A DNA stretch of 64,000 nucleotides from an uncultured delta proteobacterium (GTDB taxonomy: Bacteria > Myxococcota_A > Polyangia > Haliangiales > Haliangiaceae), in the NCBI GenBank assembly GCA_963848295.1, contig CAWKDB010000010.1, positions 2,304,001 to 2,368,000 of the forward strand, in the 5' to 3' direction. A program made the translations under genes and the position numbers. The notes beneath the pieces were generated by a model, which worked only from the letters and a program-made list of their open reading frames with translations, did no database searches and was not told the origin of the DNA. This document shows, piece by piece, positions 1 through 64,000 of this stretch (its first letter is position 1; every line of letters starts with the position of its first letter).

Positions 1-1276
1 CGACGTCAAGCTCGGTGAGGACAACGGGCTCGACTTGCTGCGCACGCTCAAGGCGCGCGGCGAAGACGGGATGTCGAGCCGGACCTCGGACATCCCGGTC
101 GTGATGATCTCCGGTCACGCGACGATCGACGACGCGGTGTCGGCGACCCGGCTCGGCGCGTTCGACTTCATGGAGAAGCCGCTCGATCGCAATCGCGTCA
201 TGGTGACCGTGCGCAATGCGCTCGAGCGCCGGCGGATGTGGCGCGAGGTTCACGATCTTCGCCGCGCGGTCGACGCTCGTTACGAGCTGCTCGGCAACAC
301 GCCGGTGATGCACGACCTCCGCCGTCAGATCGCCAAGGTCGCGCCGAGTCGCAGCCGCGTGCTGATCACCGGCGACAGCGGCACCGGCAAAGAGCTGATC
401 GCGCGCGCGATCCACCGCAACAGCAGCGTATCGAGCGGGCCGTTCGTCAAGGTCAACTGCGCCGCGATTCCGCCCGAGCTGATCGAGAGCGAGCTGTTCG
501 GTCACGAGCGCGGCGCGTTCACCGGCGCGATCGCGAAGAAGCGAGGTCTGTTCGAGGTCGCCGATGGCGGCACGATCTTCCTCGACGAGATCGGCGACAT
601 GGCGCAGTCCGCGCAAGCGAAGGTGCTGCGCGTGCTGCAGACCGGCGAGTTCACGCGCGTCGGTGGCGAGAAGAGCCTGCGCACCGACTGCCGCGTCGTC
701 GCGGCGACGAACCGCGACCTCGAGGAGATGGTCAAGGCCGGATCGTTCCGCGAGGATCTCTACTTCCGGCTCAATGTCGTGCCGATCCGCTCGCCCGATC
801 TCGTAGAGCGCGCCGACGACGTCCCGCTGCTCGTCGAATCGTTCGTCCGAGAGTGCTGCGACGAGAACGGTCTCGGCTACAAGCCCGTTGACGAGCCGGT
901 GTTCGACCGCCTCAAGCAATACGAGTGGCCAGGTAACGTGCGCGAGCTGCGCAACGTCGTCGAACGGCTCGTCATCATGAGCGACGACGTGATCCGGGAG
1001 AAAGATCTGCCGCCGTACCTCGGGGGCCCGCGCTCCGCTGGCCATCGCGCGCCCACCGGCCCGCAGACCGCGATCGATCTCGGCCGTTACGCCGGCAAGA
1101 GCCTGCGCGAGTTTCGCGAAGAGGTCGAGAGCGAGTTCATCCGCATCCGGCTCGCCGAATTCGAGTGGAACATCTCGCGCACCGCCCAAGCGCTCGGTAT
1201 CGAACGGACGAACCTGCACAAGAAGCTGCGCGCGCTCGGCATCCAGCGCGGCGAAGGAAGCGGAGATCATGATTAA
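1..1276 (+). CDS. Sigma-54-dependent response regulator (NtrC/NtrX family), 5'-truncated by window edge
   Basis: Receiver tail (VVMISGH...FDFMEKP), Walker A GDSGTGKE, GAFTGA, FLDEIG, WPGNVREL, C-terminal Fis HTH. Confidence 0.95.
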   Translation, partial: DVKLGEDNGLDLLRTLKARGEDGMSSRTSDIPVVMISGHATIDDAVSATRLGAFDFMEKPLDRNRVMVTVRNALERRRMWREVHDLRRAVDARYELLGNTPVMHDLRRQIAKVAPSRSRVLITGDSGTGKELIARAIHRNSSVSSGPFVKVNCAAIPPELIESELFGHERGAFTGAIAKKRGLFEVADGGTIFLDEIGDMAQSAQAKVLRVLQTGEFTRVGGEKSLRTDCRVVAATNRDLEEMVKAGSFREDLYFRLNVVPIRSPDLVERADDVPLLVESFVRECCDENGLGYKPVDEPVFDRLKQYEWPGNVRELRNVVERLVIMSDDVIREKDLPPYLGGPRSAGHRAPTGPQTAIDLGRYAGKSLREFREEVESEFIRIRLAEFEWNISRTAQALGIERTNLHKKLRALGIQRGEGSGDHD

Positions 1277-1883
1277 GCAAACTGTCCTCGTACTGGTGCT
1301 CGTCGTCGCGTGCGGCAAGAAAGCCGGCGACAAAGCGGCGCCGGCCAAGCCGACCGTGACGATCGATGCGGCGGCGGTCAACGCGCTCGTGCCCGCCGCG
1401 CTCAAAGACAAGATCGTGTTCGAGAAGCGAACGATCAAGATCAAGCGCGGACGCGACGACGTCTCGTATACGCTCGCCGCGCCGAAGACGTGGAAGCAAG
1501 ACGGCGACATGTTCGCCTCGCTCAAGGCCGACGAGGCCGGTGGCTTCTTCTCCAAGATGGCGATCAACCCGAACTGCGGCACGTCGTTCAAGGACAGCGA
1601 GTGCAAACCGAAAGATTGGGCGAAGATCGCCGACATCGCGACGTTCGCCCCGCACGTCACGGCTAAAGAGACGATCGTCAAGGACGAAAAGGCCAACGGC
1701 CGCCGCACGATGATCGCGAGCGAGCCGGACAACACGAAGATCACGCACGTGTCGGTCGCGTGGTGGAACGACGGCGACAGCAACTACCACATCTGCTCGG
1801 CGGACCTCGACGAGAGCATCAAGGACGCCGCGCCGGCGTTCGCGAAGGCGTGCGAGGCGGTCGCCATCGACGGTGACGACTGA
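1269..1883 (+). CDS. Hypothetical lipoprotein
   Basis: Signal peptide with lipobox-like VVAC; overlaps upstream stop; strong GC3 bias. Confidence 0.8.
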   Translation: MIKQTVLVLVLVVACGKKAGDKAAPAKPTVTIDAAAVNALVPAALKDKIVFEKRTIKIKRGRDDVSYTLAAPKTWKQDGDMFASLKADEAGGFFSKMAINPNCGTSFKDSECKPKDWAKIADIATFAPHVTAKETIVKDEKANGRRTMIASEPDNTKITHVSVAWWNDGDSNYHICSADLDESIKDAAPAFAKACEAVAIDGDD

Positions 1884-3007
1884 AGCTCGCGATCGTCGTC
1901 GCGGTCGTCGTCGCGAGTCGGCTCGCTAGCGCGGCGCCGTCGAGCGCGATCGATGGCCGGGACCTGCGCGCCGTCGATGCGCTCGCGCGGGACGACATCG
2001 CCGCGGTCGCGAGCGCGGTCACCGAGATCGAGCAGGGCCCGCCAGATCCGGATGCGCTGTTCGCCGCCGCGCGCGCGTGCGAGGACAAGTTGCTCGATCC
2101 CGCACGCGCTCTCGCGCTCTACGACCGGATCGCTCGCGAGCTGCCCGATGCCCGAGTCGCGGCGAGCGCCGAGCGCCGGGCCCAGTACCTGCGCTCGCAG
2201 ATCGGCGATGGCAGCTACGCCGGGCAAGCGCGTGACCTCGCGCGCCTGATCGCCGGCGCCGACCGGCTCGCGCCCGAAGAGGTCGTGCGCCGCGGGACCG
2301 CGCTGGTGAATACCCCGTGGCCGGGCGCGGCCGACGCCGCGTTGTGGCTCGCCGACTGGTCTCGCCGCTCGGGCTACATCGCCGAGGCCGCCGCGCGCTA
2401 CGCCGACGTCGCGACGCGCTGGCCGCACACCAAGCAAGCGCGTGAAGCCGCGCTCGGCGCCGCGGGCTGCGCGATCGATGCCGGCGACTGGGACCGCGCC
2501 GAGGAGCTCGCCACGACGTTGCCGAGCGCGACGCCGTTCGATCAGCTCGTGCGCTCCGACCTGATCGCGGCGGCGGCTCGCGGCCGGCGGCGTGATCGGC
2601 GCTACCGCGATGCGTATCTCGCGCTCGCCGCAGCGATCGCCGCGCTGTTGGCCTCGCTCGCGGATGCGGCGCTGCGCGGGGGGCGAACCGCGATCTCGTT
2701 CCGGCCGGCGACCGAGGTCCTGTTCCTCGCACCGGTGTCGGGCGTGCTCGTCTTGCTCGCGTTTACCGCTCATCGCGCGATCGCGCCCGCGGTCGCGCGG
2801 ATCTCGGTCGTCGGCGTGATGCTCGCGTACTTGTCGGGCCTCGCTCTCGATACGGCTCGCGCGCGCGGTCGCGCGACGCGGCTGCGAGGCCTCGGTCACC
2901 TCATCGCGTGCATGGTCGGAGTTGTCGCGATCAGCTACATCGCGGTGATGCGCGACGGCCTGCTCGACATGGTGCTCGAGACCGTGCAGTTCGGGCCCGA
3001 AGGTTGA
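1880..3007 (+). CDS. TPR-like helical membrane protein (signal peptide, C-terminal TM helices)
   Basis: Frame of ORF 2090..3007 is open back to a CTG at 1880 overlapping the previous TGA; gives MKLAIVVAVVVA signal; Ala-rich TPR-like repeats; ~4 hydrophobic helices. Confidence 0.75.
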   Translation: MKLAIVVAVVVASRLASAAPSSAIDGRDLRAVDALARDDIAAVASAVTEIEQGPPDPDALFAAARACEDKLLDPARALALYDRIARELPDARVAASAERRAQYLRSQIGDGSYAGQARDLARLIAGADRLAPEEVVRRGTALVNTPWPGAADAALWLADWSRRSGYIAEAAARYADVATRWPHTKQAREAALGAAGCAIDAGDWDRAEELATTLPSATPFDQLVRSDLIAAAARGRRRDRRYRDAYLALAAAIAALLASLADAALRGGRTAISFRPATEVLFLAPVSGVLVLLAFTAHRAIAPAVARISVVGVMLAYLSGLALDTARARGRATRLRGLGHLIACMVGVVAISYIAVMRDGLLDMVLETVQFGPEG

Positions 3008-3019
3008 TACGCTCACGCG

Positions 3020-3181
3020 GTGAAGCGCGGCCGGATTCTCGCGATCAAGTGGGGGATGAACCCGAACTCGTCGAGTCTCGGCGTCGACGTCACTTTCCTA
3101 CTTGTAGGTGCAACGGCGCTCGCGATGGTCACGCCACTGATCGGTGTGTTGCTGCGTTGGCGGCCGAAGCCGAAGTCGTAA
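3020..3181 (+). CDS. 53-aa small membrane peptide with NPNSSS motif (not in ORF track); candidate rSAM substrate
   Basis: GTG..TAA, MKRGRILAIKWGMNPNSSSLGVDVTFLLVGATALAMVTPLIGVLLRWRPKPKS; starts 12 nt after the TPR gene, same strand. Confidence 0.7.
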   Translation: MKRGRILAIKWGMNPNSSSLGVDVTFLLVGATALAMVTPLIGVLLRWRPKPKS

Positions 3182-3188
3182 CCAAATT

Positions 3189-3236
3189 CGCGCCGATTCA
3201 GCACGCCCGCGCCGATTCAGCAGTGCAAGATCGGCA
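3189..3236. repeat. 15-bp direct repeat CGCGCCGATTCAGCA x2 (period 19) plus a third YGC-N7-GCA box
   Basis: Copies at 3189-3203 and 3208-3222; TGCAAGATCGGCA at 3224-3236. Confidence 0.7.
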
Positions 3237-3259
3237 TGGCGGCGATCTGGGCTGGGACT

Positions 3260-3680
3260 AGCTCCTCGAGTCCTCGCGGAGCTGTTCATGACCGAGGCTT
3301 GTCAGGCCGCGGGCCGCGGCACGATCGCGATCGCGCCCGACGGTCTCGCCGCACTCGGCGCGTATCGCTGGCCCGGCAACGTCCGCGAGCTGAAGAACGC
3401 GATGGAGTACTTCGCGGCGACGCTGACAGCCCACATGCTCACCGCCGCCGAGGTCGCCGAGCGACTGGGGTCAAGGCCCGCCGCGCCGCCGGAGCGACCG
3501 ACGAGCGACGGCCCGCGGACGTTCGCGCCGATCGCCGACGAGATCCGCGCGCTCGAGATCGAGCGAATGACTCAGGCCCTCGAAGTCGCCAGCGGCAACC
3601 AGACCAAGGCGGCCGAGCTGATCGGGATGCCGCTGCGCACGTTCTTTACGAAGATGCGCCAGTACAATCTTCGCAAGTAG
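3260..3680 (+). pseudogene. C-terminal remnant of a sigma-54 activator (AAA+ lid + Fis HTH only)
   Basis: YRWPGNVRELKNAME and GNQTKAAELIGMPLRTFFTKM present; Walker A/B and GAFTGA absent. Confidence 0.75.
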
Positions 3681-3739
3681 CTGTCATTTCATCGCGATCG
3701 GCCTGCATCCAAAGGCGGCCCGGCGGCGAATACAGCTGC

Positions 3740-4315
3740 ATGACCGACTCGATCAGCACTGGCGGCGAAGGCGCTCGGGCGGATGAAGTGGCCTTGGTGG
3801 CGGCGGTCGCGCGCGGCGATCGCGCGGCCTTCGCGGCGCTGTACCGGCGGCACTCGGCGGTGCTGCTCGGGGTCGCGATCAAGATCGTGCGTGAGCGGCG
3901 CGAAGCCGAGGACTTGCTGCACGACGTGTTTCTCGAGGCGTGGCGGGCGGCGGGTGACTACGATCCGAAACGCGCGAACGTCCGGACCTGGCTCGCGCTG
4001 CGCATGCGATCGCGCGCGCTCGACGTCGTGCGATCGGCGCGCGTGGCGCGCAACGCCGGTGATGCCGGCATCGACGAGGTGCTCGACGAGCGAACGCCCT
4101 CCCCCGATCACGCGCGCGCGCGACGCGCTCTGCAGATGCTGCGCGCCGGCGAGCGCGAAGTGCTCGAGCTCGCGTACTTCGGCGGCCAGTCGTGCACCGA
4201 GATCGCGAAGCGACTCGCGATGCCCCTCGGTACCGTGAAGTCGCGGCTCGCCGATGGCATGAGGCGCTTGCGTGCGGTGCTCGTCGCCGGCCCGGTCGCG
4301 TCGCAACCGGCATGA
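3740..4315 (+). CDS. ECF sigma factor (SigK-like)
   Basis: GDRAAFAALY, AEDLLHDVFLEAW, EIAKRLAMPLGTVKSR. Confidence 0.9.
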   Translation: MTDSISTGGEGARADEVALVAAVARGDRAAFAALYRRHSAVLLGVAIKIVRERREAEDLLHDVFLEAWRAAGDYDPKRANVRTWLALRMRSRALDVVRSARVARNAGDAGIDEVLDERTPSPDHARARRALQMLRAGEREVLELAYFGGQSCTEIAKRLAMPLGTVKSRLADGMRRLRAVLVAGPVASQPA

Positions 4316-4334
4316 TAGCGTGCAGCCGATCGCC

Positions 4335-4893
4335 ATGCCCCAACCCGACGAGCGCATCGCGGTGACACCGCCGTTGCTCGCCCGCGTCGCGACCGGCGAC
4401 CCGGCGGCGGTTCGCGAGTGCATCGCGCAGTTCAGCGGGCTCGTGTGGTCGCTCGCGCGTCGCTTCGATCCGGCGGACGCGGAAGATGCAGCGCAGGAGA
4501 TCTTCTTGGATCTGTGGAAGAGCGCAGGTCGCTACGATGCCGCGCTCGGCTCGGAGGTGACCTTTGTCGCGACGATCGCTCGCCGCCGGCTGATCGATCG
4601 CCGCCGATTCTCGCGGGCGCCGGCCGACGACGGAGCAGCTCGTCGACCTCCCGGTCGCGGATCCGAGCGCCGGCCCCGCCGAATCGGCCGAGGCGACGAA
4701 AGCCGCCGCGGCGCTCGGCCAGCTGCGGCCGGAGCAGCGCGAAGTGCTCGTGCTATCCACGTGTCATGGCCTGTCGCACGGCGAAATTGCCGCGAAGACC
4801 GGCATGCCGCTCGGGACGGTCAAGGCTCATGCGCGACGTGGACTACTCTCGATCCGCGCGACACTCTTAGGCGTACGAACTGGAGAATCGTGA
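4335..4893 (+). CDS. Second ECF sigma factor, +1 frameshift at ~4616
   Basis: Region 2 (AEDAAQEIFLDLWKSAGRYD) in one frame; region 4 (HGLSHGEIAAKTGMPLGTVKAHARRG) in the next; TGA overlaps anti-sigma ATG. Confidence 0.85.
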
Positions 4894-5828
4894 TGGGTTC
4901 GTCGGTCAACGATCCGCGCGCTGAGGAGCTGCTCGTCGAGCAGGCGCTGCACGGCCTCGACGACCACGAGCGCCGGGAGCTCGAACAGCTCGGCGCTGCC
5001 GGCGACACGACGTTCGATCTCGCCGCCGCCGCGGTCGCCCAGGTCACGATCGATCGCGAGGAGATGCCGGCGCACGTGACCGCGAAGATCTTGGCGGCGG
5101 CACCCGCGCTCGACATGCGCCGGACGCTCACCGGAGTCGTCGCCCCGACCGAGCTGCCGCGCGACACGCTGGTCGGCGTCCAGCTCTCGGAGTTCACGCC
5201 CGCGTCCGAGCCCTCGGCGCTGCCGATGGCCATGCCGATGGCCGTGCCGGTGCCTGCGCCGGCAGCAGCTCCACTCGTCGCTCCGGTGGACGAGCTCGCG
5301 GCTCGACGCAACCGCTCTCGGTTCGCGACCGTCGCGCCATGGCTCGCTGCGGCGGCGTGCCTCGTGATCGCATCCGGCGCCGTGTTCTACGCCGCGCGCA
5401 ACGGCGGTGGTGGCACCGCGGCGTCGATCGTATCGGCCGCCGATGGCCGCGCCGCGCTCGTCAAGAACGCCACCGATCTGACGACGATCGCGTGGACCGC
5501 GACGAAGGATCCGGCCGCCACGGCGGCGACCGGCGACGTGATCTGGAGCGAGGCGCAGCAACGCGGCTACATGCGGTTCGTCGGGCTCGCCGCGAACGAT
5601 CCGAAACAGTTCCAGTATCAGCTGTGGATCTTCGACAAGAATCGCGACGACAAGTTCCCGGTCGACGGCGGCGTGTTCGACGTGTCCTCGACCGGCGAAG
5701 TGATCATCCCGATCACGGCGCGGCTCCGCATCGCGGACGCGACGCTGTTCGCGGTCACGATCGAGAAGCCGGGTGGCGTCGTCGTGTCGAAGCGCGAGCG
5801 CATCGTCGTGACCGCGGCCAAGGGGTAA
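4893..5828 (+). CDS. Anti-sigma factor, RskA-like
   Basis: Follows ECF; single TM (WLAAAACLVIA); C-terminal QYQLWI..FAVTIEKPGG motif. Confidence 0.85.
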   Translation: MGSSVNDPRAEELLVEQALHGLDDHERRELEQLGAAGDTTFDLAAAAVAQVTIDREEMPAHVTAKILAAAPALDMRRTLTGVVAPTELPRDTLVGVQLSEFTPASEPSALPMAMPMAVPVPAPAAAPLVAPVDELAARRNRSRFATVAPWLAAAACLVIASGAVFYAARNGGGGTAASIVSAADGRAALVKNATDLTTIAWTATKDPAATAATGDVIWSEAQQRGYMRFVGLAANDPKQFQYQLWIFDKNRDDKFPVDGGVFDVSSTGEVIIPITARLRIADATLFAVTIEKPGGVVVSKRERIVVTAAKG

Positions 5829-5840
5829 GCTCCCGGCGCG

Positions 5841-7001
5841 ATGCCGAAGCGACGCCGTCACGGCGATGACTTGCGCGGAGCGAGTCGGCTCGCGGTCGAA
5901 GCCACCCGCGGCGTCACCGCGCTGATCGAAGAGATGCACGCGACGATCGCGAGCGGCCCGGCGATCCTTGGCAAGCCGCTCGCGGTGCCGGCCAAGCTCG
6001 CGACCGGCGTCGTCTACGGCGCGGTCCGCGGCGTCGCGCAGCTCGTCGGCGCGGGCATCGACCTCGCACTCGCGCAGCTCGCCCCGCTGCTCGGCGCGAG
6101 CGCACCCGGCACCGATCGAGAGATCGTGCTCGGCGTGCTCGACGGCGTGCTCGGCGATTACCTGGTCGAGCACGGCAATCCGCTCGCGATCGCGATGGAG
6201 CTGCGCGATCACGGCGAGCGGAGCGCGACGAGCAAGCTCGTGGTGCTCGTCCACGGTCTGTGCGGCACCGACCACGACTTCGTGCGCTACGGTCCGGATC
6301 TAGGCGCGGCACTCGAGCGCGACCTCGGGTACACCGCGATCTACCCGCACTTCAACAGCGGACGGCACGTGTCGACGAACGGGCGCGAGCTCGCGATGCT
6401 GCTCGACCAGCGCGTCGCCGCATGGCCGGTTCCGCTCGACGAGCTCGTGCTGATCGGCCACAGCATGGGCGGGCTCGTAGCGCGCAGCGCGTGCCACGTC
6501 GCCGAGCTCGAGCACATGTCGTGGCGCGGCAAGCTCCGCACGCTGATCACGCTCGGTGCACCGCATCACGGCGCTCCGCTCGAGCGCGGCGGCAGCTGGC
6601 TCGATCTGTTGCTCGCGGTCAGCCGGTACAGCGCGCCGTTGCGCCGGCTCGGCCGGATTCGCAGCGCCGGCATCACCGACTTGCGCTACGGCAACGTGGC
6701 CGATCACGATTGGCAGGGCCGCGATCGCTTCGACCACGGCAGCGATCCGCGCGAGCTCGTACCGCTCCCCGCCGACGTCGCCTGCTACGCGGTCGCCGGG
6801 ACGTTGTCGCCGCAACCCGGCGGCAAGCCGCGCAGCGACGGCATCATCCCGGTCGCCAGCGCGCTCGGCCTGCACGATAACCCCGAGCTCGTGCTCGCGT
6901 TCCCCGAGACGCATCGGATGATCGCGTACGGCGTGGGCCACACCGACTTGCTCGGCGACGCGGCGGTCTATGCCGCGATCCGCGGCTGGCTAACGCGCTA
7001 A
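5841..7001 (+). CDS. Alpha/beta hydrolase (PGAP1/lipase-like)
   Basis: VLVHGL, GHSMGG nucleophile elbow, LGAPHHG, DG..P, GH. Confidence 0.85.
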   Translation: MPKRRRHGDDLRGASRLAVEATRGVTALIEEMHATIASGPAILGKPLAVPAKLATGVVYGAVRGVAQLVGAGIDLALAQLAPLLGASAPGTDREIVLGVLDGVLGDYLVEHGNPLAIAMELRDHGERSATSKLVVLVHGLCGTDHDFVRYGPDLGAALERDLGYTAIYPHFNSGRHVSTNGRELAMLLDQRVAAWPVPLDELVLIGHSMGGLVARSACHVAELEHMSWRGKLRTLITLGAPHHGAPLERGGSWLDLLLAVSRYSAPLRRLGRIRSAGITDLRYGNVADHDWQGRDRFDHGSDPRELVPLPADVACYAVAGTLSPQPGGKPRSDGIIPVASALGLHDNPELVLAFPETHRMIAYGVGHTDLLGDAAVYAAIRGWLTR

Positions 7002-7010
7002 GGTATCGCC

Positions 7011-8291
7011 GTGATCGCCACCCTTCGACGAGCGAGCGACGCGCTCGGTGCGATCGTCGAGCGATTACGTGCCGCGCGCAGTCATCCGCCGCGCAGGTCG
7101 CGGTTCGAGCGGTTCGGCGCGATCCTCCAGCTCACCGTGCCGCGCGCGCTCGTGTTCGTCGATCGCGCGATGGCACGACGCACGGTGACGATGCGCGGCG
7201 AGCCCCCCGAGTGGCGCGGCCCCGAGGGCGAGCTCGGGGACCACGTGCTGTCGGCGCCGCTCGAGGCGCACTTGCAGCTGACGAATCGCTGCGGCGCGGG
7301 CTGCGCTGGCTGCTACACCGGCGCCTCGCCGGCCGGCGGCCCGAACGAATGGGGGCTCGTCGAGTGGCAGCGCGCGGTCGACGTGCTCGCAGATGCCGGC
7401 GTGTTCCATCTCGCGCTCGGCGGTGGCGAGAGCGCGGTGCTGCCGTGGCTCGGCGAGCTCGCGGCGTACGCTCGCTCGCGCGGCTTGGTGCCGAACCTCA
7501 CGACCTCCGGGCTCGAAGGTCTCGATGCGCTCGTCGCGATCGCGGATCGGTTCGGGCAGATCAACGTCTCGCTCGACGGGCTCGAAGCGACGTACGCGGC
7601 CGTCCGCGGCTTCGATGGCTTCGCGCGTGCCGATGCCGCGATCTCGCGCCTGCGCGCGGTCAAGCGCGAGGTCGGCATCAATGTCGTCGTCACGCGTCAC
7701 AACATCGGCGAGCTCGACGCGATCTTCGCGTACGCCGCTCGCCGCCGGCTGTCCGAGGTCGAGCTGTTGCGGTTCAAGCCGTCGGGCCGCGGCGCGCGCG
7801 CGTACAATGATCTGCGCTGCACCGATGCGCAACACCGCGCGTTCTTGCCGAGCGTGCTCGCGTCCGCGCGCCGCCATCGCATTCGGGTCAAGGTCGACTG
7901 CTCGTACACGCCGATGCTCGCGCACCATCGCCCGGATCGCGCGTTGCTCGCCGAGCTCGCGGTCTACGGCTGCACCGGCGGTGATTTTCTCGTCGGCGCC
8001 AAAGCCGATGGTCGGCTGACCGCGTGCAGCTTCATGGGCTCACCGGCCGACCGCCCCGACGTCACGCAGCTCGCGACCTATTGGGATCGACCCGGCGCGT
8101 TCGGCGCGTTCCGCACGTGGCGCGATGCCGCGGAGCCGTGCGCGAGCTGCGAATATCACGCGTTGTGTCGCGGCGGCTGCAAGGTCGTGAGCGCGCACGT
8201 CAACGGCGATCCCGCGACGCCCGATCCCGAGTGTCCGCGCGTGATCGACCACGCGAGACCGCGGCCCCGCGTTCAGCTCCCCGTGTTATAG
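7011..8291 (+). CDS. Radical SAM/SPASM protein with N-terminal RRE-like segment (MftC/PqqE-like)
   Basis: CxxxCxxC (CGAGCAGC), GGGE, VSLDG, SPASM Cys (GCTGG..C..CASC...CRGGC..C). Confidence 0.9.
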   Translation: MIATLRRASDALGAIVERLRAARSHPPRRSRFERFGAILQLTVPRALVFVDRAMARRTVTMRGEPPEWRGPEGELGDHVLSAPLEAHLQLTNRCGAGCAGCYTGASPAGGPNEWGLVEWQRAVDVLADAGVFHLALGGGESAVLPWLGELAAYARSRGLVPNLTTSGLEGLDALVAIADRFGQINVSLDGLEATYAAVRGFDGFARADAAISRLRAVKREVGINVVVTRHNIGELDAIFAYAARRRLSEVELLRFKPSGRGARAYNDLRCTDAQHRAFLPSVLASARRHRIRVKVDCSYTPMLAHHRPDRALLAELAVYGCTGGDFLVGAKADGRLTACSFMGSPADRPDVTQLATYWDRPGAFGAFRTWRDAAEPCASCEYHALCRGGCKVVSAHVNGDPATPDPECPRVIDHARPRPRVQLPVL

Positions 8292-8301
8292 AGTCGGCGC
8301 C

Positions 8302-9117
<816 letters not shown>

Positions 9118-9181
9118 CGCTGCGACCGAGCGAATCGCTCGAGGACGGAACCTACCCGCCTCCGCGCGACTCTAACCGACC

Positions 9182-9616
9182 GTGGCATACACCCCGCGCA
9201 CAGCTCTGACGTTTGCAGCCCTGTTCGCCGCGCACGCCACCGAAGCGCAGGCGCCGAAGCCCGCGACGGGGTTCGGCATGGCCGGCGCGCCGACCGAGGT
9301 GATCGCCGCGGCGCACGATGGCAGCTGGGTCGCGATGTGCCACGCGCGGCACGACACCGATCACAGCGGCGCGTTGAGCATCTCGATCGGCTTCAACATA
9401 ACGAGCGGCGACGCGCAGCGCGCTTACGTCGGCTCGGCCACCCGGACCGCGACGGTCGTCGGGCGCGATGTCGAAGGCCACGTGATGGCCATCGCTGACG
9501 ACGGCCGCTTGCTCGTCGGGTTCGGCGGCGCGAACGGCCATTGGGGCTTCGAGCCCGGACCGCTCGAGTGGCTCGCGGCTACTCCGGTCCGTGCGGCGCT
9601 CGCGCCCACACCGTGA
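9182..9616 (+). CDS. Hypothetical secreted protein, possibly an internally deleted remnant
   Basis: Signal-like N-terminus; short; overlaps convergent gene end. Confidence 0.4.
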   Translation: MAYTPRTALTFAALFAAHATEAQAPKPATGFGMAGAPTEVIAAAHDGSWVAMCHARHDTDHSGALSISIGFNITSGDAQRAYVGSATRTATVVGRDVEGHVMAIADDGRLLVGFGGANGHWGFEPGPLEWLAATPVRAALAPTP

Positions 9617-10262
9617 TCGCGAGTCGCGTCGGCGTGACGTGAGCTGCAACATCCTCGAAGCCGGCGGCACGCACGCCGCGCGCGAGCGAGTCGCGCGAGA
9701 ACCGAGTGGGGTGAATGTGGCGGCGCGAGAATCCGCTGCGCCGCGCGATCAGCTCGAGGATCGTCGATTCGACCGCGGGTAACCACGGCTCGCCGTAGTT
9801 CGGTGTCGAGAGCCACAGCCGGCCGCCCGGGACGAGGGCCCGGCGAAGACCGGCGAGCCACACCGGCCAGGCGAGCACGTGCTCGACGACTTCCTTCGCG
9901 TAGATCGCCGCGAACTTTCCCGCGCCGAGGCTGGCGTCGATCGGCGTCTCCGGTGGCACGACGCGCGCGTCGCTGATCCGCGCATTGCCGAGCGAGCGCA
10001 CCGCCTCGACCGCGCGCTCGTCGATGTCCACGACGGTGTAGCGCAGGCCCGGCGGCGCGGCGTCGAGCTCGTGCAGCAGGCCGCAGCCGACGACGAGCAC
10101 GTCTACAACACCGCTGCCGTCCCGGGACGAGCCCGCGATGTCGCCGCTCGGCACTTCGCCGAGGAACCGCGCGAGATCGCGCTCGAGCGGCGCGTGATAC
10201 AGCGTCCACGGAAACTGCCGGGCCCGCGCGTGATTCGCGAAGTAGTCGGTCTGCTCCGTCAT
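9579..10262 (-). CDS. Class I SAM-dependent methyltransferase (carries a 39-nt in-frame insertion)
   Basis: Start MTEQTDYF; VLVVGCG, VVEHV, LVPGGRLWLSTPN. Confidence 0.85.
   Translation of the reverse strand: MTEQTDYFANHARARQFPWTLYHAPLERDLARFLGEVPSGDIAGSSRDGSGVVDVLVVGCGLLHELDAAPPGLRYTVVDIDERAVEAVRSLGNARISDARVVPPETPIDASLGAGKFAAIYAKEVVEHVLAWPVWLAGLRRALVPGGRLWLSTPNYGEPWLPAVESTILELIARRSGFSRRHIHPTRFSRDSLARGVRAAGFEDVAAHVTPTRLAITVWARAPHGPE
10101..10142 (-). mobile_element. Degenerate in-frame palindromic element copy C (hairpin deleted)
   Basis: GAC ATC GCG GGC TCG TCC CGG GAC GGC AGC GGT GTT GTA GAC aligns with copies at 38638 and 39303 minus the 18-nt hairpin. Confidence 0.6.
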
Positions 10263-11146
10263 CGCGTCGGCACGGTCGCGGCGTCGGCGATGATCAGATA
10301 CTCGTACGCGCTCGGCGAATCGGCCGGCACGAGCGGATCTTGCACCGCCCAACGCACGAGCTTCGCGAACGGCGCGAGCACCGCATCGGGCAGCAGCGCC
10401 CCGAGCTTCGCCGGGTAGTGCCCGGTCAGCTTCTTCGCGACGAACTCGACGAACGCCTGCGGCAGGAACAAGCGATAGAGAAACTCCGAACGCTGCGAGC
10501 CCATCCCGTACGACGCGCGCACGGTCCAGCCATTCTGCTCGAGCAGGCGCGTCCACACCTTGAGATCGTAGAGATGCCAGTGCTGGAAGAAGCCGTTGAG
10601 CGCGCCCGACACGGTCATCGCCACGCGCGGCGCGTGCTTGAGCAACAGCGACTGCATCCGGCCCTGCAACGCCCAGCGCGGCGTCGGTACGAACATCAAC
10701 AGGCGCGCATCATCGGCGGCGGACTTGCGAAGATTGAGCAGCGCCGCGTCGATGTCGGGCACGTGCTCGAGCGAGCAGTTGCCGATGATCTCTTTGAACC
10801 GCGTGCCGGCGAATGGCGCATCGCGCGACACGTCGGTGATCTCCGCGGTGATCCGCGCGCGCGCTTGCGCGATCTCGCGAGCCGAGATGTCGATGCCGTA
10901 GATCTCGCGGCCGTCCTCGCGCACCGTCCACCAGAAGCCGTCGCCGCAGCCGACATCGAGCACCGGACCGCGCGCGCTCGCGACCGCCTGAAATGCAGCG
11001 AGCCGGTTGATCTCGCGCAGCGCGAGCGACAGCGGAGCATGCCGGAGGTAGCGATACGCCCAGCGCTCGATCTCGGCGTCGGTCGGTACGGTCGGCTTCG
11101 CCATCGGTTCGTCGGCGCTCGCGGGGACGGGCTCGGGCGCGGGCAT
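10259..11146 (-). CDS. Class I SAM-dependent methyltransferase
   Basis: VLDVGCGDG, GIDIS, NCSLEHVPD. Confidence 0.88.
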   Translation of the reverse strand: MPAPEPVPASADEPMAKPTVPTDAEIERWAYRYLRHAPLSLALREINRLAAFQAVASARGPVLDVGCGDGFWWTVREDGREIYGIDISAREIAQARARITAEITDVSRDAPFAGTRFKEIIGNCSLEHVPDIDAALLNLRKSAADDARLLMFVPTPRWALQGRMQSLLLKHAPRVAMTVSGALNGFFQHWHLYDLKVWTRLLEQNGWTVRASYGMGSQRSEFLYRLFLPQAFVEFVAKKLTGHYPAKLGALLPDAVLAPFAKLVRWAVQDPLVPADSPSAYEYLIIADAATVPTR

Positions 11147-11185
11147 CGCTCGTGACTACATCACTCGCGACTCGCGCGCAAACCT

Positions 11186-12313
11186 CTAAGCGCCGTCGCG
11201 CGTGATCGGGCCGGTCGGCGTGTCGTCGTGCTTGATCAGGCGCACCGACGAGTACGGCAGGTTGAACACCTCGCCGAGCCCGTGCGTGACCTTGCGCAGG
11301 CGATGCGCCGCCTTCGACGGGCGATCCTCGAGCAGCCAATCGAAGAAGCCCTGAGCGTTGAACGAGATGCCGAGCGCCATCTGCTGATGCGGCGCATAGC
11401 CGAACTGCGGATCCGGGTTCGGCTTGTAATTGCGCGTGTCGTACGACGCGGTGATATCGATGAACCGCGCGAGCGTGCCGCAATGGAACGAGCCGCACTG
11501 CAGGTCGCGCAGCGCGTGGATGCCGCCGAGATGAAACGCGAGCAAGTAGGTCTCGCCGGAGTAATCCTCGGCGATGTTGTACTTCGAGCAACTGCCGGTC
11601 GGACACGGCGACGCGCCGGTCAGCTTGCGGAGGTACATCTGGCTCGGGAAATACTGGACGCGATAATCGAACAACTCGTCGAGCCGCGGCCACATCGACA
11701 GCGCGAACGCGAGCACCGCGCCGGTCGTATCGCCCGCGAGATCGCTGAACGAGAACTCGTAGTAGAAGCCGTCTTTGACCTCGACGCCGGCGAACAGCGC
11801 CTCGGACAACGCGGTCGAAACCACCGCGCTGCCGAGCCGCGAGTAGCCGCCCCACTGGTTGAGAATTTCGGTGCCCATCCGGGCGAGCGACATCGTCGCC
11901 CACGCGTGACCGAACTTGTCGGCACCGCCGGCGTACGTTCGATCGCCGAGCCAACCGTCGCCGCCGAACTTGTACTCGGCGAGAGGTTTGTGTTTGCGGT
12001 ACCACGCGATGTACGTCCAGCCGGTGAACGCGACGTAGAAGCCGGCGAGCGTCAGCGCCGCAGCGGTCTTGTGATCGCGCTTCGGCTGACCATCGTCATC
12101 GGTATGATCGAGCACCGGCGCGGGCGCGAGATCGATCCACGGCGTCGTGATCGCGGGAGCGGCCGCGTCGGGCTGGGGTGCCGGCGGGGTAGCTCCCGGC
12201 GCCGCGACCGCGCCAGTTGGATCAGTGGGCGCGGGTACGGGATTGTCAGCGTCCGCAAACGCGGGTTGGCGCAACCATGCGATCACCAACAAGGCAGCGA
12301 CCGGGCGGCGCAC
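11186..12313 (-). CDS. DUF2279/YfiM-like exported protein
   Basis: Signal peptide, Pro-rich linker, GGADKFGHAW and EVKDG...FSFSDL motifs. Confidence 0.7.
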   Translation of the reverse strand: MRRPVAALLVIAWLRQPAFADADNPVPAPTDPTGAVAAPGATPPAPQPDAAAPAITTPWIDLAPAPVLDHTDDDGQPKRDHKTAAALTLAGFYVAFTGWTYIAWYRKHKPLAEYKFGGDGWLGDRTYAGGADKFGHAWATMSLARMGTEILNQWGGYSRLGSAVVSTALSEALFAGVEVKDGFYYEFSFSDLAGDTTGAVLAFALSMWPRLDELFDYRVQYFPSQMYLRKLTGASPCPTGSCSKYNIAEDYSGETYLLAFHLGGIHALRDLQCGSFHCGTLARFIDITASYDTRNYKPNPDPQFGYAPHQQMALGISFNAQGFFDWLLEDRPSKAAHRLRKVTHGLGEVFNLPYSSVRLIKHDDTPTGPITRDGA

Positions 12314-12342
12314 TTGGGGCTTATCGCACCCGGGCTATGCGA

Positions 12343-12384
12343 ACACAACCTAGGTGGTCTCAGGAACCTGAGGGTCGGTTGTGT
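12343..12384. promoter_or_regulatory. Inverted repeat in low-GC divergent intergenic region
   Basis: ACACAACC/GGTTGTGT arms enclosing CTCAGG-AA-CCTGAG. Confidence 0.5.
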
Positions 12385-12595
12385 AGGTCACGCATGATGT
12401 GGCAACCTGCGTTAACCAACTTGAGTTACTAGGCGAACCATACTAGTTTGCCTCAGGTCCCCAGGACCGCAGACCCCTTGGTCGTGGCTATCAACCCCAC
12501 GACCTTCTCCTAGCTTCGAGTACCGTGACCCCTAGCCTGACCACGAATCTCAGCGTGCGTAGCGCGCGCCTCGGTCTCCTCCCGGAGATCCGTCG

Positions 12596-13917
12596 ATGAC
12601 CACCCATCTGCTCTGGGTTCTGGTCAAGTCGCTGGCGCTGGTCGTCTTCATCAACCGCTACATCGCGGGCATCCTGCTCCGCCTGATCCGCGGCAAGAAG
12701 TGGGACGAGACCACCGACGACTACGAACCGACCGTGCTCGCGGTGATCCCGATGTTCAACGAGGGCGCCGCGATCAAAGAGACGCTGCGCAGCCTGCTCG
12801 ATTCGGATTATCCCGCTCACAAGCTCAAGGTCGTTTGCATCGACGACCTGTCGACCGACGACAGCTACGAGCAAGCGATGTCGCTCGCGCGCACGTCGGG
12901 TGGCCGGCTCAAGGTCGTTCGCAACCGCAAGAACCTCGGCAAACGCCGCTCGATCATTCGCGCGGTGCGCGACACCGATGCCGAGATCATCGTCTCGGTC
13001 GACTCCGACGTCGTGGTCGATCACGACGCCGTCCGCCAGCTCGTCCGTCGGTTCACCAGCGATCGCATCGCGGCAGTCGGCGGTCACGTCGACGTCCGCA
13101 ACAAGCACGAGAACTGGCTGACCCGGATGCAGGTCATCAAGTACTGGTACGGCTACTTCTTCCTGAAGAACCTCGAGTGGGGCTTCCGCCGGGTGATGTG
13201 CTTGTCCGGCTGCCTCACCGCGTATCGCCGCTCCGTGCTCGTCGAGCTCGAGGCCGTGCTCGAGAAGCGCTCGATCCTCGGCGTGCCGATCAAGTACGGC
13301 GAGGACCGGTTCCTGACCCGTCAAGTCGTCAAGGCCGGCTACCTCACGACGATGACGCTCGAAGCCAAGTGCCGCACGTTCGTACCGAACACACTGTCGA
13401 GCTACTTCTCGCAGCAACTGCGCTGGCGCCGCTCGAACATCGTCGACTACGCGGGCGCCTGCAGCCACGTGTGGCGGCTCAACCCGCTGCTCGCGATCCA
13501 CTTCTTCGCGCAGTTCGCGTTTGCTCATCGCGTACCCGCTCGCGGTCGTCCGCGCGCTCGGCTCGCACTGGTTCTTTCCCGGCTTGAAGATCCACCTGAT
13601 GGTGGTCGCCGTGTTCGGGCTCTACTACCGGTTCCGCGTCCGCAAGCGACCGGCGTCGGAGCGCGTCGGCGCGCTCGTCGTTCGTGCCGATGTCTCTGCT
13701 GATGCCGGTCACGTACGCGCTGCTCACGCCGCTCGCGCTGTTCACGCTCGATTCCGGCAGCTGGGAGACCCGCGGCCACGCCGAGACGGTCACCGAGCCC
13801 GCGGCGGAGCCGATCGGCGAGCCGCTCACTGGCAAAGTGATGCTGGTCGCGGCCAGCGTCGCTGCGGAGCCGGTCCGCGCCCGGGCGAGATCCCAAGCGC
13901 AACTTCCTGCTGCGTAG
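12596..13917 (+). CDS. GT2 hyaluronan-synthase/NodC-like glycosyltransferase, frameshifts at ~13522 and ~13678
   Basis: IDD, VDSD, CLSGCLTAYRR, GEDRFLT, QQLRW motifs; TM tail continues in ORFs 13521 and 13684 (LDSGSWETR). Confidence 0.85.
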
Positions 13918-13947
13918 GCCCGATTTTTGGAGTAGGACCAGGCCTCG

Positions 13948-14750
13948 ATGGAGATGGAAGCTCGCAAGACCCCCCGGTTCTGGATCGCCGTCCAGCCATC
14001 GATCATCCGCCTCTACAAGGTTGCCGGGTTGTTCGCGCTCGGCGCGATCCTGGTCGGCCTGCTCGGGTTTCTCGCGGTCAACATCTTCTACTACTTCGAT
14101 CACACCTGGGTTCGCCCGGTCGTGTTGACGCTCGAACCATCAGAAGGTGATCGAAGCGGTGACCCAGCTCGACGATGCGAAGCTGCGCGCGAGCGAGCTC
14201 GAGGCCGAGAAGATCGATAACAGCGCGAAGCTCGAAGAGATCAAGCGCACGGTCGACGCCGACAACAAGTTCCTCACCGAGGTCGGCAGCGCCGCCGCGT
14301 CGCCGAGGACCGCCGAGGAGTGGCTGGTCCATCGCGAGGTCGAGCAGACCAAGCTCGACATCGAAAACCAGATCGGCCGCAAGGCGCCGCTCGAGCAGAA
14401 GCTCGCGAGCCTCGATCTATCGGTCAAAGACGCAGGAGCAGCTCGTTGCTCAGCGCGAGCAGTCGCCGTACCTGAAAGCGGTGAGCGGCACCGTGTACCT
14501 CGCGTTCGTGCCGTACTCGAACCTATCGAACGTCAAAGAGGGCACGAAGCTCTACGGCTGTTCGTGGGGGCTCGTGATGTGCCACACCGTCGGTCACATC
14601 ACGAAGATCCTGCCGGGCGAAGTCCAGGACATCCATCCGCACGACGAGAGCATCCAGCGCGGACAGATGATGGAGATCTCGCTGACGAGGCCGTCCGCGG
14701 CGAACGACAGCGTGTTGTTCGCGGGCTCGAAGCCGCTCTGGCTGTTCTAA
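13948..14750 (+). CDS. Membrane-anchored coiled-coil protein, frameshifts at ~14133 and ~14430
   Basis: ORFs 13948, 14147 and 14175 join into TM + coiled coil + beta C-domain; directly downstream of GT2. Confidence 0.7.
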
Positions 14751-14950
14751 GCCCGGGGCCACCGAGCCTGCTCACTCCCGGCTGATCGCGGTCGCAGATC
14801 GGCACACATGTACACCCGCGCAGGGCGCATTGAACGCGCCCGCCCTCGCGATCTTCGGACGCGCGCGGTTATCATAGGAGTCGCGTCTTTCGGAGGGACA
14901 TCCATGCGGATGTTGTCGGCGGTGGGGACTACTCGGGAGGTCGATTCTAG

Positions 14951-17900
14951 ATGAGCGACAAAGACACTCGGCTCGGCCCAGAAGCGGCCAAGCCGCCCGC
15001 GGCCAGTGGTGCGCGGAACGAGCAAAGCGGACTGTCGAAGATCGGTAGCGGAGGTTCGTCCGGCCCCGCCGATCGCACCGTCGCCCTCGGCAATGGTACC
15101 GGCGCAGGCGCTCCGAGCCCGGCCGCCGACGCCGCGCGCCCGACGCTGCAAGGCATGCACGTACAGGCCAAGCCGGGCGAGGCGACGATCCACCTGACGC
15201 CGTCCGGGCCAGCACCGGTTCCGCCGACGACGATCGCGCATGGCACGCCGTCGCCGGCCGCGCCGCCCGGCTCGACGCTCGCGGGGCAACCGCGCGCGAA
15301 GCGACCGTCGGCTGCGCCGAGCGTCAATCGCTCGAGCTCGTGGGACAAGTTCGGCGAGTCCGAAAGCGAGAGCACCGGCGTCCACGCGACGACCGGCGCA
15401 CCGCATCCCGGCGTCCGCATCAACCAGTACGAGATGATCAAGATGATCGGCGAGGGCGGGATGGGAACCGTCTACCTCGCCCGCGATCTGCGGCTCGGTC
15501 GGCGCGTCGCGATCAAGTTTCTGCAATCGAACCAGCAAGAGCTGACTCAGCGCTTCCTCGTCGAGGCGCGCGCGACCGCACGCTGCCAGCACGACAACAT
15601 CGTCGTGATCTACGAAGTCGGCGAGCACAACAACTCGCCGTACATGGTGCTCGAGTTCCTGACCGGCAAGCCGCTCACCGCGTACGTCGAGAACGGCCAG
15701 CGCGTGCCGTATACGCGTGCGGTCGAGATGATGGTCCAAGTCCTGCGCGCTCTCGAGTGCGCGCACGGCCAGGGCATCGTCCATCGCGACCTCAAGCCCG
15801 ACAACATCTTCATCACCGACTCCGGCAACATCAAAGTCCTCGACTTCGGCATCGCGAAGGTGCTCGAGGCGCAGCAGAGCCCCGGCGGCCTGTCATCGGG
15901 CGCGCTGCGCATGCCGAGCCCGCTCGAGCTCGCGACCGGCACGAACACGAGCCTGACTCGCGTCGGCACGATCATGGGCACGCTGAAGTACATGTCGCCC
16001 GAGCAGTGGGGCATCGGCATCGAGATCGATCACCTCAGCGACATCTGGGCGTGCGGCATGCTTGTTGCATCGCCTGATCTGCGGCCGCCACCCGCTGCAT
16101 CCGCTCGACGGCAACCAGCTCGTCGTCACCGCGATGCTCGAGCTGCCGATGCCGTCGATGACCGAGGCCGCGCCGCCGGATGCCCCGCGCGAGCTGATCC
16201 AGATCGTCGATCGCTGCTTGCTCAAGGTCGAAGGAGCAGCGCTGGCAGTCGGCGCAAGAGCTGCTGCGCGCGATCGAGCCGTTCTTGCCCGGCCGTCGCT
16301 CGGTCGAGCTCCAGCTCGACGAGAGCCCGTACGCCGGCTTGTCGTCGTTCCAAGAGGCCGACGCCGGCAAGTTCTTCGGCCGCACGCGCGAGATCGCGGC
16401 GATGGTCACGCGGATTCGCGATCGGCCGCTGATGGCGGTCGCCGGCAGCTCCGGCGTCGGCAAGTCGTCGTTCGTGCGCGCCGGCCTCGTGCCCGCGCTC
16501 AAGCGCTCGGGCGAACAGTGGGAGACGCTCGTCATTCGCCCGGGCCGCACGCCGATGGAATCGCTCGCGAGCGTGATCGCACCGATGGTCGCGACCGCGG
16601 CGAACCTCGCCGACGAGATGAACGAGCAGCGGAAGCTCGTCGAGACGTTGCGCCGCGAGCCCGGCCACCTCGGCCACGTGCTGCGCGGTCGAGCGCGTCG
16701 CGATAGTCGGCGGATGTTGCTGTTCGTCGATCAGTTCGAGGAGCTCTACACCCAGGTCACCGATCCGGCCGAGCGCGCGGCGTTCACCGCGTGTCTGTCG
16801 GCGGTCGCCGACGATGCGACGAGCCCGTTGCGCGTCGTGCTGTCGATGCGCTCCGACTTCCTCGATCGCCTCGCCGAAGACCAGGAGTTCGTCGCCGAGG
16901 TCACGCAGGGCTTGTTCTTCCTCGGCCCGCCGAACCGCGAAGGGTTGCGCGAGGCGATCCTGCAGCCCGCCGAGCTCGCCGGCTACTCGTTCGAGCTCGC
17001 CGCCACGGTCGACGACATGCTCGATCACCTCGAGACCACGCCCGGCGCGCTGCCGCTGTTGCAGTTCGCGGCCGCGAAGTTGTGGGACAGCCGCGATCGC
17101 GGCCGCAAGATGCTCACGCATCAGAGCTACGCCGCGATGGGCGGGGTCGCCGGAGCGCTCGCGAGTCACGCCGATCGCGTCGTGCAGGACATCGGCACGG
17201 CGAAACACGGGCTCGTTCGCGCGATCTTGCTCCGACTCGTCACGCCGGAGCGCACGCGCGCGATCGTGCCGATGAGCGATCTGCGCGACCTGTCGCGCGA
17301 GGTCGGCGAGGTCCAGCGCCTCGTCGATCAGATGGTCGATGCGCGCTTGCTCGTCGTGCAGAACCTCGACGGCGGCAAAGGCTCGACCGTCGAGATCGTC
17401 CACGAGTCGCTGATCCAAGGCTGGCCGACGCTGCGCCGTTGGCTCGACGAGAACCAAGACGACGCCGCGATCGTCGACCAGCTGCGCACCGCTGCGCGCC
17501 AATGGCACACGAAGGGCCGCGACCCGGGCTTGCTGTGGCGCGGCGACACCGCCGACGAGGCCAAGAAGTTCAAGAAGCGCTACAAGGGCCCGCTGTCGGA
17601 CGTGGAGCGCGCGTTCCTCGAAGAGATCATCCGCTACGAGCAAGCCGCGGCGCGCCGGCGTCGGACCGCGGTCATCGCCGGCATGGTCGGTCTCGGCGTG
17701 CTCGTGATCGCTGCGATGGCGGTTGCGGTCGTGCTCAAGCGGCAAGGCGACGAGGCGAGCCGCCAGCGCAACGCGGCCGAGCAGTCGGCGGCGGCCGAGA
17801 AGGAACAGCGCACGGTCGCCGAGCAGAACCTCGCCGACCGCGTCCGCTCAGGATGCCGCAGCCAAAGCGGCCGAGGATGCACGTCGCGCGGAAGAAGCCG

Positions 17901-18171
17901 CGCGCAAGGCGGCGGTCGCGCAGGACGTCGAGGACAAGCAGCAGATCGTCGACGTCAAGGCGCAATCGAAGGAAGATCTCGAGAAGAAGAACAAGCGAGC
18001 TCGAGAAAGCGCTCGCCGAGCAGCAACGAGTCCGAACGCATCGCCGAAGAGAATCAGCACGAGGCTGAAGCCGCGAAAGCCAAGATCGACGCGTTGCTCA
18101 CGCAGGAGCAGGAGCGCGTCAAGAAGCTACAGAGTCAGATCGGCAGCCCGATCGTCGACGATCTGAAGTAG
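14951..18171 (+). CDS. Ser/Thr kinase-nSTAND NTPase-TM-coiled-coil protein, several frameshifts
   Basis: GEGGMG, HRDLKPDN, DFG, SPE; PYAGLSSFQE..FFGR, GSSGVGKSS, VDQFEE, PLLQFA; shifts at ~16063, ~16230, ~17840, ~17995. Confidence 0.88.
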
Positions 18172-18186
18172 CGAACCGGAGAGCTC

Positions 18187-19329
18187 ATGACACTTGCCCT
18201 TGCCCGAACTCTGTCCGCAACTGCGCTCGCGCTCGCTCTGTCGAGCACCGCGTTCGCACAGCCAAAGACACCCGCGCCGGCACCCAAGCCGGCGCCTCTG
18301 ATGGCGCCCGACGATGCTCCGGCGCCCGACGCGAAGGCCGGCACGCCGGAGAAAGCCGGCACGAACGAGACGCTGCAGAACGGCGGTGCCGACGCACGCC
18401 CGTGGGCGAACGGCGTGTCGATGGCCCAACAGCAAGCCGCGCTCGCGCTGTTTCACGACGGCAACGTCCTGCTCAACGATGGCCTGTTCGTCAAGGCCGT
18501 CGAGAAGTACCGCGAGGCGCTCAAGCACTGGGACCACCCGGCGATCCACTACAACCTCGCGCTCGCGCTGCTCAACCTCGATCAGCCGATCGAGGTCTAC
18601 GACAGCCTGCAAAAGGCGACGCAGTACGGCCCCGCTCCGCTCGAGAAGGACAAGTACGAGCACGCGAAGGAATACCTGTTGCTGATCGAGAAGCAGATCG
18701 CCGATATCGAGGTCAGTTGCGACAAGCCCGGGGCGCACGTCCAGGTCGACGGCAAAGAGGTGTTCATCGCGCCCGGCAAGTTCAGCGGCAAGGTCCGCAT
18801 CGGGAAGCACGCGTTCCTCGCCGAGAAAGAGGGCTACGCGACGCGGATCAAGGCACCGTACATCGGCCCCGGCGAGCACTTCAGGATCGAGCTCAAGCTC
18901 TACACGTCGGACGAGCTGACTCGCTACAAGCGGCGCTGGCACAACACCTGGTTCCCGTACGCGGTGATCGGCGGCGGCGTGCTCGTCGGCATCGGCGGCG
19001 GCGCGCTCGAAGCGTCGGCGCGATCGAACTTCAGCGACTACGACAAGAAGGTCGCAGCGTGCAGCATGAACAACTCCGGCTGTCCTAACACCACGCCCGG
19101 GCTGGCGTCGCTCAAGCACGACGGCGACACGAAGCAGACCCTCGCGTATGTGGGTTACGGCGTCGGCATCGCCGCGATCGCGGCCGGAGCGGCGCTCGCG
19201 ATCCTCAACCGCGACCAAGCCTACGAGATCCGGGCGGACGACGTCGTCGACGGCGAGCAAAACCAAGTCACGTTCACGCCGATCGTCGCACCCGGGATGG
19301 CCGGCGCGATGGTGCAGGGCCACTTCTAG
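18187..19329 (+). CDS. Secreted TPR + PEGA domain protein
   Basis: Signal peptide, TPR (YNLALA), PEGA ([12 protein letters not shown]), C-terminal myxobacterial-type tail. Confidence 0.8.
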
Positions 19330-19343
19330 CTTTGGGAGATCGC

Positions 19344-22041
19344 ATGAATGGCTTCACTTCACGCCTCGCACTCACGGCGCTGATCGCGCTCGCAATCGCC
19401 GGCTGTAACGCTTCGCCCAACGCCACGAGCTGCCCGAGCGGCATCATCTGCCCGGCCGGCACGACCTGCGCTGCGGTCCAACCCGTGTGCATCACGAACC
19501 TGTGCGGCAACGGCATCGTCGATCCGGGCGAGACCTGCGACGACGGCAACATCATGGACGGCGACGGCTGCTCGCATGACTGCTTGTCGAAAGAGGTCTG
19601 CGGCAACGGCGTTCGCGATCCGGGCGAGCTGTGCGACGACGGGGTCGACGGAGTCACCGCGAACGGCAAGTGCTCGACGGACATGTCGAGCTGCAATGCC
19701 GACAGCGATTGCCCGGGCGGCACGTGCAAGCCCGACGGCTGCTCGGCCGACTGCAAGTCGCTCGAGACCTGCGGCAACGGCATCGTCGACGTCGGCGAGG
19801 TCTGCGATGACGGCGGCACGGCAAACGGCGCGTGTGGCGACGGCACGCCATGCAACGCCGACGTGGATTGCGCGAGCGGGGCGTGCTCGCCTGACGGTTG
19901 CTCGTCGAACTGCTTGTCGAACGAGACATGCGGCAATGGCATCGTCGATCTGGGCGAGAAGTGCGACGACGGCGGCGCCCCGGGTGGCTGCGAAGACAAC
20001 TGTCAGGCCGGCATCGGCTGTGGCAACGGTCAGATCGATCCGGGCGAGGAGTGCGACGACGGCAACACCAGCGACACCGACGACTGCCCGAGCAGCAATA
20101 CGGCGAACGGCGGCAAGTGCCAGATCGCGGTGTGCGGCGACGGCTTCGTCGACAGCGCGACCGGCGCGCATCACGAGGACTGCGACGGCGGCTCCGGCGG
20201 CCACCCCGCGTACACCGCGACGTGCAACCTAGACTGCACGACCGCGCGCTGCGGCGACGGCAAGGTCGATCCGCTGTTCATCGTCGTCTCGACCGGCAAG
20301 GGCGAGCAGTGCGACGACGGCAACAGCATCAACGGCGACGGCTGCGACAACAACTGCACGATCCCGACGTGCGGCAACGGCATCATGGACCCGGGCGAGG
20401 CCTGCGACGACGGCAACCAGGTCGACGGCGACGGCTGCGACAACAACTGCACCATCCCCGGCTGCGGCAACGGCATCGTCGACGGCACCGAGGCGTGCGA
20501 CGACGGCAACATGACGAACGGCGATGGCTGCGACAACAACTGCACGATCACCGGATGCGGCAATGACATCAAGGACCCCGGCGAGCAGTGCGATGACGGC
20601 AACAGCGTGAACGGTGACGGCTGCGACAACAACTGCACGATCCCGGCGTGCGGCAACGGCATCATCGACGGCACCGAAGCCTGCGACGACGGCAACTTGC
20701 TCGACGGCGACGGCTGCGAGCACGATTGCACGATCGCGAAGTGCGGCAACGGGATCAAGGACCCGGGCGAGGCGTGCGACGACGGCAACAAGGTCAACGG
20801 CGACACCTGTGACAACAACTGCACCGTGCCGGCGTGCGGCAACGGCATCATCGACGGCACCGAGGCCTGCGACGACGGCAACTTGCTCGACGGCGACGGC
20901 TGCGAGCACGATTGCACGATCGCGAACTGCGGCAACGGCATCAAGGATCCGGGCGAGGCCTGCGACGACGGCAACAAAGTCAACGGCGACACCTGCGACA
21001 ACAACTGCACGTTTCCGACCTGCGGCAACGGCGAGCTCGACGGTACCGAGGAGTGCGACGACGGCAACAACACCGACGGTGATGGTTGCGAGCACGACTG
21101 TACGATCGGGAAGTGCGGCAACGGCATCAAGGACCCGGGCGAGGGTTGCGACGACGGCAACAGCGACGATGCGGACGACTGCCGCAACGACTGCACGGTC
21201 GCGAAGTGCGGCGACGGCGTCACCGATCTAGAGACCGGCGCGAAACACGAGGTGTGCGACGACGGCAACACCACCACCGAGACCGCGTGCGTGTACGGCG
21301 AGCAGAGCTGCACCGCGTGCAGCGCGAACTGCCAGACCGTGCTGAACCTGACCGGCCCGTACTGCGGCGACGGCAACACCGACCCTGAAGAGTCATGCGA
21401 CGGCGGTGGCCCACCCCCGACCGCATGTGACTACGGCGTCCCGACGTGCAACCCGTGCAAGGCCGACTGCTCCGGCACCGAAACGCTACACGGCAACACG
21501 TGCAACGACGGCGTGGTCGATCCCGACGGCCACGAGGTGTGCGACGACGACAACGCGACGTGCGGTAGCTGTAGCGCCGACTGCTCGACGATCCTGAGCG
21601 CGTCGCCGACCGGGATCATCGGCGCGGTCGCGGGCGGCGATGTCACCGACGGAGAGACGATCACGCTCGGCGACGGCGAGCACGCGGCGACCGTGTTCGA
21701 GCTCGACGACGACGGCAGCGTCAGCGGCAGCCACGTCGCGGTGACCTTCACCGGCACCGACACGCCGACCGTGGTCGCGACCGCGCTCGCCAGCGCGATC
21801 CAAGGCGTCGGCGGCGACGCTCGTGATCTCCGCCGCGCACGCCGGGAACGTCGTCACGCTGACGAGCTCCCTCGAATCGACCGCGGGCAACGTCGCGATC
21901 GCCCACACGACGGCATCGCCCGAGTGGACGTTCGTCGGCATGGCAGGCGGCGGCGGCGGGAACTGCGGCAACGGCCAGAAGTGCACGTCGACCTCGGATT
22001 GCATGCCACCGTTGACGTGCGGATCCGGAACCTGCCACTAG
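19344..22041 (+). CDS. Myxococcus Cys-rich repeat (DUF4215) lipoprotein, frameshift at ~21820
   Basis: Lipobox IAGC; many CGNG..D.GE.CDDGN..GDGC repeats; ends in ORF 21823..22041. Confidence 0.88.
20370..21210 (+). repeat. Intragenic tandem 93-nt (31-aa) Cys-rich repeats with a 186-nt higher-order duplication
   Basis: Near-identical blocks starting at 20643 and 20829. Confidence 0.85.
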
Positions 22042-22065
22042 CGTCGCCGTGTTATACGGCTGCGC

Positions 22066-22834
<769 letters not shown>

Positions 22835-22863
22835 GTCGCTCCGGCGACCTCCGCCTGCGGTGA

Positions 22864-25680
22864 TCACGGGTGCTTCTTGAGCCACTCGTCGCTCGCCTTG
22901 ACGTTGCCCTTGAAGTTCGGGCCGAGCTTCTGAAACGCCGCCTTCGCCTCGGTCATCAGCGTGCGCGCCCGGGCCTTGTCGCCGTGGGTCTCGACGAGCG
23001 AGCGGGCGAGCACGTTCTTCGTCATCGCGACTTGTTGGATCATCGATTCGTCGCCCAGGTCGGCTAGCGTCGCCTCGGCGAACTTCCGTGCATCCGCGAA
23101 GCGCTTCGCGTTGTACGCGACGATCCCCATCGCGGTGCCGGCGGCACTCACTCGCTTGTCATGATTGCTCGCGAGGATGTCGCGCGCCTGGCCGAGGATC
23201 CGCAGCGATTCGTCGACGCTGTCCTCGGACCTGATCTGACCGTAGTTGAGTAGCAGGAAGGCAAGCTCCAGCGAGTTCGGGCCCGATCCCTTCGTGACGA
23301 GCTCGACCGCGTGCGCGAAGTGCTCGAGCGCTTTGGCGTGCTCGTCATTCGAGTTCTCCATCATCGCGATCGAGGTGTGCAAGCCGGCGATCGTGACGAG
23401 CTGTTCCGGCCGTGATTCGTCCGTCATCGCGAGCGCCTGCTCGAACATCGCGATCGCGTCCTTAGTCTTCCCTTCGGCTTCGATGACGTACGCGAGATTA
23501 TCGAGCGCGAGCGCGACCTTGAAGTGATGGTCGCCGTAGACTCGACGAATGATGTCGAGCGCGTGCTCGGCGTCGGCGTGCGCCTGCGCGAGCTCGCCGC
23601 GCATGACCTCGTCGTGCGCGCGCACGTCCAGGTAGGTCGCGACCTGCGGATGATCCGGCCCGAGGTCCTTGGTCCGGTCGGCGATGATCTGATCGAGGAC
23701 CTCGGTGTTCTCTTTGGTCTCGCCGAGCGGGGTCAGCGCCTCGATCAGGCAGTCGCGCGCGTCGTCGATCTGGGTGTGGCTGTCGAGGCGCAGCGCGTCG
23801 GCATACGCGGCGTGACACGCCACCGACCCATCTCGCCACTTGCGAGCGTGGACCAGCCCGCGTGCGGTCGCGATCTCGGCGCCGACGACGAGCTTGCGAT
23901 CACCGGTACGCGCGGCCGCGGCCTTCGCGAGCGGGGACAGCGTCTCGAGCGCATCCAGCGCGTGCTCCGTGCCCGACGCCTGCGCGGCGAGCGCGAGCGC
24001 ACTTGCAGCAGCTCGATCGAGGTGTTGCCCGATGGCGAGCTCCGCGGCATGCACGAGGTCCTTGCGCGCCGGCTCGATCAGCGCCACCTTGCTGCGCCCG
24101 AGCACCGAGTACGCGTGCGCTTGCAGCGGGACGTAGCCGAGCTCGTCGGCACGCTTGACGATCGCCGCGGCCGCATCGCGGGCGCCGCGATAGTCGCCGG
24201 TGATGCCACGGACGAGCGCGGCGTCGAGCTTGAGCTCGAGTTGGCCGACCTCGGCCGCGATCGCGGGCGGGACCATCGGCAATGCGGACATCTCCGTCGA
24301 GTCCGCGCAGTCGCCGAGATCGGGCAATCCGTCGCCGAGTTGGCTCGCATTGTCGACGAGCTCCGGCGACACGTCGCCCGTGACCGCGGTGACGAGCACG
24401 CGCAACGCGTCGAGGCGCGAGTCGAGACACGCCCGCTTTCGCACGACGAGCTCGGGGGCAGCGCCGGTCGAAGCGCGCTCGGCCTTGCAGACGTCGCTCG
24501 TGATCGACTGCCAGCGCGTCGAGTAGCGATCGACCGCGGCGTCGAGCTGGTCCGACGCGAGCTTGGCATAAGGCCGCTTGGTCGCGGCGAACCTCGCGGC
24601 CACCGCGGTCTTTTGCATCGCGGACCACGTCGCACCGATTCGATCAGCCGCGACGCGGTCGCAAGTCACCGTGGCGGGCTGTTCGTGGCGCAATGCGAGG
24701 TACACCGCCGCGGCGCCACCTGCCGCGGTGAGCGCGCCGAAAGTCACCACGAGCGGCCAGATCCGGCGCTTCGCCGGAGGTGCGAGCTCGGCGATCAACG
24801 CGGTCATCGACGGCCAGCGCTTGGCCGGATCGCGCGACAGCCCGCGAATGATCGCATCGAGGGCGCGCCGCGGCACCCGGTTGCCGCGCGGCGGCGGGAT
24901 CAGATCGCCATCGTAGATCGCATAGCCGATCGCAAAAGGAGACATCGAGCCGCGATCGCCGACGATGTAAGGATGTTGGCCGCCGAACAACGCCTCCCAC
25001 AACGCGACGCAGAACGAGAACTGATCGCTCGCCTCGTTCGCCGGTTGCAACGCGTGCTGCTCCGGTGACATGTATGCCGGCGTGCCCATGATCGAACCCA
25101 TCCGCGTCACGCCGCGCGGCCCCGGATCGACCGTGCGCGCGAGCCCGAAGTCGGTCACCGCGACTCGGCCACGGCGATCGATCAGGACGTTGCTCGGCTT
25201 GAAGTCGCGGTGAACCAATCCGACCGCGTGTGCTGCGGCGAGCCCGCGTCCCGCCTCGACGAACCACCCCATGATCTGCGACGTCGGAGGCCGGCGGCGC
25301 GCGAGCGCTCGGGCCAGATCCTCGCCGTCGATGTACTGCATCGCGAGGAACACCTGGCCGTCGATCTCGCCGGCGTCGTAGACCGCGACGACGTGCGGAT
25401 CATCGAGCTTCGCGAGCGCCTGCGCTTCGAGCCCGAGCCGCTCGGCCGCCTCGGCGTGCGTCGAGTGCAGGAGCTTGAGCGCGACCCGGCGATCGAGCAG
25501 GCTGTCGTGCGCGAGGTAGACCACGCCCATGCCGCCGCGCCCGAGCACGCTCTCGACCGTGTAACGCCCGAGATGCGTGCCACGCTGGAGATCGATGCGG
25601 CGCTCTCCGGTGAAGCCCGTACCGGGAGTCGTCGCATCGGCGACGCCGATCGTCGTCTCGTACCCGGGCGAGCTCTTCAC
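22864..25680 (-). CDS. Ser/Thr kinase with TM and C-terminal TPR repeats
   Basis: [32 protein letters not shown] TPRs; GTG start at 25680 (the ORF track fuses it to the MocR gene). Confidence 0.9.
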
Positions 25681-25715
25681 CAGTGTGAGTATAACGCTGC
25701 GACGGCGGCGCGCAT

Positions 25716-27142
25716 TCACTCCGTGGCGACGAGCTTCGCAAGCCGGCGAATCGCGTCGGAGATCCGCTCGGACCAAGGGGCTCCGGCCGAAATCCGCACG
25801 AAGCTCGCGAACCGCGACCGCGCCGAGAACAGCGGGCCGGGCGCGACCACGATGCCGCGACGCAGCGCCGCGTCGTGCAGTGCGAGCGCGTCGCAGCCTG
25901 GCTGGCAGCTCGACCCACAACACGTAGCCGCCGCGCGGTGCCGCGACGCGCGTGCCCTCCGGAAACTGGCTCGCGATCGCGTCGTGATAACGCGCGACGT
26001 TGCCGGCAACCGCCGCGCGCAACCGGCGCAAATGGCGATCGTAGCCGCCCGACGCCAGGAATTCGGCGACCGCCATGCCTGGCAACGCAGGGCACGCGAG
26101 CGACTGACCGTACTTGAGTCGCACGATCTGACCGTGCCAGCGCCCACCGGCGACCCAACCGACGCGGTAGCCGGGGGCCAGCGTCTTCGAGACGGAGCTG
26201 ACCAGCACGACGTGGTTGTCTTCACTCGCCCCGGCGTAGCCGCGCAGCAGGCGCGGCCGCGTGCCGTCGAACACGAGCTCGCCGTAGACGTCATCCTCGA
26301 TGATCGCGATCTCGGCGCGCCTCGTGATCCGCACGAGCTTCTCGCGCTCGTCCTCCGGCATGATCGCGCCGAGCGGATTCGACACCGTCGGGCTGACCAC
26401 GACCGCGCGAACCGGCTGCGCGCGAATCGCCTCTTCGAACGCCGCGACATCGAGCCCGGTGCGCGGGTGCGCGGGAATCTCGAGCGCGCGCAACCCGAGG
26501 CTCTCGATGCCTTGCAGCACGCCGAAATACGCCGGCGATTCGACCGCGACGACGTCTCCGGGCTTCGCGATCGCGCGGAGCGCGAGGAACAGCCCTTCGG
26601 TCGCGCCGATCGTCGTGCACAGATCGTCCTCGGCGAGGGCCGCGCCCGCTTCGACCGCGCGACGCGCGATCTGGCGACGCAGGGTCAACAACCCCGGCGC
26701 TGGCTTCGTAGCGAGCACCGACGCTCGACATCTCGCGCGTGATCTGAGTGAGGCTCCGGCTGAGCTGGGCGATCGGGAGGTACGACGCGTCGATCGTCGC
26801 GCAGCCGAGGGGCACGAGCTCGGGGTCGCGCATCGCCTCGAGGATCTTCGTGTACGCGTCGCTGACCGTCACGCGCGACGGCCGCTGACACGCGCGCGGA
26901 GGCCGCGGTTCCGCGGTGGCTCGCGAGCGCCGTCGAACAAAGTGTCCGGATTTCGGACGAACTTCGATCACGCCCGCGTTCTCGAGCCGGAGATAGGCTT
27001 CGAGCACGGTCGACACGCTGATGCTGCGCTCGCGCGCGAGCCGGCGCACCGATGGCAAACGATCTCCGGCGCGCAACGCACCGCGATCGATCGCCGTTCC
27101 GAGCTCGTCCGCCAGGTTCTCGTAGAGGAAGCCGGACTCCAT
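25716..27142 (-). CDS. MocR/GntR PLP-dependent transcriptional regulator, frameshifts at ~26715 and ~25900
   Basis: GDRLPSVRRLA wHTH; IIEDDVYGEL, SVSKTLAPGYRVGW aminotransferase domain. Confidence 0.9.
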
Positions 27143-27213
27143 GCCATGAAGTGTATCGATCACGTCCGCGATCGACCAGCACAGATCATTTCGCTCGGAA
27201 CCGGAACAGTCGG

Positions 27214-27255
27214 TCTGTACTGGTGGCAACCCGAGACTCGTGGTTCTGTACCGGT
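27214..27255. promoter_or_regulatory. Probable MocR operator: TCTGTACYGGT x2, 31-bp period
   Basis: 27214-27224 and 27245-27255, between divergent MocR and EamA genes. Confidence 0.5.
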
Positions 27256-27281
27256 TCGCCGTGGCGACCGACCATTCGGAC

Positions 27282-28182
27282 ATGGTGACGACAGCTGCTC
27301 CGGTCGCACGGGCTCGCACCCCCACCGATCCGCTCCTGATCGCGAGCCTGACCGCGGTGTTCGTGATCTGGGGCTCGACGTACCTCGCCGCGCGGATCGC
27401 GGTGCGCGAGCTACCGCCGTTCACGACCGCGTGCATGCGGTTCCTCACCGCCGGCTCGGTCATGCTGCTCGTCGCGATCCGCCGCGGTGCGAAGCTGCCG
27501 CCGCTCCGCGATTGGTTGCGGGTCGCGCCCGCCGCGTTCTTGCTGTTCGTCTGCGGCAACGGCTTCGTCGTCACCGCCGAGACCTCGATCGCGTCGAGCG
27601 GCGCCGCGATCGTGTGCGCGATGATGCCGCTGTGGATGGGCGTGCTCGGAGCGGTGAGCGGCCAACGGCCGACCCGCGCGCGAGTGGCTGTCGCTCGTGG
27701 TCGGCTTCGTCGGCGTCGTCGTGCTCGTCGGCGGTCCGTCGCTCGCCGGCGATCGCATCGATATCGTGTTGCTCCTGTTGTCGCCGCCGTCGTGGGCGCT
27801 CGGCTCGCTGCTCGCGCGTCGCGTGAAAGATGTCGGTGGCGAGCACGCCGGGCTCGTCGGCCCGGCGCTGCAGTTGCTCGTCGGCGGTGCGATGCTCGCG
27901 CTCGGCGCCCGCTTGCGCGGAGAGCACATCCCGGCCGGCGTGTCAGCGCACGCGTGGCTCGCGGTCGCGTACCTCGCGGTCTTCGGCTCGCTCGTCGGGT
28001 TCACCGCGTACAGCTGGCTACTGCGCAACGCGCGGCCGACCGTCGCGACGAGCTACGCGTACGTCAACCCGGTGATCGCGGTGATCATCGGCGCGGCGCT
28101 GTACGGCGAGCCGATCGGCGTCTCGACGATCGTCGCGAACGTGCTGATCGGCGGCGCGGTCATGCTCGCGCTGCGCAAGTAG
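27282..28182 (+). CDS. EamA/DMT transporter (YedA-like), frameshift at ~27680
   Basis: IWGSTYLA, GSLVGFTAYSWLL, SYAYVNPVIAV. Confidence 0.9.
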
Positions 28183-28226
28183 CCGGCGGCGCGAGCTCGC
28201 GAGCGATCGCGCTGGGCCCGTAACGC

Positions 28227-28862
28227 TCAGTAGCCGATATCTTGAATCGTGCGGACGATCGCGTCATCGGTCGCCGCGGCGACAAGGAACTCGGCGACAT
28301 CGGCGTGCGACAGGCTCTTCGCCACGCTGAGCGCGAGATCGACGCCGGTGCGGTAACCGCCTTTCGCGGGCTTGCCGGTGAGCGCCGGCGGCCTCACGAT
28401 CACCCACTCGAGCGTGCTCGCTCGAATCGTCGACTCGGCGATCCGCTTGTCGTCGCACAGCGCGCGATTCATCGAGCGATAGATCGCGGTCGCGGTGCGG
28501 TTGAACAGCGACAGCGCATGGCCATCGCCGACCATCAGGCCGCTCTCGAACACGAAGCGTTTGACGCCCGCTTTCTCGCACGAATCGACGATGTTGCGAA
28601 CGCCGACCGAGATCAGCGTACCCGGGCGGCGGTTGTTCGCCGGGCCGATCGCGGACAGCACGGCGTCGGCGCCTGCGACCGCAGCATCGATCGACGCGCA
28701 GTCGAGCACGTCGCCTTTCATGATCTGGAGCCGATCGTGGGTTGTCTTGATCACCTCGGGCTTGCGCGCGACCGCGACCACGCGATGCCCTGCCGCCAAC
28801 CCACACTCGACGATCTGCTGCCCCGTCCCACCGGTGGCGCCAAACACCACGATCTTGCGCAT
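28227..28862 (-). CDS. NAD(P)-binding oxidoreductase (flavin reductase-like atypical SDR)
   Basis: VFGATGGTG, WVIVRP, SHADVA. Confidence 0.88.
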   Translation of the reverse strand: MRKIVVFGATGGTGQQIVECGLAAGHRVVAVARKPEVIKTTHDRLQIMKGDVLDCASIDAAVAGADAVLSAIGPANNRRPGTLISVGVRNIVDSCEKAGVKRFVFESGLMVGDGHALSLFNRTATAIYRSMNRALCDDKRIAESTIRASTLEWVIVRPPALTGKPAKGGYRTGVDLALSVAKSLSHADVAEFLVAAATDDAIVRTIQDIGY

Positions 28863-28938
28863 CTAGGAGTTGTACAGCGGAGCTAAGCGCGTTGGGTGTC
28901 AACTGGCGCGCGCACTCGGGTTTAGCTACCCTCTCGCC

Positions 28939-30108
28939 ATGTTCCGCCGGCACCTTGCAGTCGCACTTACGCTCGCGGTCGTCGCGTGTGGTGGCCAGCC
29001 GAAGCAGGTCAAAGTCGTCAAGCCGGACACCAAGCGCGAGGCTCGAACGCTGCTGAGCGAAGCCCGTGACGACGCGAAGAACGGCGAGTACGACGCGGCC
29101 GACAAGGCCTACGCCGATGCGTACGGCGTCGCGAAGGACTTCGACATTCTCGAGGAGCGCGTCGACTTTCTCGTCCACGCCGGGCGCGCCACGAAGGGCG
29201 TCGCAGCGGCGAAGGGCTACTACGACGCGAACGTCAGTGACACGAAGGGCTATGCGCTCTACGCCGAAGCGCTGATCGCCTCCGGCGACGGCAAGACCGC
29301 GCTCGAGGTCTCCGATCAGCTACTGCAACTCAGCTCGGACGATCCGGTCGGGTACGAGAAGCGCGGCCGTGCGCTCCTCCTGCTCGATAAGAGCGACGAA
29401 GGCATCGAGGAGCTGCGCAAGGCGCTCAGGCTCGACTCGAAGAGTGCGACCTACCACATGGCGCTCGGCACCGCGCTCGACGGGCTGCATCACGTCGAAG
29501 AGGCGCAGCTCGAGTTCCGCGCCGCACTCAATGCTGCACCGGACGATGCCGACGCGAACGTCGCGCTCGGCATGGCGCTGCGCGAGCTCGGCGAGCTCGA
29601 TGAAGCGAAGACCTACCTCGACAAGGCGCTCACGCTCGACGCGAACAACGGCCGCGCCCACTTCGAGCTCGGGTTGTTGTTCAACCGCGAAGGCAAGCAG
29701 CCGGAGGCCGAGCGCGAGCTGTCGCTGGCGATCCAACGCTCGCCGAACGAGTCGCTGTTCTGGTACGCGTACGGCGAGATCTTCAGACTCCAAGACCGCA
29801 CCGATGAGGCGGTCTCGGCCTACAAGAAAGCGACCGACCTCGATCCGCCGTACCCGAAGGCACTCGAGAAGCTCGGGGCCATGTACGTCGCGCGCAAGCA
29901 ATATGACGACGCCGAAGTCGTGCTGACAAAAGCCGTGCGCAGGTTGCCGCTCGAGCCGTCGAACTACTTGAACCTCGCGACGCTCTACGCCGCGAAGCAC
30001 AAGAACAGGCAGGCGATCGACAACTACGAAAAGTTCCTCGAGCTCGCGCCGAAGAACGACGCCGACCGCGGCCGCGTGCGTGAAGCGATCAGCTTGCTAA
30101 AACGTTAG
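28939..30108 (+). CDS. TPR-repeat lipoprotein
   Basis: Lipobox VVAC; many TPR repeats. Confidence 0.88.
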   Translation: MFRRHLAVALTLAVVACGGQPKQVKVVKPDTKREARTLLSEARDDAKNGEYDAADKAYADAYGVAKDFDILEERVDFLVHAGRATKGVAAAKGYYDANVSDTKGYALYAEALIASGDGKTALEVSDQLLQLSSDDPVGYEKRGRALLLLDKSDEGIEELRKALRLDSKSATYHMALGTALDGLHHVEEAQLEFRAALNAAPDDADANVALGMALRELGELDEAKTYLDKALTLDANNGRAHFELGLLFNREGKQPEAERELSLAIQRSPNESLFWYAYGEIFRLQDRTDEAVSAYKKATDLDPPYPKALEKLGAMYVARKQYDDAEVVLTKAVRRLPLEPSNYLNLATLYAAKHKNRQAIDNYEKFLELAPKNDADRGRVREAISLLKR

Positions 30109-30729
30109 GCGGTACTCCGGCGGGATCTGGTCGGCCGACTCGATCACCACGCCGAGATCGCGTAGCAGGCCATCGCGCAGCGAGTAGATCCAGCCGTGGA
30201 TCGTCAGGGCTTGCCCGCGTTGCCACGCGTCCTGCACGATCGTCGTGTGGCCCAGGTTCGCGACCTGGGTCTCGACATTGAGCTCGCACAACCGATTCGC
30301 GCGCGCGACCGGGTCGACGATCGCGGAGAGCTCCTCGCGATGCCACAGGTGGATATCGCGGATGTGGCGCAGCCAGTTGTCGATCAAGCCGAGCGGTTGT
30401 GAAGCCATCGCCGCGCGCACGCCACCGCAGCCGTAGTGACCGACGACGACCACGTGCTTGATCCGGAGTACGTCGACCGCGTACTGCAGGACCGAGAGGC
30501 AGTTGACGTCGGTGTGCTCCACGATGTTCGCGACGTTGCGGTGCACGAACAGCTCGCCAGGGGCGCGACCGATGATCTCGTTCGGTGGCAATCGACTATC
30601 GGAGCACCCGATCCACAGCAGATCGGGGCTCTGCAGATCCTCGAGCCGCTTGAAGAAGCCCGGGTCGTTAGCCGCCGCCTTGTGGGCCCAGCGGCGATTC
30701 GCTGCGAAGCAGTCGTCGAGCAGGTTCAC
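30097..30729 (-). CDS. can: Beta-class carbonic anhydrase
   Basis: WIGCSDSR, HRNVAN, GHYGCGGV. Confidence 0.93.
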   Translation of the reverse strand: MNLLDDCFAANRRWAHKAAANDPGFFKRLEDLQSPDLLWIGCSDSRLPPNEIIGRAPGELFVHRNVANIVEHTDVNCLSVLQYAVDVLRIKHVVVVGHYGCGGVRAAMASQPLGLIDNWLRHIRDIHLWHREELSAIVDPVARANRLCELNVETQVANLGHTTIVQDAWQRGQALTIHGWIYSLRDGLLRDLGVVIESADQIPPEYRLTF

Positions 30730-30746
30730 GCCTGCGATGTACCACG

Positions 30747-32078
30747 TCAGAGCATGCCTTGGCCGCGAACCGCGATCAGGTGCTCGGGCCGGCGGTCGCC
30801 GCCGATCGCGCCCTCTTTGTAGAACGTCTCGCTGTAGTTCAGCTGGAGCTTGAAGTAGCGGTTGAAGTACCAGCTCGCTCCGACCGTGACATCCCGAGCG
30901 ACTCGGACCGATGACGTCGCGCTCGTGATCTTCGTGTCGAAGGCATCCGGATCGAGCTCGAGTGCGCCGTACCGGGCCGCGAGCTCGACCGCTCCCCACC
31001 GGCCGTGCCTCGGATCGAACGGATGCACCGGCCGGATCGCGGTGTAGCTCGGATGATCGCCGGGCGTGACCGCGACGCTCACCGCGACCTGCCAGGCTTG
31101 GTCGACGATGCCGGTGTGCGTGCCGCCGAGCGCGATCGGTTCGTGATCGCGAACGTACTCGGCGAGCACCCCGATCGGGCCGCCGTAGTAGTAACCGTGG
31201 ATGGTCTGGCGCGTGCGATAGCCTTCGGCGTGCGCGGTCGTATCGATCGTGTCGGTCGCGCCGCCGCCGGCGTACTTCACGATCGTCTGCTGGCCGTCGC
31301 TCTTGATCGAGGTCAGGCCGGGCGCCGCGAGCGTGCCGTGGGTGTAGCCGAACGTCGTCGCCGCGCCGATCGCGAGATCGCCGAGGCCGGCGAGACCTGG
31401 AGCCTTGAACGGCGAGAACGAGACGTGAAGATCGTACTCGAGCGCGTTGTCGGTCTCGGCTTCGAGCGCGGTCGTGTTGTCGGGAGCGCCGTCGACGATC
31501 GCACCGGAATAAGCGAGGACGCCATGAAACAGCTCGCCGCGCAACGCGACGCCGAGGTCGCGATCGGGCGAGATCTGGGTCGCGAACGAACGTTCGATGA
31601 ACGCGAGATAGGTATCGGACTGCAGCCGCTCGATCCCGAACTGCGCCTTGTCCTTGCCGAAGCGCAACGAGACCTCGGGCACACCGACCTCGAGGTACGC
31701 GTTCTCGACCACGAGCTTGCTCGAGGCGAAATCGAGCAACGTGTAGAGCTTGAAGTAGTCGTACGCCTTGCCGGCGAGCTCGGCGCGCAGCCGCCGGATC
31801 GTCAGGTCGTGACTGCCGCTGTCGTTCGTGAACGCGCGACCGTCGGCTTGGATGTTGCCGCCCGGCGTCAGCTGCAGCGGAACGGAGCTGAGCGGCTCGA
31901 TGCCTTGCGGCGCGGCGATCGGACGGTCGACCGACGTTGGCGGCTCGGGCGGCTCTGGCGCGTCTCGCGGCTGCGTCACATCCGGCGGTGGGCCATCGGG
32001 TGGCGCGGGTTGGGCCCTGACAGCGCCCGAGACGACGACGAGCGCGAGTGCGAATGCGACACGACTGAACCAGGCCAT
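30747..32078 (-). CDS. OprO/OprP-family anion-selective porin
   Basis: Signal peptide; IRRLR, FIERS, DRDLGV, WGAVELAARY, C-terminal beta strand. Confidence 0.85.
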   Translation of the reverse strand: MAWFSRVAFALALVVVSGAVRAQPAPPDGPPPDVTQPRDAPEPPEPPTSVDRPIAAPQGIEPLSSVPLQLTPGGNIQADGRAFTNDSGSHDLTIRRLRAELAGKAYDYFKLYTLLDFASSKLVVENAYLEVGVPEVSLRFGKDKAQFGIERLQSDTYLAFIERSFATQISPDRDLGVALRGELFHGVLAYSGAIVDGAPDNTTALEAETDNALEYDLHVSFSPFKAPGLAGLGDLAIGAATTFGYTHGTLAAPGLTSIKSDGQQTIVKYAGGGATDTIDTTAHAEGYRTRQTIHGYYYGGPIGVLAEYVRDHEPIALGGTHTGIVDQAWQVAVSVAVTPGDHPSYTAIRPVHPFDPRHGRWGAVELAARYGALELDPDAFDTKITSATSSVRVARDVTVGASWYFNRYFKLQLNYSETFYKEGAIGGDRRPEHLIAVRGQGML

Positions 32079-32095
32079 GACAAGCCTCTGTCACC

Positions 32096-32159
32096 GCCTC
32101 CGGAGCTCCGGTCGGCGATCACGAGCGATCGGTTCGATGCCTCTCGTCTTCGAGTCGGC
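32096..32159 (-). promoter_or_regulatory. Two tandem 21-nt hairpin motifs GCCGA-N4-loop4-N4'-AGGC
   Basis: Minus strand GCCGA CTCG AAGA CGAG AGGC (32139-32159) and GCCGA CCGG AGCT CCGG AGGC (32096-32116); stems covary. Confidence 0.65.
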
Positions 32160-32169
32160 GGAACAGCGG

Positions 32170-32328
32170 TCAGGTCTGCGATCCTGCCTTCGCGGGTCTG
32201 ATCTTTTCGGTGCGTGCGATCTGGACGATCTCGCCGTCATGCACGGCGATCACGAGCTCGCCGAACTTGAGCCCGACGAGCGCGGCGCGCACGAGCTCCA
32301 ACGGCTCTGCATCGCGCGGCTTGGTCAT
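32170..32328 (-). CDS. DUF2292/YezD-family small protein (52 aa, not in ORF track)
   Basis: [55 protein letters not shown] overlaps cysA stop; L.FG...I.VHDG.IVQI.RTEK.R signature. Confidence 0.85.
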
Positions 32329-33389
32329 CGCGCTTCCTCTCGCGGGAAGATCCGGGCTGAGCGCACGCGCGCCGAGAGCTCCGCGCCTCGCACGACGCCG
32401 AGCTCGTCGAGCTCGCGGAACGGGAGCTCGACGGTCAACACCTCGTTCTCCGCGGTCGTCACGGCGACGCGCGCCGCGATCCCGATCCGGCGCACGTGCG
32501 ATACCGTCACCGCGATCGCGCCCTCGACGTCGCCGCGACCGAGCGCGAAGTCATGACCGCGGACGAACGCGCGGGCCGGCCCGGGCTGCACGCCGTCGCT
32601 CGGCAGCTCGAGCCCACCCGCGACGAACATCTCGCCGCGCACCTCGCCGCGGAGCACGTTGACGCCGCCGAGGAAGTCCATGACGAACGCGCTCGTCGGC
32701 CGGTCGAAGACGTCGTTGGGGTCGCCGGCTTGCTCGATCCGGCCGCGATTCATCACGATGATCTGATCGGCGACCTCGAGCGCCTCCTCCTGATCGTGGG
32801 TCACGAACACCGACGTCACGTGCAGCTCGTCGTGCAGTCGCCGCATCCACGCCCGCAGCTCGGCGCGCACGCGCGCATCGAGGGCACCGAACGGCTCGTC
32901 GAGCAGCAGCAGCTTGGGCGCTGGCGCGAGCGCACGAGCGAGCGCGACTCGTTGGCGCTGGCCACCGGACAGCTCGCGCGGATATCGCGTCGTCGTGCCG
33001 GCCAGCTGGACGCGCTCGACGAGGTCGCGCACGCGCGCTTCGATCTGCTCCTTGGTCGACGCGTTCGGGCCGCGCCGCACGCTCAGACCGAACGCGATGT
33101 TCTCGGCGACCGTCATGTGCTCGAACAGCGCGTAGTCCTGGAACACGAAGCCGACGCCGCGCTTCTGGATCGGTGCGTCGGTGACGTCGTCGCCAGCGAA
33201 CTTCACGCGACCGCGATCGGGCGCGTCGATGCCGGCGATCACCCGGAGCAACGTCGTCTTTCCCGACCCGGACGGGCCGAGCAGCGCGACCAGCTGCCCT
33301 GCCGGAATCTCGACGCTGACGTCGTCGAGCGCCGGGAACTCGGCAAACGCCTTCGAGACGTGCTCGACCGTGACCTTGAGCGCTGTCAT
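32325..33389 (-). CDS. cysA: Sulfate ABC transporter ATPase
   Basis: [29 protein letters not shown]-terminal TOBE. Confidence 0.93.
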
Positions 33390-34183
33390 CGCGACCTCCT
33401 GACGTGCCATTCCACGATCGTCTTGCACGCGATCGTCGCGGCCGCGATAGCGACGAGGATCGTCGCGACCGCGAATGCCGCCTGATACTGAAAATCGTTG
33501 TAGAGCACCTCGACCTGGAGCGGCACGGTGTCGGTCTTGCCCCGGATATGGCCCGACACGACCGAGACCGCACCGAACTCGCCGACCGCGCGCGCGGTGC
33601 ACAGGATCGCGCCCAGTAGTAGCGGCGACTTCAAGTTCGCGAGCGTGACTCGCCAGAAGGTCTGCCAAGGCGAGGCCCCGAGCGACAGCGCCGCGATCTC
33701 CTGCGCCGGGCCGCGCGCTTCGAGTGCCGGAATGAGCTCGCGCGCGACGAACGGAATCGTCACGAACGCGGTCGTCAGCACGATGCCCGGGACGGCGAAC
33801 ACGATCTTCAGGTGATGCGCCTCGAGGAACCGCCCGATCCAGCCGCGCGCACCGAACAACAGCACGAACATCATGCCGGCGATCACCGGCGACACCGCGA
33901 ACGGCAAGTCGATCAGCGCGACGAGCACGCGCTTGCCCGGGAACTGGAACCGCGTGATCGCCCACGCTGCCGCGAGCCCGAAGCCGATGTTGAGCGGCAC
34001 CGCGAGCGCCGCGACGAACAGCGTCAACCGGATCGCGGACCCCGAGTCCGGCTGCGTGATCGCCGCCCAGTACGGGCCCGCGCCGTCGCGAAACGCGACC
34101 GCGAACACGGTGACGAGCGGCACGACGAGAAACACGGCGAGAAACCCGAGTGCGACCGCGATCAACAATCGGCGCGCGATCAT
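33386..34183 (-). CDS. cysW: Sulfate ABC permease
   Basis: [29 protein letters not shown]. Confidence 0.93.
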
Positions 34184-35067
34184 GGCCCCACCACCGTCGC
34201 CGCCGGAGGCTGCATGGTCGGAGGTGGCGGCGAGCGCCGGCGCAAGGTCGGGATCGTGCGGCCGCGGCGGCGCCACGTCAGGCCGTTGATCGCGATCAAG
34301 ATCGCGAACGAGGCGACGAGCATGACGAGCGACAGCGCGGTCGCGCCGGCGTAGTCGAACTGATCGAGCTTCGTCATCACGAGCAACGGCGTGATCTCGG
34401 TCTTCATCGGCAGGTTGCCGCTGATGAACACGACCGAGCCGTACTCGCCGAGAGCGCGCGCGAACGCGAGCGCGAACCCGGTGACGAGCGCGGGCTGCAA
34501 CGCGGGCAACACGACGCGAACGAACGCCTGCCAGCGGGTCGCACCGAGCGTCGCCGCCGCCTCCTCGAGCCGCGGATCGAGTCCGGCGAGCACCGGCTGC
34601 ACGCTGCGCACGACGAACGGCAAACCGATGAACGTCAGCGCGATGACGACGCCGAGGCGCGAGTACGCTGCATCTATGCCGACCGCGTCGAGGTAACGGC
34701 CGATCACGCCGTGCGGGCCCCAGGTCGCGGTCAACGCGATACCGGCGACCGCGGTCGGCAACGCGAACGGCAGATCGACGAACGCATCGACGATGCGCCG
34801 GCCCGGGAAGTCGTAGCGGACGAGCACCCACGCGACGACCAGCCCGAACCCGACGTCGAGCGTCGCGGCGATCAGCGACGCTCCGAGCGATAGCGCGAAC
34901 GAGGCGAGCGCGCGGTCGGACGAGATCGTGTGCCAGAGCTCGCCGAGTGACATCGAGGACGTCTCGAGCGCGATCGTCGACAGCGGAATCACGACGAGCA
35001 GCCCGAGATACGCGAGCGTGATGCCGAGCGAGAGACCGAAGCCGGGGAGTACGCGGCGCGCCATCAC
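34180..35067 (-). CDS. cysT: Sulfate ABC permease
   Basis: [34 protein letters not shown]. Confidence 0.93.
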
Positions 35068-36071
35068 TACCTCGCGTAGATCGAATCGAACACGCCGCCG
35101 TCGGCGAAGTGCTTGCGCTGGACCGCGGCCCAGCCGCCGAGGTCGTCGATCGTGAACAGCTCGAGCGCGGGCAGCGGGTACTTCGCGGCGGCGATCGCGG
35201 AGCGCGGCCGATAGTGATCGCGCGCGATGATGTCCTGCGCGGGCTCGGTGTAGAGGAACTCGAGAAACGCGCGCGCGACCTCCGTCGTGCCATGGCGCAG
35301 GGCGTTGCTATCGACGACCGCGACCGGCGGCTCCGCGAGGATGCTGCGCGCCGGCACGACGATGTCGATCGCACCGGGCGCTTGCGCCTGCGCGAGATAC
35401 GCCTCGCTCTCCCACGCGAGCAGGACGTCGCCGATGCCGCGCTCGACGAACGTCGTGGTCGCGCCGCGCGCACCCGAGTCGAGCACCGGCACGTGGTGGT
35501 AGAGCGAGCGCACGAACTCGGTCGCGCCGGCCTCGCCTCCGCGTTGCAGCCCGTGGCCCCAAGCCGCGAGATACGCCCAGCGCGCGCCGCCCGAGGTCTT
35601 GGGATTCGGCGCGATCACCGCGACGTCGTCGCGCACGAGGTCGTCCCAGCCCGCGATGTGCTTCGGGTTGCCCTTGCGGACGACGAACACGATCGTCGAC
35701 GTGTACGGCGTCGCGCGGTGCGGCAGGCGGCTCTGCCAGTCGCTCGCCAGCAAGCCGTTCGCCGCGATCGCATCGATGTCGCCGGCGAGTGCGAGGCTGA
35801 CGACGTCGGCATCGAGGCCCCAGATCACCGACCGCGCCTGCTTGCCGGAGCCGCCGTGCGACTGGCGAATCGCGACCGCGATGTGGTGGCTCGCCTCGTA
35901 CGTCGCGGCGAACGCGGCATCGAGGTCCTGGTAGAGCTCGACGGTCGGGTCGTACGAGACGTTCAGCAGCTCGACCGACCCGTCGTCACCGCCCTCGCCA
36001 CACCCGAGCCCGAGCCCGAGCGCGAGCGCGAGCCCGAGCCCGATACTGAACGCGACCGCGAGCCGGGACAC
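35067..36071 (-). CDS. sbp: Sulfate-binding periplasmic protein
   Basis: [39 protein letters not shown]. Confidence 0.93.
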
Positions 36072-36143
36072 GCGGCGCCACGGTGCATCGCCTAGGCCAC
36101 CCGGTAAGCAGCTGATGAACCGATGTCCGCTATAACAGATTCT

Positions 36144-36194
36144 ACGAAATATCGTGTATCACTCGAAATCTCGTGCGCTATCATGATATTTCGT
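36144..36194. promoter_or_regulatory. Three CGAAATNTCG-type near-palindromic boxes (putative enhancer sites)
   Basis: ACGAAATATCGT 36144, TCGAAATCTCGT 36163, inverted ATGATATTTCGT 36183, in an AT-rich divergent spacer. Confidence 0.6.
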
Positions 36195-36198
36195 GGGT

Positions 36199-37716
36199 AT
36201 GGCACTCGACGGCCAGCTGTGGCGCGACGCTTCGCTGTCCGGCGACGTCGCCGATTTTTTCGAGCGGACCGGTGCGCGGCTGCTCGCCACGCTCGATGCC
36301 TCGACGATCGTCGTGCGGGTCGTCGACGGTTCGAGCGATCAGCATCACGTCGATACCGTCGCGGCGATCCGGCGCGGCGCGGTCGGGGTCGCGCACTCGG
36401 GGCGCGCGCGCACACCGCTGGGCGCCGCCGCGATGGCGCGCCTCCTCGCCTGGATCGAAGCGGGTATGCCCGAGCGCGCCGGCGGTCGCGGCGCGTCCGC
36501 GGTCGCGCGCGATCTACTGCGCGGGGTCGGCGAGCTCGACGAGGAATGGTTCGTGGTGCCGCTCGCCGCGCACGCCGAGCCGCTCGGCGCCTTGCTCGTG
36601 GCGGCGCGCGGGCTCGAGCCCCGCCAGCTCGCCGGGATCAGCGAGCCGATCTCCGCCGTGCTGTCGACCGAGCATGCGCGGCGCGAGCTCACGCGGCTGC
36701 GAGAAGCCGCGGAGGCCGACCGCGCGGCCGCCCTCGCCCGCCTGCAGATTCGCGATATCGGCGTCGCGATCGTGGGCGCCGACTCCGGTCTGCGCGACGT
36801 GATGAGGCAGGTCGAGCAAGTCGCTCCGACCGGCGCGCCGGTGTTGATCCTGGGCGAGACCGGCTCGGGCAAGGAGGTCGTCGCTCGCGCGATTCACGAG
36901 CGCTCCGATCGCGCGAGCGGGCCGGTGTTGCGCGTGAACTGCGGCGCGATCGCGCCCGAGCTCGTCGATTCCGAGCTGTTCGGCCACGAGCGCGGCAGCT
37001 TCACCGGCGCGGCGACTCAGCGCCGCGGCTGGTTCGAGCGCGCGGATGGCGGCACGCTGTTTCTCGACGAGATCGGCGAGCTGCCGCACGCGGCACAGGT
37101 CCGGCTGTTGCGGGTGTTGCAGGACGGCACGTTCGAGCGCGTCGGCGGATCGCGCCCGCTCTCGGTCGATGTTCGCGTGGTCGCCGCGACCCACAGCGAT
37201 CTCGCCGCGATGGTGCGCTCCAAGCTGTTTCGCGAAGACCTCTGGTATCGCATCAACACGTTCGTGATCCGGCTGCCGCCGCTACGCGAGCGCGTCGGCG
37301 ACATTCCGGTGCTCGCCGAGCACTTCGCGGATCGCGCGGGGCGCCGATTCGGCGCCGGTCCGCTGTCGCTCACCGCGAGCGACGTCGCTCTGCTCGCCGC
37401 GTACGACTGGCCCGGCAACGTCCGCGAGCTATCCGCGGTGATCGAGCGCGCGGCGATCCTGGGCGACGGTCGCCGGCTCGACGTCGCGCGCGCGCTCGGC
37501 GCGACCGATCGCGTCGCGCTCGCGGCGGACTCGGGAGACCGGTTCCCGACTCTCGACGACGCGATGCGCTCCCACATCGAGCGCGCGCTCGCTCGTGCCC
37601 GCGGCCGGATCGACGGGCCGAAAGGCGCGGCCGCACTACTCGCGATCCATCCGAACACGTTGCGCTCGCGCATGCACAAGCTCGGCGTCGCCTGGGACCG
37701 GTTCCGCCAGGTGTGA
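36199..37716 (+). CDS. Sigma-54 activator with degenerate GAF-like N-terminus
   Basis: GETGSGKE, GSFTGA, FLDEIGE, WPGNVREL, HTH GAAALLAIHPNTLRSRM. Confidence 0.92.
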   Translation: MALDGQLWRDASLSGDVADFFERTGARLLATLDASTIVVRVVDGSSDQHHVDTVAAIRRGAVGVAHSGRARTPLGAAAMARLLAWIEAGMPERAGGRGASAVARDLLRGVGELDEEWFVVPLAAHAEPLGALLVAARGLEPRQLAGISEPISAVLSTEHARRELTRLREAAEADRAAALARLQIRDIGVAIVGADSGLRDVMRQVEQVAPTGAPVLILGETGSGKEVVARAIHERSDRASGPVLRVNCGAIAPELVDSELFGHERGSFTGAATQRRGWFERADGGTLFLDEIGELPHAAQVRLLRVLQDGTFERVGGSRPLSVDVRVVAATHSDLAAMVRSKLFREDLWYRINTFVIRLPPLRERVGDIPVLAEHFADRAGRRFGAGPLSLTASDVALLAAYDWPGNVRELSAVIERAAILGDGRRLDVARALGATDRVALAADSGDRFPTLDDAMRSHIERALARARGRIDGPKGAAALLAIHPNTLRSRMHKLGVAWDRFRQV

Positions 37717-37768
37717 TATCCGCTATAGTTGACAAGGCATCCGCTGTCGCGCTAGACATGTATCCGTT

Positions 37769-38476
37769 ATGGCGGATGACAGCTCGACCTTGCCGCGGGC
37801 GCTCGAGGGAGCCCCTGTGTTGGATGTCTTGCGCTGGGCGGCGACCGCCTTCCCACGGGTAACGTTCGCGACCGGCTTCGGCGCCGAGGGATGCGTGCTC
37901 ATCGACCTGATCGCGCGCCACCACCTGCCGATCGATCTGTTCACGCTCGACACCGGTGTGCTGTTTCGCGAGACGTATGCGCTGTGGCGCGAGCTCGAAC
38001 GCCACTACGGCGTCACGATTCGAGCGGTCCGTCCGGCTCAGACGATCGACCAGCAAGCTGCGCACCACGGCGCCGCCCTGTGGTCGCGCGATCCGGACCG
38101 CTGCTGCGAGCTCCGCAAGATCGCGCCGCTGCGCGCCGAGCTGTCCGGGTTCGACGCCTGGATCACCGCGATCCGCAGGGAGCAAACGCCCGAGCGCTCG
38201 ACCGCGCGCGTCGTCGAGCACGACGCGAAGTTTGGTCTGATCAAGGTCAACCCGCTTGCCGCGTGGACCCACGAAGACGTGTGGGGCCACATCTACCTCC
38301 ACGACGTTCCGTACAACCCGCTCCACGAGCGCGGCTATCCGTCGATCGGCTGCGAGCCGTGCACCTCCGCGATCGTGCCGGGCGAGAGCCTGCGCGCGGG
38401 TCGCTGGCGCGGCGCCGGCAAGCGCGAATGCGGGCTGCACGTGGCGGCTCCGGTCCAAGCCAAGGAGAGATCATGA
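37769..38476 (+). CDS. cysH: APS/PAPS reductase ([4Fe-4S] APS type)
   Basis: LDTG, CCELRK, GYPSIGCEPCT, ECGLH. Confidence 0.93.
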   Translation: MADDSSTLPRALEGAPVLDVLRWAATAFPRVTFATGFGAEGCVLIDLIARHHLPIDLFTLDTGVLFRETYALWRELERHYGVTIRAVRPAQTIDQQAAHHGAALWSRDPDRCCELRKIAPLRAELSGFDAWITAIRREQTPERSTARVVEHDAKFGLIKVNPLAAWTHEDVWGHIYLHDVPYNPLHERGYPSIGCEPCTSAIVPGESLRAGRWRGAGKRECGLHVAAPVQAKERS

Positions 38477-39120
38477 CGCTCTACCCGGTGTTCCTGAAGC
38501 TCGATGCGCTGCCGGTCGTCATCGTCGGCGGCGGACAGGTCGCGGCGGAGAAGCTCGCCGGCCTCGTCGCCGCCGGTGCGCGCGTCACGGTCGTCGCGCC
38601 ACACGTCTCGCCCGCGATTCGCTCGCAGGCGACGGTCATCGACGGCGCCGGCTCGCCCCGCGACGGCGGCACCGCCGAAGGGCGGTGCGGCTTGATCGAA
38701 CGCGAGTTCCGCGCGAGCGATCTCGATGGCACGCGCTGGGTCGTCGCCGCCGCGACGCCCGACGTCAATCGCGCGGTGGCGGTCGCCGCTGAAGCGCGCG
38801 GCTTGTTCGTCAATGCGGTCGACGATCCCGACGCCGCGACCGCCTACCTCGGTGGCGTCGTGCGCCGCGGCGATGTCGAGATCGCGATCTCCACGAACGG
38901 GCGCGCTCCCGCGCTCGCCGGCTTGCTGCGCGAGGCGCTCGATGCGGTGTTGCCGGATGATCTCGAGCGCTGGATCGATGTCGCGATCGCGGAGCGCACC
39001 GAGCACCGTCGCCGGCGCGTTCCGATCGCCGAGCGCCGCCCGTTGCTCCTCCGCGCACTCGATCGGCTGTACGAGCAACGCCTCGGCCCGACCTCGGAGC
39101 AGCCGCGGAGCACGTCGTGA
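38473..39120 (+). CDS. Precorrin-2 dehydrogenase/sirohydrochlorin ferrochelatase (CysG N-terminal module) with 19-aa insertion
   Basis: YPVFLKL, VGGGQVA, FVNAVDD, IAISTNGRAPALA. Confidence 0.9.
   Translation: MTLYPVFLKLDALPVVIVGGGQVAAEKLAGLVAAGARVTVVAPHVSPAIRSQATVIDGAGSPRDGGTAEGRCGLIEREFRASDLDGTRWVVAAATPDVNRAVAVAAEARGLFVNAVDDPDAATAYLGGVVRRGDVEIAISTNGRAPALAGLLREALDAVLPDDLERWIDVAIAERTEHRRRRVPIAERRPLLLRALDRLYEQRLGPTSEQPRSTS
38638..38700 (+). mobile_element. In-frame 57-nt palindromic element copy A
   Basis: ATCGA direct repeats 57 nt apart; hairpin GCACCGCC-GAAG-GGCGGTGC. Confidence 0.75.
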
Positions 39121-39935
39121 CCGGCAGCGTCGCGCTCGTCGGTGCGGGCCCGGGCGATCCCGAGCTGCTCACCGTGCGCGCGGTCGACCGCCTGCGCGCC
39201 GCAGATCTCGTGCTCTACGACGCGCTCACGCCCGAGAGCTTGCTCGCGCTCGCGCCGAACGCGAAGCGATTCTTCGTCGGCAAACGCGCGGGACGTCATT
39301 CGATCGACGGACGGGGCTTGTCCCCGGCCGGCAGCGCCGCCGCAGGACGGCGCGGTTGGATCGAGCAACGGGAGATCCACGGCCTGATGATCCGCGCCGC
39401 GCGGCGCGGTGATCGCGTCGTCCGGCTCAAGTGCGGCGATCCGTTCGTGCTCGGCCGCGGCGGCGAAGAGGCGCTCGCACTCGAGGCGGCGGGCGTGACG
39501 TACGAGATCGTGCCCGGCCTGAGCTCCGCGCTCGCGGCACCCGCGCTCGCCGGCATCCCGGTGACCCATCGCGGGGTCGCGGCCGGGTTCGCCGTGATCT
39601 CCGGCCACGCGGCGAGCGCGTACGAACCGATGATCGACTCGATCGCGCCGGGTGCCCTGACGCTCGTCGTGTTGATGGGCCTGCGCACGCGCACCGAGCT
39701 CGCCGCGCACCTCGTCGCCCGCGGCTGGTCGGCCGAGACGCCGGCGGCGATCGTGCTCGCCGCGTCGCAACCGGGCGAGACGCGCTACCTCGGTACGCTC
39801 GCGACGCTCGGCGAGCTCGCGGCCAGCGCCGACATCGAGTCGCCCGGCGTGATCGTGATCGGCGAGGTCGTCCGCTTGGCGGACGCGATCGGCCGGCGCG
39901 AAGTCATCTTGCCCGAAGCTGCGAGGTCGTCATGA
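39117..39935 (+). CDS. cobA: Uroporphyrinogen-III C-methyltransferase with 19-aa insertion
   Basis: LVGAGPGDPELLT, RLKCGDPFVLGRGGEE, GIPVTHRG. Confidence 0.92.
   Translation: MTGSVALVGAGPGDPELLTVRAVDRLRAADLVLYDALTPESLLALAPNAKRFFVGKRAGRHSIDGRGLSPAGSAAAGRRGWIEQREIHGLMIRAARRGDRVVRLKCGDPFVLGRGGEEALALEAAGVTYEIVPGLSSALAAPALAGIPVTHRGVAAGFAVISGHAASAYEPMIDSIAPGALTLVVLMGLRTRTELAAHLVARGWSAETPAAIVLAASQPGETRYLGTLATLGELAASADIESPGVIVIGEVVRLADAIGRREVILPEAARSS
39303..39365 (+). mobile_element. In-frame 57-nt palindromic element copy B
   Basis: (G)ATCGA repeats 57 nt apart; hairpin GCGCCG-CC-GCA-GG-A-CGGCGC; 46/63 nt ungapped identity to copy A. Confidence 0.75.
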
Positions 39936-41677
39936 GTGTCACTGCTGCTCCGATCCCGGTCGGCCGCCTCGGCTTTGCGAACCACGAGGACATCGACCTG
40001 TTCGTGCAACGCCTCGATGCGTTCGAGCGCGGCGAGCTGTCCGCCGACGACTGGCGGTCATTTCGTTTGCTCAACGGCGTCTACGGGCAACGCCAGGACG
40101 GCGTGATGATGCTGCGCGCGAAGCTCCCCGCCGGCATCGCGACGCCCGCTCAGCTCGAAGCGCTCGCCGAGGTCGCCGATCGGTTCGCCCACGGCAAAGG
40201 CCACATCACGACCCGGCAAAACGTCCAGTTCCACTTCGTGGCGGCCACCGAGGTCGAGACCGCGCTGCGGTTGCTCGCCGACTCCGGGATCACGACGCGC
40301 GAGGCGTGCGGACATTCAGTGCGCAACTGGACGTGCTGCCCGTTCGCCGGCGTCGCGCGCGGCGAAGCGTTCGACCCGACACCGTACGTCGAGGCCCTCG
40401 CTCGCCACTTGCTGCGCGGCCCGTACTCGTCGTCGCTGCCGCGCAAGCTCAAGCCGTCGCTCGGCGGCTGCTGCGGCACCGACTGTTCGCAGGCGTTCAT
40501 CAACGACCTCGGGCTGCTCGCGCGCTCGCGCGATGGCGAGATCGGGTTCCAGCTGCTCGCCGGCGGTGGCTTGTCGACGCTGCGCCGCAGCGCGCTGATC
40601 GTCGAAGACTTCGTACCCGCCGTCGAGGTCCTCGAAGCTGCCGACGCGGTGGTCCGGGTGTTTCATCGCATCGGCAATCGCCACAATCGGGCGAAGGCGC
40701 GGCTCAAGTGGGCGATCGACAAGATCGGCTCGGAGGCCTTCCTCGCGGAGTACCGCGCCGAACGCGACGTGATTCGCGCCGAGGGTGGCGTGCCACTCGT
40801 GCTACCGCCGCAACCGGAGGTCCGGCCCGCGTTGCGCACTCCGCTCGGCGTGTTCGCGTCGGTGACCCCGGAGTACAGCGCGTGGGCGACCGACAGCGTG
40901 CGCGCCCAGAAACAACACGGCTTCTCGGCCGTCGTGATCCGCCTCGTGCTCGGCGACGTCACCGCGCCACAGCTGCGTTCGCTCGCTCGGTTGTGCGTCC
41001 ACTATGGCGACGGCGAGCTGCGCACGACGAACGAGCAGAACCTCGTGCTGCGCTGGGTCGCGACTGCGCGGTTGCCCGCGTTGCATCGCGAGCTCGCCGC
41101 GATCGGGCTCGCACGCTCCGGTGCGAACACGATCGCCGACGTGACGAGCTGCCCGGGCGCTTCGACTTGCAAGCTCGCGGTCACCGCGTCACGCGGGCTC
41201 GGCGCGACCCTGACCGAGCAGCTCGACGACTTGATCCGGCGCCGTCCCGAGCTCGCCGCCGCGACTCGCGGCCTCGACATCAAGGTCTCGGGCTGTCCGC
41301 ACGGTTGCGGTCAGCACTACATCGCCGGCATCGGGTTCCAGGGCGGGATGCGCAAGGTCGCGGGCCGTCCCGCGCCGCAGTATCTCGTCTATGTCGGCGG
41401 CGGCATCACCGCCGATCGCGCGGACTTCGGGCGGTTGATCGCGAAGGTGCCGGCGCGACGCGCGGGCGCCGCCCTCGAACGGTTGCTCGACTTCTATACC
41501 GAGCACGGCGGCACCGGGCATACGTTCTGGACCGACATCGCGACCGACGAGCTCAAGGGCGTGATCGGCGACCTCGCGACGCTGCGCGACGAGGATGCGA
41601 TCGAGGCCGACTTCGTGGATCTCGGCGAAACCAGCGCGTTCGAGGTCTCGAACAGCGAGGGCGAATGCGCGTCGTAG
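39932..41677 (+). CDS. Ferredoxin-dependent sulfite/nitrite reductase hemoprotein
   Basis: TTRQNVQFH, LPRKLK, SCPGASTC, SGCPHGC siroheme/[4Fe-4S] ligands. Confidence 0.92.
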   Translation: MSVTAAPIPVGRLGFANHEDIDLFVQRLDAFERGELSADDWRSFRLLNGVYGQRQDGVMMLRAKLPAGIATPAQLEALAEVADRFAHGKGHITTRQNVQFHFVAATEVETALRLLADSGITTREACGHSVRNWTCCPFAGVARGEAFDPTPYVEALARHLLRGPYSSSLPRKLKPSLGGCCGTDCSQAFINDLGLLARSRDGEIGFQLLAGGGLSTLRRSALIVEDFVPAVEVLEAADAVVRVFHRIGNRHNRAKARLKWAIDKIGSEAFLAEYRAERDVIRAEGGVPLVLPPQPEVRPALRTPLGVFASVTPEYSAWATDSVRAQKQHGFSAVVIRLVLGDVTAPQLRSLARLCVHYGDGELRTTNEQNLVLRWVATARLPALHRELAAIGLARSGANTIADVTSCPGASTCKLAVTASRGLGATLTEQLDDLIRRRPELAAATRGLDIKVSGCPHGCGQHYIAGIGFQGGMRKVAGRPAPQYLVYVGGGITADRADFGRLIAKVPARRAGAALERLLDFYTEHGGTGHTFWTDIATDELKGVIGDLATLRDEDAIEADFVDLGETSAFEVSNSEGECAS

Positions 41678-41703
41678 GGCCTGGGCTTCGGTTATGATGA
41701 CGT

Positions 41704-42975
41704 ATGCGCGTCATCGCGGGGCTCGTAACGGTAGCGGCGTGTTACGCGCCGCATCCGCAGCTCGGTGCGCAGTGCGGCCCGAACGGCGAGTGCCCGTCGG
41801 GTCTGACGTGCATCGACGACAAGTGCGGTGGTAGCGAACCGATCGACGCGCCGCTGTCGAGCGAAGGGCTGCCGCCCGACGCGCCGCCGCCCGACGCGAC
41901 CCCGGCGTGCGTGATGTGGGGTGCGCAGCGCTACTTCGATCCGTGCATGCTGCCGATGCCGATGGGCGACCTCGACCTGGTGTCGAACGGCCAGAACCCC
42001 GGCTACATCCTCCATACCGATTCCGGGGTGCTGACCGACCGCAGCAACATGACGCAGATCGCGATCGCGACGATGACGAATCCGAACGATGGCTCACTGC
42101 TCGTGTCGGTGTCGAGCTTGGAGATCGAGTCTGGCGCGAGCCTACGCGTCGACGGTCCGGTGCCGGTCGAGATCGCATCGTGGAGCACGATCACGATCGA
42201 CGGCGGGCTCGATGTCGCGGGCCATCACATTTTCGGCAACTCCGGCGCGGGCAGCAACCCGAGCACGTGCCACGACGGCGGCGGCGGCATGGACGGCGAT
42301 GCGACCGACGGCGCGGGCGGCGGCGGCGGCGGCGGCGGCAACCAGAACGGCGGCGACGGCGGCAACGGCAGCCTCGGCAAGGGCGGCCGGCATGGCTCGC
42401 TCGAGCAAGGGACACCCACGATCGTCCAGGGCGGTTGCGACGGCGGCCACGGCGGCATGGGCGGCGGCGGGCAGTCGGGCAACGGCTCCGGCGGCGGCGC
42501 GGTCCACCTCGACGCCGCAACGTCGATCGCGATCTCCGGCACGATCAACGCGAGCGGCACCGGCGGCAAGGGCGGGTTCGCCCCCTACGGCGCCGGGGGT
42601 GGCGGTGGTTCCGGCGGGTACATCGGTTTCGAGGCGCCGACCGTCACCGCGATGTCGACCGCGATCATCGTATCGAACGGCGGCGCCGGCGGCGGCGGCG
42701 CGGACGATCTGACCGGCAACGGCTCGCCGGGACAAGACGGTCAAACGTCAAGCTCCGCTGCGATCGGTGGCTCCCCCGGCAGCGTGGACGCGTGCAGCAC
42801 CGCCGGCGGCAATGGTGGCTATGTTCAAGCGAATGCCGGTGTCACGGCGGTCGACGCGACGTGCGGCGGCGGCGGTGGCGGTGGCGCGACCGGCTACATG
42901 ATCAAGATCTCGGGAGACTTCGCGACGGTGCCCGGCGCGATCATCTCACCCGCGCCGAAGCCGCCGAACGACTAA
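41704..42975 (+). CDS. Glycine-rich lipoprotein
   Basis: Lipobox VAAC; Cys-rich N-terminus; GGGGG.SGG repeats. Confidence 0.8.
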   Translation: MRVIAGLVTVAACYAPHPQLGAQCGPNGECPSGLTCIDDKCGGSEPIDAPLSSEGLPPDAPPPDATPACVMWGAQRYFDPCMLPMPMGDLDLVSNGQNPGYILHTDSGVLTDRSNMTQIAIATMTNPNDGSLLVSVSSLEIESGASLRVDGPVPVEIASWSTITIDGGLDVAGHHIFGNSGAGSNPSTCHDGGGGMDGDATDGAGGGGGGGGNQNGGDGGNGSLGKGGRHGSLEQGTPTIVQGGCDGGHGGMGGGGQSGNGSGGGAVHLDAATSIAISGTINASGTGGKGGFAPYGAGGGGGSGGYIGFEAPTVTAMSTAIIVSNGGAGGGGADDLTGNGSPGQDGQTSSSAAIGGSPGSVDACSTAGGNGGYVQANAGVTAVDATCGGGGGGGATGYMIKISGDFATVPGAIISPAPKPPND

Positions 42976-42992
42976 CAACCTCGCGGGATCGT

Positions 42993-44291
42993 CTAGGTCG
43001 TGGCCGGCTTCGGTGCGCTGAGCGCGACGAACAGACCGAGCGCGACGGCCGCGGCGGCGAGCATGGCCCAGCTGACGAGCCAGCCGGCGGTGATCATCGC
43101 GCCACCGATCGTGGGTGCGATCGTCATCGCGAGCGAGCTCAGCGAGCCGGAGATACCGAGCACGACGCCCTGCTCGAACCGACTGGCCGTTTGCGACATC
43201 TGGCTGGTCAGCACCGGGCGCAACACTCCGTTGCCGAACGACGAGAAGATCGCGGCGATGCCGAGCACGATCACGCTGTACGCGAAGCCGAGCACGACGT
43301 ATGCCGCGATCGCAGACACGAAGCCCGCGATCGCGAGCTTGACCTCGCCGAGCCGCTTGACGAGCCGCCCGATCAAGCCGCCTTGCAAGATGATGCCGAG
43401 CACGCCGCTGAACGTGAACAGCCGGCCGACCTCGTGTGATGTCCACGGCCGGCGCCCGACCGCGATCACGTGAAGCACGTGGGCGAACGAGCTCAACGGG
43501 CCGAAGTCGCCACTCGTCCACAGGTCGGCCGTGAACCTCCGCTCGGCGAACAGCGCGAACCCGGACGTGAACAACGAGAACGCGAACGCGAACAGGATGA
43601 ATCGCACGAACAACGACGCGAGCTCAGGGCGACGAAAATAAGTCGCGTAGGTCTCGAAATCGAATAGCCCCGGACGTTGTCCGCCGGGCCCGGCGACCGG
43701 GCTCGGTTGCGCCTCGGGACGCGCATCCTTGGGTTCGCGCAACAACGTATAGGTGCAGAGGATGCTGCAAGCGGACAGGCCCGCGGCGACGAGAAACGGG
43801 ATCTGGATCCCGTAAGGCGACAGCTCGCTCGCGATCGTCGGGCCGATCGCGAAGCCGATGCCGAACGCGATGCCGATCACGGCGAACGACTGCGCGCGTT
43901 TCTCGGGAGCGGTGTGATCCGAGATGTACGCCTGTGCCGTCGAGAGATTTCCCGCGGTGATGCCATCGATGATGCGACCGGCAAACACGAGCCACAGGCT
44001 GTTCGCGAAGCCGACGATCAGGAAGCCGATGCACGTGCCGGCCTGGCTGACCAACAACAGCCGCCGGCGGCCGTAGCGATCGGACAGCTTACCGATCACC
44101 GGCGTCGCGAACAGCGAGCACGCGGCGTAGCACGACGACACGAGGCCAGCGACGAGCGGCGACGCTCCGAAGTGCTCGACGTAGAACCCCTGCAGCGGGA
44201 GCACGATCGTCAGGCCAAGCACGTCCACGAGCACGATCAGGAAGATCGGCAGAAGCGGGGAGCGCGTGCGCACGACGGTCGAGGATGTCAT
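42993..44291 (-). CDS. MFS transporter (TetA/DHA1-like)
   Basis: GKLSDRYGRR, GRIIDGITAGN, GFAIGP. Confidence 0.9.
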   Translation of the reverse strand: MTSSTVVRTRSPLLPIFLIVLVDVLGLTIVLPLQGFYVEHFGASPLVAGLVSSCYAACSLFATPVIGKLSDRYGRRRLLLVSQAGTCIGFLIVGFANSLWLVFAGRIIDGITAGNLSTAQAYISDHTAPEKRAQSFAVIGIAFGIGFAIGPTIASELSPYGIQIPFLVAAGLSACSILCTYTLLREPKDARPEAQPSPVAGPGGQRPGLFDFETYATYFRRPELASLFVRFILFAFAFSLFTSGFALFAERRFTADLWTSGDFGPLSSFAHVLHVIAVGRRPWTSHEVGRLFTFSGVLGIILQGGLIGRLVKRLGEVKLAIAGFVSAIAAYVVLGFAYSVIVLGIAAIFSSFGNGVLRPVLTSQMSQTASRFEQGVVLGISGSLSSLAMTIAPTIGGAMITAGWLVSWAMLAAAAVALGLFVALSAPKPATT

Positions 44292-44341
44292 GAATCGCAT
44301 GCCCTTGCCCGCGCGGCGCGCCTGACCGATACTGGAGCGGC

Positions 44342-44662
44342 ATGACGATCGCGCGACGAGCGATGGCGGCGTTGACCTGCGCCGCATTTCTCAGCGGCTG
44401 CTTCGGCTACAACCACTCCGCAAAGAAGTGGGCGTACCTCGGAGACACGTTGCTGATCCTCGGAGGCGGTGCGGCGATGGGGGCCGATCTCGCCACGCGC
44501 CCCGGACCGTGCATGGCAGGCGTCATCCCGGGCACCGAGGGTTGCCCGCTCTACACCGCGCCGGTGAGCGGCGGCACGGTCGTCGGTGCGGTGTTGCTCG
44601 CGGCGGGCCTGTTCGGCCTCGTGTTCAATGCGACGCGGCCGACTGTGAAAACATCACGTTAA
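44342..44662 (+). CDS. Small membrane lipoprotein
   Basis: Lipobox LSGC, two hydrophobic segments. Confidence 0.7.
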   Translation: MTIARRAMAALTCAAFLSGCFGYNHSAKKWAYLGDTLLILGGGAAMGADLATRPGPCMAGVIPGTEGCPLYTAPVSGGTVVGAVLLAAGLFGLVFNATRPTVKTSR

Positions 44663-44668
44663 CTGGGA

Positions 44669-45553
44669 CTACTTGACCTGGAACTTCCAGGTCGCGCCGT
44701 CTTCGCCGGTGCCCAGGTTCTGGCTGCCCGGGATGCTGTAGCTGAAGCGGATCTGACCGCGCGCTTCGTAACTGCCCCTCGGCGCGGTGCACGAGGTCGT
44801 CGCGATCATGGTGTGATCCTCGATCTTCAGCTGGTCGCCTTTGAGCGTCATCGCGTCGCACTTGATGTCTTTCGGAGCTGACAAGTCGAACTGCATCGGC
44901 GCGCTCGGGCTGTAGCTCAGCCACGGCGACAGCTGGACCTTGAAGGTGAGCTGGAACTTGTCGCCGACCCTGACGGTCTGTGGGCCCTCTTGCGACGTCG
45001 TGAAGTCCTTGACGGCGCCGGCGAGCGCGTTCGCCTTCGCGTCGCGGGCGTCGAGCTCTTCCGACGCGGAGTTCGCAGCGACGAGCGCGACCTTGCCATC
45101 GACGTCGACGACGATCGACGACGGACCGGGCCCGAGTCCGAGCTGCTTCGTCAACTTCTTGACGCCGGGACCGAACGCGACCGTGCCGCGGCCGATGCCC
45201 TCGCTCTCGCGGATCGGATCGAGCTTCTTCGCATCGCGCTGGCTGCCGTCGATGTAGGCGACGATGTAGATCTTGCCGGCGTCGCGCAGCGTGATGATGC
45301 GCGCGAGATCGTCGGCGCACGGCTTCGCCTTGGCCGAGCAGAACCAGTGGATCACGACCTTGCCCGCGGCATCCGAGGCCGACGGCGCGTCGTACATCCA
45401 TTGCAGCTTCGGCCATTCCGCCTCGCCGGTCAGGCCGAGCGAGCCACCCGGTTTCGGCAGCGTGGCGACCGGCCCCTTCGAGGTATCCGCGGCGGCCGTG
45501 GTGGCGGCGAACGCGAGCGGAAGCACAAACGCAAGCGAGGTTATGCGTGACAT
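44669..45553 (-). CDS. Secreted hypothetical protein (thioredoxin-like fold possible)
   Basis: Signal peptide; GKVVIHWFC..C, SIVVDVDGKV; strong codon bias. Confidence 0.75.
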   Translation of the reverse strand: MSRITSLAFVLPLAFAATTAAADTSKGPVATLPKPGGSLGLTGEAEWPKLQWMYDAPSASDAAGKVVIHWFCSAKAKPCADDLARIITLRDAGKIYIVAYIDGSQRDAKKLDPIRESEGIGRGTVAFGPGVKKLTKQLGLGPGPSSIVVDVDGKVALVAANSASEELDARDAKANALAGAVKDFTTSQEGPQTVRVGDKFQLTFKVQLSPWLSYSPSAPMQFDLSAPKDIKCDAMTLKGDQLKIEDHTMIATTSCTAPRGSYEARGQIRFSYSIPGSQNLGTGEDGATWKFQVK

Positions 45554-45583
45554 GGCCGCTTTATAGCGCGACGAGGGGAAGCC

Positions 45584-47203
45584 GTGTGCTTGCGAGCACG
45601 CGGGTCTCGTGCGTTGCTACGGACGGTGCGCGCGCTCGGGATATTCATGGCGGTGGCCGCCTGTTCGGCCGGCCGCACCCCACGGCCGGTGCCCGTCGCG
45701 GTCCCGAGGCCCGTGCCCGCGCCCGCGCCCGCGTCTGTCCGGGCGCCCGAGCCTGTCCTCGAACCACTCGGCGCAGCCTGCGACGCGGCTCGATCGTGCA
45801 CTCCCGCGCTGACCTGCCTGCCGGTCGCCGGCGGGTTCTGCACCGCGCGCTGCGAAGACGCCGCATGCGCTGGCGCGTGCGTGCCGACCCCGCGCTTCGG
45901 CTCGATCTGCGCGCCGCCGTGCTCGACCGACGCCGATTGCCGCGGCGACGACGCGTTCGTCTGCGACCCGACATGGCATGCCTGCCTGCTGCCGAACCTC
46001 GCCGCGATCGTGCCGCGCACCTGCGCCGCGCAAGCTCACCGCGACCCGGCGGCGGGCGAGGTCACCGCGATCACGACCGATGATTCACCCGGCGGTTCGC
46101 AGCGCTCGCCGACCGCGGTCCTCACCGATGACGGCTCGCTCGTCGCGCTGTACTCGCTCGGCGACGGCGACGGGCTCGGCGGCACCGCAACCGCGCCCGG
46201 ATCCGCCGAGGCGCATGCGCGCGACCCGTCGATCGCGCGTGACCATGCCGGCACGCTGTTCGCGGCGTGGCACGAGCTCGACGCGAACGGACTCGCGCTG
46301 CTCGAGATCGCGAGCTCGCACGATCGCGGCGCGACGTGGTCGCCGCCGGTCACGGCCGACGAGCCGCTCGCGTGCGGCGCGCTCGCCGACGGTGCCTGCT
46401 TCGCGCCGCCGGCCATCGCGGTCGGTCCCGATCCGAGGCGGCGCGGCGCCGAGATCCTCTACGTCGTGCACGGCGGCGGCGATGTCGGCGTGCGGGTGCT
46501 CGCGTCGCACGACGCCGGTGCGACGTTCTCGACGTCGGCGACGCCGCTCGCGGGCGGCGCGGCGAGCGCGGCGGTCGGCAGCGACGGCCGGTTGTACGTC
46601 GTCGCGCTCACCGGAGGCCCGCGTGATGGCTACGGCTCCGCGATGCAGCAGGCCGGCTATGCGGTCTCGGCCGACGCTGGCGAGACGTTCACGCACGGCA
46701 CGATCAGTCCGCGCGACGAGCTCCTGCCGTACTACTTCGCAACGCCCGCGATCGCGCTCGACGATCGCCGGCGCATCCTCTATTTCGCGTATGTCCGCGG
46801 CGGTCGCGATGCGACGTGGGACATCGTGATCGCGGCGACCCGCGACGCAGGTAAGACGTGGAAGCGAGCGATCCTCGGCGATCACTGCGCGTGGCACGCG
46901 GTGCCGACGCTCGCGGTCGATCCGGCCACCGGCGTGCTTCACGTCGCGTATTACGACTCGGCCGGCGACGGCGGCTTCACCCATGCGATCTGCACGATCG
47001 GGGCGGCGAAGTGCGCGGTGCTCGGCGCGCTCGACGACGCGCCCGCGCCGGTATCGACCGTGCGCCATGCCGCGAATGCCCTCGGCGATCGCGCGGTGCT
47101 CGCGATCGATGACCGCGCTCGCGTATTGCACGCGGTGTGGACGCGCGCCGGCTCGGCGGCGAGCCGCATCGTGCAAGTCGTCGTCAAGCTGCCGAAGCGC
47201 TAG
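45584..47203 (+). CDS. Lipoprotein with Cys-rich N-domain and BNR/Asp-box (sialidase-like) propeller
   Basis: SHDRGATWS, SHDAGATFS, SADAGETF, TRDAGKTW Asp-boxes; start uncertain (ATG 45647 possible). Confidence 0.78.
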   Translation: MCLRARGSRALLRTVRALGIFMAVAACSAGRTPRPVPVAVPRPVPAPAPASVRAPEPVLEPLGAACDAARSCTPALTCLPVAGGFCTARCEDAACAGACVPTPRFGSICAPPCSTDADCRGDDAFVCDPTWHACLLPNLAAIVPRTCAAQAHRDPAAGEVTAITTDDSPGGSQRSPTAVLTDDGSLVALYSLGDGDGLGGTATAPGSAEAHARDPSIARDHAGTLFAAWHELDANGLALLEIASSHDRGATWSPPVTADEPLACGALADGACFAPPAIAVGPDPRRRGAEILYVVHGGGDVGVRVLASHDAGATFSTSATPLAGGAASAAVGSDGRLYVVALTGGPRDGYGSAMQQAGYAVSADAGETFTHGTISPRDELLPYYFATPAIALDDRRRILYFAYVRGGRDATWDIVIAATRDAGKTWKRAILGDHCAWHAVPTLAVDPATGVLHVAYYDSAGDGGFTHAICTIGAAKCAVLGALDDAPAPVSTVRHAANALGDRAVLAIDDRARVLHAVWTRAGSAASRIVQVVVKLPKR

Positions 47204-47316
47204 AGTGACGGCGATTCGTGTTGCGCACTGTTGCGCGGCGAGTTCGCCGAGAACCCACGGCGTGCCGGCGCGTCTACATTCCTGCACGACCCATCACCCT
47301 GGACTGGATCACCGCC

Positions 47317-47796
47317 ATGAAGCTCGTAGCTCTCCCCACGTTCGCGGCGTTGTCATTGTTCGCGCTGGTCGCCGCGGCCGACGGTCCAGCCCGCAAACCG
47401 CCTTCCGCGGCCACGTGCAAACCGAGCGGCGACGTTTCCTTCGAGATCGATCACACGATCCACAAGCCGCAGACGTCGACGTTGAAGATCTACGCGAACG
47501 GCGCGTGGACGCTGACGTCGACCGACAAGACCGGCGCGGCCGGCCCGAGCGGTGGCGCCTGCCTCGACGCGGAGACCTCGGCGCAGGTCAACGACCTCGT
47601 CAAGTCCGCGCCATGGACGACCAAGAGCGTCATCCACTGCATGGCGCGCAACGGCGAAGCGACCGTGTACCTCTCGCACGGCAAGCGGCTGTTCACCGAG
47701 GTGATGTGCAACGGGAACCGGCTCGACGACAAGAGCGCGAGGGCGCTCGAGCAGCTCAAGGCGATCGCCGCGAAGCTCCAGCCCGCGGCGCCGTGA
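47317..47796 (+). CDS. Secreted hypothetical protein
   Basis: MKLVALPTFAALSLFALVAAA signal; 4 Cys. Confidence 0.75.
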   Translation: MKLVALPTFAALSLFALVAAADGPARKPPSAATCKPSGDVSFEIDHTIHKPQTSTLKIYANGAWTLTSTDKTGAAGPSGGACLDAETSAQVNDLVKSAPWTTKSVIHCMARNGEATVYLSHGKRLFTEVMCNGNRLDDKSARALEQLKAIAAKLQPAAP

Positions 47797-47816
47797 ACGC
47801 AGCGTAGCGTACGAGC

Positions 47817-48692
47817 TCAGCGCAACCGCTTCGCGCTGAACGCGAAGCTGATCGAGCTCGCCGGGCCGCCGCGCGCCACGCCGTCCGGTGCGCGAATCAC
47901 GACATCGCCTTGGATGATGTCGTGGAACGTCGTCGAGTCTGCGACCTCTGCGGCCGAGACCACGCCGTCGCCATCGCTATCGGCTGCGAGCCGCACCGTA
48001 TCGGTCGCGGGTAACGACGTGATGAACGACGCGATCGGCGGCGCGATGGCGCCGCGAGCGACGTCGACATCGATCGCGCCGCCGAACCAGCCGACCAGCG
48101 CATCGTTGGTGACCGTCGCCGCGATCATCATGCCGTCGCCCTCGGTCCAACCCACGCCGGCGATGCCGAGCGGATCCGCGAGCGCGACGAGGGGCACGCG
48201 CAGCTCGCCATCGCTCGCGGCGAGGCCGTTGTCGCGCAGCGTGCCGACCGCTCGAGCGAGCACCTTCGGGATCATCATGCCGCCGGCACCATCGGCGAGC
48301 TGCATCCCGCGATCGATCGTGACGCGCGCCTGGCCGTCACTGCACGCGTCGATCGCGATCAGCCACGGCACGTCGGTCGCGAGCCGCTCGGGAAATCGCC
48401 CGGCGACCGCGAACATCGGCTCGAGCGACGTGATCGCATCGTGCGCGAGGCCGAGCGCGTCGTCGGGATGGCCATCGCCGTCGAGGTCGAGCCGCTCCGC
48501 GCGCGGCGCCGCCGGGTCGAGCGAGACCAGCCGATACGTCGTGGTCTGCGCGGCGCAGGTCATCGGGGCGTTATCGAGCCGAGCGGCAGGATCTGGATCG
48601 TCCGGGTTGTCCGCGCAGCCGCCGGACAAAACCGCGCAGACCGTCCACAACCGGACGCTCGTGAATCGAGGAAATAGGTAGTTGCGAGTCAT
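47817..48692 (-). CDS. Hypothetical lipoprotein with DxDxDG Ca-binding-like motifs
   Basis: SGGC lipobox; DLDGDG and DSDGDGVVS. Confidence 0.7.
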   Translation of the reverse strand: MTRNYLFPRFTSVRLWTVCAVLSGGCADNPDDPDPAARLDNAPMTCAAQTTTYRLVSLDPAAPRAERLDLDGDGHPDDALGLAHDAITSLEPMFAVAGRFPERLATDVPWLIAIDACSDGQARVTIDRGMQLADGAGGMMIPKVLARAVGTLRDNGLAASDGELRVPLVALADPLGIAGVGWTEGDGMMIAATVTNDALVGWFGGAIDVDVARGAIAPPIASFITSLPATDTVRLAADSDGDGVVSAAEVADSTTFHDIIQGDVVIRAPDGVARGGPASSISFAFSAKRLR

Positions 48693-48740
48693 GCAGCGGC
48701 AACGAGCAAGCGGCGGACCATCGGAGTAGATTCGCCGCCG

Positions 48741-51700
48741 ATGGCAGCGCGGCGGGTCGAAGGGACGGCACTGTTGGTCGCCGGACACGGCGCGATCGAC
48801 GGCAACTTCGACGCGTCGGCGATCCACACGCTCGGCAAGATCGGGGAAACCCTGCTCGCGACCGGCGCGGTCTGGCAGATTCGCCGCCTCAGCGCGGTCG
48901 CCGGCGAGCGCTATCCCGCCGATCGCCCGACGCTCAAGCAGCACCTCGACGAGCTCGTCACCCAACCGGTGCGCGCCGCGATGATCGTCGTGGTCGGCGT
49001 GATCGACGAGCTCGCGACCGGGTCCGCGCTGATCACCGGGCGTAATCACCGCGACTATCCCGACGACGCGACGCTGTCGCTCGCCTGGATCCGCGAACGG
49101 CTCGAGCGAGCGCGCGCCGAGCAGCTGATCGTCGTCGTGTCGGGCCGTGGCGCAGGCCCGGAGCGCTGGCGCGATGCACTCGCGACCGGCCGGCCGAATC
49201 ATCTGATCGCCGCCGCCGCGAGCGACACCGGCGCGCCGATGATCGACGCGCTGCTCGCGGGCTTGCGCGGCGACGCGCTCGATCACCGCACCGGCACGGT
49301 GACGATGAAGAGCCTCGGCGATCACCTCGCCGGCCGGCTCGCGACCGCGGCGCTGCAGCGCGCCGACACGTCGCAGACGCTCGCGCAGTCGCCGCCGCTC
49401 GCCGGCCTGTGGGACGTTCGCCGCTCGCAGCTGACCGCGACCCGGCGGCGCGGACCGCAACCGAGCGGCGAGCTCGACGATCTGACCGGCACCGTGCTGC
49501 CCGGCCGGTTCCGCGTCGACGGCATGATCGCGCGCGGCGCGTTCGGCACGGTCTATCGCGCGCGCCAGCTCGCGGTCGAGCGCGACATCGCGATCAAGGT
49601 GTTGCACGCCGACATCGATCCCGGATCCGACGACGGCCGGCTGTTCGTCCACGAGATCCGCAGCGTCGGCCGCATCGATCATCCGAACGTCGTGCGGATC
49701 TATCAAGCCGACATCGCGCAGGACGGCCGGCTGTTCTACGCGATGGAGCTACTGGACGGTCGCGACCTGCAACAGCTCGTCCCGAGCCCCAAGCTCGCGG
49801 GCGACGGACCTGCGCCGGCGCTCGAGGTCGACGTCGACTCGCCGGTGCCGCAAGATCGCGCGGTCGAGCTCGTGCGCCAGTTGCTCGCGGGCCTGGGCGC
49901 GGCGCACGATGCCGGCCTCGTCCACGCCGACGTCAAGCCGGCGAACGCGATCGTCATCGGCGAGCGCTTGGTGCTCGTCGACTTCGGCTTGGCGCGCTTG
50001 CGCAACCCGGATCGTCCGGCGGAATCGGCGGGCGGCACGCCGGCGTTCATGGCTCCCGAGCAGCTCGCCGACGGTCGCGTCGATGCGCGCAGCGATCTGT
50101 TCTCCGCCGCGCTCGTGCTCGTCGCGCTGCTCACCGGGTGGCGGCGCAAGACCGCGCAGGAGATCGTGCCGCCGCTCGACGGCGTCGCCGATCCGAAGCT
50201 GCGCGCCGTGCTGGCCCGCGCGCTCGCGATCGATCCGGCGCAGCGCTACCCGACCGCGCGCGAGCTCGCCGCGGCGTTGATCGGCACGGCGCTCGCGTCG
50301 ACCGACGTCGCGCCGCCGCCGGTGCTGCCGTTTCGGTTGTTCGCGCCGCTGACCGAAGCCGATCGCGAGCGCTTGCACGGACGCGAAGCGGATATCGCGG
50401 AGCTGATCGAGCACGTGCTGTATCGCCGGACCGTGATCTACACGGCGCCGTCGGGCACCGGCAAGACGTCGCTGCTGCGCGCCGGCCTCGTGCCACGGCT
50501 CGAAGCGCTCGGCGTCGCGGTCGCGTACGTGCGGTGCCGCAACGCGCCGGTCGGTGCGATCGCGCAGGCGATCGTGCCGGGTGCGAGCTCGGTCGCCGAG
50601 GCGATCACGCACCACACCGCGCAGCGCGGCGGCAAGCTGGTCATCGTGCTCGATCAGCTCGAAGCGGTGCTCGCCGACGACGCGGCGAGCGAGCGGCTCG
50701 AAGCCGAGCTCGCGTTCGCGAGCTGGCCGGCGGAAGCCGACGTCGCGCTCGTGCTCGCGATTCGCGAGGATTATCTCGCGCGGCTCGTCGCGCGCGTCCA
50801 GCGGCTCGAGCCCGGCACCCCGGTCTTGCGGCTGCGGCCGCTTCGCCCGGCCGGCGCTCGCGAGGCGATCGTCGCGCCGATCGCCGAGGCGCGGCTCGCG
50901 ATCGAACCGGGGTTGCTCGAGACCCTCCTCGCCGACTTGCAAGGCGCCGCCGCCGCGCTCGCGCCCGAGCTCGGCTGGGGCAGCGAGCCCGCGGTGTATC
51001 CGCCGCACCTCCAGCTCGCATGCTCGGTGCTGTACGAGGCGCTAGATCCCGACGACACCACGCTGACCCTCGCGCACTACCGCGCGCTCGGCGGGTTCGA
51101 CGCGATCGTCGGCGAGCACCTCGAGCGCGTGCTCGACGTCGAGCTCGCCGGTGGCCGCGATGCGATCGCGCGCGACGTGCTGATCGAGCTCGTCACCACA
51201 TCGCACGAACGCGCGATGCGACCGGAGGCGGAGCTGCTCGATAGCGTCGGCGGCAAGCACAGCGTCGCCGAGGTCGCCGACGTCCTCGAGCTGCTCGGCG
51301 CGCGCGGCCTGATCGTGCGGATCCGTGGCGAGTCGAGCGAGCCGGCGTGGGAGCTCGTGCACGATAGCCTCGTGCCGCGCGTGCTCGCGTGGCTCGACAG
51401 CCGCGACCTCGCGCGCCGCCGCGCGATCGAGCTCGTGCGCTATCACGTGCGCCGCTCGCGCTCGGACAACCCGAGCTTGCTCGGCCGGCGCGAATTGCGC
51501 GAGCTGCGCGGTCACGCCGTCGCGATCGCGGAGATCGACGCGCAATGGCGCGCGCAGCACGACGATCGCTGGAGCCCGGCGACACTCGTCGCGCACTCGC
51601 GCTCGGTGCTGCGCCGGCGCACCGGCTCGATCGTCGGCGTGGTCGCAGCGGCGTTTGCGGTCGCCGGCGTCGGCCTTTACGAGGTGCGCGCGAAAGAGGC

Positions 51701-52832
51701 CGAGGCGCGCGCCGAGCAATCGCTGCGCGATCGCGACCTCGGCCGGTTCGTGATCGAGGTCAGCGCGTTCGACTGGGATCCACACGGCCTGCGCGCGCTA
51801 CCGGTCGACGCGCACGAGCTACCCGAGCTGCATTGGGAGCTGCGTTATCCCGATCCCGGCGATCCCGATTCGCCCGGCGCGCCGTTCGAGCCGCGCCACC
51901 TCGAAGAGCGCGTCGCGGTGCCGGGGTCGAGCCCGACCGCGGTCGCCGAGCGCGTCGAAGCGCGCGGCGGCCCGGCGTTCCTCGTCGTCACCGGCCGCGG
52001 CCGACGGGGCGAGACGTGCGCGCCGTCGATCGTGCCGCTGCATCAGCTTCCCGGTTACATGCAGCGCGAGCGGATCGAGCCGACGCTGCACGTTCGCATC
52101 CCGACCTGCGCCGCGTCGCACGCCGGCATGACCGCCATCCCGGCAGGCCCGTTCATCTTCCACGGCCGCGGCGAGCCGCCGATGAACCTAGACGCTTTTC
52201 CCGAGCTCGCGGTCGAACAGCGAGTGACGCTGCCGGCGTACGCGATCGATCGCACCGAGGTCTCGAATGCGGCGTTTCGCGTGTTCGGCGACCAGGTCGG
52301 CGTGACCGGCATCGCGACACCGCAGTACCCGATCGGAGAACCTTCGCTCGAGCATGCCGGAGAACCCGACCGACCCGCGGTCGCGACCACGTGGGCGGAG
52401 TCGCGCGCGTACTGCCGGTTCCTTGGCAAGCAGCTACCCACCGAGCAGCAGTGGCAACGAGCGCTCCGCGGCGGCGAGCGCTTGCCCGACGGCTCGCCGA
52501 ACCCGATCCCGAACCGCAATCTGCCATGGGGCACCGACGTGACACCGTTTCCCGGCAACATCGTGGTCGGCACCACCGTCGTTGGCTCGGCGGCGGTGGG
52601 TTCTCATCCCGGCGATCGCAGCCCCGAGGGCGTGCTCGACCTCGGCGGGAACGTCCGGGAATGGACCGACTCGCAGTCCACGTCTCAGAGCTTCAGGATC
52701 GTGATGGGCGGTGACTGGATGTACGCCACGACCGAGAATTATCACGACCTGGTGGACGTGCCGAGCGATAGCTCGGCGAGCCAGCGCCTGTTCAACATTG
52801 GCTTTCGCTGCGTCGCTGCGGTCGCGCGTTAG
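48741..52832 (+). CDS. Pseudo-caspase-like N-domain + Ser/Thr kinase + nSTAND NTPase + TM + FGE-sulfatase domain
   Basis: ARGAFG, HADVKPAN, DFG, APE; APSGTGKTS, LDQLE; IDRTEVSN, LPTEQQW, DLGGNVREW, GFRC. Confidence 0.88.
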   Translation: MAARRVEGTALLVAGHGAIDGNFDASAIHTLGKIGETLLATGAVWQIRRLSAVAGERYPADRPTLKQHLDELVTQPVRAAMIVVVGVIDELATGSALITGRNHRDYPDDATLSLAWIRERLERARAEQLIVVVSGRGAGPERWRDALATGRPNHLIAAAASDTGAPMIDALLAGLRGDALDHRTGTVTMKSLGDHLAGRLATAALQRADTSQTLAQSPPLAGLWDVRRSQLTATRRRGPQPSGELDDLTGTVLPGRFRVDGMIARGAFGTVYRARQLAVERDIAIKVLHADIDPGSDDGRLFVHEIRSVGRIDHPNVVRIYQADIAQDGRLFYAMELLDGRDLQQLVPSPKLAGDGPAPALEVDVDSPVPQDRAVELVRQLLAGLGAAHDAGLVHADVKPANAIVIGERLVLVDFGLARLRNPDRPAESAGGTPAFMAPEQLADGRVDARSDLFSAALVLVALLTGWRRKTAQEIVPPLDGVADPKLRAVLARALAIDPAQRYPTARELAAALIGTALASTDVAPPPVLPFRLFAPLTEADRERLHGREADIAELIEHVLYRRTVIYTAPSGTGKTSLLRAGLVPRLEALGVAVAYVRCRNAPVGAIAQAIVPGASSVAEAITHHTAQRGGKLVIVLDQLEAVLADDAASERLEAELAFASWPAEADVALVLAIREDYLARLVARVQRLEPGTPVLRLRPLRPAGAREAIVAPIAEARLAIEPGLLETLLADLQGAAAALAPELGWGSEPAVYPPHLQLACSVLYEALDPDDTTLTLAHYRALGGFDAIVGEHLERVLDVELAGGRDAIARDVLIELVTTSHERAMRPEAELLDSVGGKHSVAEVADVLELLGARGLIVRIRGESSEPAWELVHDSLVPRVLAWLDSRDLARRRAIELVRYHVRRSRSDNPSLLGRRELRELRGHAVAIAEIDAQWRAQHDDRWSPATLVAHSRSVLRRRTGSIVGVVAAAFAVAGVGLYEVRAKEAEARAEQSLRDRDLGRFVIEVSAFDWDPHGLRALPVDAHELPELHWELRYPDPGDPDSPGAPFEPRHLEERVAVPGSSPTAVAERVEARGGPAFLVVTGRGRRGETCAPSIVPLHQLPGYMQRERIEPTLHVRIPTCAASHAGMTAIPAGPFIFHGRGEPPMNLDAFPELAVEQRVTLPAYAIDRTEVSNAAFRVFGDQVGVTGIATPQYPIGEPSLEHAGEPDRPAVATTWAESRAYCRFLGKQLPTEQQWQRALRGGERLPDGSPNPIPNRNLPWGTDVTPFPGNIVVGTTVVGSAAVGSHPGDRSPEGVLDLGGNVREWTDSQSTSQSFRIVMGGDWMYATTENYHDLVDVPSDSSASQRLFNIGFRCVAAVAR

Positions 52833-53725
52833 TTCGCGCGGGGTAACGGCGAGAGTCTTGCGATGAGCGCGCGTACCTCGCCCGGCTCGGTCGTTGCGAA
52901 ACACACGCCGGCCGCGCGCTCGCTCGGGAACACGCGCAGCATGGCGCCGTCGAGCAGGATCTGTGCGCGCCAGTAGCGTCCGGCGTCGATCGCCGGCATC
53001 GCGAGCTCGCACATCGGCGTCGCGAGTAGGCCCGGCATTTCGCCACCGGCGTTGCGATCGACTAGTCGCAGCAGCTCGCAAGCCTGGTCGAGCGAAGCGA
53101 CTGCGCGTGGCCAGGCGACCGCAGGAAGTGCAGCGAGCAACGACGTCGGCAGCGACTCGACATCGAGCAAGCGCGGCCATGGCTCGCCGCGGACAACGGG
53201 TGTGATCGTTTCACCTTGCTCGCGCAGCTCGGCCGCGGACACGAGCAGGTACTCGTGCTCGGTCGCGAACCCGCGCTCGTCGTAGTGCGCGGCATAGGTC
53301 ATCGTCCGCGTGCCGAGCACGTCGAGCCCGGTGATGTCGGCGAGCGCGAGCAACGTCGACCGCGCAGACTTCGTCCGAGCAGTCTCGCAGCCGAGCAGTC
53401 GGATCGCAGTGATGCCGAGCCGGCGAAACACGTCTTGATCCGCGAGCCCACGAAAGAACGCGGCGACGCTCGGTTGAGCCGCGTCGATCGTCCAGTCCCC
53501 GAGCTCGAGCTGTGCATCGCGCGCACCCGAGTGCCCGATCAGATCGAGCGTCGTAGGCGGTGGTACGTCGCACGCCGTGCTCAACAGCGTGCCGAGCAGC
53601 TCCTCGAGATCGCTGCGGCCATCGACGCGATGGACGTGATCGATGCGATTCTGGATCTGCAACAGCGACTGTTCGGAGTTGCGGGTGATGATCGAAACGT
53701 GGTGGTTGGGGCTTGATTCGCGCAT
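52829..53725 (-). CDS. Hypothetical protein with putative clan-CD His/Cys dyad (DUF4347/C80-like)
   Basis: TLDLIGHSG ... IRLLGCETA motifs. Confidence 0.65.
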   Translation of the reverse strand: MRESSPNHHVSIITRNSEQSLLQIQNRIDHVHRVDGRSDLEELLGTLLSTACDVPPPTTLDLIGHSGARDAQLELGDWTIDAAQPSVAAFFRGLADQDVFRRLGITAIRLLGCETARTKSARSTLLALADITGLDVLGTRTMTYAAHYDERGFATEHEYLLVSAAELREQGETITPVVRGEPWPRLLDVESLPTSLLAALPAVAWPRAVASLDQACELLRLVDRNAGGEMPGLLATPMCELAMPAIDAGRYWRAQILLDGAMLRVFPSERAAGVCFATTEPGEVRALIARLSPLPRAN

Positions 53726-54411
53726 TACAGGACCTCTTCGCGTGCGAAATAGTCAGCATGCCCAGACGCCGGTGGTCTCTTCGGCCCCGCCAGCACCAAC
53801 AGCCCGATCGTTTGAACGTCGAGAAACAGCGCGCCCTTGTCGCCGGTGCTCGCGACCGTCGTGAAGCCGTTCGCGACCGGGTCGGCGACGGCGCCGAGAT
53901 CGAGCCACCAGGTGCCGGCCGGCACCTGGCCCGGCACGAGCGACGTGCCCGCGTTCCACACCGACACCAACCGCAGCGAGCCTTGCGCACCGGAGATCTC
54001 AGCGTAGAACCCGGCGAACCGACGGTCCGCATCCCAGTCGAGCACCGAGGTCAGCTCGAAGTCACGACATTGGTCTTGCGGCGTCAACCGCGGCGGCTGC
54101 GCGATGCCGCGCGCCGGCAGGTTCGTCCAGTAGCCCTGCTCGAGCCAGCACGCGCCGATCATCGTGCCGCCCGGGAACACCGGTCCGATCTTCGTGAGCC
54201 CGCCGTTGACCGGCGAGTCGTCGACCTGGATCGCGGCCTGCGTGATCGTCCCGTTGCGCACGCCCTGCGGGCACAGCGCGAGATCGACCGGCACTTGCTG
54301 CGCCGGCGCGAACCCGAGCGTGCCAGGATCGGCCGGCCACCAGGAGCACGCGGTCGCGCTCGAGAACGATCCTACATATGCGCCGAAACCAAAGAAGACG
54401 GAGCGGGTCAT
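53725..54411 (-). CDS. Hypothetical beta-rich protein
   Basis: Start and stop overlap both neighbours; normal GC3. Confidence 0.7.
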   Translation of the reverse strand: MTRSVFFGFGAYVGSFSSATACSWWPADPGTLGFAPAQQVPVDLALCPQGVRNGTITQAAIQVDDSPVNGGLTKIGPVFPGGTMIGACWLEQGYWTNLPARGIAQPPRLTPQDQCRDFELTSVLDWDADRRFAGFYAEISGAQGSLRLVSVWNAGTSLVPGQVPAGTWWLDLGAVADPVANGFTTVASTGDKGALFLDVQTIGLLVLAGPKRPPASGHADYFAREEVL

Positions 54412-55952
54412 GATCCTCCAGGAGTTGGTGAGCCTTTGCGACCGCCACCAACCCCGTGGTCATCCGTGCGCCTGATCTCGAGGTCGTTGATCAAGTTGTA
54501 GACATGCGAGCGCGCGAGATCGAGCTCGCGCGCGGTCTCGGACACGTTCCAGTCGTTCGACTCGAGCGCCTGCAGCAAGTGCCTGCGCTGGAACTGCCGA
54601 GTCGCGTCTTGCAGAGTGACCGCGTCGTTCGCGTTGCTCGCCGCCTTCGGGAAGATGTGAAAGTCGTGCAGCGTCGAGGCGTGCTCGCCGTTCGCGCGGA
54701 TCGCCGCCGCTTCGACCGCGTGGGCGAGCTGGCGCATATGACCGGGCCACGGCGCTTCGCGACATGCGGCGCGCGCTCCCCGTGACACGGTCAGCGGCGT
54801 CAACTTGTGGCGCTCGCACGCCTCGGCGCAGAAGTGCTCGACGAGCGAAGGGATGTCTTCGCGCCGCTGATCGAGCCCCGGCACCTCGACCGGCACGACA
54901 TGCATCCGGTAGTAGAGGTCTTCGCGAAACTGCTTCGCCGCGACGCGCGCTTCGAGGTTCGCGTTCGTCGCGCTGATGATCCGCACGTTCGCGCGCAGCG
55001 CCGAGGCGCTGCCGAGCGGGTGGTACTCGCGCGTCGCGAGCAGCTGGAGCAACTTCGCCTGCGCGCCGGCTGACAGCTCGGCGATCTCGTCGAGGAACAG
55101 CGTGCCGCCTTCGGCCGCCGCGACCTTGCCGGTGACCTTGCGGGTCGCGGTCGAGTGCGCGCCGCGTTCGGCGCCGAACAATTCGCTCTCGATCAGCGTC
55201 TCCGGGATCGCCGCGCAGTTGAGCTCGACGAACGGTGCGTTCGCCCGCGGACTGTTGCTTGCGATCGCTCTGGCCAACATCGATTTGCCACTTCCAGACG
55301 GGCCCGTGATCAACACGTTCACGTCCAGCGGAGCGACGTGTGATGCCGTTTGCAGGAGTTGCGCCAACGCGCGCGACCGCCCGATCATCTCCTCGCAACG
55401 CATGCGACTCCGGACCTCGCGCGTGAAGTCGTAGCGCTCGGGATCGGACGTCCTCACGAGCCGGTCGGCGAGCGGCGCGAGCTGGCGCGCGAACAGCTCG
55501 GCGCGCTCGGCATCGGTCGCGCTGAACGGCCCCGGCTTCGCGCGGGCCTGTAAGTAGATGACGCCGATCGGCGGGACACCTACCGGCGCACACAGCACCG
55601 CCTGGATCTCGTGCTGGCGCACGCTGCCGAGATCCGCGAACCGCTCGTCGAGTTGCGCCGATGGCGTCTCGATCGTTCTCCCCTCGGAGATCGCGCGCTG
55701 GATGATGCCGCGCGAGATCGACGCCCGGATCGTCTCGCGATCGCGATCCGAGCAGTGAAAGCCCTTCCAGTAGCGCGGCTGGGTCGAGTCGTCATCGTAG
55801 AGCTCGAGGTATCCAGTCCGCGCACCCGTGACATCGGCGATCAGCGCGAGCGCCTGATCGAGCAACGGATCGATCTCGCGCTGCCCGCCGAGGTCGAGCA
55901 ACTGGCGATAGAAGTCGCGCTCGCTCGTCAGATCATCTTCGCGTGACGACAT
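54408..55952 (-). CDS. GAF + sigma-54-type AAA+ + Fis HTH activator (GAFTGA replaced by GAHSTA)
   Basis: GPSGSGKS, ESELFGAERGAHSTA, FLDEIAE, WPGHMRQL, WNVSETARELDL. Confidence 0.9.
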   Translation of the reverse strand: MSSREDDLTSERDFYRQLLDLGGQREIDPLLDQALALIADVTGARTGYLELYDDDSTQPRYWKGFHCSDRDRETIRASISRGIIQRAISEGRTIETPSAQLDERFADLGSVRQHEIQAVLCAPVGVPPIGVIYLQARAKPGPFSATDAERAELFARQLAPLADRLVRTSDPERYDFTREVRSRMRCEEMIGRSRALAQLLQTASHVAPLDVNVLITGPSGSGKSMLARAIASNSPRANAPFVELNCAAIPETLIESELFGAERGAHSTATRKVTGKVAAAEGGTLFLDEIAELSAGAQAKLLQLLATREYHPLGSASALRANVRIISATNANLEARVAAKQFREDLYYRMHVVPVEVPGLDQRREDIPSLVEHFCAEACERHKLTPLTVSRGARAACREAPWPGHMRQLAHAVEAAAIRANGEHASTLHDFHIFPKAASNANDAVTLQDATRQFQRRHLLQALESNDWNVSETARELDLARSHVYNLINDLEIRRTDDHGVGGGRKGSPTPGGS

Positions 55953-56043
55953 TTGCCGGCACGATAGACAATCTGCGCGACCTCACCAAGCAACACACGC
56001 TGGCCACACCCGACAACGCGCCTCGCCTCCGCCGCACCGCGAT

Positions 56044-56094
56044 TGTCCACTCGAGTGGACACTTCGATGTGCGACTCGTCCTGTAAATTGGACA
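56044..56094. promoter_or_regulatory. Paired GTCC-N8-GGACA palindromes, 33 bp apart
   Basis: Perfect TGTCCACTCGAGTGGACA 56044-56061; GTCCTGTAAATTGGACA 56078-56094. Confidence 0.65.
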
Positions 56095-56136
56095 CTTTGG
56101 TGGCCTAAAACGGGACAGCTGGCGCCGTAGGCCCGG

Positions 56137-56433
56137 TCACGGCCACGTTTTCCGGGCGGTGATCTTGCGACTGCGCTTCGGCGCTTCGAACGTCTTTCCG
56201 GCTGGAGCTGCCGCCAACCACTCGAACCAGCCGTCGGGCCAGAGTCGGTGGCGCGTCTGCCTCGGATGCTCGAGCAGCCCGACGATGTACGCGCTCTGCC
56301 GCGGAACCGGCTGCTCGTCGCGTTCCCATCGCGACACGGTCTCCGGTCTTACATCGAGCAAGGCCGCGAGCTCGACAGCGCGGAGCCCTGCGGCCTTTCG
56401 CACGAACTTGAGCTCGCGGCCGGTGCGAATCCC
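56137..56433 (-). pseudogene. Xre/MqsA-like HTH antitoxin remnant
   Basis: GIRTGRELKFVRKAAGLRAVELAALLDVRPETVSRWE, preceded by an in-frame TGA; no N-terminal domain or toxin. Confidence 0.6.
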
Positions 56434-56454
56434 TCAGGTCCGGCTAAGGCCCGG

Positions 56455-57499
<1,045 letters not shown>

Positions 57500-57637
57500 G
57501 CAAACCTCCGCAGTCGGCCATTCCACGACGCGTGCCGCTCGCAACCGCGCGGAACCTCTACGCGGGCGTGTCCGGTTCGGCCGAATCTGTCCGGCCGCCG
57601 GACGAACCCGGACGGCCAAGTCGTCTACCATCGCGCC

Positions 57638-58072
57638 GTGACCGATCCGATCGAGCAATTCCAAGCGCAGCTGACGACGCTACGCACGTCGGACATCGCC
57701 CCGCAGACGTGGACGCTGGCCCAGGCGATCGCGCACTGCGCGCAATCGGTCGAGTGCTCGCTCGCCGGCTACCCGAAGCTGCGCTCGGGGCTGTTCCGCG
57801 CGACGATCGGTCCGCTGGTCAAGCGCAAGTTCCTTCGCGCCGGTCGGATGAGCCACGACGTGACTGCCGCGATCGCCGGCGGCACCGCGATTCCCGCGAC
57901 GGTCGCGCTGCCCGACGCGTGCGATCGAGCCAGCGCCGCGCTCGCCGCGTTCGTCGCGTTCGACGGCGAGCTCGCGCCGCACCTCGCGTACGGCCGGTGC
58001 ACGAAGCCGGAGTACGCGGAGCTGCACTGGCTGCACTTCGCCGATCACCTGCGGTCGTTCGGCCTGGCATGA
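57638..58072 (+). CDS. DUF1569 (DinB-like) protein
   Basis: [28 protein letters not shown]. Confidence 0.78.
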
Positions 58073-58782
58073 TCGGCATCATCGGCGCGATGGCCGAGGA
58101 GCTCGCCGCGGTCACCGAGCTGGTCGATGCACACGAGGTCGTCGAGCTCGGCGGCCGGCGCTACCACCGCGGGCGCGATGCGGTGTGCGTCGTCAGCCGG
58201 ATCGGCAAGGTCGCCGCCGCGATGACGACCGCGATCCTGATCGAGCGGTTCGCGCCGCGCGCGATCGTGATGACCGGCGTCGCCGGCGCGGTCGATCCGC
58301 GGCTCGCGATCGGAGACGTCGTCGTCGCCGATCGGCTGATCCACCACGACCTCGACGCGCGCCCGTTGTTTCCGCGCCACGAGATCCCGCTGCTCGGCAC
58401 CGCGACGCTGCCGACCGATCGCGCGCTCTCCGATCGGCTCGCCGACGCGGTCGCGACGATCGCGCCGCCGTCGTGGTTGCCCGCGCCGCGATCGTGGCGT
58501 GGCCTCGTCGCGAGCGGCGATCAATTCTTCGCGTCTCCCGACGCCACCGCCGCGCTGCGCGCGCGATTGCCCGAGGCGCTCGCGGTCGAGATGGAGGGCG
58601 CCGCGGTCGCGCAGGTCTGCTACGAGCACGGCGTGCCGTTCGCGATCGCGCGCGTGATCAGCGACACCGCGAACCACGCCGCAGCGGTCGACTTCAAGCG
58701 GTTCCTCACCGACGCCTGCGGTCCGTACGCGCGCGCGCTCGTCGCGGCGGTGCTTACTTCGTCGCCACGAACGTCGGCGTGA
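58069..58782 (+). CDS. mtnN: MTA/SAH nucleosidase
   Basis: [39 protein letters not shown]. Confidence 0.92.
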   Translation: MIGIIGAMAEELAAVTELVDAHEVVELGGRRYHRGRDAVCVVSRIGKVAAAMTTAILIERFAPRAIVMTGVAGAVDPRLAIGDVVVADRLIHHDLDARPLFPRHEIPLLGTATLPTDRALSDRLADAVATIAPPSWLPAPRSWRGLVASGDQFFASPDATAALRARLPEALAVEMEGAAVAQVCYEHGVPFAIARVISDTANHAAAVDFKRFLTDACGPYARALVAAVLTSSPRTSA

Positions 58783-60274
58783 ACGCGACGCCGGCCTCGA
58801 ACGGATAGTCGACCGTGCGGTAGTCGCCCGTCGTGTGCGCCAACGGATAGCCGCGCCGGCACTGGATGCGGAACACGTACGACGTCGCGTTCGTGAACTG
58901 GGTGGTGTCGACGACGATCGACGCCGGGAAGTCGAGCACCTGATAGCGCCGCATCGGGGTCAGCGTCCCGCCCGCGTTTTTCATGAGGGTCGCGACGCAG
59001 TCATCGGTGCGCGCGGTCGAGATGTTGCTCGTGTCGTCGAGCTTGAAGGCCAGGGTGATCGTCGGATCGCTCACCGGCACCATGCCGCCATCGAAGAACT
59101 GAGCGCCGTCGATCGTCGGCTGCACCGCGATCCCGACGTCGAATTGCAGCTTGGTCTCCACTCCCGGAACGGCGAGCGCCGCCTCTTCACACCCGCTGTA
59201 CTCCGCAACGCCGAGCTCGGTCTTGAGCAACGACACCGATCCGATCACCGCGGTCGGCAGCCGCACCGGCGCGCTAGCGAACGGGTTGACGAACGTGACC
59301 GACGAGTCTTGGCTCGTCAGGTGGGCGAGCTCGATCGCGACCGACCCGTCTAGCGCGCCACTCGCCGACGGCTCGGTGAACGCCGGCATCGCCGCGCTCG
59401 CGAGCACGCCGAACGATCCGACGAGGTAGCCATTCCCCGGATCATTCTCGACGGCGTCGTTGTTCAAGCGCGTTTCCGTGCTGCTCGTCTGCGGATCCCA
59501 TATCAGCTCGGTCGACGGCGTGGTCTCCCAGGTCGACGCCGCCGTTGCCTTCCCGTTGGCTTGCAGCTGGGAGATCTGCTCCCACGCGAACCCGTTCGCC
59601 GGCAAGCCGGTGCCCATGTCGGAGCGACGGAGCAACAGCTCGTAGTCGCCGTCCGCGCTGGTCAGAGCGGCGAGCGGGCCGCCCATCGGCGTCGCTTGAG
59701 TCGAGTACGACCAGTCGTCGGTTCCCGCCAACGTGTAGTCCCCCGGGCCGGACGCCCAGCCGCCGGTGCTGTACTCATACGCGTAACTGCCTAGGGTCGT
59801 CGGTGCGCCCGCTGGAGCGAAGTGGACGACGGCGTTCGCCGGGACCGTGCCGCGGTCGACCGGTCCCCACAGCGGCACCGTGAGGTGCGCGGCGCTGCGC
59901 GACCACTGGATCTCGGTCGGGATGTCTCCCGGCACCTGGTAGACGATGCGATACGGCTGACCCGCGAGCGAGAACGGGACCTGGAACGAGCCGTCGCCGG
60001 CGTACGTCACCGGGGTCAACGCACCGGTCAGCGCACCGATCTCGATCGTCGGCGCGGGGGTGATCGCGGCGTCCTGCGAGACGATGTCGTTCAGCGCCGA
60101 GCCGCCGGGCGTGACGAGCTGGAGCTGGGTCAGGAACAGCGTGCCGAGCGGGACGTCCGGGTTCGGCGCGCCGTCGGTGCCAGGCGGAGCATCCGCGAGC
60201 TTGGTGCCGTTGATCCCGAAGATCTGGTCACAGCCGCAGGTGCTCGCGAGTGCGGCTACGAGCATCAGCCTCAT
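58754..60274 (-). CDS. Hypothetical lipoprotein
   Basis: CGCDQIFGI lipobox typical of myxobacterial lipoproteins; beta-rich body. Confidence 0.78.
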   Translation of the reverse strand: MRLMLVAALASTCGCDQIFGINGTKLADAPPGTDGAPNPDVPLGTLFLTQLQLVTPGGSALNDIVSQDAAITPAPTIEIGALTGALTPVTYAGDGSFQVPFSLAGQPYRIVYQVPGDIPTEIQWSRSAAHLTVPLWGPVDRGTVPANAVVHFAPAGAPTTLGSYAYEYSTGGWASGPGDYTLAGTDDWSYSTQATPMGGPLAALTSADGDYELLLRRSDMGTGLPANGFAWEQISQLQANGKATAASTWETTPSTELIWDPQTSSTETRLNNDAVENDPGNGYLVGSFGVLASAAMPAFTEPSASGALDGSVAIELAHLTSQDSSVTFVNPFASAPVRLPTAVIGSVSLLKTELGVAEYSGCEEAALAVPGVETKLQFDVGIAVQPTIDGAQFFDGGMVPVSDPTITLAFKLDDTSNISTARTDDCVATLMKNAGGTLTPMRRYQVLDFPASIVVDTTQFTNATSYVFRIQCRRGYPLAHTTGDYRTVDYPFEAGVAFTPTFVATK

Positions 60275-60299
60275 CTCGGTGATCCTCGCACGGGCCGAG

Positions 60300-60665
60300 T
60301 CACTTTCGCCATTCCGCAGCGAGGGCGCAACCCGGCATGCCGAGCCTCCTGGCCTCGCCGTCGAGCGCATCCGCCTTCGCGGTGCCGACCAGCGGCTGGA
60401 TCTTGACGAGGAAGTCGTGCGACTCGGGCGTCTTCAGGTGTGGCCCGAGCCACATCGCGATCATCGCGGCGCGGGCATTCGGCTCTTGCTGGTCCGCGCC
60501 CGACAGCTTCAGGACATCGCACAAGGCGGCGATGTCGTCGCGATAGCCCTGCGTCGTCGGCTGCGCACCGCTGCCGCTGCCCGGACCACCGCTGCCGCTG
60601 CCGCTGCCGCTGGTTCCGCGCTGGCAGGCCGCGGCGACCACGAGGAGGCACGCGAGGCGAGTCAT
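60300..60665 (-). CDS. Small lipoprotein
   Basis: VAAAC lipobox, GS linker, C...C helical domain. Confidence 0.75.
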   Translation of the reverse strand: MTRLACLLVVAAACQRGTSGSGSGSGGPGSGSGAQPTTQGYRDDIAALCDVLKLSGADQQEPNARAAMIAMWLGPHLKTPESHDFLVKIQPLVGTAKADALDGEARRLGMPGCALAAEWRK

Positions 60666-60741
60666 GGCGAACACTCTGCACCCTCGCGATCGTTGCGTCC
60701 ATGCCTTCCGGGCGCGACGAAGATATGGCTAGATTTGGGCC

Positions 60742-61152
60742 ATGGCATACGTCGTTGCTGACCCGTGCGTGAAGTGCAAGTACACCGACTGCGTCGCGGT
60801 GTGCCCGGTCGATTGTTTCTACGAAGGTAAGAACTCGCTCGCGATCAACCCCGACGAATGCATCGACTGCGGAGCGTGCGAGCCCGAGTGCCCGACCACC
60901 GCGATCTTCGAGGAGAGCGAGCTGCCGGCGAAGTGGAATGTCTACAAAGACATCAACGCGCTCGTGTCCGGCGCGAAGAAGCCAGCCGACGTCGATAGCG
61001 CATCGTGGCCCGATCACCTCAAGAGCGCGGCCGCGACGGCCGAGACCTGGCCGAACATCACCGAACAAAAGCCGGCGCTGCCGGGTGCCGATGACGCGGC
61101 CAAAGAAGACAGCAAGATCGCCGCCCTCACGCTCGAGGGTGGCTCGAAGTAG
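60742..61152 (+). CDS. fdxA: FdxA-type dicluster ferredoxin
   Basis: [36 protein letters not shown]. Confidence 0.9.
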
Positions 61153-61163
61153 TCACGGTCGCT

Positions 61164-62093
61164 TCACTGCTTGCGAAATCGAGCGGTCTCGCCGGCGTTC
61201 TCGCCGTGCGCGACGAGCACCGAGCACGGCGCGTGGCGAATCGTGCTCTCGGCGACGCTGCCGAGCAGCAGCCGGCGAAACCCGCTGTGGCCGTGCGTGC
61301 CGACGGCGATCAGATCGTGACCGCCCTGCTCCGCCGCGTGAGTGATCACCGACGGTGCCGGCCCTTGCACGAGCTCGACGTGCAACGGGTGACCAAGGTT
61401 GGCGTGGGCCGCGACGAGCTTGTCGGCTTGGCTCTTCGCCGAAGACAACACCGCGTCGCGCACCGTCGACCACGGGAACCGCGCCTGGCCGAGCAATGTC
61501 GCGCCCCACGAGCCGGCCGGCAGCTGCCACGCGTGGATGATCTCGATCGGGGCGCCGGCGTCCGCGAGCATCGCGGTATGGGTGAGCGCGCGCGTCGCGG
61601 CGGGCGAGAAGTCGGTCGCGACCAACGGCCGCTTGAATCCGGTCGCGCTGGTCGGGCCTCGGCAGACGAGCACGTCGCACGGCGCGAGCCGCAACGTCGC
61701 GGTCGCGACGCTGCCGAGCAGGAACCGCGAGATCCCCGTAGCGCCATGGGTGGCGACCACGAGCAACTCGGCGCGGCGGTCTTCGGCGACGGTCGCGAGC
61801 AGCTCGGCCGGAGGGCCGACGCGGCTGACCAGCTCGGTGTCGACGCCTCGCGCTTTGATCGCGACGAGCTGCTCGGCGAGCCGGCGAGCGGACTCCGCGT
61901 GCACCGCGGCCGAGACCTCCCCGAGCTGCTTCAGTAGGTCGTTCGAGGCGTTCTCGATCGGCTCGTCGGTCGACAGCGCATGAACCACGACGAGCTTCGC
62001 GCGATGCTGCAAGGCGAGCCCGACGGCGCGCTCGAGCGCCTGGTCGCTCATCGCCGAGAGATCCACGCCGACGATGATCGTGGTGAGCGCCAT
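61164..62093 (-). CDS. Tandem universal stress protein
   Basis: Two Usp domains (LLGSVA...APC). Confidence 0.92.
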   Translation of the reverse strand: MALTTIIVGVDLSAMSDQALERAVGLALQHRAKLVVVHALSTDEPIENASNDLLKQLGEVSAAVHAESARRLAEQLVAIKARGVDTELVSRVGPPAELLATVAEDRRAELLVVATHGATGISRFLLGSVATATLRLAPCDVLVCRGPTSATGFKRPLVATDFSPAATRALTHTAMLADAGAPIEIIHAWQLPAGSWGATLLGQARFPWSTVRDAVLSSAKSQADKLVAAHANLGHPLHVELVQGPAPSVITHAAEQGGHDLIAVGTHGHSGFRRLLLGSVAESTIRHAPCSVLVAHGENAGETARFRKQ

Positions 62094-62194
62094 CTCAGCG
62101 CTCCGATTCGGCTAGCGAGCCCGTGAACGCGAGCGTCAGCTTCGACAGCGCCATTGGCCGACGCTATCATCCACGCCGCGCGAGTCAACCGCGA

Positions 62195-63883
62195 TCACGG
62201 GCAGGCCGCGTTCGGAGCTTTCGGTGTGCCCAGGTTCACGCCGTCGCCGTACGCGGTCGTGCCGGGGCAGAAATTCGCCGCGGTATCGTTCGAGGTCTCG
62301 TCGAGCTTGCTCGGATCGAGCTGCGCCGACACGCCATCGGTCGACCGCGACCAGGTCACGGCATCGAGCACGGTCGTGCCCGCGAGCACCCGTACGTCAC
62401 CGGCCGTGTTGACCATCGTGAAGCCGAACGTCGCGTCGACCGCCGGCAACATGCCGTTGCTCGCCGGGTCCGACGAGTGCGCGAACAGCGCGTAGCCACC
62501 GGGCGCGACCGGCTTGCACTCCGGCGACGAGATCACGTCCGGCACGCGCGTATCGCTGACGCGATCGAGCCCGAGCCCGTTGAGATCGAATGCCGCGCTG
62601 CTCGTGTTCGTGATCTCGAACCACTCTTCTTCAGGCTCGACCTTCGGATTCGGCATGATCTCGCTGATCACGAGCGCGCCGGTCAGCGGCGGCACGATCG
62701 CGCGCGACAGGCCGCTGACCAGATCCGTGCACATGCCGGGCGGCGGCTGCGACGAGCACGCGAGGTTGTCGGCGGCGGGCGTGCCGAGGTCGCCGAGCCC
62801 GTACGGTTCGGTGCCATCGCAGAAGTTCGCTTCGTCGTCGTTCTGTTGCGGATCGATGTGCGCTGGATCGAGCTGGCGCGACGCGCCGTTCGTCGAGTGG
62901 GTCCACGTGACCGAGTCGATCACCGTGTCGCCGGCCAGGATGCGGACATCACCGGGCGCATCGACCGTGCCCGCGATCAACGAGAACGTGAACGTCCCGG
63001 CGACGACGCCATCCGGCAAGCCTCCGTTGAACGCGGTATCGACCGACTTCGCGAACAGCGCGTAGCCGCCGGCCGGCACGTGCAAGCAATCGGTGCCGCC
63101 GACGAGGTCGGGCTGCTTCGTGTCGGCGGCGCGATCGAGGCGCAAGCCGACGAGGTCGACGTCGGTCATCGCGCGCGCTTCGAACCACTCGCCATCGGCA
63201 TCGGGCACCTTCGACGGGCTCGGCATCACCTCGCTGATCACGAGGTCGCCCGGCGTCGGCGTCATGACCATGCGCGTCGAGCCGTTGTCGAGGCACTGAC
63301 CGATCGCGACCGGGATGCAATCGTTGTCTTGGCCCGGCGTCCCGAAGTTTCCGGGCTCGAACTCGTTGACGTTGTCGACGCACCAGTTGGCCTGGTCGTC
63401 GTTGAAGCTCGCGTCCGGCGAGGACTCGGCCGAGAGCTCGCGCGAGTGGCCCGGGTCGACCATCCCGTAGGTCGTCGTATCGATCGTGGTGTCGCCGCAC
63501 GCGAGCGAGAGCGTCCCTCCGGTGTTCGCGAGCTGCCCGAGATCGTCGCCGTAGCCGTACTCGACCCACGGCAGTGTCGCGTCCTGCGCGGTATCACCGA
63601 GTGTGAAGAACTGCCCCGGCGCGATCACGATCTCCGCCATGACGTGGCGCTTGTCGTTCGAGCCATCGGCATCGCCGTGGATCAGCGTCAGGCCCTCGAG
63701 CTCGATCGGCTGGTCGGCGCTGTTGTAGATCTCGAACCACTCGCGACCAGCGTCGCCGTTCGAAGGGTCCGCGAAGATCTCGCTGATCACGAGATCGCCC
63801 GGCGCGATCATATCCGTACATTGTGCCGGCCGACTCGAGGGTCGACACGCGGCGAACGCGAACGCGACAATCAGCCAGCGCAT
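62195..63883 (-). CDS. Lamin-tail-domain lipoprotein (3 LTD repeats)
   Basis: LVISEI/VM..P ... EWFE ... GTPG motif three times; FAAC lipobox. Confidence 0.85.
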   Translation of the reverse strand: MRWLIVAFAFAACRPSSRPAQCTDMIAPGDLVISEIFADPSNGDAGREWFEIYNSADQPIELEGLTLIHGDADGSNDKRHVMAEIVIAPGQFFTLGDTAQDATLPWVEYGYGDDLGQLANTGGTLSLACGDTTIDTTTYGMVDPGHSRELSAESSPDASFNDDQANWCVDNVNEFEPGNFGTPGQDNDCIPVAIGQCLDNGSTRMVMTPTPGDLVISEVMPSPSKVPDADGEWFEARAMTDVDLVGLRLDRAADTKQPDLVGGTDCLHVPAGGYALFAKSVDTAFNGGLPDGVVAGTFTFSLIAGTVDAPGDVRILAGDTVIDSVTWTHSTNGASRQLDPAHIDPQQNDDEANFCDGTEPYGLGDLGTPAADNLACSSQPPPGMCTDLVSGLSRAIVPPLTGALVISEIMPNPKVEPEEEWFEITNTSSAAFDLNGLGLDRVSDTRVPDVISSPECKPVAPGGYALFAHSSDPASNGMLPAVDATFGFTMVNTAGDVRVLAGTTVLDAVTWSRSTDGVSAQLDPSKLDETSNDTAANFCPGTTAYGDGVNLGTPKAPNAACP

Positions 63884-63941
63884 GACGGCGCTATCGACCG
63901 GTAGCGTTCGCGGTTGCGGGCTCACGTAGACCTGCGATTTC

Positions 63942-64000
63942 TCAGCGGGTCGAGATGTAGACGTCTTTGGTGCCGAGCGCGTCGCTCGCGTAGACGAACG
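63942..64000 (-). CDS. 3' end of a PD40/TolB-like propeller protein (partial)
   Basis: ..FVYASDALGTKDVYISTR*. Confidence 0.55.
   Translation of the reverse strand, partial: FVYASDALGTKDVYISTR

Follow-up and report, generated by a model that had tools for sequence, protein, structure and literature searches.

The described enzymes that most resemble the one studied here are radical SAM/SPASM proteins acting on proteins or on short ribosomal peptides. anSME enzymes (AtsB, anSMEcpe; PDB 4K36-4K39) modify sulfatases at a position that can be occupied by Cys or Ser, a substrate range described in the accessible parts of PMC10114670 and PMC5682303. The streptide-type maturases SuiB/StrB (PDB 5V1Q/S/T) are composed of an RRE, a barrel, and a SPASM domain. 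MftC (TIGR03962) and PqqE (TIGR02109; PDB 6C8V) act on small ribosomal peptides via an RRE. In its accessible part, PMC6231123 reports that RREs bind leaders as an added strand (SuiA does not bind the RRE of SuiB), that the auxiliary clusters of SuiB are fully ligated, and that the SPASM motif reads CX9-15GX4C..CX2CX5CX3C..C. Finally, short peptides are known to be crosslinked through a Ser/Thr oxygen by TqqB (ether) and to be epimerised by EpeE/YydG, according to the available text of PMC10114670 and PMC13012085. The former, a review, names in that text SPASM substrate recognition and product choice as open questions.

Here, we have analysed a stretch of DNA of 64,000 nucleotides (hereafter the window) that encodes a 53-residue micro-protein and, on the same strand, a radical SAM/SPASM enzyme (Table 1). 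We put the probability that the micro-protein is the dedicated substrate of this enzyme at roughly 0.8. Residue 17 of the peptide is probably the site of modification. That the product is formylglycine specifically, made by oxidising Ser17, or the corresponding Cys of relatives, at its side chain, is a tentative preference that we hold at somewhat less than even odds.

Table 1. Coordinates in the window of the features discussed in the text.
Feature	Position	Strand	Remarks
TPR protein, N-terminal hydrophobic segment and four C-terminal hydrophobic helices	1880..3007	+	Conserved upstream partner
Micro-protein gene, 53 aa	3020..3181	+	Basic beta-strand leader, N-[S/C]-S-S motif, hydrophobic helix, basic tail
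Leader, residues 1-11	3020..3052	+	Beta-strand predicted in natural fusion; gone where the enzyme is gone
Motif Gly12-Gly21	3053..3082	+	NPNSSS in 149/150 representatives; single exception Ser19Ala
Ser17 codon, candidate target residue	3068..3070	+	Read as Cys in one clade and as Gly in the clade without the enzyme
Hydrophobic helix, residues 20-45, likely membrane-embedded	3077..3154	+	Hydropathy, fusion model, persistence in relatives
Intervening block	3182..7010		Sigma-54 activator remnant, two ECF sigma factors, RskA-type anti-sigma, alpha/beta hydrolase
Radical SAM/SPASM enzyme	7011..8291	+	Partial RRE-like N-domain, CX3CX2C (C94/98/101), eight invariant auxiliary Cys (297-408)
RRE-like domain, three strands (29-51) and one helix (52-58)	7095..7184	+	AF2 model; decays in fused enzymes
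Glu251, sixth barrel strand	7761..7763	+	Gln/His where the enzyme's peptide has Cys

The enzyme and its closest described relatives

In the AlphaFold2 model of the free enzyme (pLDDT 94.7), a barrel lies between an N-terminal RRE-like sheet and a SPASM domain that resembles the one of SuiB. Residues 29-58 are predicted to fold into three strands and one helix ahead of the barrel, and this N-domain aligns with those of SuiB and SkfB, with one helix where the RRE fold has three; residues 1-86 match no profile. PF04055 is matched at 36.3 bits (cut-off, 29.5) and TIGR04085 at 34.6 bits (cut-off, 27). The best fold match is SuiB/StrB (Z 29.4, rmsd 3.7, 373 aligned residues, starting at residue 24), followed by SkfB (Z 27.5), CteB (25.0), PqqE, and anSME, and the identity of SuiB/StrB, SkfB, and CteB to the window enzyme is 16-18%. 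By sequence PqqE comes first (E 1.9e-37), and the best profile matches are MftC and PqqE (121.6 and 88.8 bits; 124.7 and 99 bits for the peptide-enzyme fusion P0289). These scores are far below the respective cut-offs of 265 and 381 bits, and no named NCBIfam equivalog is reached, MftC being the nearest. The peptide is also unlike MftA and PqqA, there are no mft or pqq neighbours, and the RRE is built into the window enzyme. As for streptide, its Lys-Trp motif is not found in the peptide core.

The cysteines of the enzyme are informative. C94, C98, and C101 are invariant in 67 enzyme sequences, and the seven-Cys SPASM motif is present as C321, G334, C339, C377, C380, C386, C390, and C408, with C321 nearly invariant in our alignment (A4). 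In total there are 11 invariant Cys, three plus eight, and the eight auxiliary ones align with Cys of SuiB, including Cys297; in both enzymes the first auxiliary Cys lies in the linker. The auxiliary clusters would then be fully Cys-ligated and all 11 Cys would act as cluster ligands, but Cys297 could instead be an H-donor. TqqB and EpeE/YydG differ in having a Twitch-type single auxiliary cluster, where the window enzyme has a full SPASM domain and no evident spare Cys.

The comparison with anSME deserves particular attention. The two share the radical SAM/SPASM architecture, the eight auxiliary Cys, and a substrate position that is either Cys or Ser. However, the window enzyme is not an anSME. 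The fold match (Z 24.1, rmsd 3.4, 313 aligned residues) starts only at residue 82, and anSMEs lack the RRE-like N-domain. Their substrate is a sulfatase, whereas here it would be a hydrophobic micro-protein of which natural fusions with the enzyme are known. The motif recognised by anSMEs in sulfatases, C/S-x-P-x-R, is not present in the peptide. Furthermore, P-C-D-F of anSME aligns with P/A-C-S-F in the present enzymes, an invariant Ser340 replacing the Asp directly after the third auxiliary Cys (Asp277, which we take to be the base of anSME). The cluster ligands of anSME used here are those given in the accessible part of PMC5682303.

A micro-protein gene with a conserved polar motif

The first-pass annotation had proposed an uncalled, GTG-started gene of 53 codons directly after the TPR membrane gene, and the frame, its relatives, and the pattern of substitution all confirm it. 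The frame is open from its GTG to a TAA stop and starts 12 nt past the stop of the TPR gene. In a protein database search all 923 candidate proteins scored E<=10 as relatives of the peptide, and the best 120 of the 923 are 81-98% identical to it. Among the closest 80 of 297 GTDB loci, the codon differences relative to the window are mostly synonymous (1473, vs 363 non-synonymous), third codon positions hold 1568 of the 2048 base changes, and a start codon lies at most nine codons upstream of Gly4 in 79 of the 80. Hence, the frame is a genuine gene and not a chance one. It is single-copy in 43 of 61 related genomes, a count that takes in one unpublished genome (G010). Two other readings of the locus were rejected: an antisense frame of 63 aa, and the internal ATG (Met13) as the start codon, since Met13 varies (Tyr, Leu, Phe, Val) while the leader is conserved. 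An exact direct repeat of 15 nt (3189-3203 and 3208-3222) lies just 3' of the stop codon, at the left edge of the inserted block described below.

The peptide matches no Pfam, NCBIfam, or PHROG family, and nothing above chance was found for it among PDB sequences or in the ESM Atlas. A supposed kinship with Asn-Ser-rich motifs of phage hypothetical proteins was not supported by a scan of the genome itself or by PHROGs. The named records that carry the peptide are nearly all Myxococcota (Kofleriaceae, Haliangiales), with a few bearing other labels, and place in that phylum the similar peptides that the first-pass annotation had put next to radical SAM/SPASM genes in other deltaproteobacteria.

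All four parts attributed to the peptide in the first-pass annotation (leader, NPNSSS core, helix, basic tail) are found in the sequence. The highest 19-residue hydropathy window covers residues 20-38 (mean 1.88) and is followed by the basic tail; as to the membrane span, hydropathy by itself suggests it. The family consensus is G-x3-N-[S/C]-S-[S/A]-x-G followed by the hydrophobic helix. A profile of the peptide matched 557 clusters of a library at 50% identity, and in the best 150 of these Asn14-Pro15-Asn16-Ser17-Ser18 and Gly21 are invariant while Ser19 varies once. The expectation that the peptide would be conserved was therefore borne out. A short precursor-like gene linked to a maturase, with a leader and a conserved core, is the arrangement typical of RRE-dependent RiPP systems, and the peptide gene shows it.

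Co-occurrence, fusion, and covariation with the enzyme

The peptide had been proposed to work with the TPR protein and the radical SAM enzyme, and their linkage proved strong. In one draw of 301 genomes of the phylum, searched for the three proteins, the peptide was found in 56 (50 by profile, plus six divergent copies beside the enzyme) and orthologues of the enzyme also in 56. The enzyme is present in 55 of the 56 peptide genomes, and the peptide in 55 of the 56 enzyme genomes; in a seventh enzyme-bearing genome missed by the peptide profile, the enzyme is at the start of a contig. The TPR/four-helix profile was matched in at least 58 of the 301 genomes, and all three proteins occur together in 52. 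The genomes counted are kin and hence not independent, yet the carriers are spread across many families.

Proximity tells the same story. Among the closest 80 of 297 GTDB loci, an enzyme orthologue lies within 7 kb of the peptide in 61 and the TPR gene is present in 47; where 5 kb or more of sequence was available beyond the peptide (55 loci), the enzyme follows within 400 nt in 32. In the window it sits 3.8 kb downstream, beyond the ECF/anti-sigma/hydrolase block that the first-pass annotation had already noticed between the two. Since the enzyme is often within 400 nt of the peptide and the content of the block varies among relatives, we regard the block as an insertion that is not part of the system. 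Directly 3' of the peptide, it contains a remnant of a sigma-54 activator (3270-3680, +) of which only the AAA lid and the Fis helix-turn-helix are left. Its second ECF sigma factor (4272-5828 and 4744-4893, +) appears frameshifted, with region 2 in the frame of the RskA-type anti-sigma factor and a region-4-like stretch in another frame, which could be an assembly indel or a real break. Two further genes, an NtrC-type regulator before the TPR gene (2-1276) and a PPDK/PEP-synthase regulatory kinase after the enzyme (8302-9117), are found in most Kofleriaceae-type loci and not in distant ones.

The peptide comes in two main forms. The Ser form is found in 26 of the 56 genomes and is a separate gene every time. 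The Cys form, N-C-S-[S/A], is found in the other 30, and in 19 of these it is fused in frame to the N terminus of the enzyme. An independent search matched the peptide profile to 36 longer proteins; 31 of these contain PF04055, and 30 of the 31 are clean Cys-type fusions. Two long proteins that look like Ser-type fusions (P0276 and P0291) arise from read-through across a frameshift and were set aside. In a quick tree of the enzyme, one branch (SH-aLRT 96) parts the Ser from the Cys forms, and the fused state requires three changes. The AlphaFold2 model of one fusion (P0278, pTM 0.93) predicts leader residues 8-13 as a strand (pLDDT about 84) and places the hydrophobic helix confidently (pLDDT 90-95). 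Alignments of this model to PFL-activase, NifB, and BioB begin at motif residues 12-27, whereas those of the free enzyme to known folds begin mostly at 82-83, and some at 42-46. The model thus suggests that the motif sits on the barrel near the RRE.

Fusion was accompanied by decay of the RRE. Its signature, R31-E33-[FW]35-G36, is intact in all 38 free Ser-type enzymes and in 10 of 11 free Cys-type ones, and in only 6 of 18 fused enzymes. The median score of the domain is 55, 52, and 9 bits in the three groups, while the core segments fall only to 43-51 bits. This suggests that the domain becomes dispensable once the peptide is tethered. One may then ask whether tethering is the whole function, i.e., whether the peptide is an unmodified, split-off N-terminal anchor or activator that attaches to the TPR membrane complex an enzyme acting on a lipid, a cofactor, or the phosphatase discussed below. 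Binding alone would explain the decay of the RRE, the fusions and their confidently modelled helix fit it well, the peptide is single-copy in most genomes, and the helix outlasts the loss of the enzyme. We nevertheless find this unlikely. A tether has no need for an invariant polar motif in which one site admits only Ser or Cys, nor does it require Gly at that site when the enzyme is lost. Moreover, peptide and enzyme are far apart in several genomes, and three genomes have two copies of the peptide at separate loci, two of them with one enzyme.

Some loci with separated genes are worth describing. Three (L256-L258, in G071, G107, and G077) show an operon of TPR protein, peptide, thioredoxin-like lipoprotein, and purple acid phosphatase, with the enzyme elsewhere and a second copy of the peptide in each genome. 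In G438 a Cys-type peptide has no adjacent enzyme, yet orthologues exist elsewhere in the genome (450 and 392 bits); its tail has a long His-Glu dipeptide repeat (L325).

The loss of the enzyme provides an additional pattern. Fourteen genomes of one family have kept the TPR, peptide, and small membrane genes and lack the orthologous enzyme, the best enzyme-like score being 70-196 bits vs 367-551 bits for orthologues. They form one clade (support 81), and we therefore count a single loss. All 14 peptides have lost the leader strand and retained the hydrophobic helix. Nine, from five genera and with diverged flanks, read N-G-S-S, keeping Asn16 and both Ser after residue 17; five are Gly-rich. 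The register that places Gly at residue 17 requires a one-residue deletion in the alignment, and five of the 14 peptides also lack the Asn and Ser, which would fit decay instead of replacement. Two other arrangements could be stages of enzyme loss: an inverted enzyme gene behind an otherwise complete operon in a sister of the enzyme-less clade (G295, L284), and a fused enzyme that ends past the first auxiliary cluster region and before the second auxiliary cluster (G167, L223).

Glycine is the usual mimic of a D-residue, which raises the possibility that the enzyme is an epimerase producing D-Ser or D-Cys at residue 17, with Gly as an achiral stand-in keeping a backbone turn, perhaps a phosphate-binding anion nest. 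The persistence of N-G-S-S across five genera despite diverged flanks is what such a turn would predict. Still, this seems quite improbable, because EpeE needs a spare H-donor Cys (Cys223, in the accessible text of PMC13012085) and here the 11 Cys can be accounted for as three plus eight cluster ligands. In addition, the fold of EpeE matches far less well (Z 16.8), and a reaction at C-alpha leaves the covariation described next unexplained.

Among 426 alignment columns, only two (251 and 298) completely split Ser-type from Cys-type enzymes. When the set was enlarged, all 69 Ser-type enzymes had Glu at residue 251 and all 51 Cys-type ones had Gln or His there; at residue 298 there was a single exception. 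Three control splits of the enzyme tree yielded 6, 5, and 0 diagnostic columns. As read from the alignment, the switch at residue 251 is chemically apt and statistically a single branch.

Candidate chemistry and possible role in the cell envelope

Four patterns have to be explained together: the Cys-form fusions, the decay of the RRE in them, Gly17 where the enzyme is missing, and the switch at residue 251. Binding of the leader plus alteration of residue 17 would be the simplest account of all four. With the co-occurrence, they support the first-pass proposal that the peptide is a radical SAM substrate, which these comparative data make likely. Against it, the Ser/Cys and Glu/Gln switches share one branch, and six of the 18 fusions retain an intact RRE signature.

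As to the chemistry, we propose that the enzyme would grip the basic leader strand, adding it to the RRE sheet, and that the 5'-deoxyadenosyl radical would abstract a C-beta hydrogen of residue 17, the electron being carried off by the two fully Cys-ligated auxiliary clusters. Glu251 might be the base for the less acidic hydroxyl of Ser, dispensable for Cys. A base needed for Ser only fits side-chain chemistry, and the combination of Ser/Cys interchange with fully ligated clusters is the signature of anSME; both favour oxidation to formylglycine. Against this product, the enzyme is nearer to SuiB, SkfB, and PqqE than to anSME by fold and by sequence.

This proximity favours a different outcome, a heteroatom crosslink in which the Ser17 oxygen (ether) or the Cys sulphur (thioether) is joined to a neighbouring carbon, for instance of Asn16 or Asn14, in a small ring. 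The nearest folds, SuiB, SkfB, and CteB, are crosslinkers; TqqB, as described in the available text of PMC10114670, links the hydroxyl of a Thr to C-alpha of the Gln next to it, a close analogue of Asn16-Ser17; and the invariant Asn16 and the Glu/Gln switch fit equally well. We consider a crosslink rather unlikely, given that, with eight invariant Cys, no auxiliary site would stay open in the way described for CteB in the accessible part of PMC6231123. Furthermore, Asn16 and the two following Ser are conserved in the nine enzyme-less N-G-S-S peptides, which shows that their conservation is explicable without a crosslink.

The genes around the peptide in more distant genomes bear on both its processing and its role. 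We inspected 40 distant loci of up to 20 kb each, some genomes contributing more than one. Their upstream TPR/four-helix genes are homologous to that of the window (hhalign 95.7-98%), whose start would be a CTG overlapping the upstream stop. The enzyme is followed by a three-helix protein in 21 of the 40 loci and by a His-rich four-helix protein in 15. Neither has a family match; the former was not found in the window genome and the latter only weakly. The four-helix protein (L289:11422-11847 and relatives) is an unnamed protein of 140-150 aa with conserved His (HGH, HP, FExKEH) whose Atlas clusters are also unnamed, and by its sequence it is possibly heme-binding. No protease or exporter recurs among the neighbours of the 40 loci. 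Hence, of the two parts of the first-pass description of a RiPP-like or modified micro-protein, the second agrees better with the data: a modified subunit that stays in the membrane is more plausible than the release of a natural product.

Class III signal peptides have an acidic residue five places after the Gly, and some variants of the peptide have one at this place at the start of the helix. A prepilin-type cleavage site could thus be envisaged, as could an N-glycosylation sequon, N-X-S being retained in the Ser, Cys, and Gly forms, or other chemistry at the motif (side-chain scission to Gly, dehydration, backbone cleavage). We regard this group as very improbable. The window peptide lacks the acidic residue, Ser18 is never replaced by Thr in the 150 representatives as it would be in a true sequon, and neither an oligosaccharyltransferase nor a prepilin peptidase is among the recurring neighbours of the 40 loci.

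After the enzyme and the TPR gene, the most frequent neighbour is a purple acid phosphatase (PF16656 and PF00149), found within about 10 kb in 16 of the 40 distant loci (14 genomes, 9 families) and alongside a phosphate-selective porin in three. The window genome has three such phosphatases in 7.8 Mb, which gives an expectation of about 0.8% per 20 kb if the other genomes are alike. No phosphatase was found near the window locus or any Kofleriaceae-type locus (closest 80 of 297). A second TPR/four-helix gene of the window genome (L236, G000:C1:34000-46000) is preceded by genes for a phosphate-selective porin and a purple acid phosphatase; neither peptide nor enzyme adjoins it. Four other genomes (L239-L242, in G179, G193, G267, and G292) have TPR/four-helix homologues without matches to peptide or enzyme, three of which adjoin a purple acid phosphatase. 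The pair of TPR protein and phosphatase may be the older core, and the system is possibly linked to phosphate scavenging.

Under the preferred reading, that of a substrate oxidised at residue 17, the modified peptide would reside in the membrane as a subunit of the TPR/four-helix protein complex. The fusions and the basic run after the helix would put the C terminus inside, and hence the motif outside once inserted, away from the enzyme. Modification would thus have to take place in the cytoplasm before insertion, a timing that must be assumed. The aldehyde might then face the periplasmic TPR domain, and the module might scavenge or sense phosphate esters with the purple acid phosphatase; these last steps are the most speculative of the scheme. 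Taken as a whole, a self-contained formylglycine system can be imagined. In it, a SuiB-like enzyme would install an aldehyde at the N terminus of a single-helix subunit, in cis in the fusions. The TPR/four-helix protein, with the three-helix and His-rich four-helix proteins, would present it in the periplasm, where it could be a reactive group or a covalent tether in phosphate-ester scavenging with the phosphatase. In this complete form the scheme is doubtful. If true, formylglycine would occur outside the sulfatase fold, and a radical SAM enzyme would be joined in one chain to the substrate on which it acts.

The main texts of the open literature yielded no description of the motif or the system, and PMC12452194, in its accessible part, concerns other enzymes. 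The system fits no named family and would likely be an undescribed myxobacterial protein-modification system. A radical SAM/SPASM subfamily that has no name and occurs in 56 of 301 sampled genomes of the phylum thereby gains a specific candidate substrate and residue. It also comes with natural controls: the peptide exists in Ser, Cys, and Gly forms and both free and fused, and one residue of the enzyme changes along with the substrate. In a Cys-type fusion, which is one protein, a single mass measurement would separate an aldehyde (-18 Da) from a thioether (-2 Da) and an epimer (0 Da). If true, the proposal would give protein labelling a useful new enzyme that converts Ser or Cys to an aldehyde and has a short, portable leader. 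With a modified membrane micro-protein in a TPR/phosphatase module, chemistry of this kind would reach beyond secreted peptides and sulfatases into complexes of the cell envelope.

Follow-up and report, generated by a model that had tools for sequence, protein, structure and literature searches.

A 57-nucleotide DNA element with two hairpins, very probably mobile, lies in frame in sirC, cobA and other genes of an uncultured delta proteobacterium

Results

Two copies of one element in adjacent siroheme genes

The window, that is, the whole 64,000-nucleotide stretch analysed here (contig CAWKDB010000010.1, positions 2,304,001 to 2,368,000; assembly GCA_963848295.1), carries two slightly overlapping plus-strand genes of siroheme synthesis. 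The upstream gene (38473..39120) encodes a SirC-like precorrin-2 dehydrogenase with a siroheme synthase N-terminal domain (TIGR01470, 119 bits; NCBIfam cut-off 62 bits), and the downstream gene (39117..39935) encodes CobA, a uroporphyrinogen-III C-methyltransferase (TIGR01469, 251 bits; cut-off 185 bits). Each contains one in-frame copy of the same element. The stretches 38638-38700 and 39303-39365 were aligned without gaps at 46 of 63 nt in the same reading frame and were translated as an earlier sequence-only reading of this DNA had stated; at both sites, two ATCGA motifs lie 57 nt apart. Copy 1, consisting of the 57-nt unit and the shared core (62 nt in total; 38638..38699, plus strand), scored 66 bits with a position weight matrix (PWM) and 70.8 bits with a covariance model. 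Copy 2 (39303..39364, plus strand; residues 63-81 of CobA) scored 76 and 80.2 bits. The genes around both inserts (32325-41677) form a sulfur-assimilation cluster, comprising a sulfate ABC transporter on the minus strand, a sigma-54 activator and then, with start and stop codons that overlap, likely cysH, sirC, cobA and a sulfite/nitrite reductase; the names other than sirC and cobA are presumptive and were assigned from sequence motifs.

With numbering from the left ATCGA, the element consists of hairpin 1 (positions 6-13 paired with 21-28, 7-nt loop), an invariant CAGC, hairpin 2 (32-39 paired with 44-51) and a tail with the terminal ATCGA. In copy 1, hairpin 1 occupies 38643..38665 and has two broken pairs, hairpin 2 with its cGNABg loop, the most conserved part, occupies 38669..38688, and the conserved right-end ATCGA lies at 38695..38699, where the (T)CG(A) core is the same as that of the target, at 38639-38642. 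The corresponding parts of copy 2, also on the plus strand, are at 39308..39330, 39334..39353 and 39360..39364, with the target core at 39304-39307. The sequence-only reading had described a single stem with a C(GNA)G loop. That stem, hairpin 2, is real and so is its compensatory change (A-T versus G-C at pair 34-49), but the loop is a four-base c(GNAB)g throughout the family, and the 8-bp hairpin upstream had been missed.

Both stems covary. Across 22 copies, 96% of the cells were paired and double-sided changes were found at 9 of the 16 pairs. None of 500 shuffles reached the observed value, a count that is not a probability because the copies are related by descent, and slid controls paired at 28-54%. 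In the stems of 104 loci, G-T occurred 77 times versus 41 for A-C, and the strand as written (top) gave the more stable fold in 89 of 107 copies. The loop of hairpin 2, which had been excluded from the selection of copies, read c(GNAB)g in 93 of 107 copies of the window's genome and in 68 of 83 copies of its sister species G061, and GNRA in 1/107 and 0/83, respectively; position 43 was T in 61 of the 107. The cGNABg motif is named as a stable DNA tetraloop in the title of a reference within the accessible text of PMC9969394. An A at loop position 4 was also rare in background hairpins (4/130, in a set that includes the element), and the loop is a modest hint for folding as DNA. The four nucleotides 5' of hairpin 2 were GGCA in 52, AGCA in 15, GTCA in 13 and ATCA in 8 of 107 copies.

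A classical MITE is expected to end in inverted repeats of at least about 10 bp, and those of the element reach about 4 nt at most. Integron attC sites have a single long hairpin and cross over at the G/TT of a GTTRRRY core, whereas the element has two hairpins and its empty sites break at the CG(A) core and not at GTT. Resemblances to attC, an HDV-like ribozyme and a tRNA T-arm were dropped, as the stems or the crossover did not fit and position 56 was variable. The Rfam covariance models gave no match over the inserts at E≤1.

A dispersed family with local arrays

The 7.78-Mb genome, that of a Kofleriaceae myxobacterium, was searched with a PWM grown from the two window copies. This gave 156 hits at ≥14 bits, 142 of them at ≥24, whereas the reversed sequence had no hit even at ≥10 bits. 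With nhmmer, 174 hits were obtained at E<0.01 and none in the control. The genome-wide count that the sequence-only reading had called for thus comes to 156-174 copies. Additional copies with internal deletions were present. In a search with half-elements for an autonomous parent, most hits were, as judged by eye, derivatives with internal deletions, and in no case did a left and a right half enclose a gene. Genome-wide, pairs of ATCGA at a distance of 57 occurred 291 times, and other distances divisible by 3 gave 241-321 pairs. The spacing of ATCGA by itself is therefore no more than chance, and it is the family that makes the case.

Head-to-tail arrays with a period of 57 were found at nine places, with 2-5 units each. 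Units within an array mostly differed from one another at 0-2 of 54 nt, whereas dispersed loci mostly shared 41-50 of 54 nt with their nearest neighbour. This argues that the arrays arise locally.

Precise insertion at a short core

Of 90 first copies, 17 had ATCGA as the left 5-mer, compared to 57 of 92 last copies in which it was the right 5-mer. At the left end, position 1 was free and position 2 was T in 66%. The A/C variation at positions 5 and 62 was uncorrelated between the ends, and positions 1, 2 and 5 showed no correlation. Since the left and right 5-mers differ and their variation is uncorrelated, the ATCGA repeat represents the end of the element itself plus a similar target, and the proposal that it is a 5-bp insertion footprint did not hold. 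The CG was the sole part well conserved at both ends, and the target core common to element and site is (T)CG(A) only; a 2-bp CG duplication may occur at the target. The target was symmetric, with T before and A after the CG, R at -2 and Y at +2. TCGA and CGATCG were not over-represented in the genome (rho 0.99 and 0.96, respectively).

The sister species G061, at 88-89% nucleotide identity to the window's genome, carries at least 148 copies. Among 108 that were examined, 5 array members, 20 copies without an orthologous flank on one side and 1 discordant copy were set aside, leaving 82 comparable copies. Exactly 57 nt were missing at the orthologous site in the window's genome for 38 of these (about two of which look misregistered), 20 were filled in both species, and 24 were otherwise different, with decayed copies or nearby indels. 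At the 38 empty sites the core bases were T in 27, C in 32, G in 27 and A in 32. Both window inserts were also present in G061, and three compensatory double changes were found among 12 orthologous pairs of copies from the two genomes. In comparisons that include the unpublished genome G010, all of 19 more distant CobA orthologues were without exactly those 19 residues, and none of 16 same-genus SirC orthologues carried the element. Empty sites in orthologues, which the sequence-only reading had asked to be looked for, were thus found, and they are exact.

The base after the core follows the subfamily

Copies with G20 (usually together with A14, T6 and A28) tended to have T after the right-hand CGA, and copies with C20 tended to have C. 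For flank base 63, the two subfamilies gave C34/T5 versus C11/T18 among 106 single copies of the window's genome, and C34/T7 versus C8/T13 among 102 single copies of G061, some of which are shared loci (p=6e-4). Position 28 itself was less predictive of a C or T at base 63 (p=0.058) than the marker at position 20. At empty sites of subfamily B, the host base equalled that of the left copy in 3 cases, the right copy in 2 and neither in 2. The link between subfamily and flank base may reflect a choice of target, or else a crossover of variable position by which a junction base is copied; both are possible.

The element inside proteins

With our own hexamer-based gene caller, 93 of 120 loci (77.5%) were wholly inside called genes, compared to 87.4% of TCGA sites (p=0.002). 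There is thus a mild depletion in genes relative to TCGA sites and no preference for them, and the suggested restriction to housekeeping enzymes was not borne out, as the element occurs almost wherever TCGA does. The frames of the element largely followed the codon position of TCGA; it was read in four frames and in both orientations, which gave several unrelated peptides rich in Gly, Ala, Pro and Arg. Stop codons were counted in the 46 of 105 single copies with clear coding flanks, with the frame set from the flanks alone. None of the 46 had a stop in the flank-defined frame, compared to 47 of 374 unused frames (p=0.005). This avoidance of stops in the used frame speaks indirectly for translation of the insert, and the element is likely translated as a 19-residue loop. 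Length-altered copies in coding flanks kept multiples of 3 in 3/3 versus 5/14 cases, which was not significant (p=0.08).

Forty-two host proteins, our own choice of well-called genes, were scanned, and those over the cut-off included Era, ArgS, EF-G, RecG, SbcD and a CinA-family protein with a PncC domain. The argS gene (L196, G000 C11:700343-702295), the only one found in the genome, carries five tandem copies in the assembly, which add 95 residues; this insert was absent in 29/29 relatives. A predicted model of CobA had a mean pLDDT of 81, with values below 50 only at residues 58-79 and in the 12-residue C-terminal tail. By residue count on an alignment with 2YBQ, the insert maps to loop 70-80 of NirE, which is described in the accessible text of PMC4731766 as flexible and missing from the crystal. 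In this one protein examined, the insert would accordingly sit at a surface loop with the fold kept, as judged from the model.

Distribution

Among the matches listed, the covariance model found the element in at least 29 of the 36 genomes of the genus. When GTDB genomes were scanned with a sequence pattern, at least 94 loci were obtained. The 80 loci listed were spread over 20 genomes, of which 14 are titled Kofleriaceae, 4 Deltaproteobacteria, 1 Haliangiales and 1 Acidobacteriota. Outside the family, 295 genomes of the phylum were scanned, and two of them had a single pattern match each. Covariance-model hits outside the genus (28-34 bits) were judged on inspection to be chance matches. Phages, plasmids and IMG/VR gave either no match covering 80% of the query or no pattern hit. 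Among the genomes searched, the element is restricted to Kofleriaceae. Other Kofleriaceae (L088, L089, L099, L105, L111, L137, L160 and L162) carry a subfamily of 60 nt whose tail is longer; CAGC, hairpin 2 and ATCG were kept, and this subfamily also formed arrays, with a period of 60. A literature search that left out most subscription journals returned no account of the element.

Candidate mobilisers

RAYT-like Y1 genes were present in 36/36 genomes of the genus, with nine in the window's genome, and no other HUH family was found in all parts of the genus. They were also abundant in genomes without an element among the matches listed, such as G003 and G047. The RAYT or TnpA gene flanked by copies that the sequence-only reading had anticipated was not found: the element flanked 0/9 Y1 loci of the window's genome and 0/29 in relatives (best score 20 bits), and 273 element loci (808 kb) contained no RAYT-like/Y1 or IS91-like ORF, nor did any mobile family recur in them. 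On contig C10, copies counted by hand on the two sides of the skew minimum were 19+/13- and 19+/11-, which shows no replichore bias; a lagging-strand preference is described for IS608 and ISDra2.

The multi-copy Y1 genes of the window's genome had a different upstream end block from the element. Seven are close paralogues, two of them frameshifted (L002-L007 and L009; G000 C2:330154, C10:3657655, C2:1374309, C10:1439500, C10:4550601, C10:261800 and C10:3040575), and most share a structured non-coding block of about 500 nt upstream, which also occurs alone, for example at C2:777126-777463, C10:4478026 and C10:3704803. These paralogues and their block are a second, separate mobile family.

In the genomes searched, IS110 was not found (0/1 and 0/5), TnpB was found in 0/5, IS91 in 1/5, IS630 in 3/5 and a resolvase-family gene in 5/5 element-rich genomes. 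The genomes are incomplete, the window's being 85% complete, and gave no IS200-type TnpA and no autonomous TnpA/TnpB parent with the same ends. The IS630 ends in the window's genome were unrelated to the element and mostly followed by TA, and IS630 was not found in G061 or G011. Three reverse transcriptase genes were over the cut-off in the window's genome, and no copy of the element flanked the IS91, IS630, resolvase-family or reverse transcriptase loci that were found. Two further observations were made on transposase genes of the window's genome. Six near-identical IS630-family copies (L505, L507 and L509; G000 C10:977927, 2041368 and 3076498) have a slippery poly-A run before the DDE frame, which suggests a programmed frameshift. 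An IS91-like Y2 transposase (L308/L309, G000 C10:52.8-54.6 kb) has its N-terminal part on the opposite strand and is apparently rearranged.

Discussion

A dispersed family, the presence or absence of exactly 57 nt, two covarying stems, a shared target core, tandem arrays and the avoidance of stops were all observed, and we have little doubt that the element is mobile and translated in frame. The sequence-only reading had proposed a non-autonomous, protein-tolerated mobile palindrome that adds 19-residue loops, and this part of it is upheld by copy number, exact empty sites, covarying stems and stop avoidance. How the element moves is a matter of weaker inference. The best explanation, to which we give about an even chance of being correct, is a gene-less 57-base DNA with two hairpins that has been inserted precisely at (T)CG(A) about 170 times, likely moved as folded single-stranded DNA by an HUH enzyme of the RAYT-like Y1 kind acting in trans. 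HUH enzymes bind subterminal hairpins of 20-25 nt and cut by pairing between guide and target, as described in the accessible text of PMC6006769. The single-strand route in trans was ranked first because one strand folds, the conserved hairpins have the size used by HUH enzymes, the end resembles the target and terminal inverted repeats are lacking.

In such a pathway the strand as written would fold, as the bias of G-T over A-C and a loop fitting a stable DNA tetraloop motif suggest. The enzyme would bind hairpin 2 and cut within the CG(A) core at both ends, and a 57-nt circle would close with the junction ATCGAY and insert at a host site resembling this junction. Pairing of the target with positions 28-30, at the foot of hairpin 1, is possible and would account for a base after the core that follows the subfamily; because position 6 pairs with position 28, hairpin 1 could provide such a guide, but the weaker prediction by position 28 than by position 20 speaks against it. 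Insertions that add stops or hit protein cores would be purged, leaving those in surface loops, and arrays would grow locally by slippage or by insertion of multimers. The most far-reaching form of this model is a self-guided single-stranded micro-transposon of 57 nt, in which the foot of the first hairpin pairs with the target, each subfamily programs its own site, and loops of 19 residues, or up to 95 in ArgS, have been written into about a hundred proteins per genome across the genus. We consider that version unlikely as a whole; if it were true, the targeting rule of a protein-coding palindrome could be read from its sequence, and an enzyme class new to such elements would be involved.

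Against the HUH route stand the lack of a Y1 gene flanked by copies, of a GTAG or GATG guide and of a replichore bias, and the abundance of Y1 genes in genomes that gave no element hit. A palindromic target also fits a dimeric enzyme acting on double-stranded DNA, which counts against the HUH route as well. Such an enzyme could be a serine recombinase whose overlap is the 2-bp CG, or else a DDE transposase that duplicates these 2 bp, and it could move the element as a tiny MITE at palindromic TCGA. The symmetry of the target around the CG, the conservation of CG alone at both ends and the resolvase-family gene in 5/5 element-rich genomes speak for this possibility. It is nevertheless an improbable one, since the terminal inverted repeat is about 4 nt at most, the stems covary and favour one strand, the recombinase loci are without a copy, and the IS630 elements of the window's genome have other ends and are not found in two genomes, G061 and G011. 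Alternatively, no dedicated enzyme is needed if replication, repair or recombination inserts the folded single strand at a microhomology of 3-5 nt to the junction and slippage makes the arrays. The lack of a linked mobiliser, the loose match of the core with an apparently variable crossover, and near-identical array units beside much less similar dispersed loci are consistent with this, as is the precedent of CGTC repeats, likewise without a dedicated transposase (PMC3733652, accessible text). However, insertion of exactly 57 nt at dozens of sites and the strict conservation of hairpin 2 and CAGC in both the 57- and 60-nt subfamilies suggest a specific protein reader, and the family occurs in one lineage among those searched, which places this alternative somewhat lower again in our estimate.

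Spread through RNA, with the element transcribed within the host mRNA, folded, and returned to DNA through reverse transcription or recombination on an RNA template, would accommodate the tolerance of G-T pairs as well as DNA does, and three reverse transcriptase genes are at hand in the genome. RNA-mediated spread has reportedly been proposed for cyanobacterial SDR repeats. The near absence of GNRA loops (a single one in 107 copies), the lack of copies beside the reverse transcriptase genes and the lack of an Rfam match argue against it, and the folding strand was more often antisense to the host gene (in the two most used frames, 32 versus 16, p=0.03; over all frames, 38 versus 25, p=0.13); we rate it the least probable of the routes of movement considered. 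A different reading is that the inserts are selected functional modules, such as a peptide motif or a regulatory mRNA hairpin, and not selfish DNA. Both window inserts have stayed in frame since the split from G061, and the compensatory double changes among the orthologous pairs would agree with selection, but the use of four frames in both orientations with unrelated peptides, the decay of many copies by internal deletion and the turnover of sites between sister species make this very unlikely.

Among known systems, the element resembles the Rickettsia palindromic elements (RPE), which are likewise gene-less palindromic repeats found in frame in unrelated genes, where they add a peptide, restricted to a lineage and without a linked mobiliser (PMC10969869, accessible text). 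RPE are about 150 nt long, with 44 integrations reported (Ogata et al. 2000, 2002, as cited in PMC10969869). Compared by description, the element is shorter (57-60 nt), occurs in another host lineage, reaches about 170 copies per genome with about three quarters in called genes, is read in four frames and both orientations, and differs in its defined (T)CG(A) core with exact empty sites and in its head-to-tail arrays. Short GC-rich hairpins with compensatory changes, a high copy number and some intragenic copies are shared with REP/RAYT systems and with GTAG/CGTC-tagged repeats (PMC6006769 and PMC3733652, accessible parts). As noted in the latter source, CGTC repeats also lack a linked transposase, and the reverse strand of the element ends near CGTC. 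In contrast to REP/RAYT systems as described there, the element has two different hairpins in one 57-nt unit, no GTAG or GATG guide 5' of hairpin 2, no A-T-footed stem of 8-9 bp with a CCA tail, a placement mostly within genes and not mainly extragenic, head-to-tail arrays and not inverted dimers, and no RAYT gene that it flanks. Its geometry would fit the ends of IS200/IS605, with two subterminal hairpins of about 20-23 nt, last bases that resemble the target and no clear duplication (PMC6006769), although the cut could fall at more than one place within the core; TnpA/TnpB, an autonomous parent with these ends and a replichore bias were not found.

By analogy, the element would work like RPE and intragenic REP-type repeats, and it departs from REP/RAYT systems and classical MITEs. 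The cyanobacterial repeat SDR5, credited to Elhai et al. in 2008, is said to be about half as long as the element. It offers another parallel, as a very small structured repeat located precisely inside a CGATCG-type palindrome, HIP1 (PMC4390886, accessible text). Here, the phylum is another one, and the genome is not enriched in the target word.

The movement of protein-coding palindromes such as RPE is poorly understood, largely because sites known in both the empty and the filled state are rare. The sister species supplies 38 exact pairs of empty and filled sites, a core of 3-4 nt, a preferred strand and a flank base linked to the subfamily, which makes it possible to try particular enzymes and pairings in vitro with 60-mers. 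The family also represents a natural insertion scan of the proteome of a free-living bacterium, reaching Era, EF-G, RecG and the one ArgS that the genome was found to encode. It provides new protein loops as well, which are able to grow by tandem duplication.

A further observation concerns the loop of SirC that holds copy 1. The sirC orthologues of three relatives (L019, L025 and L027) have other, unrelated inserts in this loop, which therefore is an insertion-tolerant site.
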